DNA of 64,000 nt from NCBI GenBank assembly GCA_973851085.1, contig OZ316776.1, positions 10,788,001 through 10,852,000 of the forward strand, read 5' to 3'. Position 1 is the first letter of the stretch, and the number at the start of each line of letters is the position of its first letter. The translations under genes and the position numbers were made by a program. Of the stretch, positions 1-64,000 are shown piece after piece. This stretch comes from Ptychomitrium polyphyllum (lineage: Eukaryota). The notes beneath the pieces were generated by a model. It ran no database searches and was not told the DNA's origin. It saw only the letters and a program-made list of their open reading frames with translations.

Positions 1-779
1 GACATTACTTGAGTCCCTTTTGTTATTGAGCTTTTAAAAGCAAGAAAAAATGTTAATATGAGTAACTATTTGAAGATGTTGAGGAAGTTTAGCAATAGAA
101 GAAGGAAGAATGGAAAAAGCTTAATCAAAGGTAGGCAAAAATGAACAATTAATGACATCCACCAATAGAGATTTGTTGTTGTTGGAATCATTAGGAAAAA
201 AATCTCATTAACAATAAATTTTTGGAAGCCTTAGTCACCAGAATATGTGTTAATTAAAATTAGTCATGTAATTCAATGGTACTACAACTTTTGGAAGAAG
301 CTGTAAAACAATCTTTTATTATTAAAAGATGTTTTTTTAGTCTATATGGAAAATTACATTTGTTTTTTCCAATTTGTGTCTTGGAAGTATCACATTTCTT
401 AGTAAGGGATTTGTTTTTCTTGAAATACATTAAATTCAATCTGAAGTTTTTTTTTATAATAAGGCCTAAAATTCAATTCTTTGGTTCTAAGAGTTTGATT
501 TTTAATCATTTTTAGCTTTACAACTGACATTTGCAATATGATACATGGTGTTATTAATTCCAAACATGCATGTAAATTAAACTCTTAGCATTAAAAATTT
601 TATTTCCAAAAAATTGACAGGACAAGAATTATGAGCTATTAAATTGCAGGTGAATGATGATATGATTAGAAGTAATTTTAGAATACATGGTCTCCAGGCA
701 TGTATGAAAAGGAAGATAACAGTATTATCAACACAACATTGTAAATAGCGCTTTGCATGGTCTAAAAATTATAAAGTGT

Positions 780-1392
780 AATTTGGAAAAATGGAATAGA
801 GTTATTTTTCTTCATGAAACCAAACTCAATGTCTTTGGCTATGATGGACATCAATGCTCCAAGATGTTTTTTATGATCCATATGCATGATTTAATATGAA
901 ATACAATGGACCAAACATCATAGTATGGAAATGTATTAATTGGCAAGGAGTTTGAAACATACATTTGATTGAAAGTACAACGGATGCAAAGCTTCATCTT
1001 ATCATTTTTAAACAAGATCTTTTAGATGTTATTCAAAGACAAAGAATTAAATATTGATAGTGTCATATTTCAAGAGCATAATGATCCAAAACATAAATCC
1101 AATTTTCTCAAAGATTGATTTGCATTGCAAGAAATTAATCTATTGATATACCCATCCAAGTCACATGATTTAATTCCTATTAAGCACACATGGAAAGAAA
1201 TATAAAAGCATCTAAGGAAATTTATTTGTAAATCAATAAGGATGACTTGTGGAATAAGATTTAGCAATTTTGATAGAGTATCAATATAGAAACAGTGAAG
1301 AAATTATTCAAATCAATGTTACAAAGAAGAAATGATGTTCTCACAATAAAAGAAGACTATACACTTTGATAAGTATCTTTTGTAGTAGTGTA
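780..1392 (+). mobile_element. Degenerate Tc1-family (DD34E-type) DNA transposon: transposase catalytic region plus probable right TIR and TA target site
   Basis: Manual + strand translation gives WNRVIFLHETKLNVFGYDG (~792), GPNIIVWKC, VIFQEHNDPKHKS (1062) and YPSKSHDLIPIKHTW (~1148). These match the Tc1 motifs W..VIFSDE, GGSIMVWGC, FQQDNDPKH and WPSQSPDLNPIE. The second-D position (1077) and E position (1182) are 34 residues apart. Catalytic residues are mutated and the frame is disrupted. The element ends AAGTATCTTTTGTAGTAGTG|TA at 1371-1392. Confidence 0.85.
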
Positions 1393-1710
1393 TTTGATTC
1401 CACTTCTTCTACTTTAATCATGTTTAATTTGGAAATCTTCAAGTGAAGCTATTTGAATTTAAGCAAAAGTGCAAGGCATTACTTGCACCTTCTATAAAAA
1501 AAAAAATTATATGTTTTTAATTTTCTACACTTCATTTCTTTACATTATTGTCTTTTATGAAGCAAATGCCCTCCTATATAAACTTTTGTGAAACATTTAG
1601 CTGATTTACAACATTGATAATGCTGTAAATTCAGTTAAATCATGTGAAGTAAATTCAACATTTTGATAATTCAATCAATACCATTCTAAAATGTCTTCAA
1701 TCAATGTTGA

Positions 1711-2557
1711 TTACAGAGAAGGAACAGCCTTATTTAAATTATTGAAATTTTCTTTGTATATCTTCATATTCTCAATGGATTCCCATGTGATTGATCCCAA
1801 ACGAACTTGAAGTAAAAGTTTTCCCCCTTCATTTCTTGAATCTAATATTCCTTCAATCTCAAACTCTCGTTTCCCATGTACTTCAACAGTGCTTGGTGGA
1901 GTCCTACCTGTTTTCTTACATAAGTTCACATTATTGATGGATTTGTACTACATCTTCAAACTCTCAATGAATATCTAATGAGGTTGAGGGATGCAATGTC
2001 TCACTTTTCCTTTTAAGCCGAATACTTTGCCAACTTCAAATTCTTGTTCACCATGTCCTTGGATAGGACATGGTGGAGTCCGGTGCTTTTTCCTATTCAT
2101 GCATTGGGAACAATCCAGTTGTGTGGTCCACTTTACCTGCCGATTTCTCCAATCAATATGAGGATTGTACTTTACAAGCCAGGGTAACCCAATTATAACT
2201 GGATTCAGTGCCGTTAATTGAATTATATTGAACACAATGGTGCTGCAATGGCCATTTATCATAACTATAATTGGTTCAGTTTCATGTGTAATTGCTCCAG
2301 ATTCAACCAACCTGCCATCAGCAACTAGGACAGATATGGGGTCTTTTTTCGTAACAAAGGGCACACCATTATCGTACACATATTTTATGCATACAAAGCA
2401 AGAAGTCGCTCCTGAGTCCAACAATGTATTAACTGGAATCACATCAGTCTTGCCATGTTTGATCTTTTTATGTGAGATCTCAATAGGAATAGAAAAAGAA
2501 GTAGCTGAATCTGAAGATAATGTGGCATTGTGAGCATCTGGACTTTTGGGGCTCATT
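1711..2557 (-). mobile_element. Ty3/gypsy (chromovirus)-derived ORF: retropepsin aspartic protease followed in frame by two chromodomain-like repeats, with two TAG stops
   Basis: LLDSGATSCFV ... VIIGLPWLVKYNPHIDW is a retropepsin signature. ORFs 1975..2703 and 1711..1929 are in the same frame. The repeats RTPP..HGEQEFEVGKV and RTPP..HGKREFEIEGILDSR..TWESIENM resemble integrase-associated chromodomains. Confidence 0.8.
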
Positions 2558-5368
2558 GTGATTTTAAGTAAAAGCCAATATATGTGCAATATATGTGCAA
2601 CACATAATATGCATGTTATGAAGTTGAAAAATGTTAAGTTTGTAATAAAGTATTTGATATGTAGTAAAATTTGCTCTTTTACTTCCAAGATATAATTGAT
2701 CATCTTAATTTCTTTTTAATTATTAGTGTCTCTATTTTAGAAAATTGTATACTAAAGCCCAAGTTTCGAATGGAGATCCTATTTAATTGAACTCATACTC
2801 AGATATCAATATGGTTGTAGCTACAATTCAACTATATGAAGAAGTAATTTAACTATCTAAAAATAGTTAAATTCCTACTACTATATTCTATTTTTATTCC
2901 ACTTACAGATCTATAAAAGTCCAAATATTAATTTTAATAACTTCAATATAACTCTTAATTAAAATCTGAATTCAGCATTTTCCATTAAATCTTCAATTTG
3001 AGATTTAAGCCAAATCATCTGCCATCGTAATTTAAATCTATTATAAAATTTCACATTACTTGAACACATCCCCAGAGCTAATCCGATTTTAATGAAATGT
3101 TAAATTTAATACTATTCTTATTATCCTTTTATTAAAAATCTGAATTAATTAGTAAACTTCCAGATTGAACCTGAAAACAGAAAATCAATTATTTTTAAAA
3201 TAACCAACAGAAGAAACAATCTAAACATCTCAAAAAAATTAATTTTAAAACCCTAGGCATTTACAAATTTATGTGTTTATTATATGTTGGTGATTTTTTT
3301 TAATATGAATATTTATAAAAGTTTTATCTTTTATATTTTATTATTTATGATGCAAATTGAAAACTACACTTTTATTGGTGGTAACTGTACTTACAAAGAC
3401 AATTTTACATGAAGCTTAAACACCAAAAGCTTATTTTGTCTTACAAGTATATACATACTTGGTTTACAAGGTAATATTATTTTTCTATTTTAGGTTTCAA
3501 TATATAGTATAAAAAACTTTAGTTCCTATTTGTTTGTCTATCCATTTATCTACATATATGTAACTTACTTTTACTATTATTATTTAGCTTTTAATTTTTA
3601 TAATTTTCTATTGTTTTTATTGTTTTTTCTTTAAAACTTTGTATTTTTTACTTTTTTGTTTTTACAATTGTACAAGAACTTGCTTTAAATGCCATCACAT
3701 TTAAAATGAAATGACTACCTTATTTATTTATCTTTGTTTTTATACTATTCATTAACTTGTTGTACATATATTTTTTTGTTTTATAATAAAGTATTATATT
3801 CTATAATTGCATATGACTACATCACAACAAATGCCTTTTATAATTAAAACTTTTAAAACAAAATAAACAAAATGTAAATTATCAACATTCCTTTCAAAGA
3901 AATCATTACAATACTTTTGAATCATAATGCATGTATAATCTTTAAAGTCACCTTCTTCTTAGTGTTGTCAATCTTATTCATTAATTAAATTTTAATATGG
4001 TTTTGAAATTTGTCAATATTTATGATCATATCTACATCTCATGGTTTTTTCTCCATACATAATCTTCAAAAATGAATTAGGAAATCCTATTTTCTACCAT
4101 TTCTAAAACACTACATATTACAATAGTTTGCTAGCCACCAAATTGTGCAGACAACACCACTTGTGTATGAAACATCTTAGTACCAAATTTGGTACATTGA
4201 AGATGACAAGTTGAAACAATACTAATTCAATAGCTTTGATGCCTAATATAAAAAACATTCATACCAAACCAATTATACAACAACTTCAACAAATCCTAGT
4301 TTCTGGTAGAAGGTAGAAATTACATTAAGAACAATAAAGTGTCACAAAAAATAAGGTATTGCTACGTGTTTTTGTGGGAACATGCAATTGAAAGTTCAAA
4401 AAGTTAAGGTAAAATTTAAGTTACTTATATAATGAATCATTTGACTTACTTTTGTCAAAGAATTCACCTAGAACCATGAAGCACATAAATTATAAACTAC
4501 ATAAAAGCATGACAGGCCGCAAATGGATTCAATACTGAGCTGTAAAAAAATTGAAATGGGAGACGTTGCAAAGCCAAGACAAAGAGCGTTAAGTGGAATA
4601 AGCTAATAAGAGAAAGAGCTCTCTAGCATGTATTCCACAAGTGTATCAACTTCAAAACAAGCTGTATCAATGTGTTAGTAAGAGGACCGTCTGAATAAAT
4701 TTGCAGCTGGTTGTTATCTGCATTTTCACCCTCTGATAAATATTCAGTTGTAAACTAGGATTGAAGGAGCACCAAGCTTATGCAATTCTCATTGTGGTGA
4801 CCTCCAGAGGGCTTGCACCGGCAGAATGCAGATAAAAGTACGTTCCGCAACCTCGTATTGGGACGTGCGATAGCGTTTGCATAGTGGGTCATGATATCAT
4901 TCTTCCAGTGAAACTGGTACCACCTAATCGTTCATAGCACATGCAGACTGTCAATATGAGCTTCAAGAGAACTCTATTCCAAATACATAGATCCATGGTT
5001 TTAGGGAAAGTTTATTTTTCTCAGACGTTTTCTAGTGACCTCTATGCTGGTCTCCACATCGAAATAATCCACATGCTAGATTCGTACATACTGTTTCTGA
5101 CTCTTGAAAGGTAAGAGTAAAAATAAGTCGATCCAAATTTAGAGCACAAAGGAATAAAAGGAAAAAAACCCATAACAACGGTGCACAAGGAGGGACGTGA
5201 GTGAACGGCGCACCTGCTTTGTCACGCCGAATAAGAATGCCTCGTGGTCTAGAGGCAATGAGAAACTCAAATATTTGATATCTGCAGAACTGATGGCTCT
5301 AGATGTGGAGAATCCTTAACAGCTAAACTCCTCAAGTTAGAATAGCTCTTCACCTCAGTCCAAAAGAT

Positions 5369-7314
5369 TCAACATGGAGAGTCTGTCAGGTCAATTACTT
5401 CTCTTGAAGACAAAATCGGCGTGTAGTCAGGTATCACCACCACCACCCGTGGCCTACAAGGGGGGGTGCGCGGTAGATTTTCAAGAAGGTCCTCATTACT
5501 CAAGTTCCGGATCGGCTCACTCGACTCTGAAAGAACCGGAATGTGCACATTAGATTTGTGCTGAAGACACCGCTTCACGATTGAGCTTGGCTGCGGCACA
5601 GAATATTGCTCCAGAAACGCTGAAAATGGGGACATTGAGGATATTTCTCTATTTACTGCACCCCTTTCATTTGGCAAAGGCGATAGAACCTGACGAGATG
5701 ATACTTTCTCGTAACAATCATAACTATAACAGCTACTTTGTTTTCCTACATCCCTAGATTCTGAGATTTCTAAGGTTGACCTCACTTTGGCCTTGCAGCG
5801 ACCTTGAGGATTCTGAACAGCCACATTTTTGGGGCGGCAGTGAGTTCTTGGTGAAGTCTCAAGGATGTGGTTTAAGTCAACTGGAGCTAGAGCTTCTACT
5901 TGGACACCCAGTGAGAACGCTGGTAACTGCCTATAATGGATTTTCAACAATTCATCGTCATCTACAGATCCCTTTCTAAGAGTGTAATTAACAGAAGCTG
6001 GAAACTCTACCGGCTGACTTCTATCCCCGAGAGTTGCCGATTCCGCCTGTGCTTGCCTTCCTGATACATCAGTAGCATTCACCAACAGTTGAGCAAGGGA
6101 TGAAGCACGTGAACTACTCGCAACAACATCTCCTATTACAGACATGTCGGGAGCTTTACTTTGCTTCTGAGTCCTATCCAAGAATTTCGGTCTTCCAATT
6201 TCTTCACTCCTACAATTCTGATACTCAGTTGATAGATCTGAATCATCTTCTTCAATATCAGAAAAGTTTGATCCAGAGTCTATGAAAGAATCTTTAGATT
6301 CTTCCAAATTCGATATTTTCCTGCTTTCCTCCACCATGTCAGCGTTCAATTCTGAATCTGCCTCCTCCGCATTCATTGGTAATGACTCCACAGGTGCAAT
6401 GGATAACCCCATGTGCGGAGGCAGCCCTGGACAACCTTTTCTATAATCGATATACTTACTAGAAAGGAACTGCACATTCAGATCCATGCTACTCCATTTA
6501 TCACAGTTCAGCATAGTAAACAGTAGATAAAACTGCTTCTTCAATCCTCGAACTGATGATGGAATGCGAGCAGCTGCTTCCTTCACGGCCAGCGATTTTG
6601 TAGGATGTTGCCATGCCCATTCAAATTGTAAAGCCTCTACCTGAATCACAACCAGTATCAAGTAATCATATCTATAACATCCCTCCACATTATCCTCAAT
6701 CCTCAAGCACATGACGGTTGCATTAGCCCGGACGTAAATTCAACCACTTCAGGCGATTGAAGGACCGTATAGCTCCCAAATACAACTATTACCTCAGAGC
6801 TTCAATCATCGCATACAACTCCATAGTCTCTCATAAACTTCCTACAGAATTTAAATAAACCAAACCGTGGATATCCCGGCGATATAACATTTTCTAGACG
6901 ACAGAGTACATGTATACACATCTAGTATCATGTGCAAAACCTCGACTTAATGACTGCGGACAACCAACACCTAAAGCAAACTCTTTCAAGCATAGATTCT
7001 CATGTAGAAAAATTAATATGAAAACTCACACAACGCGCAACACATCAGCAACATCGCCAAGAGCATCAACACCCGCATAACGACGATGGACGTACCTGCG
7101 ACGAAAACCCGTAGACGCAGAGCACCATATCCCACGGCCTCTTCCGGTGCGTGCGCCAGGCACCGGAAGTCAATTCCCCATTGTGCTGCCGGATTCGGCG
7201 ACGCGGGTTCACCGAAAATCCAATGTAGTGACATCCCTTGTACCGCGGATTGAGCGAGGTCAGCAAGTAGCACGCGAAGAAGCACCCTCTCCCATTCCCG
7301 CCACTCTCGTCCAT
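5369..7314 (-). CDS. SLX1: SLX1-like GIY-YIG structure-specific endonuclease (2 exons: 7314-7096, 6640-5369)
   Basis: [33 protein letters not shown]...[17 protein letters not shown] spliced (CAG|GT at 7096/7095, AG|G at 6641/6640) to [13 protein letters not shown] gives the SLX1 nuclease domain. The start codon is uncertain: 7314, or an upstream in-frame ATG. Confidence 0.92.
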
Positions 7315-10300
7315 TCTGTTCGACCCCCGGCTCGTTTGCTTTGCCGGAACCCTCCTTCCCGAGTACCACGCGTGCCCTGCACTCCACAAGCTCGTCGCCA
7401 CAAACAGAACCCGCAGAGGAATCGATGGAAACGCATGCGTAATCGCCAAGCTCCCCGGAGATTCTAGCCCTAGACCTCCTATGCACATCAACTTGGAAGA
7501 GGAGGCAAATTCCGAGCGAAAAGGTCACCTCGACGACGTAGTGTACTGTACTATTCCATGTGTAATCTGCAATGTCGGTGCACGACCAGGTTTTGGATTT
7601 TTGAACTTTACCTCCGCGGGGCGACTCCCAAGGCTGGTCACGCCATTACTTGGGTTTAGAGCTGCTTTTGGTGAGATGGGGTAGAGTACTAGTGTAACCT
7701 CCTTCTTAAGGCCACTCTTGTTCATACCGCACCATCACGTACAAGACACATTTTGGTCACGAACAAAATTTTCTTTCTCATACAATTACAACACTCAATC
7801 ACTATAACATGACATTTGAAATGTCCATCTTATCGATTATAAAGGAAACGTGAGTAATTTCATCACATAATAAGGAAGTTTTGAATCAAAAACACATTTC
7901 AATCATTTGTCTCAAAGACTTTTTATGGAAAATTATGAAAACATATAAAAATCTATGAAAATTCTATTCAATATTACAAATTTTTGATAGTTTGACAATT
8001 TTCATATTTATCAATCCTATCATGTTACAAAAGAACAATAATACTTGAAAAGCAAGTGAATATTTTTCATACTGAGTAAATTGATTTTATTATATCCCTT
8101 CAAATTTCTAAATGTTATTTAGAATAACTCTTTGTATATATCTTATTAGAAGTACTATATATATATATATATAATTATTATTATTATTATTTTATTTTAT
8201 TTTTTATTTTTTTATTTTGATATAATATAACATTTTTACAACATATGTCAAATAGTTAACCATTTTTTTTAAATCATAATTTTTATGAAATCATTTTTAG
8301 ACTTTTAATCAAAACACTTTAAATCACTTAATATATGGAAAAATCAAGCTTTAAAATATAAAAAATGGTTTTTTTATTTGATTATATAATGTTGAAGATA
8401 TAAGTTTTATATATTTATTTGCTAATTATAGTCTAATTTTTTTAAGTATACAATAAAAAAGAATTTAAAAACTAAAAAAACTAAAAAATCTAAAAATAAA
8501 GTAGCAGATTTCCATTATAAGCCTAAAAGATTTTAAGATGATCTTAGAAGAATTTAGCTCATACTTACTACTTTAAAGTGATTCAAAATGTTAAAAATGA
8601 AGAGATATGGATTTAAGATGGTAGAACTCAAATAGATGAGAAATCTTATAATAAGGAATGAAAATAAGGCTCACGGCTTTTGACAAATGTTATGTCTTTT
8701 AAAAATGTAGAGTATAAATATCATTTTAATTGTAAAAGCAATTATCACATAATAATTAAGGTTGTGAATCCTAATTCAAGTTAAGGCTAGTATCTGGTTT
8801 GGAATTTAGATCTCAAAGAAACTTACAAGTAATGTTATAAAGGTACCTTAAGTATTTTTAAATACCTTTGTATTTGTTTAGATTGAATTTGTGATTGTAT
8901 AAACTTGATTTATAAGTAAGTCACGTAAATAAAATATATAAACATATTTAAAAAATTAGAACTAAAAAGTATTTGAATGTTAGATATAAATTTTAAAATG
9001 TGAATTAATAGTGAAGTTACAAATTATAAAAAGATGCCTTTGTTTCAATGGGAGTTTGGTTTCAATTTTTTTATCACCACAATTATTTAACTAATGATGA
9101 TATTATCCAAAATTTAAAACAAAAAGTCCATTAAAAGAAAGGCAATTTTTTAATAAATTTGGAAATTCAAATTTTTCTATACTTTAAGAAGCAGCTTAAT
9201 TTACGTTGAAGTGATAAATTTAGTCCAATAAATTTATTTATTTCAATTTAAATATAAAAACCTATATAAGGTCTTTGAATATATAATAAAATAGGGCATT
9301 CTTCCATCATATTTTATTATATTCATAATAGAATAAGTTTGAAGTAGATCTAAATAATATATGCAAGATTGGAAAAAATAATGAACAATATTACTTCTAA
9401 TTTTGGAATTGCTAAAGAAAATAAAAATTTCTTCATAATCTACCTTTTGATTTAATGTACATTAAATTAATTCTAAAACATAGTTTTGTACATTATTGGC
9501 TACAGATATAGTATGATTGATGGTAAATTTGATTTTTATTGGCCTACCAAGTCTATTATTCAATACTACCAAATTTTCCTACCAATATCATTGGATAATA
9601 ATTGTTAGTCTATTTTTTTGTAGTTTAAACATTGAATAGATCTAAAAATCTAGTATATATACCCTCAATCAAGAGAGTTGAAGATATAGTATATTTTTTT
9701 GATTAATCTAGTTTTTTGTTCCAAAAGTACTGAAGTATGTTTCTTCTATAAACTAGTTGATTTGTAGGTGATATATGATAATTTAAAGATTATCCTAAGT
9801 ATGTTTCATTTTCACTTCCTTATGAGCTTTTAATTGCAAGTATTCTTCTAATTAGTAGTTATTGACCCTAACATTGACCTTTCAAAGGTTAATGATCTTT
9901 TCAATTCCATTTGAAATATTGTTAATCTTACTCATTTTAATTAAAAAGTACAATGATCTCCATGTGTATATATACATATACATGAATCATTTTACTTGAA
10001 TGTTCAAAGTTAATCATCTTGAAATTTAGGCATTTCATAAAAGAATCATGAGGGCCAATTTTTATATTTAAAAACTATATAACCTAATTTTTTGCAGTTT
10101 TGTTAAATAATGATTATTTTGGATTCTTTTCTATTTTATGTGCTTTTAAATATACACCCTTTTCATAAATCAATCTTAATAAAATAAAAACAATAGAAGA
10201 TATTTTTTTGAAAAATTGATGAACTTTCAAAAGTAAATGATGATTTTTAATTTGTTTTAGAACGATCAGATATGATTTTTCATGTAAACATTGATAATAC

Positions 10301-11882
10301 AAATAATACCTAATCATCATGTTTCTTTTTTTTTATGAACAAATTTTGTCAAAATTACCCATATTATAAAATATATAAATTTACCACTAGACACAAATAT
10401 GAGGTCTAAGAACAATTTCTTCATTCATGTCAAATTTCCTACAGTAAAAGAGACAAAATTTATTCTTCTTCTTTCTACATATAAGATATTAAACATGCAC
10501 CCAATTCTTTGGGGTTTAAGAATTGAAAATAAGGACAACTCTGTGGTGACCTGTTGACCAGAAATTTCCTTTGCTTGGCTGTTTTCAAACATATTTTCCT
10601 TTGCTTGGCTGTTGTAGTGGTAAAAATTGCATTTGCAATCCAAATGTTTTTTTTAATAACAAATAAACCGTAAATGATGATGTACTAAAGTACATGGAAT
10701 TCTTGAACATATGAGGCTTTCTTATGAAGTTTCGCAGGTCATCCTTGAACAATCCACTTGTCTACTTCAAAATAAAGTTAAAAGGGACTGTAATACTCTA
10801 AAGAGGAACTTCAATAGATTGTAAAAATCACACTTTCAGAGTACAGTTTGCCTGTGCAATACCAAAAGTGCCAGAAAAGGACCCCAGAAAGGCTTTGGAA
10901 AACAGGCAGTTGATGCCTTTGTAGATCACAGAGGGCGTTCCTATTGAAAATTGGAACGTATGACCTTTCAAACATCATGAAGACACTTCAAACAATCATT
11001 TGAACTTCAAGGATCCAAATACAGTTGGGTAGTATGTAACCACAGGGTTGCCAGCAGATGTCTGCAAGAGTCATCTCATGTGCAAATAAACATAATGGGA
11101 TACAAGTTATGAGTTTTGCTTTACCTTTGGTTGTTGAAAATCACTTTAATTATTGACAAGACAAATGAGAAGACAAATTGGTGACTCTTTGTTCAGCCCT
11201 GCTTTGTATCTTTTGCATTTCATATTGTATTACTGAAATGTGGCCAAGTTACAGCCTATACTGATGGATAAGTTCACCACTTTCTTTGGGATATTTTTAC
11301 CTAAGACAGTGTAGGCATCATTGAAAACTACTCATGACTTGAAGAACAGAGAAGATGAATTGAGTTAAGTTTACATATTTTAAAGAGGTTCATGTTATCT
11401 AGACCAGCCTACAGGGTGCTTTCTGGGACTTTTTGAAAGGGAACAGAATGCATAAAGGACCAAGGGCTGATAGAGAAGGGAGAGGCTATCAGTTAGTAGA
11501 ATGATATCTCTGTGAGTTGTGATATGGGGACTTTTGTGGTCACAATGGATACAAAGTCACAGGTATAGTCTGTATGAGCCTTCCTTCCCACTCCTGTATC
11601 CATGCAAATTACCCAGTACATTTTCTATTATGGCCTGCTGATCTTTGAGATCCCAACCTTACATGGCACCCTTCTCATTATTGGTGGTGGAGCCAATTTG
11701 CCGTACTAGGGTGTAGGTGTTACATTTGAAAAATTCCATGTTAAATTTAGGGTCCATAGCATGGAGTAATCCTTGGGGTTCCACCTTGGCAATTTAGTCA
11801 ACCAATGAAAGGTTTTGATTTTTAAGAAGGAAACCCATAAAATAGAAGGCAGATCTCACAATAAGGCGTGTGCATTTATAGC

Positions 11883-12170
11883 ATTCCCTCTGCAATCATA
11901 ACTTATCTTCTTTTCAGACACTCTTTTGCAATATCAATTCCTAGACCATTCACTCTTTGCACTTTTTGCATGCTGTTTCTCAATTCCAATCACCTTTTGG
12001 GAACAGAGGCTCTTATTAGGATATGTGTTGCTGAACATGAATTGGTAAAGTATGCTGTCCCTGCTTTTGGGAAGTTGGATAACACTGTGCCTCCAAGTGC
12101 AAACATAATAATTATTAACAGTTTGAACAGCTCTTCAGTAAAGTGTGCCTCATTCTTTATGTATGAGAAC
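11883..12170 (-). pseudogene. Possible decayed BRCT-like coding fragment
   Basis: Minus frame reads FSYIKNEAHFTEELFKLLIIIMFALGGTVLSNF...ATHILIRASVPKR*...VNGLGIDIAKECLKRR*, loosely like the BRCT pattern (helix-LGG.V...THLI...C). It lies in a CpG-poor region and has in-frame stops. Confidence 0.3.
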
Positions 12171-15100
12171 TAGTACCTTTCAATTGTGAAAAAAAAGAAG
12201 TAAAGTTTGCCTCAAGAGGTTTTTAATCATAAATAGTTAGGTGTATTGGTCCTCCTTTAACACATAATTAGGTGTGGTGCCTTGCATACTCGCCTTGGTC
12301 TTGTCTTAGGTCTGGTTTTGGGGCTCAGTTGCCCTGCTTTTCTACCTGGATGTGCATTCAGAGAGCTAGTAGGGCTGGACTTGTGTTCTAATTCCCTGCA
12401 CTGAATCCTCTTTCCATTTACTTTAAAAGAAAAATCTCAGAAAATTAAAGGGCATTATTAAGGTGCATATGTATGTTTTATTAGTCAGCAACTTGAACAA
12501 GAGGGTATGTGGAATTATGTGATATGGCAAGGATTGGTGTATTAGGAGACATGCATTGTTCCTTATGAAATGCAATTGATTCCTTATATATCCAAAAAAT
12601 TCAATATATGTATAATATCTCTTAGTTCGATTAGCCCCATGGCATGAGGCATAGTATAAAAGGGATGCAACATCTATTTGTGTATCTTGACACTGTTATC
12701 ACCACATGACCAAATGTATTGTTGCTTGAATATATGAATTTTAAAGAAAAATTAAACTAATTCAAATGCTAGCTTCTAATTAGAATAAAATATAGTGTCC
12801 AATGCAAGTGATTGATATTGGTTTTGATATCTATCCTACCATAAACATGTGCCTTTGTACATGAGAAATGCACAACATTTTGTTGTATATATTACATAGT
12901 CCAAAAACATATTGTGTGATTTTATGATATACTATTCAAACAATTTACAGCCTTGAAATGCATTTTATATAGTCAAAATATAAATTCAATATATGCACTA
13001 TAAAGTTTAGAAATATACAATCTAGCTTCAATATACGGGTTGAAGTTATAATATGTACTTACCATTTTTACAATTAAAGATGACAACATGTTTGGTAAAA
13101 ATAAGACTACAAGTTTTAAAACCTTAAACTCAGCTACTTCTAAATTTAATAAACTTAAGATTATTTCATTTGTTAAATTACATTTTGGCTACAAATTTTA
13201 AAAACCTAAAAAAATATTTACCTGATAACTTGGATTATTCATTCCATATTGAAAAGAGGAAACACATGCAATTCAATTTTTTTTAAAGAAATATATAATA
13301 AATGAAACATTCTGTATTTTGAGTGAATATTCACGGTACATTACATGAACTTCTTTGAAACACCATTTGATTTTTTTAATATAAAACATTGTTAATCATT
13401 CACAATTAACATATGCTATGTCCAATTTTTTTAATTTACTCATGGTAAGTCATTTTGAAAAGATGTCATGATCATGAAAAACCATTCACAATAAAAACAA
13501 GATGAAAAGTATTATTTTGCTACTATGAGAAATACAATGGATTAAAGAAAAACCAAAAAAATAATCCTGTTTTTCCAAATGCAACCTATTTGGTTATAAA
13601 TATTTGTATTGTTTTTCTTTTTTAACATGACATTTTTTGGAAATAGATATAAAACTGTATTATTGAAGGATTGATTATTGAATATAATTTCCTAGTGCTT
13701 TTAAATTTTTTTAAGAGTTATCAATGAAGAAATAAAAATCTTCAAATTTTCATTGTATACAAAAGAAAACTAAGAAAGAAATAGAAATTTTAAAAAATGA
13801 ATTGTAGTTTATAAAAAGAATTGGAATGAATGAAGTATTTGTTTGTCCAGATTTTGTATTTATGTCTACATTAGAGACTAAAAATACAAGAATAATGTCT
13901 TTTAGCACATGATATAAATCATACTATTTTATGATTAAATGATTAACTAGTAAGAACTTGATGCAGATCTAACAAGAACCTTAATAAGAATAAATAAAAA
14001 CTATACAAAGTTGAAAAAACATGTATATTTATGGAATTTTGAAATGAACAGTTTTATACAAAGAATTTAATGGATTACAACATATATTTATATGAAATAT
14101 TAGTTATTGAGCCATAAATCCTACTACTGATTAAATAAAACATGTTTCATACAACTAGGATGGATTTGAAATCTTCTAAACTCATTTGAATTCTTCTTTT
14201 ATGTACATTGACTTAACATTCATAATAAAATAAACATATCATAATATATGGCAATAAGCTTTATGTTTTTAAATATTTCATGTATTTTTGCAATAGATGG
14301 AATATGTGTGGAGACTGGTTTTTGTACCAATAACAAACAATGGAGCAATATTCTAATATAATCTTTAAATGCTATATATTAAAAATAGGCATTTATTTGT
14401 CTTTCAAAAAGAAAACATTTTGACAAAAAATTGATCAATATAATATATGGTAAGGTTTAAACAAAGGTGTAATGGTATTTATGTTTTATATAGAAGTCCT
14501 CACATACAAAGAATATGATATTAATTCTTTAAGATTCTATGAAGATGGTAGGTATAATAGCATATATGTGGCATTTATTATTTGTAGAAAGCTCCAACTT
14601 GGGACTTTGGTAGTTTAATATAATCATATTGATAAAAATTTCAACTTCATTTTTGGCTTGAAATCCATTGGATGTCCATGTCTATTTCAAATATGAAAAG
14701 AAGATATATAAAATGTTAATAAGAAAGATACATTGAAACTTTTAAGGATTAGAACAGAGCCTTGCAATGGCTTCTTTGATTTACAAGTAAAAGCTAGATG
14801 CTTTTAGAAAGTTTTATTTTGTTGAAGAGTATCAATGAATGATTTAGCGTTCGTCAATATATAAATTTTAAATTTATTTACAATTTTTAAAAGTTTTTTA
14901 GGTTCTTAAACTACATTACTATGCTTTTTGACTTTTAATGCATATTTATGTTGTTATTGTTTATATAAGCTATGATTTTTAAAGAGGCTAACTTAACTTC
15001 TATTATTTATTTATTATTTGGGTGTTTTAAAATCAATTTTTTGCCTATATAAACATAAAGCATATTTCAAAATTGAAAATTATGAATAAAAATGTATTAG

Positions 15101-18100
15101 CCAAATTCAATATTTAAAAATATATAAGCTTTATGTAATAATACTATTTATCCATTTAACATCATATTAATTGATTAAAAAAAAATCAATTTATATAAAA
15201 TACCGTCAATATGAAAGCTTAATAAAATACCTACAATTATGTTTTATAATATAAATTTGTAATAACATGTTTAAAAAATTGATCACTTCTTTAATATCAT
15301 AAAATATGCTAATGCTATCAATAAACATAATGGTTATTTTAAATTGTTGAAAAACATACTAATTTTGTTTCTATTTAAACCTCAAAGGTACCCATTGAAT
15401 TTTTGACTATTCAAATGACTAAAAGTTTGGAAAAACATGTAATTTTTCAATTTTTATTAAATTTTTAAATAAAATGTGTTAGATTGGATTTTAATTCAAT
15501 TCTAGATGTTGTTGTAAAAGCCTTACTTCAATACAAGGTGTTGCAAAAAAATTTAAAAGCATTTTAGTTGAAGAAGGTTCAATCAATAAATACAATATAT
15601 CATTTTGTAAATTTTGATTAAAATTTTGATAAATTAAAAGTTTATAATAATAGGTGGAATCGTTTAATTATATATAAAACTTAAATAAACCATTGAAGAA
15701 ACTTTCTTTGATGTAATAATCTTTTAGCTTAGAAACATAACATTTTTTGATTGGATGACCTTGCACCATCATGAACAATACTAAAATACTATCTTATATT
15801 ATTTTCAAATGCTAAATTTTATTAAATATGATTCATAATAAAGCATTTAGCTCAAATACTTTATTGTAATAATGGTGCATGATTATGTGGCTAAGAAATG
15901 TCATGTACATGAAAAAAAACAAAAAAATACTTAAATCTATTCCAATAAGTTTTTTTGGTTTTTGATCAAAATAAATAAATTAACAATACTAACAAACTAT
16001 ATTTAAAATTACTATAATATTTCAATTATTTCTAACTCTTTAATAAAAAATTTAATGCTTGTGTGTGATATCAAAAATTTATAAAGAATCAAAGTTTTAA
16101 GAAATAATCATAAAAATTGCATTTTAAAGGCCATCAAGTATAAATGAGTTTTGTACAAAAGCCCTTCAAATTTTCATTAATTTTTCTTTTTTTTCTTCCA
16201 AAAGCTTATTATTATTACCATTTTAAAAATAAAAATTCACGTTATTATAGACTATCTTGAATATTAGCAAAGATGGAGAAGTATATCATTTTTCATTAAG
16301 AATGTTATTTAATGTGTTAATTTTTTTATTCAAGTTCTCAAAGAAGATAAATATTTTACTTAAAAGAAAAACATTGATACCATTCACTGCATAGAAAAAA
16401 AATTATAATCATATTTTGTAAGAATATTCATCTTTATAGGAAAATTTCAAGCATTTTAAAAACAAATAGTATTAAAAATATTTTTTTTAAAAAACAAAAT
16501 GGTTGTAATAGATAAAATATTTCAATAAAAAAAATTGGCCCCTATTCATAATGTGTCTTGGTATTATTTTATTAAAATTTAACTCCAAAAAGCCAAATCA
16601 TATACTTTTATAATTGCATTCATCCAAATATGTATCTTTTTGCTTCCATTAAGCACTTTTTTCTATTTTTTGAAATCAATATATTCATTCAAGATATAAG
16701 ATGAAATGTAATTTCCAACTATAATCTTTAATTTTAGTGATTTTCAATGTATATAAGAAATTTTGGACTGTATTTTGGATTAAGACACATATATTTGTAA
16801 GTGGTAATTTTAATGGCCATATGATAAAATACATGCTGATATATAAACATGTTATTTGGAGTTTTAAAAAATTATTTGTTTTAAGATTCCAACCAATGCT
16901 TATAAACAAATGATATTTTCAATAAAGAATAATTTTTTTCAACTTTAAAACATCAAAGATGTCTTGTGAAGGCTTGGACAAACCTATGTATATGATCCTA
17001 TGCAAAATTCATAGGACAAATGAAAGTTTGCATTGAGTATCATCAATGTCAAAAGTGTCAACATTGGTTGGTTTTACAAAATATTGGCTATTAATAATTA
17101 AGTGCCAATTTTCTTATATAAGTTATTTTGTCAAAATGGATTTTTTTGCATCACTTTCTTTTAAGCGACTTTGCCTACTTTCTTGCACCATTACCTGTAA
17201 GCGACACCATTGCAATCCATATGGAATTTCTACTAGAAGGCATGAATGGGTGTGATCCAAATTTTGAGATGCATTGGTGTATTTGTGAGGCTAAGCGTGC
17301 AATGGTAGTGAATAAGAATTGATGTGTAGAAGCACCATTGTATTTTGCATGTTTTAAGATTCAACAAAGATACAATTGATGCAAGTGACTATTGCCTTTC
17401 ATTAGAAGTACCTTTAGTAAGAAGTGTAGTTTGAATAGAATGCCTATGAAAAATATTAAATTGAAGAAATATTCAACTTATAATATCCCAATGTTAATAA
17501 CAATGAGTATGATTTTTTTTCATTTTGAATTATTTTTTAATTTTATTGATTTAAAATCATTATTTGATGTAAATGTTCCAATTTATTATTTAAGGACTAA
17601 TGATGTTGAATTCTGCTCTTTTTTGATGCAATGATATCAATAACACTTGATTTAATCTTTCTTGATTTAATTTGAGTACTTTAATGGATGTTCAAAACAC
17701 CTTTGGCACCAAGTGCAAGCTCAAGCCTTCCAATTGGAATTAATTTGAATAGCTATGGCAAGTGTAGACACATATTACAGGCATGGCGGCACAAAAAATA
17801 ACTTAGTCTAGAAATCAATAAAATTTGACCATTTTCCAAAAAAATACACAGATCAAATGTTGCTAGTTAGATGTATGTCATAAAAACAAGTCATTTTCTC
17901 ATCGTTGATACACCAAGTAAAATACAAGATTATAATGTGTTGGAAGATGCACATAAAAATTGGATCAATATTACTACTTGATATTCTTAACAATGGAATG
18001 TGTATCCTTGGTATGCAAAGTGTATGCCAATTGTATATAAAATATTTTATACAAATCAAGAATTGCTTCACATCTTGTTTTATTTTGATATTTTTCCCAT

Positions 18101-20786
18101 CTTGATTATTTTGATATTTTTCCATTTTCTCACATAGCTTACTTCTTCTACCTTAAATACCCATGTCTTAGGGTAAATTTTTTTCTTGTTCCATCTTCCC
18201 TAGAACAAGGTGTGAAGTGGCCCTTAAACAAGTTGATATTTCAAAAAGCTTGCTGCCCAGAGACATGAGGTGGACTATAAATATAACAACTTTTATTAAG
18301 CCACTAATGTGTCTGAAGACTGCTCGTGCTCAGACTATAAGTTATTTGGAAATCAGTTCCATTTGGCAACTTCATAGACTCTATGGTAAACACATTTCTG
18401 GGTAAACACATTTCTATGCAAGTACAGTGAGCTGTAGCAATAACAATTTTTTTACTTTTTACAACTGCACTCATAAATCTATGTATTTAATAAGATATCC
18501 TCAAAATTTGAAGATATTTTTTGGATTTAAATCTCACGTTCACTTTGGCAAATATTTTAAAAACCAGTACTATTTGCAGGGAAATGTGTAGTTTGAGATA
18601 TTTTAATTTTGTCTGTGGTGGCTGGCATACCAATGGAATGGCCTGGAGTCAGGTGCATCCTGACCAGAGTCCAAATCATTTTCTAGAATCCTGTGAGCTT
18701 GCCAACCATGCCACATACACCTTTAGGGGGTCATGAGACTCATTTGGAGCTCTTTCCTTGTTTCAACTGTTCTAAGCCCCATCACTAATTTACCAATAAG
18801 TACCACTTGGACAGCTAGAGGACTCCAATTGGACCGACACATTAGTCGATTTTCCAGCATCAGCATGCGTACTATGGCATGTAGATTTGAGCAGTGGATA
18901 TGCTGGGATATGAGCATACCCTGTGACTCTGCAAATTTTGACAATATACTCTATTTAAAACCCTTAAAGACTTGTACAATGCAAAATGGCTTGTAATAAA
19001 TATTTGAAGACCTTTTTGGAAATTAAAAAACTTTCATATGAAGTTTCAAAAAATTATTGTTTCTAAGGTGTAAATAATTTAAATAAAGCAATTCCAAGCT
19101 AATATAACATTGTTCAATTTTTTGTTTATGGAAAAAGAAAATAATAACTAACATATTTGTGATAGAAGAAAATTTCATCTTTGGAAAAACTAACAATGTT
19201 CTAAATGATGTAAGTGACACATTTCTATTTTCATGGATACACCTTATGATTTTAACAAATCATCAAAGTTTCAAAGACTGAAATGGCAATACTTGGTGAT
19301 TTCTATAGATGATCCATAATTGAAGGTGATGATGACATAAATTTTGCATCTAAATTAGTTTTACCTACTACCATAGTTTATCCATTCATTTTGAAAATTT
19401 GCTTACAACAATTCTTCAGATTACTTTTCACATTGATATACAAAAGTAGAGAAAGCGTACAACATGTTCATATGCTGAAATAACATTTAATATAAATTCA
19501 TAAAAACATCCATCAATATATTAAAAATAGTATTTGATATCATTGATTTTGAATGAAAAGTTCATTGTTGAAAGTAAAGTACCTTGATAGTATCACTAAT
19601 ATTAAATATCAATACAACTATAATTAAACCAACAAGACAAGGCAAGTTATGAAGACATGTGAATAGAAATTTATTATAACATTGAAATGTATACTTTTAG
19701 AAATCTCTCATAGTTATTACTATTTTTTTCCTCTAATTTGCACATGTAGATAAATTCTAAAAAATGCATTAGTCTACAAAAATTTAATTCATGAGTCTTG
19801 CATATGTTGTATAAATGTTACTTCATTTCATTTGTTGATAAGAATGCTATGGTATAATACTACATGTCAACGTTTATATGATTTTATAAGAAATAACTTT
19901 AATAATAAAAATTTTAGACATGCACTTTGAGGCAATTTAATTTTACATACAAGTTTAATACCAAAAGCCCAATTATGCAGATTTACATAATTTCATTCAT
20001 CTAAATATATACACTAGTAGCACTTTCATCCATTCATTTGGACAAAAAACTTGTAGAATATGCATGTATGTTAAGATGCAATTTATAACTATAATATAAA
20101 ACTTCAATTTAGATCAAATCCAAATCAAGCAAAAGGCTTTGGCTAAGAGTTGAAATTCTACTAAAATAATTAACAAACTCATTCTTTTTACTTCAAAAGG
20201 TGCATTAATGACCTAAGATATATACATTAAAATAAGTGTGCCAATAAAGTTAGTGAAGCTTTATAGCATTGGAGAATGTACGTCAATTACAAACAGACGA
20301 TGGATAAAGAAAGAGGTGAAACTACTAATTAAGGAAAGGTGTAAGTTTACCCCCCACGCAAACAAAAAAGAGAACGAGAAGAGAAGTGAAGAGAAAGAAA
20401 GAGGAAAAAGAAAAAAGAAAAATTCCAATGACCTGCTAGTTGCGTTACGTTCAAAGGTGCTCAGGAGCACTCACAGAGGACCAGAGTTGCAGAAAGTGTC
20501 CGGAATGGGCTCCTTCGCGGCGGCGGCAGCGGCGACCCCAAAGGGACGGTGTTGGGGGAGCGGCGGCAGGGCAGAGGGGGAACGGAACGAGGGGCGTGGG
20601 GAGGCTGATTCATTGAACGGATCGCAGGCCGTGGTGCCGCCATCGCAATCCATCCCATGCAGGCGACGCCGCTGCATCCCAGGACTGGTGTACTCCACCA
20701 CTGGCAGTGCGGCGGTAATCCATCAAGCGCAGCGTGCGAGCACGGTGGCATCCGCGCAGTAATCGCCCTTTTGGGCGTTGGCGGCG

Positions 20787-23700
20787 ATGGAGTGCGTGGT
20801 ACAAGGCATTCTGGAAGCCAAGGTCGGTGATTTCCGCCCTCTCTCTTCTTTCCCCTCTACTGTGGATTATCCCCCCCCCCCGATGCGACGATGGATGTGG
20901 CAGCGCTGGATGCAATGCACAGGGTGGGAGTTTCGTCCCTCGCTCAGTGCGATGTGGGCCAGCCTCCGACCTCCCGTGTCGTGGTCGATGCCTGCCTGCC
21001 TGCCTGCCTGTTGCGGGGATATTTGAGGGGTGGGAGCTGCTTATATACCAGCTTTGGCTTGCGCATTTGTTCACTCACACCCTCTACTTCCTCTACCTCT
21101 CCATACTTCCATACCTCTCCATTGTGGAAGCCTGCCTGCCTGCCTGCCTGCCTTGCCCTGTTCTTCTGGTTTCCTCTACCTTAGTTTTACCTCTGTTCCT
21201 ATGTCATACTGCGTGATTGGTTTTCAGTATTTGATCGATTCTTATGGTCAGTGTGTTCGACCGCCACATTCTTGTCCCCCTTCCTTGTAGAAGTTGTAGG
21301 TAGATTTTTACCTTTTTATTCTTTTTCCTCTGTGCCTGGATTATCTCCGGTGTTTTTAGTGTAGTCAACGTGTAATCCAGATGGCTCTGCGAATTAGATG
21401 TGCAGGGATTCTTTAGAACTGTAACGAGTCCAATGTAGGTAGTCTCACGCATTACGTGATTCATACATGTTGTGTACCACCTGCTTGGTGGCCGCAGGTT
21501 TACAGCAGGGTTTACAAGGAACATGGCGGTCCTTTAATTTTTTTTAAAGTGTAAAATTCAAACTTACAGTTGTTTCAATGTGATCCGGTTCCAAGTAGTT
21601 GTTTACTACAACGCTTGCTGTCCCTTTTGAATTCTTTGTCACCTCCTCGCTGTGAGAGTAACTACATCTCTCTAATTCTCTGGTCTATCGTGCAGCAAGG
21701 ATTTCTCTTAGTGCACTCGTAGCAAGGAGTGACCGTGACTACTTTAGAATCGTCCACGATCCTCTGTGTCTGACTCCTTCTTCTCTTTTTTTTTGTGAAG
21801 ACTTCTTTTTTTCCATTTAATTTTTCAGTCTTATGTTTGTCTTGGAATTTCTCGTGACAATTTTAGAATCGGCTACGCATGGCAGATACAGTTGATATTC
21901 AGTTTCTGCATTGGACGTCATCCTAACTTAGCTGCTCCAATGCCACGGCTCTGCATCTGCACCTGCACCCGAGTGCCGTGAAGTCTAATGCCCTGATAGC
22001 CACGAAACCTCTAGTTCTGTTGAGTCCAAAGTGGCACCGAGCTGAAGGTTCAGCTGGGTGTTTAGTCAGATTAATATAGTACGATGGCACGATGGTGCGG
22101 GTGCATTTGCAGAGCTGTGGCATTGGAGCTATCGTCTGCCCTTAGTTTATTTTACAAAATACTCATAGTTCGTGGTGGCGTCGCTTCATTCTTCTTCGCA
22201 GCTATCTGTCTTTCTCCTGCTGTCATGTCATGTTCCTGCATCTGCACCTGCACCGCACAGCTTTGGAGATCGTTCATGAGTCAGAATTGCGTTGTTGCTA
22301 ATCCTGCCTTCAGTTTCTCGCTGGGCTTGAGATGAATCAATCTTTTTCTTCTGGACTTTTCTCTGGCATGATGGTGGAGGTGCTTATGCAGAAATATTAT
22401 ATAGCAGCTGACACACACTCACTAGTTTGTTGGAGTACACACTTCTGTCTGTGATGCATTGGTAATGCCGTTCCACTCCTTTGTGCCATTTGCTTGTTTT
22501 TCGGAGCTCCTCGGCTTCCTTTGCAATTGGTTTTAATTCGTGAATGTGTGTGTTTGCTGCTCCTCGCCGGGTGGACTACAGCATGTGGATGCGTTGGAGG
22601 TTTTATTGCAGGGGCTCTGTGGAGGGCTCCGAGAAACAATTAAAGTTCATGAGATATGTTTGAAAACCGGACCCAATTTAGGTGCGATCTCAAATTTCTG
22701 CTTCTTTTGTAGCTGAATTTATTACTGTCTAAGAGATTTCATGATGTGGAGGCTGTTTACTGTCTTCTACAGGCGCGGTGGCGTCCGAAGTCCATCTCTG
22801 CTGCTCGTTATCCCAGCCGGAACCTGTGTGGTATGTTTCAGCTCTTTCATCTTTGAGCGGTTCCCTTGGTTATGATACTATTGTTCATTTTCTGTTAAAG
22901 TATTTGGAATTTTTCCAAAGTATCGTCAGTTGCAACTTTTAGCAGCTTCTATCATTTACAAGAACCGGCTAGTGATTGTTGGCCAACGATATCAAGGACC
23001 ACACTATCATTCAAAGAATCCCTTAAATCGCGGTGGCCTGTATGCCTGATATTCGTACACTTTGACCTCCTGAATCTTCACTTTTGACTTCACAGAGATC
23101 GGTAAAGGCAAGCAACTAGCTTCCTGTCTGTCTATCCTTTAACCTCCTGTAATTGGGGGTTACATATTTAATATAACTTATCATGGTGCTTTGAAATATT
23201 TGGGCCAGTGGATGAGAGCAACGAAAGTAACTCCTAAGTTAGTACAAGAGCTCTAGAACGGCTTCTGGTGTATTGGCTTGTCTCTGACAGAAAATTGCAA
23301 GCTTATTTACTCTCGCCGAACACGAGGCAGGTCAGTGCGCCATATAGGTGGGGCAATGAGAGGAGCAGGAGCAGAGCAGCTCCCTGCTTTGGTGCGTCCT
23401 GTGCTCGAAGCTGCAATTAGTAACAACTCACTTCGCTTCATGCATGCGCTTGGCTACAAGCTGGACTACGAAATGCTTCGAACGGGCTTTTCGTTCCAGA
23501 TGCTCAAGACAGTTCCTATTCCTGTGACCATCAACATAGCTGTGACGACTGTTCATAGATTGCCTAAAACCCATGCCGTAGATGATGCACAACCAGTTAC
23601 ACCTGGCTTGCACATGGTGCAGCTTACAGCTCCTGCATCTCCTGATAATTATTCCGACGTGGTTGGTGCTATTTCCGGTTTGGCTGAGTACTTGGCCCCG

Positions 23701-23957
23701 TAAGCTTTCATACCACTCACCTCTTAGATTCTGTTCAAAGCAATGCAATTAGTAGTTGTTAGATTCAACTCTGAATTTTTGGTTTTGTTTTTAGCCATGT
23801 GATCTTTGGAATATTCACTAATCTTGTTTCTCGTGTACTTTTTGTATGAAGGCTTGTCCATCTTTCAAAGCCTGGAGTACCTGCAGGTATTGTTCCGACT
23901 GCCTCCACAGCTGCTGCGGCCCTTGTCTCGAGAGGTGGTATCACCAAAGTACTGTAG
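20787..23957 (+). CDS. MED18: Mediator complex subunit 18 (5 exons: 20787-20822, 22582-22681, 22773-22830, 23331-23699, 23852-23957; 222 aa)
   Basis: The spliced product MECVVQGILEAK-HVDALEVLLQGLCG...HEICLKTGPNLGAVASEV...W-SVRHIGGAMRGAGAEQ...ALGYKLDYE...AEYLAP-LVHLSKPG...IVPTAS matches plant MED18 along its full length. All introns are GT-AG with consistent phases (669 nt). Confidence 0.95.
21042..21080 (+). promoter_or_regulatory. Putative intronic Pol II core promoter (TATA plus initiator-like motif) upstream of the miRNA hairpins
   Basis: TATATA at 21042-21047, TCACTCA about 30 nt downstream (21071), then a CT-rich leader-like tract. Confidence 0.4.
21638..21733 (+). ncRNA. Unassigned miRNA-like hairpin in MED18 intron 1
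   Basis: Arm 21638-21664 (GTCACCTCCTCGCTGTGAGAGTAACTA) pairs with 21709-21733 (TAGTGCACTCGTAGCAAGGAGTGAC): about 23 pairs including G:U, 2 mismatches and 2 single-base bulges by hand pairing. Confidence 0.45.
21934..22129 (+). ncRNA. MIR1030: pre-miRNA of the miR530/miR1030 family, copy 1; mature 21950-21970 UCUGCAUCUGCACCUGCACCC, star ~22095-22115
   Basis: Near-continuous stem 21934-21969 against 22094-22129 with only two internal mismatches. The 21-mer matches the recalled moss miR1030 core UCUGCAUCUGCACCUGCACC and resembles angiosperm miR530. Confidence 0.9.
22217..22407 (+). ncRNA. MIR1030: pre-miRNA of the miR530/miR1030 family, copy 2; mature 22235-22255 CCUGCAUCUGCACCUGCACCG, star ~22374-22394
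   Basis: A second copy of the same core pairs with TGGTGGAGGTGCTTATGCAGAAAT (22372-22395) and has an extended lower stem (CTGCTGT/ATAGCAG). Only the mature sequence is well conserved between the two hairpins; loops and lower stems differ. Confidence 0.87.
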
Positions 23958-25059
23958 CGCTTTCTCGTGTTAGATATGAAGTCAACAGCAAACTAAAAGT
24001 GTAAAGTGCGTCTGGGTCTTTAGGTAATAGAACGGGAGTAATGTCGGATACGGTAGTGAAATGGAACTTTGCTTCTGTTATGCCTTCCTCCTGTGAGTCC
24101 ATCAACATCTTCAGAAACAATATGATAATTTTACTAATCAGTGAGGATGAAGTCGTTTACAGCGATTGTACAGAGACTGTACACTGATAGTTTTCTTTTT
24201 GACTTTTGATATTATTTTGTGGATGCTTTCTCTAAGAATAGCTCTGTTCTGATTACTTGCATGCACATTCAGTGCCTGATCTTCAAAATGAAGTGTTGCA
24301 ACAAATCTTTGATTTGTTTACATTATGATATTATGATATACATTCTGCAGAACTATTTGTTTCAATCCATATCCATGATAAAAATTTGGAAATAGTCTGG
24401 ATGTGCAGGTTAGTGTGTACATAATCAAGTTAAAGAATGAAGTCTGTCCAAAGTTTGAGAAATTTGTACAACTACCCCCAGTACACTGAAAAGATTTTAT
24501 GCTTTACAATTCTACTCATCAGGAACCTGAATGAGTATACATCCTCTATACAATCAGGATAAACTGAATAGGAAAATCTTACATTTATTTATTAAAAAAT
24601 TAGATGGCAAGATGTCCATTGTTTTTGTTTCTGAGTGGAGCTGAGACTCATTAAATTAAAACACAAGATGCTTACATATAGCTAACAATGAAAGAATTGA
24701 ATGTGTATCACTGAAAATGTGAATATGATTCCACTTAAAAGTAATAAAGCAGTTTTGTTTCAATAATGATTTATTGAATTTTACACAAGTTCGAAAATAT
24801 CATAGGGAGGTTCAGATTCATGAATTCATATTTTCCTATTGCAGTCATAAATTTTTAATTGAACACTACTCCACTTCTCCTCATGGCATACTTCATATTT
24901 CTGGTCACATACTCCACTACACTATTGGTCCATGGTCATGCTGCTAAACAATGTTAATACTTTCACACATATCAGCCAAAGTATAAACTTTTCAGAGGCA
25001 AATTGAAACTAACCAAGTGAACTGCTAGGGAACCAACTTGCAAAAGGGAATACATGAGA

Positions 25060-26780
25060 AATCTTCACATAAGTGCAGTATAATGTATAAGTATGTATGG
25101 GAATGACAATTGGCTATTATGCAGCCCACTTGTGTAATTCAAAATCCAAATAAGCATGGGGTGCCATGTGAAGTATATTTGGCATCTACCAAATGGATGG
25201 GAATGGAATTGATGCCACATCAACAACCTGCCATGCCATGGTACTTCAAATAGAATTACCTTGGCATCTTGCTCTTTCATTCACTATACATGCAGAACTC
25301 TGGTCATAGTGCCAAAAATCTGTAATCCATCACTCTGCATTTCACCCAATTGTACAGAGTTTTCAGCTTATTTGTGATATTTCTTCTTGTCAGCATAGGT
25401 TCCACAGCAGTTTACATTTGGTTGATAACTGAATGTAAGAAACTGATGCTTTGGAAGCAATAGATGCAACTGGATCAGATCAAACATATTAAGGTGCAGG
25501 TTCATGCATTCTGATCTTCTGAAATCCAGGTTCTATATCAGTTTTATAAAAGCAGAATTAGAGGTTACTACATCAAACATCTAATATGAATACTTTCCCA
25601 TAGCATCTGCTATCAAGTTATCACTTACTTAGAAACACATCTGGATACAATTCATCCAAGGCTCTATGATGTTGGTTTGGAAGTATTGAACTTGGATGCT
25701 GATCCTTAGTTAATATTTCCAATCAAAGTATGAAATCAAATTTGGGAGTACAGCAAATTTAAACACTAATGAAAATAGTAGATAGGCTCATAGATTTGGA
25801 GCATTATGACAGTCATCATGATAACTATATGCTTCAGAACCTACATGTGCAGCTAGCCTTCTCCAATGTCATGCTGTTTAAAAGCCTGCTGATGGAATGA
25901 TAACATAAGGCTTTGCCTGCATCTCTAGGTCACATTGACTGAATCAACAGTAAAGGTGGTGTGGGTGGATAACCAATGTTTTTCTCTTGTAAACAAATCA
26001 TAAAGATTATCTGGCAACATATAGTTCCTTCACAGAATGACATCCTTGTGTGGTGGCATGATATGCCAAACGCATCTGCAGCTGGAAGCTGGCAGGATTT
26101 TCAACATCTAGATAGAGATTGTGAGTCGTATTTGCTGTTTTCTGCAATACCAGCTTGGGCAACTAGGTTAAGTAAGTAGTCAACATGCAATTTCTAGCAA
26201 TTGCAAGGGTCAAGTTCAATACATTTTTTTTTAAAGTACATGTTTTAATTGAAAGAGTACGGTTCAAAACTTGAACAATATTTGGTTTCTTTTGACAATT
26301 TATTATAAAAATCCTTCAGTTTAGATTGTTTATATCACAAATTCCCATTACATGCACTACCAGTGTATAATAATATCTTAATATATTTTCCTGTAATTCA
26401 ACAAAACACAAGAATAGTTTCCTGAAATTCTGACTTCAATTCTGAAAATTGAAGTATTTCTTTAAAAACTCTGTGTCTACTTCAAATACATCAATGTAAT
26501 GCTTTACTCAGTACAAGTTTCAATTCTCTTGAAAGAAGGAAAAAATGGATCTATAATATAGTATTTTCATCAAAACTGAGACATCTTGAACTTATCTTTC
26601 TTGAAGCATCAACTCTCACACCTAGCATATGATTAATTTCTAAAAGACTCCTAGACTGATAGTTGTACACATAATTTGGAAAGATGGTACTTTTGAAACT
26701 CAGATGACACAAAATTTATTACTGAGGGATGATCTAATGCATGCACTCAGGACAACATTGCAAGTCTGATATTTGAGGTC
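25060..26780 (-). mobile_element. Probable highly decayed CACTA/En-Spm transposase remnant
   Basis: Minus frame near 25405-25065 reads TYADKKKYHK*AENSVQ...QIFGTMTRVLHV..KVILFEVPW...PYILI, resembling the C-terminal CACTA transposase pattern (T..D..K.TQNSGV..YYG.I..I...VVLF...W...PFIL). A PECMH motif near 26745 may be the D.MH motif. The region is almost CpG-free with many stops. Confidence 0.4.
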
Positions 26781-28498
26781 AGCATCATTTTGTTTAATTT
26801 GCTTAAATTTAGGTGACTGCTAAAGATACATATTTGTCAGCACATTCCATCAAACCACAAGGCAACCAGAGGCTATGGCATCTAATCTCCACATATTAAC
26901 ACAATTGACTGCCAGATTGATCCAAGTGACAATTGACAAATTGCTTCACCTTGAAATAAATTTGCTGATGTTACCCAATGCACCTATTTGGTAAAAAAGT
27001 AGCTATTTCCAGACCATATTGGTGAAATATAAACTAACCTTGGAGGTTCCTAGAAGTTGACCTCTATATTCTCAGAACAAAAAAAACCAAATCTTATAGC
27101 ATACCAATGTGTTGGATCTTGTATAAGAACTAAAGATTTTTCTTAAGAAAATTAAAGAAAATTGAGCTTGACTTTCATTCAAAGAAAGCAGAATGCCTAA
27201 CTCCAAGAGGCCACATGTCCAATTGGACATAAAAGAAAATCACAAGTCCTACTTAAAAGGCTATATCTTCTTATTTGTTGCTTCTATCTATTTAAGCGTT
27301 ATTGGATGTATTGTAAACTTGCATGCAATTCTCTACAAAATATTTGCTGATTATTTTAAAATTTAATTGTAAGATATGTCATTTTGAACTTCATTCTCTA
27401 AACTTAGGCAACATATTTATGCAACATTTTTGTACATCAAATATTATATTCTCAACAATGAACAATTGGATTTTGATGAATTTGTTTGTGAAAGTGTGCA
27501 ATTAAGTCTAGTTCAAGATCATAAGGTTATTTTGTAGAGAATTTTAATAATTTATTACATTAATGTGGATCAAATCTAAAATTTTCGTGGTAAGAAAGCC
27601 ATGTGCACTAAAGGTTTAAAGGTGCAAATTATACCTTCACTTGCAGAGAGGCTGGAATTAGGCACAGTTGTCTCTGTTATAGTACAAGCAACCTTTCTGA
27701 ATAGAAGCACCAAGATGTGCACACAAAATACTCTTGCACTTCCTCCCTCAGTATGTATTAAACCAAACACTCTCAATGTTGCAAATGATGAACATCATTA
27801 TTTGATTGTTGTTTCACAGCTCAGTCGTGACCGCTTTGGGGGCTTGCCATTGTGTGTGCTTCAGGCAAGAGGTGTCTTGTTGTCCAGTCCGAGAGGAACT
27901 GCGTGACCACTAATTTTCAGGGTTCCCTAGGTGTACATCGTGCAGCATTGCAAATCAGTAGTCGTGTTTAAATAAGCTGAAGTAATCTAGAGTGCATAAA
28001 ATGCTAAACGTGCTATGACATTTAATTTAAATAAAACATTGGGGAATCTAATATGTACCACATACTGTAGTTGATAAACTGACTCGATATATCGCCAAAA
28101 ACAGCGTCGTTCTCTTTATTACATACAAGCAGAGCCCATCCACAAAGCTGGAGACAACGCCCTAAGTTTGTACAGAGAACAGGTGGAATGTACAGCTTTG
28201 GCACCCAAATTCAAAGCTCTCTAGAACTTCAGAACCACTTTACAAGGTGTCACCTAATTGACTATGGAACCACAGATGGAACATACTCCCTTCAAGACAA
28301 CAACCTGAAATGCCAAAATTCAAACATCTGCATCAGAATTGTCTACAATCTGGGCTCCCATGAGAATGGATCTCAATACTTCCATACGGTAGATTGGCAT
28401 CTGCGCATCCTTAGATCTCACCAAACTTGCTGAAACTAGCAGCATGTACAGCTTGGACGTTTTCACGAAGGAGGGGACGCACAGACATAAATGGAGAA

Positions 28499-31003
28499 CT
28501 AGCATTCATCATCGGACCAGCCAGCATATATCTTCAAGTCTGGGTCTTCGACATCCTCTGGTTGCAGGTCCATCAAACTGTCGTCATCTGCGGCAGACCT
28601 ATCTTGCTCCCTGCTGGGAGCAAGCATCTGGTCTGGATCTTCCTCATCCTCGCCCTTTGGAGGATCGTACTCGTGTAACAAGCGACGCCATTTTCTAATC
28701 TGGCCATCCCAGCTTCGTTTACTGCAGACCTGTCTTATATCAGGTGTTCGCGGATGTTCCTTAGTTCGCTGGTACCTACAAGGTAACCGATGAAATGGTT
28801 CAGAAAGTACAAGCCGATGTCGATGAACTACTCTTCTTTGAAACCAAAATATTGAGTTTGTACAAATTGTGTTCTCTGAAAAATGGCTGTGGATAATTCT
28901 TCTCACCTTGGGACAGAATCAGTATATCTTTCATAACCAAGCGTGTTTTTCCCATAGTCAATCTGCTTTTGCCGCTGGCAAAGTCGATGAGGGTCTACTT
29001 CAACTGATTTTGCTGGTGCACCTGCAAAATGAACGTGGCACACTTATTATCAGGGCCACTCTGCGTCAGCAATACAAAGAAACTATCGGCCACAACTATG
29101 ATACAAATGTTCTGCTTATGATGGTATCTACAGTCCGTCTCCCGTATAAATGGCATTAGGCTACGCATGAATGAAAAGGATGGCCACAGAGGCAGAGAGT
29201 GATAACTCAAAAGAACGCAAAGAAGAACCCTCATGTAAGCTTAAAGGATCTGAAGCTCCTTGGCGGAACAACTCAAAAGAGTCTACACCTAAACTCTAAT
29301 TACCTCAAACCTCCCAATTGTCGCCACTTAAACCCTGAGTGCACATAAATGTGCATCTGAATCACGAGAAAAACCACCCATGCGCCCCGTGCTAATATAG
29401 GTCACCCAGCACCCAAACCTAGTCCCCCAACCTTCCAGGTCTGTCAGCCCTACAACGACCCATATTCTCTTATTACGGCAGCGGTAAAGCTGCACTTCTC
29501 ACATACCACGGCCATTCCCTTAATGAAAGGAGAGCTCCAAAGTGCAGCAGAGACAAAAACAAAAGATGGGTCTTTCGAGACGATGGCGACATGCGCCATG
29601 AGCAGTCCCCCAAACCCTCATGGGTACACATACACAGCACCATCCGCGACATGCCATCCGCGAGAGAGAATTTCAGGGTTCTGCGCATGAACCAGACCTG
29701 AACACGCTAGAGATTCTAAAATGCTGCACAATGAGGTGGTTGGTCGCTTACTGATGGGAGCCTTCGCAAGAGTGAACTTGTGGCTGTAGTCCACAACCGT
29801 CACGGACTTCTCTTTCGTCGGCTGGGTGCTTTTCAGCATGTTCTCCTTCAGCACCTCCTTCTCCAAGTCACGCTCCTTCTCGGCCCACCGTTCTCGTTTC
29901 TCCTGCCGTCTCTCGGCCTCCATGTCCCGCCCGCCCTTCGCTCCTACGCTCGCCGCCGAGCCACCACTCGCAAGGCTCGCGCGTTCTTTGCCGTCATCGT
30001 TGTCGGAGCGGGAGCTTCGTCCCGAATCCTGAACCTTCCGCACCCCGGACCCCTGGACCTTGCCGATACCCGCACTCAGATCAAATTCCACCCTTCTAAC
30101 CCTCACACTGGCATCGGGGACACCTCGCTCGATTTCATAATCGCCGTAATCCCTGGTCTCTCTGCTCAAAGTCTCCTCAAAGCGACCCCTACGATTCAAT
30201 AACTCCCGCACGTCGGAGCCAATCCTCCCCCTCTCAGGGTAGTAGTCATGAACTTGGCGAGAATCTTCTAAGAAAAGGCTGTGGTCGTCCTCCCCATGCA
30301 CAAACTCCCCTACCTCTCTGCCACTAACCCTAATCTCGTACCCTTTCTCCACAGGAACTCTTCTTGCCGTGAGCTTCTCCTGGACTACCATGCTGCGCTC
30401 GCTCATCATCAATGAACTCCGGTTGCCATCCCCGAACACCGACATCAAATCTTGCTTCCGCTTGCTGCCCCCGAGAGCAATGAACCTGGATGCGGTCCCA
30501 CCATCCCTCACGCGCATGCCCACAGCCCTATCCCATCCCATCCTACCACTCCCTGTTCTGCCCTCAGATTCACGGCTGGAGCGACGCAGTCCTGCATCTC
30601 TCTCATTCTCACCGTCTTTCAGAGCAATCACTCTATGTCCTGGACGAGGGTTCGAGCTCTCAGGAGAAGCCTGCATCTTCATGCGAGATGGAGACCTTTC
30701 ATAGCTATGGTTGTCTCGTTCCGTGTAGCGAATTACGTTCCGGCCGCTTCCTCTGGAGTGGTCATCCGGGTGTGTCTTGATTCGCTTCCAATGGGATTGC
30801 CTGTCTCTGCTGTCATCATCTTCCTCGTCTGAAGAATAGTAGCGGCGTCTGTGGGAAATAGAGCTTTTCGAATATGATAGCAGGGATGGGGAAGATTTCT
30901 CCGCATGCTGGTATGACTTGGACGGGGATGGCCTGGAAGGGGATGACTCTGCGATCCCGGACAGCTGCTTGGTTGCAACAGAATCTGGAATGAGGTACAT
31001 CAT
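28499..31003 (-). CDS. SLBP: Histone mRNA stem-loop binding protein homolog (3 coding exons: 31003-29698, 29021-28907, 28775-28499; 565 aa)
   Basis: Exons 2 and 3 splice to EVDPHRLCQRQKQIDYGKNTLGYERYTDSVPRYQRTKEHPRTPDIRQVCSKRSWDGQIRKWRRLLHEYDP, the complete SLBP RNA-binding domain (RQKQI.YGKNT..Y..Y...VP...HP.TP....S.RSWD.QI..W...LH..DP). It is followed by an acidic tail. Exon 1 is a long R/S/D/E/G-rich ORF with a phase-1 CAG|GT donor that fits exon 2. Confidence 0.93.
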
Positions 31004-32329
31004 CGCCTACAGCTCGCATTTTATTGAATGCCGTTTCTGCAGCAGCATTGCAGGGAGTACACCACCCGCTAGTGCGAAATGTTGTGTTGCTACTGGAACT
31101 CGCAGAACTTGGCGCTGTGTTGATCCTGGAGTACTCGAAATTGAAAAGCTGTAACTGATCTCCTCTGTAAGCTGAATATTGGAAGCTACAGCTTAAGCCA
31201 AAGAGGAATGGACTCTTCTGGAGATTGTTACAAGACCACTTCCACTGATCAATGTACCGTTACCCTAAGTTGTGAATAATCGTTAATTGGTTCAAATTCC
31301 AGACGTCAGTGAAGTGAAGCGCTTGAATTAACAAAACACTGATTCGAACTCAATGAAGAGCCCTGAAGCTATCCCTGCAATCTGAATTCCACTCGAAACC
31401 TAACACTACGAGCTACATGCCCTCCACGGCAACGCCAACATCACCGATCCTCAAAATACCTACGCCAAAAATCCGCAACCCCTCTCTAAAACTAATCTCA
31501 CGAAATGCCAGTGAACCCCCCAAGGTCACCCAAAAAGACTTCAAAAAACCAAAATCTGGAAAAAACATCAAAAACTAAGGTCTTTCTACAGTTATAACTC
31601 ACTCGAAAACCACTCAACAAATCCACCAACACATGAACAGAAACCTTCTGCCAACTTCAGCACCTTCCACGAAACGAACAGAATGAGGCGCTCAACCGAC
31701 AGAGCAGAAACTCGATCGTCCTCACAACAAAGAGAGCGCCATGACGTCCAACCTCAAACCCTAAACCTCGCATCTCCAAGGGGCCGAGACCAACCCTGTC
31801 GAACGGTCGGATGCAGACATTCAGACCGGAAGAATCCAACCCCACCGTACACCCCAGATGAAAATTTGCGGTTGGTGATTTCAACCCCGACCTGCACTGG
31901 CAAAGGGCCCTCGGAGTGTTCGAATACCACCCAAAAGCGCTGGTTCCGTCACACGCGGAGCGCCCCGACGTCGATTCCGTGGGCGCTGGTGCGGCGAGAG
32001 GGAATCCGCACAGATCAACGAGTCCGCACAGCTTTGGTGGGCTTCGAGGAACGGAAGCGATCATTGTGGAGTGTGAAGCGAGGCCCCCTCCTTGAGGACC
32101 TCGCCCCGGGTCCGGTTGCTGGATAGACGGCCTGGATGAACTCTATCCGACGTTGCGAAGGACCTGGGGGATTCGATGGCAGGGATTGGAAACGACGGCG
32201 TGTGATCGACCGCTGTCGGAGCTTTTTTGTGAAAGTCATAACTCGCGGGAACGCGCCTTTCTGCAATTAGCGCGGGAACTTCTGGAGTTTTGTAAGGGTG
32301 GTCGCTTCTCGCAGAGTCCGCTTCGTACT

Positions 32330-32480
32330 GGAGCCCGAGAGCCCAATTCGGCGCTGGCCCGATTCAGCCCGAATCGGACTTTACGATGTTAAGCTCTTGG
32401 GCTCAACTGAGGGCCCTATTAGGATTTTCTGCAATTGGGCCGTCGTCGTGTGAGGCCTTGGAGCCCCATTGAGAGGCCAT
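32330..32480 (-). promoter_or_regulatory. Probable SLBP proximal promoter with clustered GGCCC/AGCCC (site II-like) elements
   Basis: Multiple GAGCCC, GGCCCG, TGGGCT, GGGCCC and TGGGCC motifs sit at the edge of the GC-rich island upstream of the gene. A telobox-like AAACCCTAA occurs at ~31757 in the presumed 5' UTR or intron. Confidence 0.5.
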
Positions 32481-34109
32481 TTGGGTGTGACATTGGGGCG
32501 TTTGTTGTGATTTCTTTTAAGGATTGAGTAGGAACAGCAGAAGCAATTATTATTAGAGTTATAAAGCAAGGGCAATTACTTTTACAGCTTTTATGCTTGT
32601 GGTGTACCTCTTCAAACTCTAGTCTTATTCTTGAATATTAGGACTGGGTGCTCGTGTTTTTTAAGAACCCCTATTTGAAGTTTATAAAGCTTATATTTGT
32701 ATACACTTCTTTTATTATTGTGCATTGCATTTTTCAAGCCTTTGTTGATCAGTAGATATTTATGAAGTGAGAGAAATCTTGGAAACCATTTTCATTGTTG
32801 AAAACAAAACATATAATTTATTACTAAAAATACATATACAATTAATATTTTTAGGCTAATTATAAAATAATTAACAAAACAACCACTTCAAAAACAAAAT
32901 CAATCATTTAAGAAATTAAGTTTTATTTGATATTTACCTATCAAAAAATAGAAAAATTTATTTTTTAAAATAAATTTCATTTGTAGTCAATTTATTATAT
33001 TAAAAAAAAATTAGTGTGAAAAAATAAAATTAATTTGTCTTTGTTTCTTTTACTTAAAAAAATCGAATAATCTTTTTGTAAAGATAAAATTTATTATAGT
33101 TTAGTTCTTTTTTATATAACTATTGAAAGAAGTGTGGCTATAGTTTAAAAATTCCTTCAATTCCATTTATTTAGTATATATAGATTCTTATTTTTGTCTT
33201 ATTTTTCATTTCCATTCCTTTAATATTTGTAAATTTTTTATATATAATTAAAAAAAATTCATCCACCATTGCTATCAAATAGACAAAAGATTCTTATAGT
33301 TTTAATATTTTTTATGGCTTAAAGAAATATATTTATGACTATGTTTGCTTTAATCACTTTTACGTTGATTAGTTGTAATTGAAACAAAATAACTTTGAAT
33401 ACCTCAAAATACAAGTAGTTTTTAATACATGTTTATATTGTGTATTACACCTAGTTTTTCCACTTGTAATTTAGCTACATGATATTATAGATGCAACTCA
33501 ATTGTTGAAATTTGCAATCAAGTAAATTTGATGAAACAACTTTGAAACTCGAGATTAAAAGGACCTTGGTAGATTATGACAAGATCTTTTTAGTACACCA
33601 TTAAATAAAGATTCCAATAAACTTAAGTTTGTTTAAAAGAAATGAAGGATGGAGCTAGGATAGAGATTTTAATGCAAGAAGTCTATTGGTAACAAAATTT
33701 CTTATCTACATTTGGAGCTACATATTTTTTTTGATGCTTAGAATTTAAAGTTCACCTTTATAAGGGGTGGTGCCTCTTGACATTGCACTTCTAACAAAAC
33801 TAAGTTCATGTGTTTTAAAGCTTTGAGGTAATTATAGTACTTGGTTGAGTGAAAGGGGTACTACCATTGCATTCCAAAATGTTGACCTACTTATATTTAT
33901 ATATGGGTATGAATTTAAAGCTCATCTATCAAGATTGGTGGAAAAATTTTAGATGAAAAATGAAAATGAGGTATGAATGATTTTGGAATTAATATTTGCA
34001 CTTTTGAATGAATTATCTTAATGTAATGATAAATTAAATTGACATTCATGAGGTGGATATAGCATGAATTCTAAGATTGGAATTAAACATTCAAACCCAT
34101 TTTAATTTA

Positions 34110-34112
<3 letters not shown>

Positions 34113-34151
<39 letters not shown>
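34113..34151. repeat. (AT)n microsatellite
   Basis: About 19 perfect AT units. Confidence 0.95.
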
Positions 34152-34153
<2 letters not shown>

Positions 34154-35870
34154 CTATCTAACTCTTGTGTGAGATTTTAAGCCACCTGATTTGAGTGCAC
34201 TTATTTTACTTCACAGTTGGCATATCAAATCATAATGATAAGTAGATACTAGTATAAATCAATATAAATCAATATTTCATGTTGTGTTTTCACTAGCTTC
34301 TATTGTAAAAATAGCCCTAGTCTTAAGTTTGGCCTTCACACAAAAGACCCCATACTCAGTATTGGGGTGCTAAATTTGCCATCTTACGCTTGCTCTATCC
34401 ACCGGGTTATGGCTTCAAATCCGAGTTCTTTCCAAGCAATTTCTGGGGCTATGACCTCATCAAGAGGTTTCTTAGTAACTGCTGTAGAGAATGGTAGAAT
34501 GGATACGGTTGGAAGAAAGCATGTAAAATTTGCAGTAGAAGCAGCATCATATCTAGACTGTTGTTTTAAGAGCTCGAATGCACACATGGGTTGTTCTTAC
34601 ACCATGAAGGTTATTGATCGGAGATGGTGTCCTAGCTTAGAAAGAACTACGATTTGGAGCTCCAGAAGCAATTTGGAGCCAGGAATTTGTCTAAACTATA
34701 GAGAAGACCAATGAGGTCAAAGTTTTGATGGAGAAGAAAGGTTGGTGCAATGAAGGGTCGTGAAAAAAAGTACCGCTTGAAATGGTTGAGTGATGACAAA
34801 AGAGTCGTTTCTTGCCAATGTTGATATCCGATCTCTCTTCTGTTTCTTGTAGCAATTTTGTAATAGGCCTGTGCATATGGTCAGAAAATGCTCCCGCAAC
34901 GTATGCCAGTTTGCTGAAGATCTATGATGACAATTTTAATTCAGAAGGAACTCTGCAGATAAGAGCCATCCCCATCTCCACCAGATCGCCTTGAATGTGG
35001 ATAATAAAGGGCCGTTTTGCAATTCGAGCAACAAGTTTTCAAGTCACTTAAATTGTACTAAATTCAAAAACATTTGATAACCACCCTTCCTCAACCTTGA
35101 GTAATGTCACTAGTCCGAGAAAGTGTAGCTACCGATTATTCGTGAGTAGAGACTAATGATACAGCAATGGGCTACATAACTGACTACAGAAACTCACTCA
35201 AATATAATTAAAGGATCGGCTCTCAAGATAGAGCTTGAAAATGCATTTATTGACATACCCTCATCAATTGAAGAAACAAAGCACTAGTACAATGAGAAGC
35301 ATTTCAATAACTCCACGTTCGCTTGCGCCCTTCATGGAGAAAAATCCCTGTGAAAAATTCGTTTGGAATATTAAAAATGAAGCTCACAAACAGGCATGTT
35401 TGTCTACATTGACAAAATGCACGAATCTTACCTTAGTTGCCGAAACCTTACGGCCCCGGTACCTATTGATACGAGGCCAGCCTTCACCCTAGGTTTTAAC
35501 CGATAACACGCTTGCGATCGGTCGGTTTGGGATCCATACTCCAAAGGTGATCAATGATGGTAGCCAAAATGCAATTGCTTGGATGCAGAAAAAGGTTACA
35601 TTTGTCGATGTTTCAATCTCTAACCTGAACCTCAAGAACGTCACTAAGCGCAATTTAACCTTATCCTGAATGATGGCACATGTAACGGACGTCGTTACAT
35701 TTAGGGAAGGTCAAATCGGTTCTTCGTTTTCGTGCTACCTGTAACATGTGCTGTGTGAAAAACTAATCTGAAAAGCAGGTTGATCTTCGAGCATGTAACT
35801 GGAATGGGCTATGGCTGCACGGTTCTTTTCTCAGGTCAAGGAGAACCTCATGTAGTTTTAAACTCCTGAT

Positions 35871-38800
35871 TCACATTGAACAACCTCCTGACAGAGAACA
35901 AGAACTATTGTCAGAACCAAGTAGTGCCCCAGCCTTGACGACGATTTGTGCAGCCTCTATCAGAAGAGCTTCCTCCGTTGTCAGAAATTCATCCGTCCCC
36001 TGCATCAAAGCCAGACACATTCAAAAGCAGATATGACTGAGATTTTCCTCTTGATGCGCAAATCAAACTTGCAATGTGCCTACCCACTGGTGTCAACAAG
36101 CGCTCATCCTTGTAACTTCTATCCTCAATCGTGAACTTATATCGCACGTTTCTGCGTCTAATTAGGCAAGTCCGAACGCACCATGGGTTTCAGGTTGCAA
36201 GTAACATTGAGTTCCAGCGATAATCCACCAATTTTGATGACGTGACAACGAGGCAATTCAGTCTCTAAGAAAACCCTTGGGTGTTCAGTCAGCATCTTCC
36301 GCACTTCAGCTGTAATGGTAGGCACCCTGTCCAAATCCTGAAGCCGCATCGGGAGAGTAAAAGCCATGCCTCTCCACTGCACACGGGATTTGTTCACAAT
36401 CACCTGCCAAATTTGGAAGATGGATTTGTTTCGGTGTCCTTCCGAGAATTGTTTGAACGCTACGTTCAGGAAGGATTTTACATAGGCATTGAGGAATCAC
36501 CTGGCTGGAGAAGAATGAGTTGGGAACAATTATGGGAAACTTGTCTGCATTCAATAGTAGGGTAGAGTGTATGCCCATCTCTACCACCTGACCAGTCACG
36601 GGTCCAGCCTGCCATTCCACACAAAAACATCGACATTTCAGATCATAGTATAACATTTTAAATAAAATAATACTATGCATGTTAGACGTCGCAAAAGCTT
36701 GTCGGAACGTTGACACTACATTAAGAACCTAGAATTGGTTTACGTTATAAAGAATCGCACATCATGTGAATGCCTTTGCACAACCCAGTATATTAAACTC
36801 ATTACGTACAGAATGACAACTCAGTGGTTGGAATTGGAGACGACACATTATTATACAAAGCAGAAATCGACGAACACAACGCTACTGGTAGATCCGCTCT
36901 TGGACCACTTTCACGAATGAGCTACATGTTCCACACAACTCCTTCTCAGTGCATTAATCTACTTCACGGGTTTAATGGAATAAAAGTGCCAGGTAATGCT
37001 ACTCAAATTACTGATTCTAAGTTCTGAGGGTGACAAAAAGTCCATGTAGGCCTGAGTATCAGCAAATGAAAGGAATCTATTCATCATATACAAATTCATC
37101 GCACTCAAGGATGTGGTTTCGCAAAAATGAAGATGAGGAGCTATTATACTCAGATCTACGAACTGTACTGTTATCGAGTCGCCGATAGAAAAAGGCTTGG
37201 AAAATTGGAGTGCAACGCCACAAAGCATGTTCCCCATCACGTCCTTGGCAGCAAAGGCAGTCGCAACTCCTGCACCCATCAAAATCCCGTCTGAGGAATA
37301 AGAATGTACACTGTATTTGCAGATTCTATTTCAAGAAAACAAAATTTTAAAAAGTCGTCGATGAGCACATTCGAGCACTACCACATGGACGAAACAAACC
37401 TCGACATAGGAAAATGAATTTAAGAGAAAGACGATAACCACATTTTGGTAATTGGTACCTACCTCCTATTCCTCCCACAGTCAAGATTGATTGCACGGCC
37501 ATTCCACAGGCTTCAGCTACGGCCATACAACCCAGGATGAGTAAACCCAGCGATGACAAGTGATCCATGGTCAGGTAACGCTCTTTGTCAGGTCCTGCAA
37601 ATGACTTCCCCGTGACAATTCGTGCAAATACATTGGCTTTCCAGCGGTATAGGAACCAAACCATACATACAACTGTAGCCCCACTCCAGATCTGTGTTAA
37701 ATAATTTGCTGCCACGGATGTGGGTGCCACCATGTATGCCCTGACAACCCATAAAACAAAGGATTGAAGCAGAGACAACATCAATCTTTTGAAATACTTA
37801 ATTCATGACTGGCGGATGGCCATCGGATGACAGCTCTACAAGATGCACCTTGAATGGTGAGTTCCTCTTCATTGGAAGGTAAAATTAGAAACCAGCCACA
37901 CATTCTGACAAGAAACAAGGACTACCACCGTCAACAAGTGTACACTAATTTGGTCAATAAGATGTCCAGCCATAGTCACAGTAGATTCTAAGACAAATTG
38001 GCAATATACAGGAATTAGGACTTGTCCCCAGAAGTCAACGCAGCAAAATTCACCTTGATATATACAGCATAGGATTGGTAGTAACAAAATTCAGACGACA
38101 AAAATGATCATAATAGTCGGAATTGCACTCTATCAATGTTAGTATTAAGACCATTATGCACTTTGTCATCAACAACAAATATTTGAGATGGCAGCTGCTT
38201 CCGCAACGCTTTGAAAATATTGGCACGTAATGGTTCAGCTTTTGGAAACGTAACATATTCCGGCATCCTCTTGGCAATGCCCAATTGTCTAATTGCATTA
38301 CCCTCAATTGATAGGGTGCTTTCAGAGGGCTAACACTCACATGTGGGAGAAGGCAACAATGGCTGCTAGCAAGCGCGACGGGTCCTCCAGAGCTCCACAC
38401 ATGCTAAGCTCATATGGCACCTTCTCCAGCACTTTCTCAAGCGGTGTACGTCCCACCAGCATCTTTGTGGTTGGGGTCGGTGCAGTTTCCATGTATGAAT
38501 ACAATCTTCGCAGTACGTTCGGCAACACAATCCATGCCATAATCGACAACACGACAACTGTGCTCCCAGGTCGCACTACCACCAAAGCACCTTCTCTGTC
38601 CCTTGCAATGCCCACGCATCTTGGGAGCAGATACAAAAACAGTCTCCTGGCTTGTCCCCACCCTTTTATCAACCCAAGGCCTAATTTTATAAGCGACGCG
38701 GTCGCCCTAATCTCAGGAAAGCGTGGATCCCTTCGTCTGATGGGGCCGGAGGCCACACAACTGGTGCCCATTGCAGCCATTGACCAGCTCCGAGTGTTCT

Positions 38801-39002
38801 GCAGAGCCAGCAAAATGCTTTTGTGATTAGACCCCCATGGACGGTGATGATGCCGCTGCCGCCTTCCATTCCGTACCAAGATGTTAACCGGTGTGGCATT
38901 CTGTGAAGTTGTTGCTTGCAGCTTGAAGGGCATTATTGCAGCGGGCTGCAATCTGCTTGCAGCATCCATTTGTATGATGTCCCGCATCCGCAGGGCCATC
39001 AT
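35871..39002 (-). CDS. MSL1: Mechanosensitive ion channel, MscS-like MSL1 type (6 exons: 39002-38341, 37740-37463, 37269-37169, 36608-36501, 36403-36182, 35999-35871; ~499 aa)
   Basis: Motifs VPYELSMCGALEDP, VWFLYRWK, AEACGMAVQSILTVGGIGGVATAFAAKD..GN...G...QFSKPFSIGD, GQVVEMG, KFPIIVPNSFFSSQVIVNKSR match the MSL1 clade. GT-AG introns with consistent phases (1500 nt). Start codon uncertain. Confidence 0.93.
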
Positions 39003-42000
39003 CCCGTATCAGTATCATCACCAGATTTCCTAGTCCGAACTAAAAAGAGTGTCTTAAACCTCCACTTCCAAATGCCTGCGAAGCTCAACGTCCATACAAG
39101 GTTCATCGCACATGAAAGGCAAGATACACACATCCATGACAATTGACTTTCCAAAAGCTTGTCAGATACAAGCCTGCCCTTAATTAGAGTTCACTTGTAA
39201 AGTAAAGTTCGCACCATCAACAACTCCCTGATGCAAGCGTATGCTATCCATGCTACAAAAGGAAGAAGCCACTGCTGGAGGAACGCAGAAAACTAGCACC
39301 AAGTTACCGGTTCATGAACCCAACAGCCGACTATGCAACATGATGTCCCTCATACTTGCGATCCTTGTCCGTTCAGATCTCCAAACACAAAAATCTGATC
39401 CAGAAACCAAATTCACAGGTCATGAATGCATGCGCCACTACATCACGTAATACAACACCATGCATTCACCATGTGAAGAGACGAGATTCAGCTCCAACAG
39501 CACCTGCAGTGCTGGGATTTCCAATTCAGACTGCCGCCGTTGACGCCACGAGGAGTCTGTATGGCGCCCTTCATAACATCCACGCTCGACTGATACCCGG
39601 AGTATACGAAGTGCTATATTGCGATGCCCAATTGTACTGAAGCGGGTATCTGCCGAGAAGGACTAGATTGTAACGTCGCAAGCCTGTCGAGGCTCCAATT
39701 TGTGAGCATGCAAGCTCCGAATGTTCTCCATGAGCGGAGAGCTGTGCATTCATTGCAGGGAAGAAAAACTTTGCACAATATTCCTCAGTAATTGCAGTTG
39801 GGAAAGTAACAATGAATGATAGGGCGGATAGGTGGTGGTGAATGCACAAAGGTATGAATGTAGTGTGGTGACTTGGTGTACAAATGATTTTAACCTTCAT
39901 TTGAATAAGGTTTTGATGATGGGTTTGTACTTTTGGATGATAAGATTATTCTTTTGAGAAAAAAAGTTCAAAAGGGTCGGTAAGAATGTTATTTAGATGT
40001 GTGCAAAATAAATCTTGCTTTACTTGTTGCCATTGTTATTACTTCTAATTGTAAATTAGATTCACAAAATTGAAGGGACTTAACTTCTACATCCAAACTT
40101 AAGCAAAAAAAATGGATTCCACCAAGCAGCTCTTTAAATGTGCGCAACTCATCTTTTAATTAGCATTTCTTTCTTGATTCTAGACTAATATAATTTAAGG
40201 GTAGCATATACAAGTTTAACAAAACATCATTCACCCTCTTAATCTTCTTTTTAATTCTATAGTTGTCTTCAATGTTTTAAAAGTCAAAAGGCTAATTAAA
40301 GATTCTTTCTTTTTCTAGGTTTTTTTTAGCAATGCAGATGACTTTGCATTTCTAACTTTCAACTTCTTAAAATATTAAAAGTAACAATAATTACTATTAA
40401 ACTCATTGCAACACAAAGAACCTTCATTGTACGTTACAACCTTCAATATTATTAATTATGGTTATTATAGGTAAATTTTCATCCATTTTTAACATCTTAC
40501 AATTTAATGATTGACTTTGTAATTCTAAAAATTCTAAAATCTTTAATTCCAAGGCTACTTTAGAACTAAAATATAAATATGTGGCATTATTTATCAACAT
40601 GTTCTTACCTATTATTGAAAATATATACTAATAATAAAAATTATATTATTACTCAAACTTTCAAAGAAAAAAATTACAAAACTCTATAAATTTTGAAATG
40701 GTTCTATGTAGGTACAAATAATCTTCTAATTATCATGTTTGGTGTATAGAAAAACCTTTTAATAATCAATATTTGTAATAATTTTTATAAAAAGATGATA
40801 GTTATAATTAAGAATATATGTATTCTTTCAACAAATAGAGATATTTATAAAAAAAATTGAATTGAAAATTGAAGTTGATTTTTGACCTATATGTATATTA
40901 CATATCATTCAAAGTCTTCACTAGTTATAATTTATCTCTTCATAAAAGAAAATTGAGGATTCAAATTGTTGGAATGTTGCAATTGTACCTTAATCTTATG
41001 TTTGGAAGAATATACAAGTCTATCACCTATCTATTAACATGCTATATAGAAGGACGTCTCCCATAGTTATATCATGGTTATAAATATTTTCATGGAATTG
41101 CAGTGTTATGTGATATTTGTATAACAATTGATGCATGTTAAAGTAATAGAATGAAATAGCACTTTCAATACATTATTCTCATTTTCTACAACAATTTTGT
41201 AATGTCTAATATATTATGAAAAAAACCAATATATATTTGTATGTATAAATAAAAATATAGATGTATTATATGACTATACAAGTACCTTATTTCTTATAAA
41301 TGAGGTCCTATATTTATTAATGAATTTTTTTTCTATTGATAATTTGCAATATTCAACTTTGTATTTAATTGAATTATTAAACTATTTCACATTAAATGAC
41401 TTATCATCACATTGATTAATATTATAGCTAGATTTGTAGATTATCTTATTGCACAGTTTAGTATCATTTATAAGTTCCAAAAATGGTAATCACTTGATTT
41501 ATTGTGGATTCTAAGGTCATTTGTTAGATGCAAAGATTGCAATTGGCAATAATATTAATGAATGGTTTTTAATCTTTTATATGTTGTTAATTGTTAATTC
41601 CAAGTAAGTAAGTAAGTAAGTAAGGTTACAATAAAAAGAAACAGGTCTTTTTAATGCACCTTGACTTTGCAATGAAAATTAACAAATTTCAAGGTCAGTT
41701 TTTAAAGTTTGTTGGAATTTATAATTGATAATATATTTTACTTGCAATCAAATCAATATAGCAACTTCTTACATAAGTAAAAGAACCAATTTTAAGTATA
41801 TCTTACTACTCATGGAATGTCTATACATTCAATTCATATTTGTGATCCAAAATATTATGTATAGGGTGGTTTTGTAGAACATTTATTATATAAACTTAGA
41901 TTGTAAAATCAAAAAGATTGCATTTATTATATTTGCATTGCAAAAAAACATTATTGCTTAAATATTCACAAGAAATTTAACAAATGTGTGCCATAAATTT

Positions 42001-43273
42001 CATTTTATCATAAAATCATCATAATTTCACATCCATTCTACTTTCATCCATTTATATTATATTATATTACAACAAGCTTTAGTACAATCGTTAAGTATAA
42101 AAGAAAAACAAATAAAATAACAAAATTAATAAATACTTTTATCCATAATATGTTTATATTATTTATGATTAATTTTTTACTTTTGAAAATGAAACAAATA
42201 AAAAAAGATATAATTTCTTTTACAACTTCCTTATTTTAAAGAAGGGAGAAATTTCCAAGAGTTTGAAGGTGCTAAGAAGAAAAAACATCCAAATTTAATT
42301 CTACTTTATATGCATACTTACATACACAAAACAAATGCATGCAATCTACTAAACTAAGCTTAAGTGTTTTCTTGTGGTTATTCAAAAATATTAAAAAAAA
42401 CAAAAATAGTAAATGTTGTGTCTTGAAATAACTTGTGAAGGCTACTAAAAACAATTCCAAACTATTTTTATTTTTGAAGTTTTTTTTTACTACTAAAAGA
42501 AAAATTAAATTATGAAAATCAAAGATATGTGTGAGGTAATTTTTCTATTATGTGTATAACATACTATTTCAAAAGATATAAAAAAACAACACATGATTGT
42601 TGAAACCACTTAGCAACGCACATTCCATTTGAACTTACAATTGATTTATTATATGACATTATACATTTCAAAAGTGACCTAAGACAATCTACAATGTTGA
42701 TTCCATAATTCAATTATTTTGGATAATTATTGCTAAATTCCAAAAAATAATCTCCTAGTCCGAATTCCGAATTTTGTTGATATTGAGAGGGTTTGTATTA
42801 AAAAGTGTAGCAATTTCATTAAAAGAATTTTGTCACAGCCAGACATATAAACATATAAAGAACGCCAGTAAAGCAAAGAACGCCGTTAGATTCCAATGCC
42901 TTTTCAATGCTTGAGCCCAAAGTGATCCAGTAAACATAAAGCCGAAATAACTAATGAGAAAGGACGAGCACACAAGTAGGAGCGCGAAGGAGCCCATTGG
43001 CCGAGCGATAGAGAGGGGGGAGTGCAGTGCAACGCTACAGGCAGGAAAACCCTAATCGAGGGCCGAGACAAGTAAGTAAATAATCTCTCCCGGTGCGGGA
43101 GCCTCGGCCGTTCCCGGGGTCCGGGGCACGGGACACGGGACACCGGGCACAAGGCCGGGAACGGCAGACGGCGTGGTCGGCCTATGGGAGCTCGACGCCC
43201 GGGGTGCGCCGTCGGACCATGGCAGACAGAACTCTAAAGTTTGCACAAAGCTTGTTCTGCTGCGCCTGGGCGC

Positions 43274-43385
43274 TGCTCTGCACTGCACTGCCCTGCACTG
43301 CCCTGCACTGCCCTGCAGCCTCACCAACCGGAGCCACGCTCGGCGCTCTGCACTCGCACTCGCACTCGCACTCGCACTCGCACTT
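43274..43385 (+). repeat. Short tandem repeats (CTGCA/CTGCC)n and (GCACTC)n in the PQBP1-like 5' UTR
   Basis: CTGCACTGCACTGCCCTGCACTGCCC... followed by about 6 GCACTC units immediately before the ATG at 43395. Confidence 0.85.
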
Positions 43386-43394
43386 GCGCTCTCC

Positions 43395-46300
43395 ATGGCG
43401 GGCCGGGGCCGCGGCCGCGACCTCACCATGCCGGCCTGTGAGTAGTCCGCATTCACTTCTTTCTTTCATTGCTCTTGCTCTGTGTCGCATTGCGCTCCCA
43501 TGCGCCTCTGCGGAACTCCAGACTTCCTGTTGCGGATTCCGTCGTGCCTTTTTCCTTGCTTTGCTTTGGTTGCGTTGCGTTGCGTGCGTGGAGGGAGGAC
43601 TTAGGTTAACTCTGGAGTTGGATTCTGGCAGTTCTGGTATTGGTTTTGGCCTATTGGAGGTAAGTGCTGGTTGTTTTTGTCTTGTGGTGGATTGCGGCAC
43701 CGAGGGAGAGAGAGAAAGAGCCGGGACGGTGGGGTGGAGGGGCCAGGTGTTCTGTGTTTTTAAGGTGGTACCCCGTGCGGAGACTGAAAGAAACTTGAAA
43801 CTGAATGTGTTTCGATTAGCTGGAGTCTGAGATTTTTTGCGGTGGACGAGAATTAAATTGCATGGAGAGTCATGACAATCAGTTTCAACTGAGGAGGAGG
43901 GGGAATCGCCAATGAGTGACAGTAGGATATCATTTTGACCTCGGAGTCGTGACTATTCTTTGGTGTCGTCCGGCGTAATTTAGGCTGGTTCAGTTTAGGG
44001 CTAAGGGTTACAGAGTCCATTTGCTTAAAAGTGATGGTATTTGAGCATCATGGACGAGGATCCCTGCACTGGTTCCGAATGACGGTGTATTTTGAATGGT
44101 ATCTGAAGTGGCTTAAGTTGTCTGGTTGGAATTGGTCCAAGGAATAAGAAGATTCAAGCTGCAAATCGAAATTTTTGTCTGTCTTAGGTGAAACATTGAC
44201 CTGGCAGAATCTTAAAGTTCAGCTACGAGTTTCCTAAAAACCTAGGGCATCGGGCACAGGCGTTAGATTGATTTGAGAGATTGATCGACAATCTCTTTAC
44301 TTTACATTCAAACATCGGTGCTCACTGTCAATGTTTGAAGGAGCATAGACAACGTTCAGGGGCCGTTGGTTTGGTTGAGTTCAACTCTCTGTAGACCCGC
44401 TTGAATGAGGACAGCGCATTTGCCAGGATTTTAGTTCTGAGAATCTGAGTGAGGTTTGCTTTTAGAGCATAGTGCCTAGTTTTAATTTCTCCATTTTGAC
44501 ACACTCAACCACCATTCCTGTTATATCTTGTCCCTTCTGCCATTGCTTGGACTATGCCTTACTGTTATCTCATGACATACTTTTGGACGGAGAGATGCGT
44601 CTGGGTTCAGGTGATTGTATCGCGGTTATTAGAGTCCGTCCGCTTGCTTTCATCGACATGGATCGGTACCTTAGAGTTACCTTATTGGCAGAGTAGACCT
44701 CAAAGACCGCAGTTTGATAACCTTCAGTTTATTTAGTGTCATACGTTGTGAGAGCGACATGGTGAATCTATAGTGCTCGCGTATACTCATTATTGTATTG
44801 ATGTTATGAGACGAATTGTGTAAATAAATTCTGAAAGCTGTGTGTTCTGACAGGGATGAAAGGGGGTCAAGTGCCTGCGTCTGACAAGCCTCCACCTCTA
44901 GGCGCTCTAGCAGACGATGGCTCTGAAAGCAACCACTCCATGCGGCCACTGGCTCCTGGTGTTCCTGGAGGAGGCCCTCTAGGTTTACAGTTTCAGCAGC
45001 ATGGACAGGGGCCGCCCTTTATGGGACATCAGCGGCCTCCGTTTCAACAAATGAACCATTTTCGGCCTCCTGGGACTCAGCAAGGACCTCCATTTCAGCC
45101 GAACTTGCAAAGTCCACCTCAGCACTTCCCCCGCGGTCCCCCCAATGGTCCATTTCCCCCTGGATCAAATCATCAGCACCCTGGGCAGTTTCATAGTTTG
45201 CCACCGCAGCAATATTCCATCAATCCCGGTGGCCAGGGTAACCCAGGGCAACCTCCTTTTTCGAGACCTCCTTTTAACCATCCTCAGCAATTTCCTCCTC
45301 AACAGTTCCCATTTCAACCTCACCCTGCTGGCAATCATGTTGAACCTTCCTTCTCGGGACCCCCGCCTACTGCTGGAGGTCCGCCACCTCATGCTGGACT
45401 ATCTTCCTCACCTTTCCCGCTCTCTCAAAGTCAGCAACATGAAGGGCAGTTTCAGCCGCAGCCACAGCCACAGCCACAGCTTCATGCTCCTTCACAAAAT
45501 GAACCTGCCAGTCGTGGGGTGCCCTTAGAGAGTATTAGTGGACCATTGAATGGCGGTGGTCCGTTAAGTCAGCCACATCAACCCCATTCAGATTTGGGTG
45601 GATTACCAGATTCTCAATTGTCGCAATTTTCACCTCATGGACATCACCAAGCCCATCCTCGAGATACTTTTCCTCAAATGATGCAAGGAGGATCTGGTGG
45701 AGGAGGTCCTCCTCACTGGTTGTCTCAAGGACAACCTCCACTGCATATGCAGATGCCTCATATGCAACCTCAGCGTCCCTGGTCCCATCCGGGTTTCACA
45801 CTACCAGCGCAGGAGCAGCCCCGACAAGGTTACCCGCTGCATCCGCAAGGTCCTGAACAGCAAACGCATCAGAAACGACAGACTGGTTTTCATGATGCCC
45901 CAACATCGCATCTGCAGGGTCAACCAAACTCCGATCAATTTCGAGAGAATCCTTCAGCGCAAGAAAAACTAATGGATCAACAGCAGCCCAGAAAACGGAA
46001 GTCTCGATGGGACCCGGTACCAGAAGAGAAAGCTAGCCCTGATGTTGAACATCGAGAAAGCACAACAGGGGGGTGGCCAGGAGGACATCCACAGGATCAG
46101 TGGAAGCCAGGACCGAGCCTAGGGTTTGCACGAAATGGACAGGGCTTTTACAATAACAGAGATGTTGATGGGTTTCGGATGGAAGTTGCAGTGCAGGAGG
46201 CAGTGCTGAGAGAACAAGAAGCTAGTGCCCACGATGTTATTGCTCAACAAAGGTGTGTATCATGTCAAGGCATGCTTGTGAATTTGGAAAATATGTTAAT

Positions 46301-49300
46301 TTACTGGATGCATTGTACATATGTATCGAAATTACTTCGATTACTAGCTAATTTTGCTCTTTTGTAAGTTCCTCTATACTGCGGAAACCTCTGTCTCCTT
46401 TTTGACCTGAATTCTGTCTATTGAATCGAAAGTAGTAGTTCTCTAAATTTTTGAAGTAAAATGCAGTTAGTTATGTTCTCATGAGGCTACATCCGTCTCT
46501 CTCACTTAACAGGAGAGATAACAGGCCTTTCAACACCTTGGATATGAGTGAACGAGATGTTCTTTCGGCTCGACATGACGAGGGTGAACTCAAGGTGAGA
46601 ACTTACACTTACCTGTCTGAATCTTGATGTGAACCCATTCGTGGATGACACAAATCTGGAGCTCTATGATCAACTCGAGATGAGAGGAGTTAGACCTCCT
46701 TAAGGATTAGAGCCTTTTATGGTTAAAAACCTGATCGAAATAAGAGAAATTGGTCCCGTTGTTTATGTATAATGAACACTTATTTGTCTACTTTAGCAGC
46801 TTCCCTTTGTCTAAGTGGACTTGACATTGGCACCATGAACTATCTTTCAGCTTCTATAATCGATTTGATCAGATAATACTTGGATTGTACAAATTAGCCA
46901 TTTGCCCTTGGTTTTGGATAGATCGTCTCTATTCCAAGGTGTTCTGTCTTCGCAAATTTATCCTCGAAATCGTGAGCATCTTTATCAGTAGTGTAGTATT
47001 CGTCAGCTCAACTATTTTGCTTGTGTGGCCTTGTTTTTCCTATTTACCACTAAAGTGAAAGTTTCCAACTTACTCTAGTTGGAGAAATACACACCAAGAG
47101 GTTGGTGCAGTAGATCGAGGGTAACAACAAGGATAGTAAACTTTGTGGGAAGAGGGTGTGGTCGGTGAAGTGTGGCTGACTTGTGGATGCAGGAGAAGCT
47201 TCTGAAGATGACCTCTGAGCACCGGTTGGAGATGGCTTCTAAGCGGGGAAGGCCCACCCAACTAGAGCAAGGTCGTGATGGTGGTGGGGTTATATGGCAG
47301 ATTCTGTGACACTAATATAAGGACAATTTGTGCATCTTTTTTTGTGTTACTTTCTTTGCACCGGAATTCAAGGACGTGGACGTTCTTTGTTTATCAATTT
47401 CTCATAACTATCAGATTGCATTAGATTGTTGGTGTGGCTTGATATCTTCTAGTAGAGTAAGTAAGCAGCTTACTCAATGAGCCAAATACGTGGTCTTTAT
47501 GCATGCGAGCTGCCGTCTAACACCAGATATGCGCATGCCTTCTATTCCTGTTTTTCCCAAAAGGGTGGATAACATTCTAGCTCTTATTACCGGGTTTGAG
47601 CATCTGTATCTAAGATCTTTTATCTGTAAATTTCTTGTGCTGCAGACAATATGGAGATTGGTAATGGTTACGGTGTGCCGGGAGGGGGTGCTTATTACAA
47701 TGGTGCACGTCTACCAATGTTTACATTAGCTGCTGATTCCAATGTGTTCAAGCCAGATTTTAATGGGCCTTCTGCTAGGCCTGCTTTCGATGGAAGACAT
47801 CCTGGACAATTTGAAGGCTCTTTGGGCATTCCCGATGGAGGTGAGCGCTTTAGATCAGCTGGTGCCCGGATTAATATTCCCGGGCCTGTCGATGAGCAAG
47901 CTGGGACTATCAGAAGGGATGTCGATCATCGGGACGTCAAGAACTTTGATGGAATGGGTGATAAAGGAAGCTTGCCCGATTTTCTTAAAGAGAGGTTGAA
48001 AGCGCGTGGCATTCTTAAGGATGGACTAGACATTAATTCCCCAAATATGGTGAGTCGCCTTAGCTTCTAATTTGTATGAAGAAAAAGTTGTTCATTAACA
48101 GGATGTCTTCAGGAGCAATAATCGATCAACGTTCACTTTGTTAGATCTTTACTTGTTGGTTGATTTGTTCTGTCCTTGGAGCTGGGCACAGGCTTAGTCT
48201 TCGTTTTCGATGCTAGTATCGTTTTAAGAACCTTTGTTTTGCTCAAGGTTGAGTTGTTCTGGTTGATGCTTTTCGAGTATGATGTTTTTTGAACCACTTT
48301 ACAATGAGCATGCAAAACCTTCTTCTTGTGCAGAATACCTCTGAAAATGAATCAGCAGATGCGCTACCTCCAGGCTGGGTATGCAATGGCGCCTACACTT
48401 ATTCTCCCCGACAGCAACAGTTCATCGCAATTGTCTGCCTTCAATGATGTTTTCAGGATGTAGTTGAATTGTTGGATGGATTATCACTGGTAGCCTTTTT
48501 CTAGTACTCATGTTTAACTTTCTTGTTAGAAAATCATGTTGAATGAAAGCAGGTTTTTCCGTGAATTATTGCTTTTTTGTTGCTCTGGCTGGATTACTGT
48601 TGTTCTACAATAGGATTTCAGTACATCCAGATGCTTTTCTGACACGATGATGATTGTCCAGGTGGAAGGGAAGGATCCGGATAGTGGAGTTACGTACTAT
48701 TATAACCAGTCGACAGGGACAAGCCAGTGGGAACGTCCGGCTTCTAAAGTTCTGCTTCCACCACCACCCCCTCCACCTTCTCTCGCACAGTTGCCTCTTG
48801 ATTGGCAAGAGGCCACTGATTCCGCTTCAGGTATACTTTAGAAAGTGGTTTCAGTTCGTGTTGATTTTTGCTCCGCACCCTATATATTTGTTATTAAATC
48901 TTTTCCTTTGCAGTAAATGTTTTATGTGAAGGAATATTATAGCGTGGTCCTTATTGAGGATGCTTAAGAGCTGCATTGCTTGTACTTTATGGCAGGTCAA
49001 AAGTATTATTATAACACAAAGACAAATGAAACACGTTGGGAGAGGCCCAGGATAGCTACTCCTGTTGCAGAGGATAGTTTTGAAAATCATGTATCAACTG
49101 GCAATGGTGATGTATCCTTGGCTGCAATTAATGGCTCAAAGTTCAAAAAGTGTTTAGGTTGTCAAGGTTGGGGCCGAGGACTCGTACAAGCCTGGAATTA
49201 TTGTAATCACTGTACTAGGTACGGATCGTTCATGATTTTAACACATACATGTATGTACAAGCTGCATGCAGATCATAATTTGTCCTTACATTTTCTGATA

Positions 49301-50673
49301 CAATTCACCAGATTTAGACTCACCCTGTTTAATAGGATAAACAAGCAAACTTAAATTAGTGTGTGTTCTCTGATATTTGATCTTCATGTGCTGAATGTGT
49401 TTTACATCTATGTCGTTTTACACTTGTGCTTAAACAGAGTTTTCAATATCCCGGTGCCTCCACAACATGTTTCACCTGGCCCAAAACGTTCAGCAGCAGC
49501 TGCTGCTGCTGCTCTTTCGACCGACGGAGTTGAGGATGTGGAAGAGCATGAACCGGAATTCAAGCACAAGTGGCAGGCAGATATCGCAGCAGCAGTGGGA
49601 GTTGATGTTGTGAAGAAGGACCCAAAGCAAAAGTATATCTAATCACCTCATGAGTGTAGATTATGGTGACGAATGTAGCTTCATCTTGACAGTCTTAGGT
49701 ATCTGTGTAGTGAGTGTCTACTAGATACTTACTTGATGAGGCTTGTTACTTAAGACTTATGTTTCGATTAGCTTATCCATTCTTTGTGGGACTGAGGAGT
49801 GTTGTTTTGTATGCAGGCTGGGCTTGAAGCCCCCAATAGCAAAGGTGAACAAAAGGGATCCGAGAAAGAGAGGTCCTGCTGACAGTGATGTTCTTGACCC
49901 GATGGACCCAAGTTCTTACTCGGATGCACCTCGCGGTGGTTGGTAAGTTCTGACATTTAGAATTCATGCTTTGCTTTGATATAACAAGATAGCAACTTGT
50001 TGGATTGAATGTTTGAACCTCCCTGTTTAACTTTCCAATCCTCACTTTCAGGGTAGGGATGTTTATAGCTGAATGCAATTTTCTCATAGCAATGAAGTAG
50101 CCCTCTCCGGCACTGGTATTTTTGACAAAGAGCTGTGGTTTACGGTAAATAAAGTCTTTATTTACGGTATCTTTTGTGTTTGTTTTTGGTTATCCACAGG
50201 GGAGTCGGGCTCAAGGGACAGCAACCTAAAGCAGCTGACACTACCGCTACAGTAAGTTCTTCAGCACTCTCTTTAGAAATGACTGAGTTTTTTTAGATGA
50301 TTTCGAGGTCTTACGAGTAAGGGGTGAGAGAATGTATTCTGTTCTCCTTGTTCGACAGACTTTCGTTTTGCATGTGTATAGTACGTTGTTACGCAGCTGT
50401 TCGCGACACATCCTTATCATTTTATTAACAGTGATTGTACATCTTAGATTGGACGAAGGAAATCAGTTCTGTACATATTATTTATGATAAGTTCATACCT
50501 TTTGTATCCTTATCTGTCTCCAGGGCCCTCTGTTTCAACAACGGCCGTATCCATCACCTGGTGCGGTTTTGCGAAGAAATGCTGAACTAGCTGGAGGCAA
50601 GCCAACCGGCCCTAATTATGCACCTATACACAAAAGAGGGGATGGGAGTGATGGCTTGGGTGATGCTGATTAG
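43395..50673 (+). CDS. PQBP1: PQBP1/Npw38-like WW-domain splicing factor (12 exons: 43395-43437, 44854-46252, 46513-46594, 47193-47271, 47646-48049, 48334-48378, 48662-48830, 48996-49218, 49438-49632, 49817-49942, 50200-50251, 50524-50673; ~988 aa)
   Basis: Two WW domains (LPPGW...[20 protein letters not shown]...[15 protein letters not shown]), a CxxC..CxxC motif, and the PQBP1 C-terminal signature [17 protein letters not shown]...[23 protein letters not shown]. All junctions are GT-AG and in phase (2967 nt). Exon 1 splices to give [17 protein letters not shown]. Confidence 0.92.
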
Positions 50674-53600
50674 ATGTGGATAATAGAGTACTTTGTAACT
50701 TTGGCCTTATTCTGCGACGCTTTTGTTGCCCTCCGACCCGTGGGGTCTGCATCTTTTCCCTGTTCATGCTACTCCTTTTTATTGTATTTCAGGTTGTGAC
50801 TGTAAAATTTAGGAACCGAAAGATCTGGTTTTATTTGGAGAGGATGTGCAATATGATGTTTGATTCGAATGAAGGTGTAGTTATCAATACATTGTAAGTG
50901 AAACTTAGAGGACATGAGTTTGCCCTAGTGCAGCTTCAAATCAGGAGTAATACACTTATTTTAACTTTCTCCTATCAAATGGATTTGGTGCTTAAATATC
51001 TCTTAATAGCACTGTGCGGTGCATTTCAATCATCGTTCTGTGGCTTGAGTGTTGGTTTGCGCCAATTGTTTTCGTACTTTTTTCAGGGGTTACAATTTTG
51101 GAGTGAGTAATGCGAAGTTGTATCAGTCAGTCTTTGTGATATGTATGGCTGATAGCCAGTGTGATCATCCATTCTCTGAAAGTATTACGAGACACTGTAA
51201 GATCGTCGGCAAGTTCGAATCAGTTACCAACGCTGAATTGAAGCTCGACCTTAGTCGAAGATACTACCTACCAACTGGAGACACGAAAGCGACGCTTCAG
51301 CATCATAGTTGTTTCTTCTATTGATGAGTAGGGGTGGTGAAAGGAGCAAACACCAGGATTAACACGCAGTTTCTGTGGATATAAGGTACAAGTCCTAGTG
51401 TTACTGAAACTCCTTGTCAAAATTGTACACAGTAAAGTAGTGATCTGTGGGCCTGAGATTGATCAGATAATTTAGCGCGAACAGAAGAACATGTGAAGCA
51501 GAGTTCATGGTGATCTGATGCACTGGTGTTCCAGCATATCCAATCTCCTGAGACTTGGGAAAGACTCAGTGGATATCGGCAACCTCCCAACCTGACCGCT
51601 GACAACCTGGCACTGTTGGGCCGGCGCACACAGTGTAAATTCCTCTTTGGTTAATTGTTTTAACCAATTGACTATATTTTAAATTTCTGAGCATACAAGA
51701 CGTGTCATGTAAATATCTATTTAGAAAAAGTTCGTACATCTTACGATAAAATCTACGAACTGTGATTTTACAGGGTAAAGTAGTGATCTATGATCTATGT
51801 AGTGAAACCATCAACCAACACAGACATGTGTTGCAACTTTAAAGATTCATTACTAATTCATCCAATGGCCAAAAAATACATGCTTAATTAGGTGTATACA
51901 TTGGGGTCAGGCTTAGTAGAGGTTTCAAATAAAAATTTAGAATGTTTTTGACAATGATATTTTTTGTTATTAACTAATTAAGAAACTCTTTCAAGGCATA
52001 TTATTAATGCGCTTTCTGCTCATTATCAAATATAACCATAATCAGGACTTCAAGTGCATTCGCTTTCCCATACTCTCATCTGGAAGAGGCTGTTTTTAGG
52101 GATGTTTCAAGAATGCCATGTTGGAATAACATGAAATATGTACGGAATTATATGCGAAATGACAATACTCATGTTATTGCTTTCCTTTTGGACACTCCAA
52201 CATCTCAAAATACATTGCAGTACAGAGCTTTTTAATTTGGTTGTGCTATTACAGAGAGTAAAATAGAAGCATTGCAAATGTATGAAAGATGGTCAATCAT
52301 GATCACTCAAAGATGAAGATTGTAATGAAGAGAGCTGTAGAATTATGACAACAATACATGTGTGTTACAAAAAAGAACTAATGATTTACAATATGAAAAT
52401 ATGTTTTCTTGTATTCTTCCACTTGGAAGATCTTTCTTTAAATTATTTGTATTTTTTGAAACTTTGCCTCCACCACCTCTATTGAACAATTATTCTTTCC
52501 TCAAATTTCAGAATGGGATAATCACTTCTAAATTTCATTTCATGCATTGTAGATTCCTTCCATGTAATCTAATATAATAGCAATCTTTGCTTGTGAGTAT
52601 ATATTCCATGAAAGAATTCATAGAATTGTTGTAAAGCTAGGTTTTTTTGTACATATTGTACTTAAATAGCAAGTTCATCACAATGCTCACAAAATTGCAA
52701 TTTCTTCATAAGATTTCTTGGAACTTAGATGTTGACATATATTACTTTCTCTTGCAAAATAATATATTTAGTAAGAAACTTATTGTATAGTTGTGGTATA
52801 AAATGGAGGCACATCTACAAAAAATTCTTAATCCACTCTTCCATTGATAGAAGAGTTGAAAATAACATTAAGGTCTTCATACTTAGAAATCAAGGCCATT
52901 TTTCAAAATTAATATTCAAATTGGTTGGTGATATATTAATGGATTAAGAAGTTGAGATGGTTTCCATCTTTAGAATTGGGCACTTTAAAAATAGAAGGTC
53001 AATGCATCTTAAAACAAATTTTTTTTTAAAACCTTGATGATAAATTTTCTTAAAGATAGTTCTAAAAAATTTGGTTTCCACTTCATGTGTACAATGGCCT
53101 TTGTAGTAAATGCATTTGGGGACTTATAAACTCATTGGAACTATATTCTATTTTTAAAAATAAGTAAAGTCTAAAATTGTTGAGCCAACAAAAAAAAACG
53201 GATCCTTAATTATGAACTAATAAATCATTTTGCATGACCATTATACTTGTCAAATTTGTTTAAATTTTGATGTAAAAGAGTTCATTCAACTTTTAGGTAC
53301 TTAATATACAACTTCATATATCATTTAAAAGAAACATGTATCTATAATTGTAAAACTAAACATTAAATTAAATGGTTTATTTGGCTAATATTTTTTATAT
53401 GAAATGTTGCTTTAATTTCTTATTTTTCTTATTAAAATCATATGCAATCTATGTGCTATAATTTATTAAATTTAATAGTTTAGATTTCAAAAAACTATAG
53501 ACTTTATAGTAGAAATTAAAAAATCAACTAATAGATACAAAAGTATAATGTAAATTAAAAACTATTTTTAAAAAATTAAGAAAATTAAAAGCTTTCAAAC

Positions 53601-56600
53601 ACATACTGTACAATGAAAAATTTATCATGTTCAAAAGTTAAATTTACACTTAAATTTGTGACGATTAACCAAAAAAAACAAAACACCATAATGATATTCC
53701 ATCAGCTTATACTTGCTAAAGATCATCCATTTTCAAGATTCATTAAAATTATATTTAAAATGAAAATTAGAGTGAATAAACCAAATCTTTTAATTGAAAC
53801 TAAAAAATTTTGAAATCATTTAAAAATTAAAATGCATTTTGAAAAAAAGAGGTAAGTATCTTTTAAATGCATAAAAAGATAAAGGCTTCTTTTACTTGAA
53901 TATGCTAAGAAAAATTGTAAGTACAACATTTTTATAATTCTTCACTGCTATTTAGTAAATTGATTGTTTATATACCAAAGAAATGATGGATAAAATAAAT
54001 TTACATGAATGAAAATAAATGTTAATCAAAGAATGAAATCTATTATATTTGAGGTGTTTAAATAAAGAAGTCTATTCACTTAATTTAATAATCTACAATG
54101 TAATAACAAATTGTACATTTTAGAAAAAAAATCCAATTCTTTTGTATAATTTTTGATTTTGACAAATATCACTATTTATATCTTTTTGATAAAAAGAATG
54201 CAAGCATTGGTAATAAAATTTTATTTGTTAGCACTAGTTTGGAATAAAAAATGATAATTAACTATCATATTGCAAGGAAGTTTTAAAGTAGGAACATTTG
54301 TAATTATTACAGTATAATTTCTTTCTCTTAATTATCCATGTTCTATTTTGATAGTTAATCAAATTAATATAGATTTTTAGAACATTTAAAAAACAATCAA
54401 ATATTTATAGTAATTGTATATTTTTCATGTGACATTTATAAATACATTCTAAAATTTGGATGGATTAAATTACTAACTTATGTAAGAATATAAAAAATTC
54501 AAATTCAAAATTCCATTATAATTTCATATAAAATGCAATATTATTTTTGAATTTAATCTTCAAATTTTAAAATTCGTTTTCTACAATTCATTCCAAATGA
54601 AGGTCTTTGTTTCACAAATGCTAGTTAACTTAAGTTGATGGAATTAATATTTCCTATCTTATTTCTTCTTCAAGTGCTAATTTAGAAATTTTGGTCCATA
54701 TGTTTTATTGTAAAAGAGGGTCATTTGGTAAAAGAATATCATAACTTAAGTTTTATAAAAATCCATTTTTAAATTATTTAATAATTAAACAACTTCCATT
54801 ATTGTCATTTATTTCTTTAATAATTATATTGTATTATTTTTAAATTAAAAAATAATAATTATTTTTTTATTAAACTCATAAGCCAATATTGAATATATTT
54901 AAAAAGCGATGAAGTTATTATCATCATTATTCATTATCAAAATTATCACTTTGATAATGAATTATTCAATACATGCATTTTTTAGCGAGTTTATTATGGT
55001 AGTTAATGTATAATAAAAGAGTTGAATTTTGAGATTTCTAATTTTCAACATTCATAGTTTATTTATATAAAATCCAAATAAATTAAGGATCCATCATATA
55101 CGCCTACAAAATTATTGTAAAAACCAGTGATTTATTGTTATGGATAGTTTGGTTATTATTTACAATTGCAAAATTAGAAAAAAATTGCACAAGAAGTAAT
55201 AGCTAAAGTTTGAAAGTTAAAATTTTATAATGGATTTACTTACTAAAATTCTTAAGACTTTGTAAAGGATAACGTGGAAATTTAGAACTTATTCATATAT
55301 TATTAGAAAATATGTAATTTTTTTGAATTTGCTTATTAGACTTAAATTTTTTTATATATTTGTAATTTTTGTGGATGGAAATCATGTGTTTATATATTTT
55401 CATATGCTTAAAAAATATGAACAATATCTACCATCTTAAAATGTTTTAAAATGCTTTGAAATTCTTGTCTAATCTTATTGGCTAAATAAATTTATTTGTT
55501 TAAAATTTAAAATTTAATAAAGAAAATTCTAGTTTAATTCATATAATAACCATATTACTAGCTTTAGAAATGAGATGCAAGTATAAAAATAAACCATGTT
55601 CAATTGCCTTATGGAGAAGTAACACATTCATTCCGTATAGAATGTCTTGCATAGTACTAAGGCCCAATGCACAAAAAACCTCTACATAGAAAATGAGGTG
55701 GCACATAGGAGATCGACAAACTAGTACTAGTATAAGATAGAGGGTTGAGGTGGAAGGGATGGGGAAGAAAAAAAGTACACCTTATAACTTCTTTATACTA
55801 CGACTTTCTATTTTAAAATTTAAAATGATGGTTATGGAATTCAAAATCACGGTGAGGAACTTAGGGGTAGTGCTACCTGAGGAGGATCACCAGCTAAAGA
55901 ATGGTGTGGCAAGGGCAAGGGCAAGGGCAAGGGCACGATGGGATTTTCAGAGGACAATGGAGAGCATTAATTCCGGGTGGTGCAACATGCGGCGGGAGGA
56001 AAACAATACGCAAAAGTATTGGATCAGCGAGGCACTTTAGCTCGGGTCCTCTCGAGGGGCCAAACCTGCAGACGCGAAGTTCGATGACTGGAATAAGATT
56101 CTGCGAGGGGGCACCAATAATAGCCAGATGGGCGTGGGTTTTGCAGCGCGGTGCTAACTGTGTCGCTAACTTTGGCATAGCCTCCACGCACCGGCCACAC
56201 CAGGTTAAAATTATTGGTCGCGGAGCCCCGAGGCGACCAATGGTGCGGGGATACTAAAAATCCCCATTGGCTCGGAGGCCCGCTTGCCAAAGGCTCTGTG
56301 CAACATGGCGGGCGCATGTCCACGCAGGTCCCAGCTCGGCACCACTAGCGCAGTCTTCCCCTGATTGTGCTGTGAACGCATGGTCGGGCCGATTTCCAAG
56401 GCGAGACCATCCCTGCAGCTCTCGGGCTCCATCCAACCGAGATGATCATGCGTTCTTGTTTCTATCCCTGGAGCTCCCTTCCCTGTGCTGGCCGCAGTTT
56501 TGAATCTAGCACGCTTGGGAAGCGGGTGGCTGGGGCCCCGCTCGACCGTGATTTAGTCCATCGGCGTTGTCATGGCCATCATGTTGCGAGGATCCACGTA

Positions 56601-56865
56601 GCGTCTAGGTTTCGGCGAGCACCCTACTCGTAAGCTCTCGGATTTTACTTCGGAGGCTCCTTCGTTGACGTCCGAGCTCATGATCTTGCACCTGATCCAG
56701 GGCGTCATTGTCTAGATCTTGGTTCTTGCGTTGCTGTTGAGGGATGTCGCGGGCTCATGTACTTGGGTGAGTGCGGGAGTTGGGAGGTTGTAAGCTTTGG
56801 TCGTTTTTTGGACTGCTTTGAAGGTTTAAGGCTTAAGGCTCTGAGGTGAAAACGAATTGGATTGG

Positions 56866-56899
56866 AAAACGAGTGCAGGGTCAAAACGAGTGCAGGGTC
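56866..56899. repeat. Perfect 17-bp tandem duplication
   Basis: AAAACGAGTGCAGGGTC x2 upstream of the GT34 gene. Confidence 0.9.
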
Positions 56900-57318
56900 A
56901 TGTAGCGGGAGAGCATTCTCGTTACGAAGATTCGAAGGGAGGTGGAACTGGGCGAAGATTTGAGAAGTAGAGACTTGCGGTGGAATACCCGTACTTAGAT
57001 GATGCGATTTGTCCGCCGGCATTAGAATTTTGGTTCGGTTGTTGAGTTTCGATGTAAGGTCTTGCTAATGCAGAAACAGAGCGGGGATCGGTAGAGTGAA
57101 CTTTTGCTATTGCTTGAATGAATCGTTCCTACCTCCGAATTATGTTACAGCGTGTCACTACTGAATTTCCATCCCTGGTTTTTAGGAGTTTTGGGGTGCC
57201 CAGTTGAAGTGAAGCAGGTGACAACCCTGTAGGATTTGTACTCTTTGGATCTAGTATTCCAGTGCGAGCAACGCAAGTAGAGGTGCATTGAGTCTTGTTG
57301 CACTTTTAGTTAAGAAAA

Positions 57319-59180
57319 ATGAGGGATAATATGAAGTCGCTGGAGGCTACCTGGAGGACGCTATTGAGCCACCAAAGCTCTCGAGCGGTGGCTAAGTGGG
57401 GTAACCTCAAGACGAGAAACCTACAGAAGTTAGTATACAACATTCGGTTAACCGTCCTGTGCGGAATCATCACCATCCTCGTGCTCCGCGGCACTGTGGG
57501 CACTGGATTTTTCTCCTTTGGCTCTGGCCCGGCCAAGTCCATCGATCCGGGCTTGGACCGACACGTCCTCCCGACCGTTGTGGAGAGACAGCATGAGGAA
57601 GATTTGGATAAAGACTTCCCGATCGACAAGAACGTGCCGTTTGCACTCGGCCTTCCCATCAAAGATTGGGACCAGCAACGCGCGGAGTGGCTCAGCACTC
57701 ACAAGAACCTCACAAAGAACAAGTATGGCAGAGAGCGCATCCTCTTGATTTCGGGATCTGCGTCCAAACCCTGCCAAAACCCAGTTGGCGACCACCTGCT
57801 CGTTAAATCCTTGAAAAACAAGATGGACTACTGCAGGTCAGCAATGTTTTACCTCTTTTTACCCATTAAAAATAATCTACAATATTTTGATTCTTTGGTT
57901 TGCATAATTATATTCTAATGGTTATAAATTGTTGGATTCGATAAAATAATGATAATCTGGATTTGAAGGATTCAAACTTGAATAGTTTAAGATGATACCT
58001 AGGTTGGAGGCCTTGTGCATGGTTGAAGCTTTATAGCTTGTTGGAATTCCAACCTGTGTTAACAGTTCAGGCGAATAAGTGAAACGATCATCCAAGTTTG
58101 AATCACGAGATTTCCAAACTGGGTTGATCTCTTGTAAATGGTCAGTATAGAAGAATTGTCTCTAATTACTATGCAAGAATCAGCCGTTTACTGTTACCAT
58201 TCCTAAAGGTTAAGGTTTGAAACGTGTGGATAGAGTTTCCCAAGTTTGTGTAAATTGTTCAATTCTTCAGGTTTTGCGTGAGGAGCATCAGAGAGAAATC
58301 CTCATTCTTTGAAGCTTAATCGATCCCGGATTTCTTATTATTAGGTTACGTTTTAGAAATCAGCTGAAAAGAATCGTTCATTTGTAGGTTGCACGACATC
58401 GAAATCTACTACAGCATGGTGGTGGTCGACACCCAGATGATTTCCTTCTGGGTGAAGCACCCAATGATCCGGAAACTGATGCTGGCCCACCCGGAAGCGG
58501 AGTGGATCTGGTGGATGGACTCCGACGCCATGTTCACCGACATGAGCTTCGAGCTTCCGCTGCACCGCTACCAGGACCACAACATGGTGCTCCACGGCTT
58601 CGAAGACCTCATCTTCGAGAAGAAGTCCTGGGTGGGCATCAACGCCGGCAGTTTCTTGATGCGCAATTGCCAGTGGTCACTAGACATGCTGGACGCCTGG
58701 ACCTCCTTTGGCCACCCGCGAGTCGCTGTTGAGGTCGGTAAGCGACTCAGCGAGGTTCTGCCCGATCGACCTGTGTTCGACTCCGACGACCAGTCGGTAC
58801 TCGCGTATCTACTCGTCACGCAAACCCAGAAATGGGCACCCAAGGTTTTTCTAGAAAATTCCTACTATTTGCACGGTTACTGGGTCATCATCGTGGACAA
58901 GTTTGAGGAGATGATGGCTAACAGCAAGCCCGGCACCGGTGACGAGAAGTGGCCGTTTGTCACCCATTTCGTGGGGTGCAAACTTTGTGGGAATGAAGCG
59001 TCCTATGGCATCAAGCGCTGTTTGTTGCAGATGGAGAGGGCGTTCAATTTTGCCGATAACCAGGTTCTGCAGCATTATGGCTACATGCACCGGACGTTGA
59101 ATAGCTCCAAGGAAGTGGGGCGCGTTAGGTTGGATTCAGCTGACCCTCTTGGTCTCGGCCAGCCTCCGGTGAGTGCATGA
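57319..59180 (+). CDS. XXT: Glycosyltransferase family 34, xyloglucan 6-xylosyltransferase-like (2 exons: 57319-57836, 58388-59180; 436 aa)
   Basis: N-terminal signal anchor (LTVLCGIITILVLRGT), DWDQQRAEWL, PCQNPVGDHLLVKSLKNKMDYCR-LHDIE, HPEAEWIWWMDSDA (DXD), DDQS, WPFVTHFVGCK and MERAFNFADNQ. Confidence 0.95.
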
Positions 59181-60543
59181 GTAGCCAGCTGAAGTAAATT
59201 AGAATGATGATTAATAGGTGATTTTTCTGCTTAGAGTAGGTAATTGAGATCAAAATATTTAATCTGTTAGGATAGCTGCTTCTCTTCGGCTTCACTTTAA
59301 TCGAACTTGGCATTAGTTTCAGACAGAGACGCCCATAAATTGGTCGTTTAGACGTGCGGTTAATTGTCGACTTCAGGAATGGCCTGAAACGGTACTATGA
59401 ATACGATACCCCGGTTAATGAGTTGCTAAATTTTCCAGCGGAGCTTGCAAATCTGCATATTGGATTCATGTTGGGGCACTTTATCTTCTAAAAGTTTTTC
59501 TTTCCTTGTTTGTCTTTCTATTTTGTGGAGGTGAAGCAATTTTGCTACTCCTTTTATTGTACTATATCACGCTACTTTATTGTCCTTTGTCATGCAGATT
59601 TCTAAAGCAAAATTTAAAACTAAAAAGCTGTTCCATGTAATTGTTGCCACTCCCTTGGCTTCCTTTCACGTAGCAATCACTTGTGTGAAGCAATAGGAGA
59701 TATATCTATTTTCTAGAGTTTTCCCTTGTGTGGTAAACTCCTCCTAATTTGTATCTTTTGAAGGTAATGGCCTTGTCAAGAGTCAGGAATTCCCACGAAG
59801 TTTTGTTGCTGATTAGTTTGAAGTAGGTCAAAGCCTTCGTCGGCTTTGCAGAGATCATGGGCCAGGTCCGCAAGATCAGACGGGCTTAGTCGAGTCGATT
59901 TATATTTGTTGTGATGTGTTTCAGAAAATTTTAGCTGCAAAATTTAGGTTAATGGAATTTGCAAGTTATGGACCTTACGTGTTGCCTAGGAGAGAATGCT
60001 CTGCCTAAAATTGATGTGAATCGCTTGTGTCCAGCGTGAATAAATTCCAACTTAGGCAATCCAGGACTTTTGGAGTCTAAGCGTCTTGACCCAAGTTCTT
60101 AAAACAGCATTTGAATCTGAAGATCTTCTTGAATATGTTGCTTTATGTACAGGATCCATGGTCAACTTGTAGAAGCAACACACATCGTTGATATTTACTT
60201 AGAAGTTTTCAATTCAATTCCTGCTGAGCCGTGCTTATCCACTCTTGGGCATACATCAGAGATACTGTAGAACGATTTGGCGACCAAGTGGCAATTCCAT
60301 GTACTGCATATGCAGAAGTCCCTTTGGAGCTTGTTTCGGTATGAAGTACAATGTCGTGGCCTTTCCAAAAGCTATTTGGAATGATTGGAGGTCTGGATAT
60401 TCCATTATTTTCTAGATCACATTACCTTTGCCTTTTCGGGTGTGAAGCTTGTCACGCAGTAAAGGAATTATGGATTCTTCGATTTGTTCATGCCTTTCTC
60501 TTACCGCTTTTTCTTTCTTGCCAGTCTGATAAATGCATTCAAA

Positions 60544-60575
60544 CTGCAATCTTAGCCATCTGCAATCTTAGCCAT
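60544..60575. repeat. Perfect 16-bp tandem duplication
   Basis: CTGCAATCTTAGCCAT x2. Confidence 0.9.
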
Positions 60576-61657
60576 CTTTGAGGGCTTCAGACAGATAAGT
60601 GAATTCCTAGTTCGACTCTAGTTGGAGTTGCTTTGAGATGCTCTGCAAGTGGGATGGGACGTAGGTACGCTGCATGTTCTTGTAATGGGTACTGGGGGGA
60701 TGGAGTGGGAATCGGTCACTTAGCTTTTAATCCACATCGTCATAACTGGTCGTAGCTGTATTTAAAAAAAAATGGACTTATTGGAGTGACTTGAAGCTTA
60801 ACTTGTAATTCTATTGCACGATTTCAATTCGGTACTGAAATGACTCTATTATGCAAACGCACGCTTATTGCAGAGACAATTTGTGGAGCTCCCAAGTCCG
60901 AGATTCGAGTTCGAAGCCGGGTATTTTATTGTTGCTACTGATACCATAATTCTAAGCACACATTATACACACATCGGAACTAGCTGACTGAATCTCAAAA
61001 ACAATGTTTAAAGTATATTTAATCTGGAATTTTTGTCTGAGCACCTTGCTATCAATCCTCAACTTCCAAAATATAGCTAATCATTGAAATGTTTGTAACG
61101 GGATGATTGTATTTTATTGCTCTATCGACATTTGACTCCATTCACTCGACAGCAGAAACGAGCTGGGTTTCCAAGACAATCTTCTATATCTGCATAGCAT
61201 TTAGAATGTTCCTTGAGCTGCTCACAAAAACAAACCTCAGTTGTAACCTTGCTTGGGCGAGTCAGCCTCGAAGGTGAAATTTTGACAAAAGTTTGACTTT
61301 ATTGCTGAATTGAATCCCGACCTCCTCTCAGAAGATTGCCATGCACTGCATTCAACCAAAAGACGTCCACGGAACTATAAAAATATGACCTAAATTAATT
61401 AAAGCTCTTCGTTATACCGCAATCGCCTTAGAGGTCCACCAAATAAATCGATCATCATAGACCGTATGTCCTTTCATAATATTCATAAGCTTAGCATAAC
61501 ACCCAGCACTTTCGATTTCTCCCATGGAAGTGAAAGTATACCACCTCCAAGGTGATGAAATAAAATAAAACAATGATAGATACGAATTCAAGTCAAACTC
61601 GAATCTACTAATAGCATTGACAATTTACTTTGCATGGCAATCTACTTTGCTCAGAAA

Positions 61658-63746
61658 TCACTTGTAGATATTTTTATCAGCATCTTGAGCATTCCTACTA
61701 CTGGTAGCGATTGCTATTTTAAGAATAATTTCACGGATTTGACATGAGTTCCGGCACTTACACTCCTATATAAAGAAACAGAAAATACATCACAATTAGG
61801 CTTAGCATTCATTCCCTTGGCAAAGAGTGGTGAATTGTCATGAAAAATTTACTGGAGCGCGTCTTTGGTCAAGCTGGGGTTGCTCGGAATTAGCCTGAAA
61901 TTGCAGAGTGGCAAATTCACCATTTCATGAGCATGAAAGATGTGAACCAATACAACGAATGGTTGCTCGGAGTTTTTGAGCACCTCCAGGACAAGGACGT
62001 CCGCAAGCTGGAGGTTGTGTGCGTCCACGAAGTCTTTCCAGCCCGGACCTTGCAAGAAGCCTTGGTCGGCATTCCAGTTGACTTTCTGTGAAATTCCCTT
62101 AGAGTCCAACAAGATCAATTCTGCGGTTTCCGGTGGAAGTATTTCTGCGCATCTGTGCGACAGGAACTGCAGATCCACAATGTAAGTTACATAATTTAGT
62201 TGACTGAACTTCACCTTTAAGAGTATCGTGACTTTCCTCAAACCCAACCCAACATATAATTGCACCAGGAAAAAGTATAGATCAAAAAGAGGAAACTTAC
62301 ACAATCGTAGGTTTTCTCGTTGAAGCCGACTCTCATCACCACAGTTGCGTGTGGGTTTGTTGTGGTAGCTGAAAGGCATCTTGCACCTTGTAAAGCCTGC
62401 TGCTTCTGGTCCTCTGTAACAATTCCAGCGGAACTTACACGAGCACTTGAACTTGGGCTTGTTACATTGGGGATGTCTAGACGCTCTGATGTCGCAGGTC
62501 TAGGTTCCATGTCTCTTAGTTTGATTGGGGTTTCTTCTATTATAATTACACCACACTTTGCACATTTTGTGCTGCTTTCAGAAGAATAAGACGCAGCTAT
62601 TCCAAGATCGGGGTTTGTCCTTTCCAAACCAGGTTGGAAGACAGCACTAGGCTGAGGTTCCTCTACATGGCTAATCTCAAATCCTATCAGAGTAGGATTT
62701 TCTGCAGTTACTTCTCTGGCAGTTTCCAGTACCTCATTAACCTCATCTTGCCGCTGAGCTGGAAAAGGAATCTTCTGACCAACAGCTTCCCCTGGTAGGT
62801 CAGAGATTCCATTGAAAAGTTTCTCGGTTTCATGACCATCATCCGGAGTCACCTCATTATCGTTAGACCCCTCAACTAATGGCTCCTCAACCAGCTCTTC
62901 TCCATCTCGAAAACTGCTCATAAATCCAAAACAGTAATCACCATTTAGAGATACCTGGTTCAATATGAACAAGTCCAGCTTTCATGGGTTGTCAATAAGT
63001 TACATGATTCAACTTGTTTCAATTCATCATGAACTTTCCAATACGGATAATATTAGATGCTAGAAAAATTTAGAAGGTACTCACAAACTACTAAGAATAT
63101 TTGGGCCAATCCATGAGCTCGATCAAAACGGTGTAACAGAACGGGGAGCTTACATAAGAAGTTGCATTAAGTTACTTCACAGCATTCCACGTCTTTATGT
63201 CAGAAGACTAATGTTTTTTGAATACATTACTGTCTAAGACTTCACTTACGAGGATTTGCTTCGATATGTAGCCAGACGGGTCCTGTCAGCAAAAAGAAGC
63301 CATTCTTCAGGAACCTGACACAAGGAAAAGCATGTAAATGGGTTAAATGAACACGTTATGTTCAGATTGATACAAGCGCTTAAACTTTGTGAGTGACGGA
63401 GAGTGAATTAACATACCCATGTATCATGACAATGTGAGAGAGAATACCACTTCACAAGATATTGTAGTTTTCTTTCTTTTTGATTTTTAATCTCAAAAGT
63501 GTATGGGTCTCGCCGCAACCCAATTATATTCTCCACCTTTTTGGGAGATGGCATCAATCTGGTTTGTAATTTTGCAGGTAGAACTGGACTACCCATTTCT
63601 ATTGCATGCATTTCATGCAAGCAGAGAGGACAGAACCAATCTCCGTTGGGTATAGTCTGAAGAGGGGGGTCTAAACAAAATGAGTGAAGAGCCTGTGTAC
63701 AATTTTCTCCATCACATAACAACATCTGATCAGCTGCACCTGCAAA
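61658..63746 (-). CDS. 5'-truncated PHD finger + chromodomain + B3 domain protein (exons ~63746/63739-63417, 63314-63250, 62913-62301, 62166-61921 [or read-through to stop at 61849], 61765-61658)
   Basis: PHD: LLCDGENC..ALHSFCLDPPLQTIPNGDWFCPLC. Chromodomain: VENIIGLR...QYLVKWYSLSHCHDTW|VPEEWL. B3: NPHATVVMR...LILLDSKG...VNW...LQGPGWKDFVDAHNLQLADVLVLEV...VLVHIF. Junction phases 0, 2 and 0 are consistent. The first PHD cysteines are not visible and presumably lie beyond the window. Confidence 0.85.
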
Positions 63747-64000
63747 CTGCAATAATAAGCACAATATATTATCAATAACATGCAACCATACTAGCCTTAC
63801 GTGGCCACGTAGTGTCATGTGTATGAAAATAAGGCCAATGTTCTACTTCCAAACAAAAACACAGGCCACCCACGAATTCCTAACTCTCCCGGTAATACAA
63901 CCCCTAGTAACACAAAATGAAATATAACCATATCCCTGTTGACCTGTGTATGTTAAAAGTCAAAGCGGAGGTTTGGTTACATTGGACTTTGTACTAGGGG

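What the first reader, a model, noticed from the sequence alone, without database searches (positions are those of the whole stretch)
28499..29021. Intact histone stem-loop binding protein (SLBP) gene in an apparent land plant
Seen: two small exons, one missed by the ORF track, splice into a complete SLBP RNA-binding domain. It retains the HPxTP motif (the phospho-Thr site in animal SLBP), SxRSWD.QI..W and an acidic C-terminal tail. Established: SLBP binds the 3' stem-loop of non-polyadenylated replication-dependent histone mRNAs in animals, with homologs in green algae and protists, whereas seed-plant histone mRNAs are polyadenylated. Inference: this lineage either keeps a stem-loop histone mRNA pathway or has repurposed SLBP for other hairpin RNAs.
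Basis: partly seen in the sequence, partly recalled or inferred. Interest (0 to 1): 0.88.

Follow-up and report, generated by a model that had tools for sequence, protein, structure and literature searches.

The report
Moss histone stem-loop binding protein gene
This is an intact moss gene for SLBP, the protein that likely grips the hairpin at the end of tail-less histone messages; it is real but ordinary, because this system was described in mosses, ferns and cycads in 2026.

Summary
The two small minus-strand exons each pass Pfam PF15247. With a large upstream exon they form an unbroken three-exon, 547-aa gene (31003 to 28499), 78% identical to Ceratodon purpureus SLBP, so the organism is a moss. 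The RNA-contact, phospho-Thr and helix-B processing residues that I could align are kept. [quoted passage not shown] Earlier scan notes found moss histone stem-loops on other genomes. This genome's histone genes, U7 and LSM10/11 could not be checked (no genome held). One lead remains: a C-terminal I-[YF]-x-x-[WF] motif, found in 18 of 19 named land-plant SLBPs, in red algae and oomycetes, and in 0 of 12 animal ones. I did not find it described. It may be a partner-docking site; untested.

The parts
29752..31003 (-). Coding exon 1 (aa 1-417): long, mostly disordered N-terminal region with three S-P-x-K/R sites, one predicted long helix and the land-plant DYSHKF motif
   Evidence: tblastn 74% over 419 aa to Ceratodon P0002 and gene model; no Pfam hit; sites at aa 21, 26, 104; low pLDDT except helix 357-392 in the P. 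patens-cluster orthologue P0003
29022..29751 (-). Intron 1, 730 nt, GT..AG; exon 1 reads on into it to a stop at 29618
   Evidence: Ceratodon isoforms P0259/P0260 leave the full-length sequence at the same point
28907..29021 (-). [quoted passage not shown]
   Evidence: PF15247 45.2 bits; ungapped match to PDB 4L8R chain C and 4TUX
28776..28906 (-). Intron 2, 131 nt, GT..AG
   Evidence: Ceratodon isoform P0261 stops at this junction
28499..28775 (-). Exon 3 (277 nt): HPRTP loop, helix C, acidic tail, stop codon
   Evidence: PF15247 58.8 bits; match to 4L8R, 4TUX, 4TUW
28658..29001 (-). SLBP RNA-binding domain, aa 425-495, split by intron 2
   Evidence: coordinates; 68 of 71 identical to Ceratodon, 65 of 71 to P. 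patens
28742..28756 (-). HPRTP, with Thr466 equivalent to human phospho-Thr171
28924..28935 (-). YERY of helix B, the D/E-R processing determinant of animal SLBP
   Evidence: role in animals from PMC5435866 passages
28517..28531 (-). C-terminal I-Y-x-x-W motif (IYAGW, aa 538-542), conserved in plant, red-algal and oomycete SLBPs
   Evidence: 68 of 253 domain-bearing rows, 0.11 expected from shuffled tails
29774..29791 (-). DYSHKF motif (aa 405-410), 15-20 residues upstream of the RNA-binding domain, shared by moss, fern and gymnosperm SLBPs
   Evidence: pattern in 28 of 253 rows; coordinates

Best explanation
This is an intact three-exon moss gene for a 547-aa SLBP that likely binds the 3' stem-loop of replication-type histone mRNAs, which likely end without a poly(A) tail as reported for Physcomitrium. 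Shown: open reading frame, full RNA-binding domain, orthology to moss SLBPs, conserved key residues. Inferred from animal SLBP: Arg476 (human Arg181) reads the second G of the stem; phosphorylation of Thr466 (Thr171) tightens binding through Lys442, Tyr447 and Trp485; helix-B ER plus the acidic stretch after the domain help recruit the cleavage machinery; the protein then stays on the mRNA in place of poly(A)-binding protein. Speculative: it lacks the animal SLIP1-type motif and may use the C-terminal I-Y-x-x-W motif to dock a partner, and the N-terminal S-P-x-K/R sites may give cell-cycle control.
For: Pfam on both exons. 547 aa with no internal stop. 77.7% identity to Ceratodon P0002 and 64.5% to P. 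patens P0263. Sister to Ceratodon in the tree, support 97/93. Ungapped alignments to human and fly SLBP crystal chains keep the equivalents of Y144, K146, Y151, R153, H168, T171, P172, R181, W183, I187, W190, with D152 as E as in the fly; roles from passages of PMC10388802, PMC4215118, PMC5435866. The model of orthologue P0003 (65 of 71 domain residues identical) matches 4QOZ_C at E 5.9e-07, rmsd 0.7, TMt 0.95. P. patens has two SLBPs, histone stem-loops, poly(A)-less histone mRNAs and proteomic evidence of their translation (PMC13130582 section 6 and Table S7).
Against: Nothing on the RNA side was testable in this organism: no genome is held, and the window has no Rfam hit at gathering score. 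Expression was not shown. SLBP can be present but unexpressed, with fully polyadenylated histones, as in Cycas panzhihuaensis. The fold was predicted for an orthologue, not for this protein. Whether U7 snRNP makes the 3' end in mosses is not shown in what I read: the preprint reports LSM10/11 and FLASH homologues outside animals by homology only.
Confidence: 0.86

Rival explanations
1. The gene is intact but decoupled or nearly silent in this species, and its histone mRNAs are polyadenylated.
For: Precedent in Cycas panzhihuaensis. Plant stem-loops and SLBP are described as partly decoupled (preprint). Database isoforms without the RNA-binding domain exist in Ceratodon and P. patens.
Against: The domain is 68 of 71 identical to Ceratodon while the whole protein is 78% identical, which points to strong selection. 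The one moss assayed uses the pathway.
Confidence: 0.07
2. The protein has been repurposed and mainly binds other hairpin RNAs.
For: The 424-aa N-terminal region has no Pfam match. A second, diverged copy is present in the same sample, which could allow specialisation.
Against: The residue that makes the base-specific contact and its surroundings are unchanged. Across plants, SLBP presence and expression track poly(A)-less histone mRNA. No alternative target is in evidence.
Confidence: 0.05
3. The locus is a pseudogene, a contaminant (alga, animal, protist) or an assembly artefact.
For: No RNA evidence was obtained. Part of exon 1 is shared with a second copy, so a local assembly chimera cannot be excluded.
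Against: Full ORF, canonical introns at the Ceratodon positions, same length as the orthologue. One 21-kb contig carries exons 2-3 with upstream window DNA and no differences (it may be the source sample). A neighbouring GT34 gene has Streptophyta-dominated best Atlas clusters.
Confidence: 0.02

Closest known systems
Physcomitrium patens SLBPs XP_024386817.1 and XP_024395648.1 (PMC13130582, Tables S7-S8)
   Same: Same architecture: 551 aa with the domain at 426-496 in the P. patens entry of Table S8, against 547 aa with 425-495 here. 64.5% identity overall and 65 of 71 in the domain to the XP_024386817.1 record. Same flanking motifs. Two copies there, and apparently two here.
   Different: Another moss species. 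Stem-loops and poly(A)-less histone mRNAs were measured in P. patens and could not be tested here.
Ceratodon purpureus M758_2G121800 (P0002; named 'hypothetical protein' at NCBI)
   Same: 547 aa, 77.7% identical, same two intron positions, sister in the tree.
   Different: Ceratodon has D instead of H before P-R-T-P; this gene keeps the animal-type H. H is in 120 and D in 93 of 249 aligned rows, so this is common variation.
Human and Drosophila SLBP (PDB 4L8R, 4QOZ, 4TUX, 4TUW)
   Same: Three-helix domain, phospho-Thr site, G-reading Arg, helix-B D/E-R motif, acidic segment after the domain (8 of 20 residues; human 6 of 20 per PMC5435866).
   Different: Much longer N-terminal region. No DW/SW dipeptide outside the domain, so no SLIP1-type motif (motif form recalled), in line with the preprint's statement for all non-animal SLBPs. 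The loop after TP is DIRQVC, not NKFKKY. It has a C-terminal I-Y-x-x-W motif that 0 of 12 sampled animal SLBPs have.
FLASH LDLY/LDIY motif (PMC7026596, PMC3884669)
   Same: A short hydrophobic-x-I/L-Y motif in a disordered region; in animals it recruits the histone cleavage complex. Position -2 of the SLBP tail motif is L in 29 of 62 rows.
   Different: Different protein. The resemblance is three or four residues and was not tested. The SLBP motif adds a conserved W/F, and the D of LDLY is T, S, K or A in 60 of 62 rows (D in 1).

Membership tests
SLBP (Pfam PF15247) | About 70-aa RNA-binding domain above the Pfam cut-off | tested here: met
   45.2 and 58.8 bits on the two exons separately, cut-off 27, covering profile 2-30 and 33-70
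SLBP (Pfam PF15247) | Three-helix fold of the solved SLBP domains | tested here: met
   Tested on orthologue P0003 (65 of 71 identical), not on this protein: helices 429-443, 446-454, 476-491, block pLDDT 92-98; the 6 Foldseek matches with E<=0.001 are all SLBP chains
SLBP (Pfam PF15247) | Arg181 equivalent (base-specific contact to G7) and core Trp183, Ile187, Trp190 | tested here: met
   R476, W478, I482, W485 by ungapped alignment to 4L8R chain C; roles
SLBP (Pfam PF15247) | Phospho-acceptor Thr-Pro with phosphate-binding Lys146 and Tyr151 | tested here: met
   T466-P467, K442, Y447. Sequence only; phosphorylation not shown. Human 160-166 (Arg160, Arg163) were outside the printed alignments.
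SLBP (Pfam PF15247) | Binds the histone 3' stem-loop | not testable with these tools
   Needs EMSA or CLIP
Processing-competent SLBP (SLBP1 type) | D/E-R in helix B and acidic residues after the domain | tested here: met
   YERY at aa 447-450; 8 of 20 acidic; criterion from PMC5435866
Metazoan SLBP-SLIP1 translation module | N-terminal SLIP1-binding motif | tested here: not met
   Crude test: the only DW/SW dipeptide lies inside the domain (motif form recalled). Agrees with the preprint.
Stem-loop histone mRNA pathway in this organism | RF00032-type stem-loops behind core histone genes | not testable with these tools
   No genome held; no histone-like ORF noticed among the window's ORFs of 100 aa or more and no Rfam hit. 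Reported for P. patens.
Stem-loop histone mRNA pathway in this organism | U7 snRNA, LSM10, LSM11, FLASH | not testable with these tools
   No genome held. The preprint reports homologues of LSM10 and LSM11 in land plants.
Stem-loop histone mRNA pathway in this organism | Poly(A)-less histone transcripts | not testable with these tools
   Needs 3'-end sequencing

The most novel reading that the evidence does not exclude
The C-terminal I-[YF]-x-x-[WF] motif, kept from red algae and oomycetes to mosses, ferns and conifers and absent from the animal SLBPs sampled, is an ancient docking site by which non-animal SLBP recruits the cleavage complex directly (like FLASH's LDLY) or a translation factor in place of SLIP1. 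It would explain how tail-less histone mRNAs are made and translated outside animals.
Probability: 0.2. Interest if true: 0.65.

Novelty: already known. Interest (0 to 1): 0.2.

Why it matters
As a discovery it adds little: one more moss orthologue of a gene whose presence and likely role in mosses were published in 2026. Its value is as a pointer. Mosses are genetically tractable, and how their tail-less histone mRNAs are cut and translated without the animal SLIP1 module is open in both papers read. The conserved C-terminal motif gives a specific five-residue target for that question.

Tried and rejected
Genome-wide search for histone stem-loops, U7, LSM10/11: impossible, no genome held. Rfam: 0 hits at gathering score in the window; one chance CRISPR-DR21 match (E 2.9) in 26000-33000. 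Expression: no RNA holder listed, which is no evidence either way. E2F-like pattern TTTSSCGS (recalled): 3 matches against 7.9 expected, none in the upstream region; rejected as support for S-phase control. Docking of the tail motif onto the domain: block pLDDT about 62 at 541-550 with a 4-residue helix, inconclusive. No complex prediction was run, as I had no candidate partner sequence. Paper searches with no useful result: SLBP+YDRY 0, SLBP+Marchantia 0, SLBP+Physcomitrella 3, none on this topic by title, motif strings 10, none on SLBP by title or abstract start. Lopez and Samuelsson 2008 is not held. The tree (61 rows, 105 columns, 5 short rows skipped) is too weak for deep branching: Physarum P0034 falls among ferns. 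Only the pairing with Ceratodon is used. In one search the Y144 and K146 columns are partly misregistered in about 25 rows, so I did not use those counts. The three homologue searches listed 49 of 49, 120 of 145 and 120 of 290 hits; no angiosperm name was among them, but that is not a test of absence.

Full report
Observation. Scanned separately against Pfam, each hits only PF15247 SLBP_RNA_bind above the curated cut-off of 27 bits: 45.2 bits on profile positions 2-30 and 58.8 bits on 33-70. Each also hits only SLBP chains in the PDB (4 and 5 distinct sequences). This is not chance.

Full gene. A 462-codon stop-to-stop frame upstream is the first coding exon. Splicing 31003-29752 to the two small exons gives 1644 nt and 547 aa with no internal stop. 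The Ceratodon purpureus protein P0002 is also 547 aa and aligns over all three exons. Identity is 425 of 547 to Ceratodon, 353 of 547 to P. patens P0263, 189 of 547 to Sphagnum, and 26-28% to a fern and a 'Gb_' protein, which I read as Ginkgo from recall. Shorter Ceratodon isoforms leave the full-length sequence at exactly my two junctions, which supports the intron positions. In a tree of the domain with flanks the protein is sister to Ceratodon (97/93). The organism is therefore a moss. No whole genome is held.

Anatomy and mechanism. The domain spans aa 425-495. Ungapped alignments to 4L8R chain C, numbered from Thr171, give Y440=Y144, K442=K146, Y447=Y151, E448/R449=D152/R153, H463=H168, T466=T171, P467=P172, R476=R181, W478=W183, I482=I187 and W485=W190. 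[quoted passage not shown] Phospho-Thr171 bonds to Lys146, Tyr151 and Arg163 and through water to Trp190, and raises affinity 7-11-fold (PMC4215118, passages). The helix-B D/E-R motif and the acidic residues after the domain recruit U7 snRNP (PMC5435866, passages); the moss protein has YERY and 8 acidic residues in the next 20. An AlphaFold2 model of orthologue P0003 from a 55-row alignment shows the three helices at block pLDDT 92-98, one more long helix at 357-392 and disorder elsewhere. It matches 4QOZ_C at rmsd 0.7. So the protein most likely works like animal SLBP on the RNA side. All functional steps are inferred; none was shown for this protein.

What is known. PMC13130582 (abstract, passages, section 6, supplement searches, and part 29 of 31 of supplement 2 with Tables S7-S9) reports SLBP in green algae, P. 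patens, Adiantum and two Cycas species, and its absence from Selaginella and angiosperms. [quoted passage not shown] Table S7 lists two P. patens SLBPs; XP_024386817.1 is in P0003's cluster. The preprint 10.64898/2026.10.14.759114 (abstract, sections 5, 7, 12, passages, Discussion part 1 of 2; supplements not seen) recovers SLBP in mosses, algae and seed plants, canonical stem-loop features in bryophytes, LSM10/11 homologues in land plants, and no SLIP1-binding motif outside animals, looking only in the N-terminal 150 aa. It credits Lopez and Samuelsson 2008, which I could not read. Two earlier scan notes on other genomes report moss histone stem-loops and reach the same verdict; they are unchecked AI notes. 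The claim 'SLBP in a land plant' is thus already known. This sequence is an ordinary further orthologue, not itself among the listed hits (best exon-3 identity 81%).

What is left over. Among 253 of 254 rows with the domain (stored hits plus this protein), the tail after the domain carries I-[YF]-[DEANSQ]-[DEGN]-[WF] in 68, against 0.11 in shuffled tails and 0 in 43,428 residues of N-terminal parts. By named group: moss 4 of 4, fern 6 of 6, gymnosperm 8 of 9, green algae 3 of 8, red algae 3 of 3, oomycetes 5 of 5, animals 0 of 12, amoebozoans and others 0 of 6. Caveats: the pattern was widened after looking at the data (52 with the first pattern; 62 with the second), the rows are related, most animal rows are insects, and the queries were plant sequences. 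A second motif, D-[VY]-[ST]-[HNQ]-[KRT]-[FY], precedes the domain in 28 rows, all named ones land plants. I found neither motif described (searches; 'C-terminal' occurs 0 times in the preprint's main text), but subscription papers and the preprint's supplements were not searched. The tail motif loosely resembles FLASH LDLY/LDIY, which recruits the histone cleavage complex (PMC7026596 and PMC3884669, passages). The resemblance is short and the D position does not match, so this is a lead only.

Second copy. Contigs of two runs of one sample, possibly the source of the window, carry a second copy of both small exons: 38 differences and 5 gaps over 290 bases, 17 differences over 128, a different intron 2, and net lengths that keep the frame. 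Only 40 of 95 differences were shown, so stop codons were not checked. P. patens also has two SLBPs, so two copies are not unusual.

Verdict. Real, intact, correctly identified and already known. Interest 0.2, nearly all of it from the untested tail motif.

Noticed in passing
window 29530-30136 and 30699-31003; runs X1, X2: The second SLBP copy differs by about 13% in the two domain exons and has an unlike intron 2, yet one contig at roughly doubled depth (65 against 35.5 and 30 in X1; 595 against 372 and 395 in X2) covers 607 bp of intron 1 and exon 1, next to a diverged patch at 30137-30259. This mosaic hints at recent gene conversion between paralogues. Depth is not copy number and both runs are one sample.
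   Followed up: partly
window 29618-29751 (5' part of intron 1): Exon 1 reads on into intron 1 for about 44 codons. Database isoforms that end after exon 1 and lack the RNA-binding domain are listed for Ceratodon (437 aa, twice) and P. patens (434 and 448 aa, the latter RefSeq isoform X2). This may be conserved unproductive splicing or mere annotation of retained introns.
   Followed up: partly
window 29828-29917 (aa about 363-392): A charged stretch conserved across mosses including Sphagnum is predicted as a confident long helix in P0003 (block pLDDT 93-96): a possible coiled-coil or partner site in an otherwise disordered region.
   Followed up: no
window 30680-30943 (aa 21, 26, 104): Three S-P-x-K/R sites of the CDK type (consensus recalled) in the N-terminal region; the 'Gb_' proteins also start with SP-rich runs. 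No chance control was run.
   Followed up: no
window 57310-59177, 62241-63842, 44835-49351, 23257-23700: Neighbours look like ordinary plant genes: GT34 glycosyltransferase (E 6e-46), PHD plus chromodomain protein, WW-domain protein, Med18-like piece below cut-off (5 of 14 pieces had a hit). None links to histone processing.
   Followed up: partly
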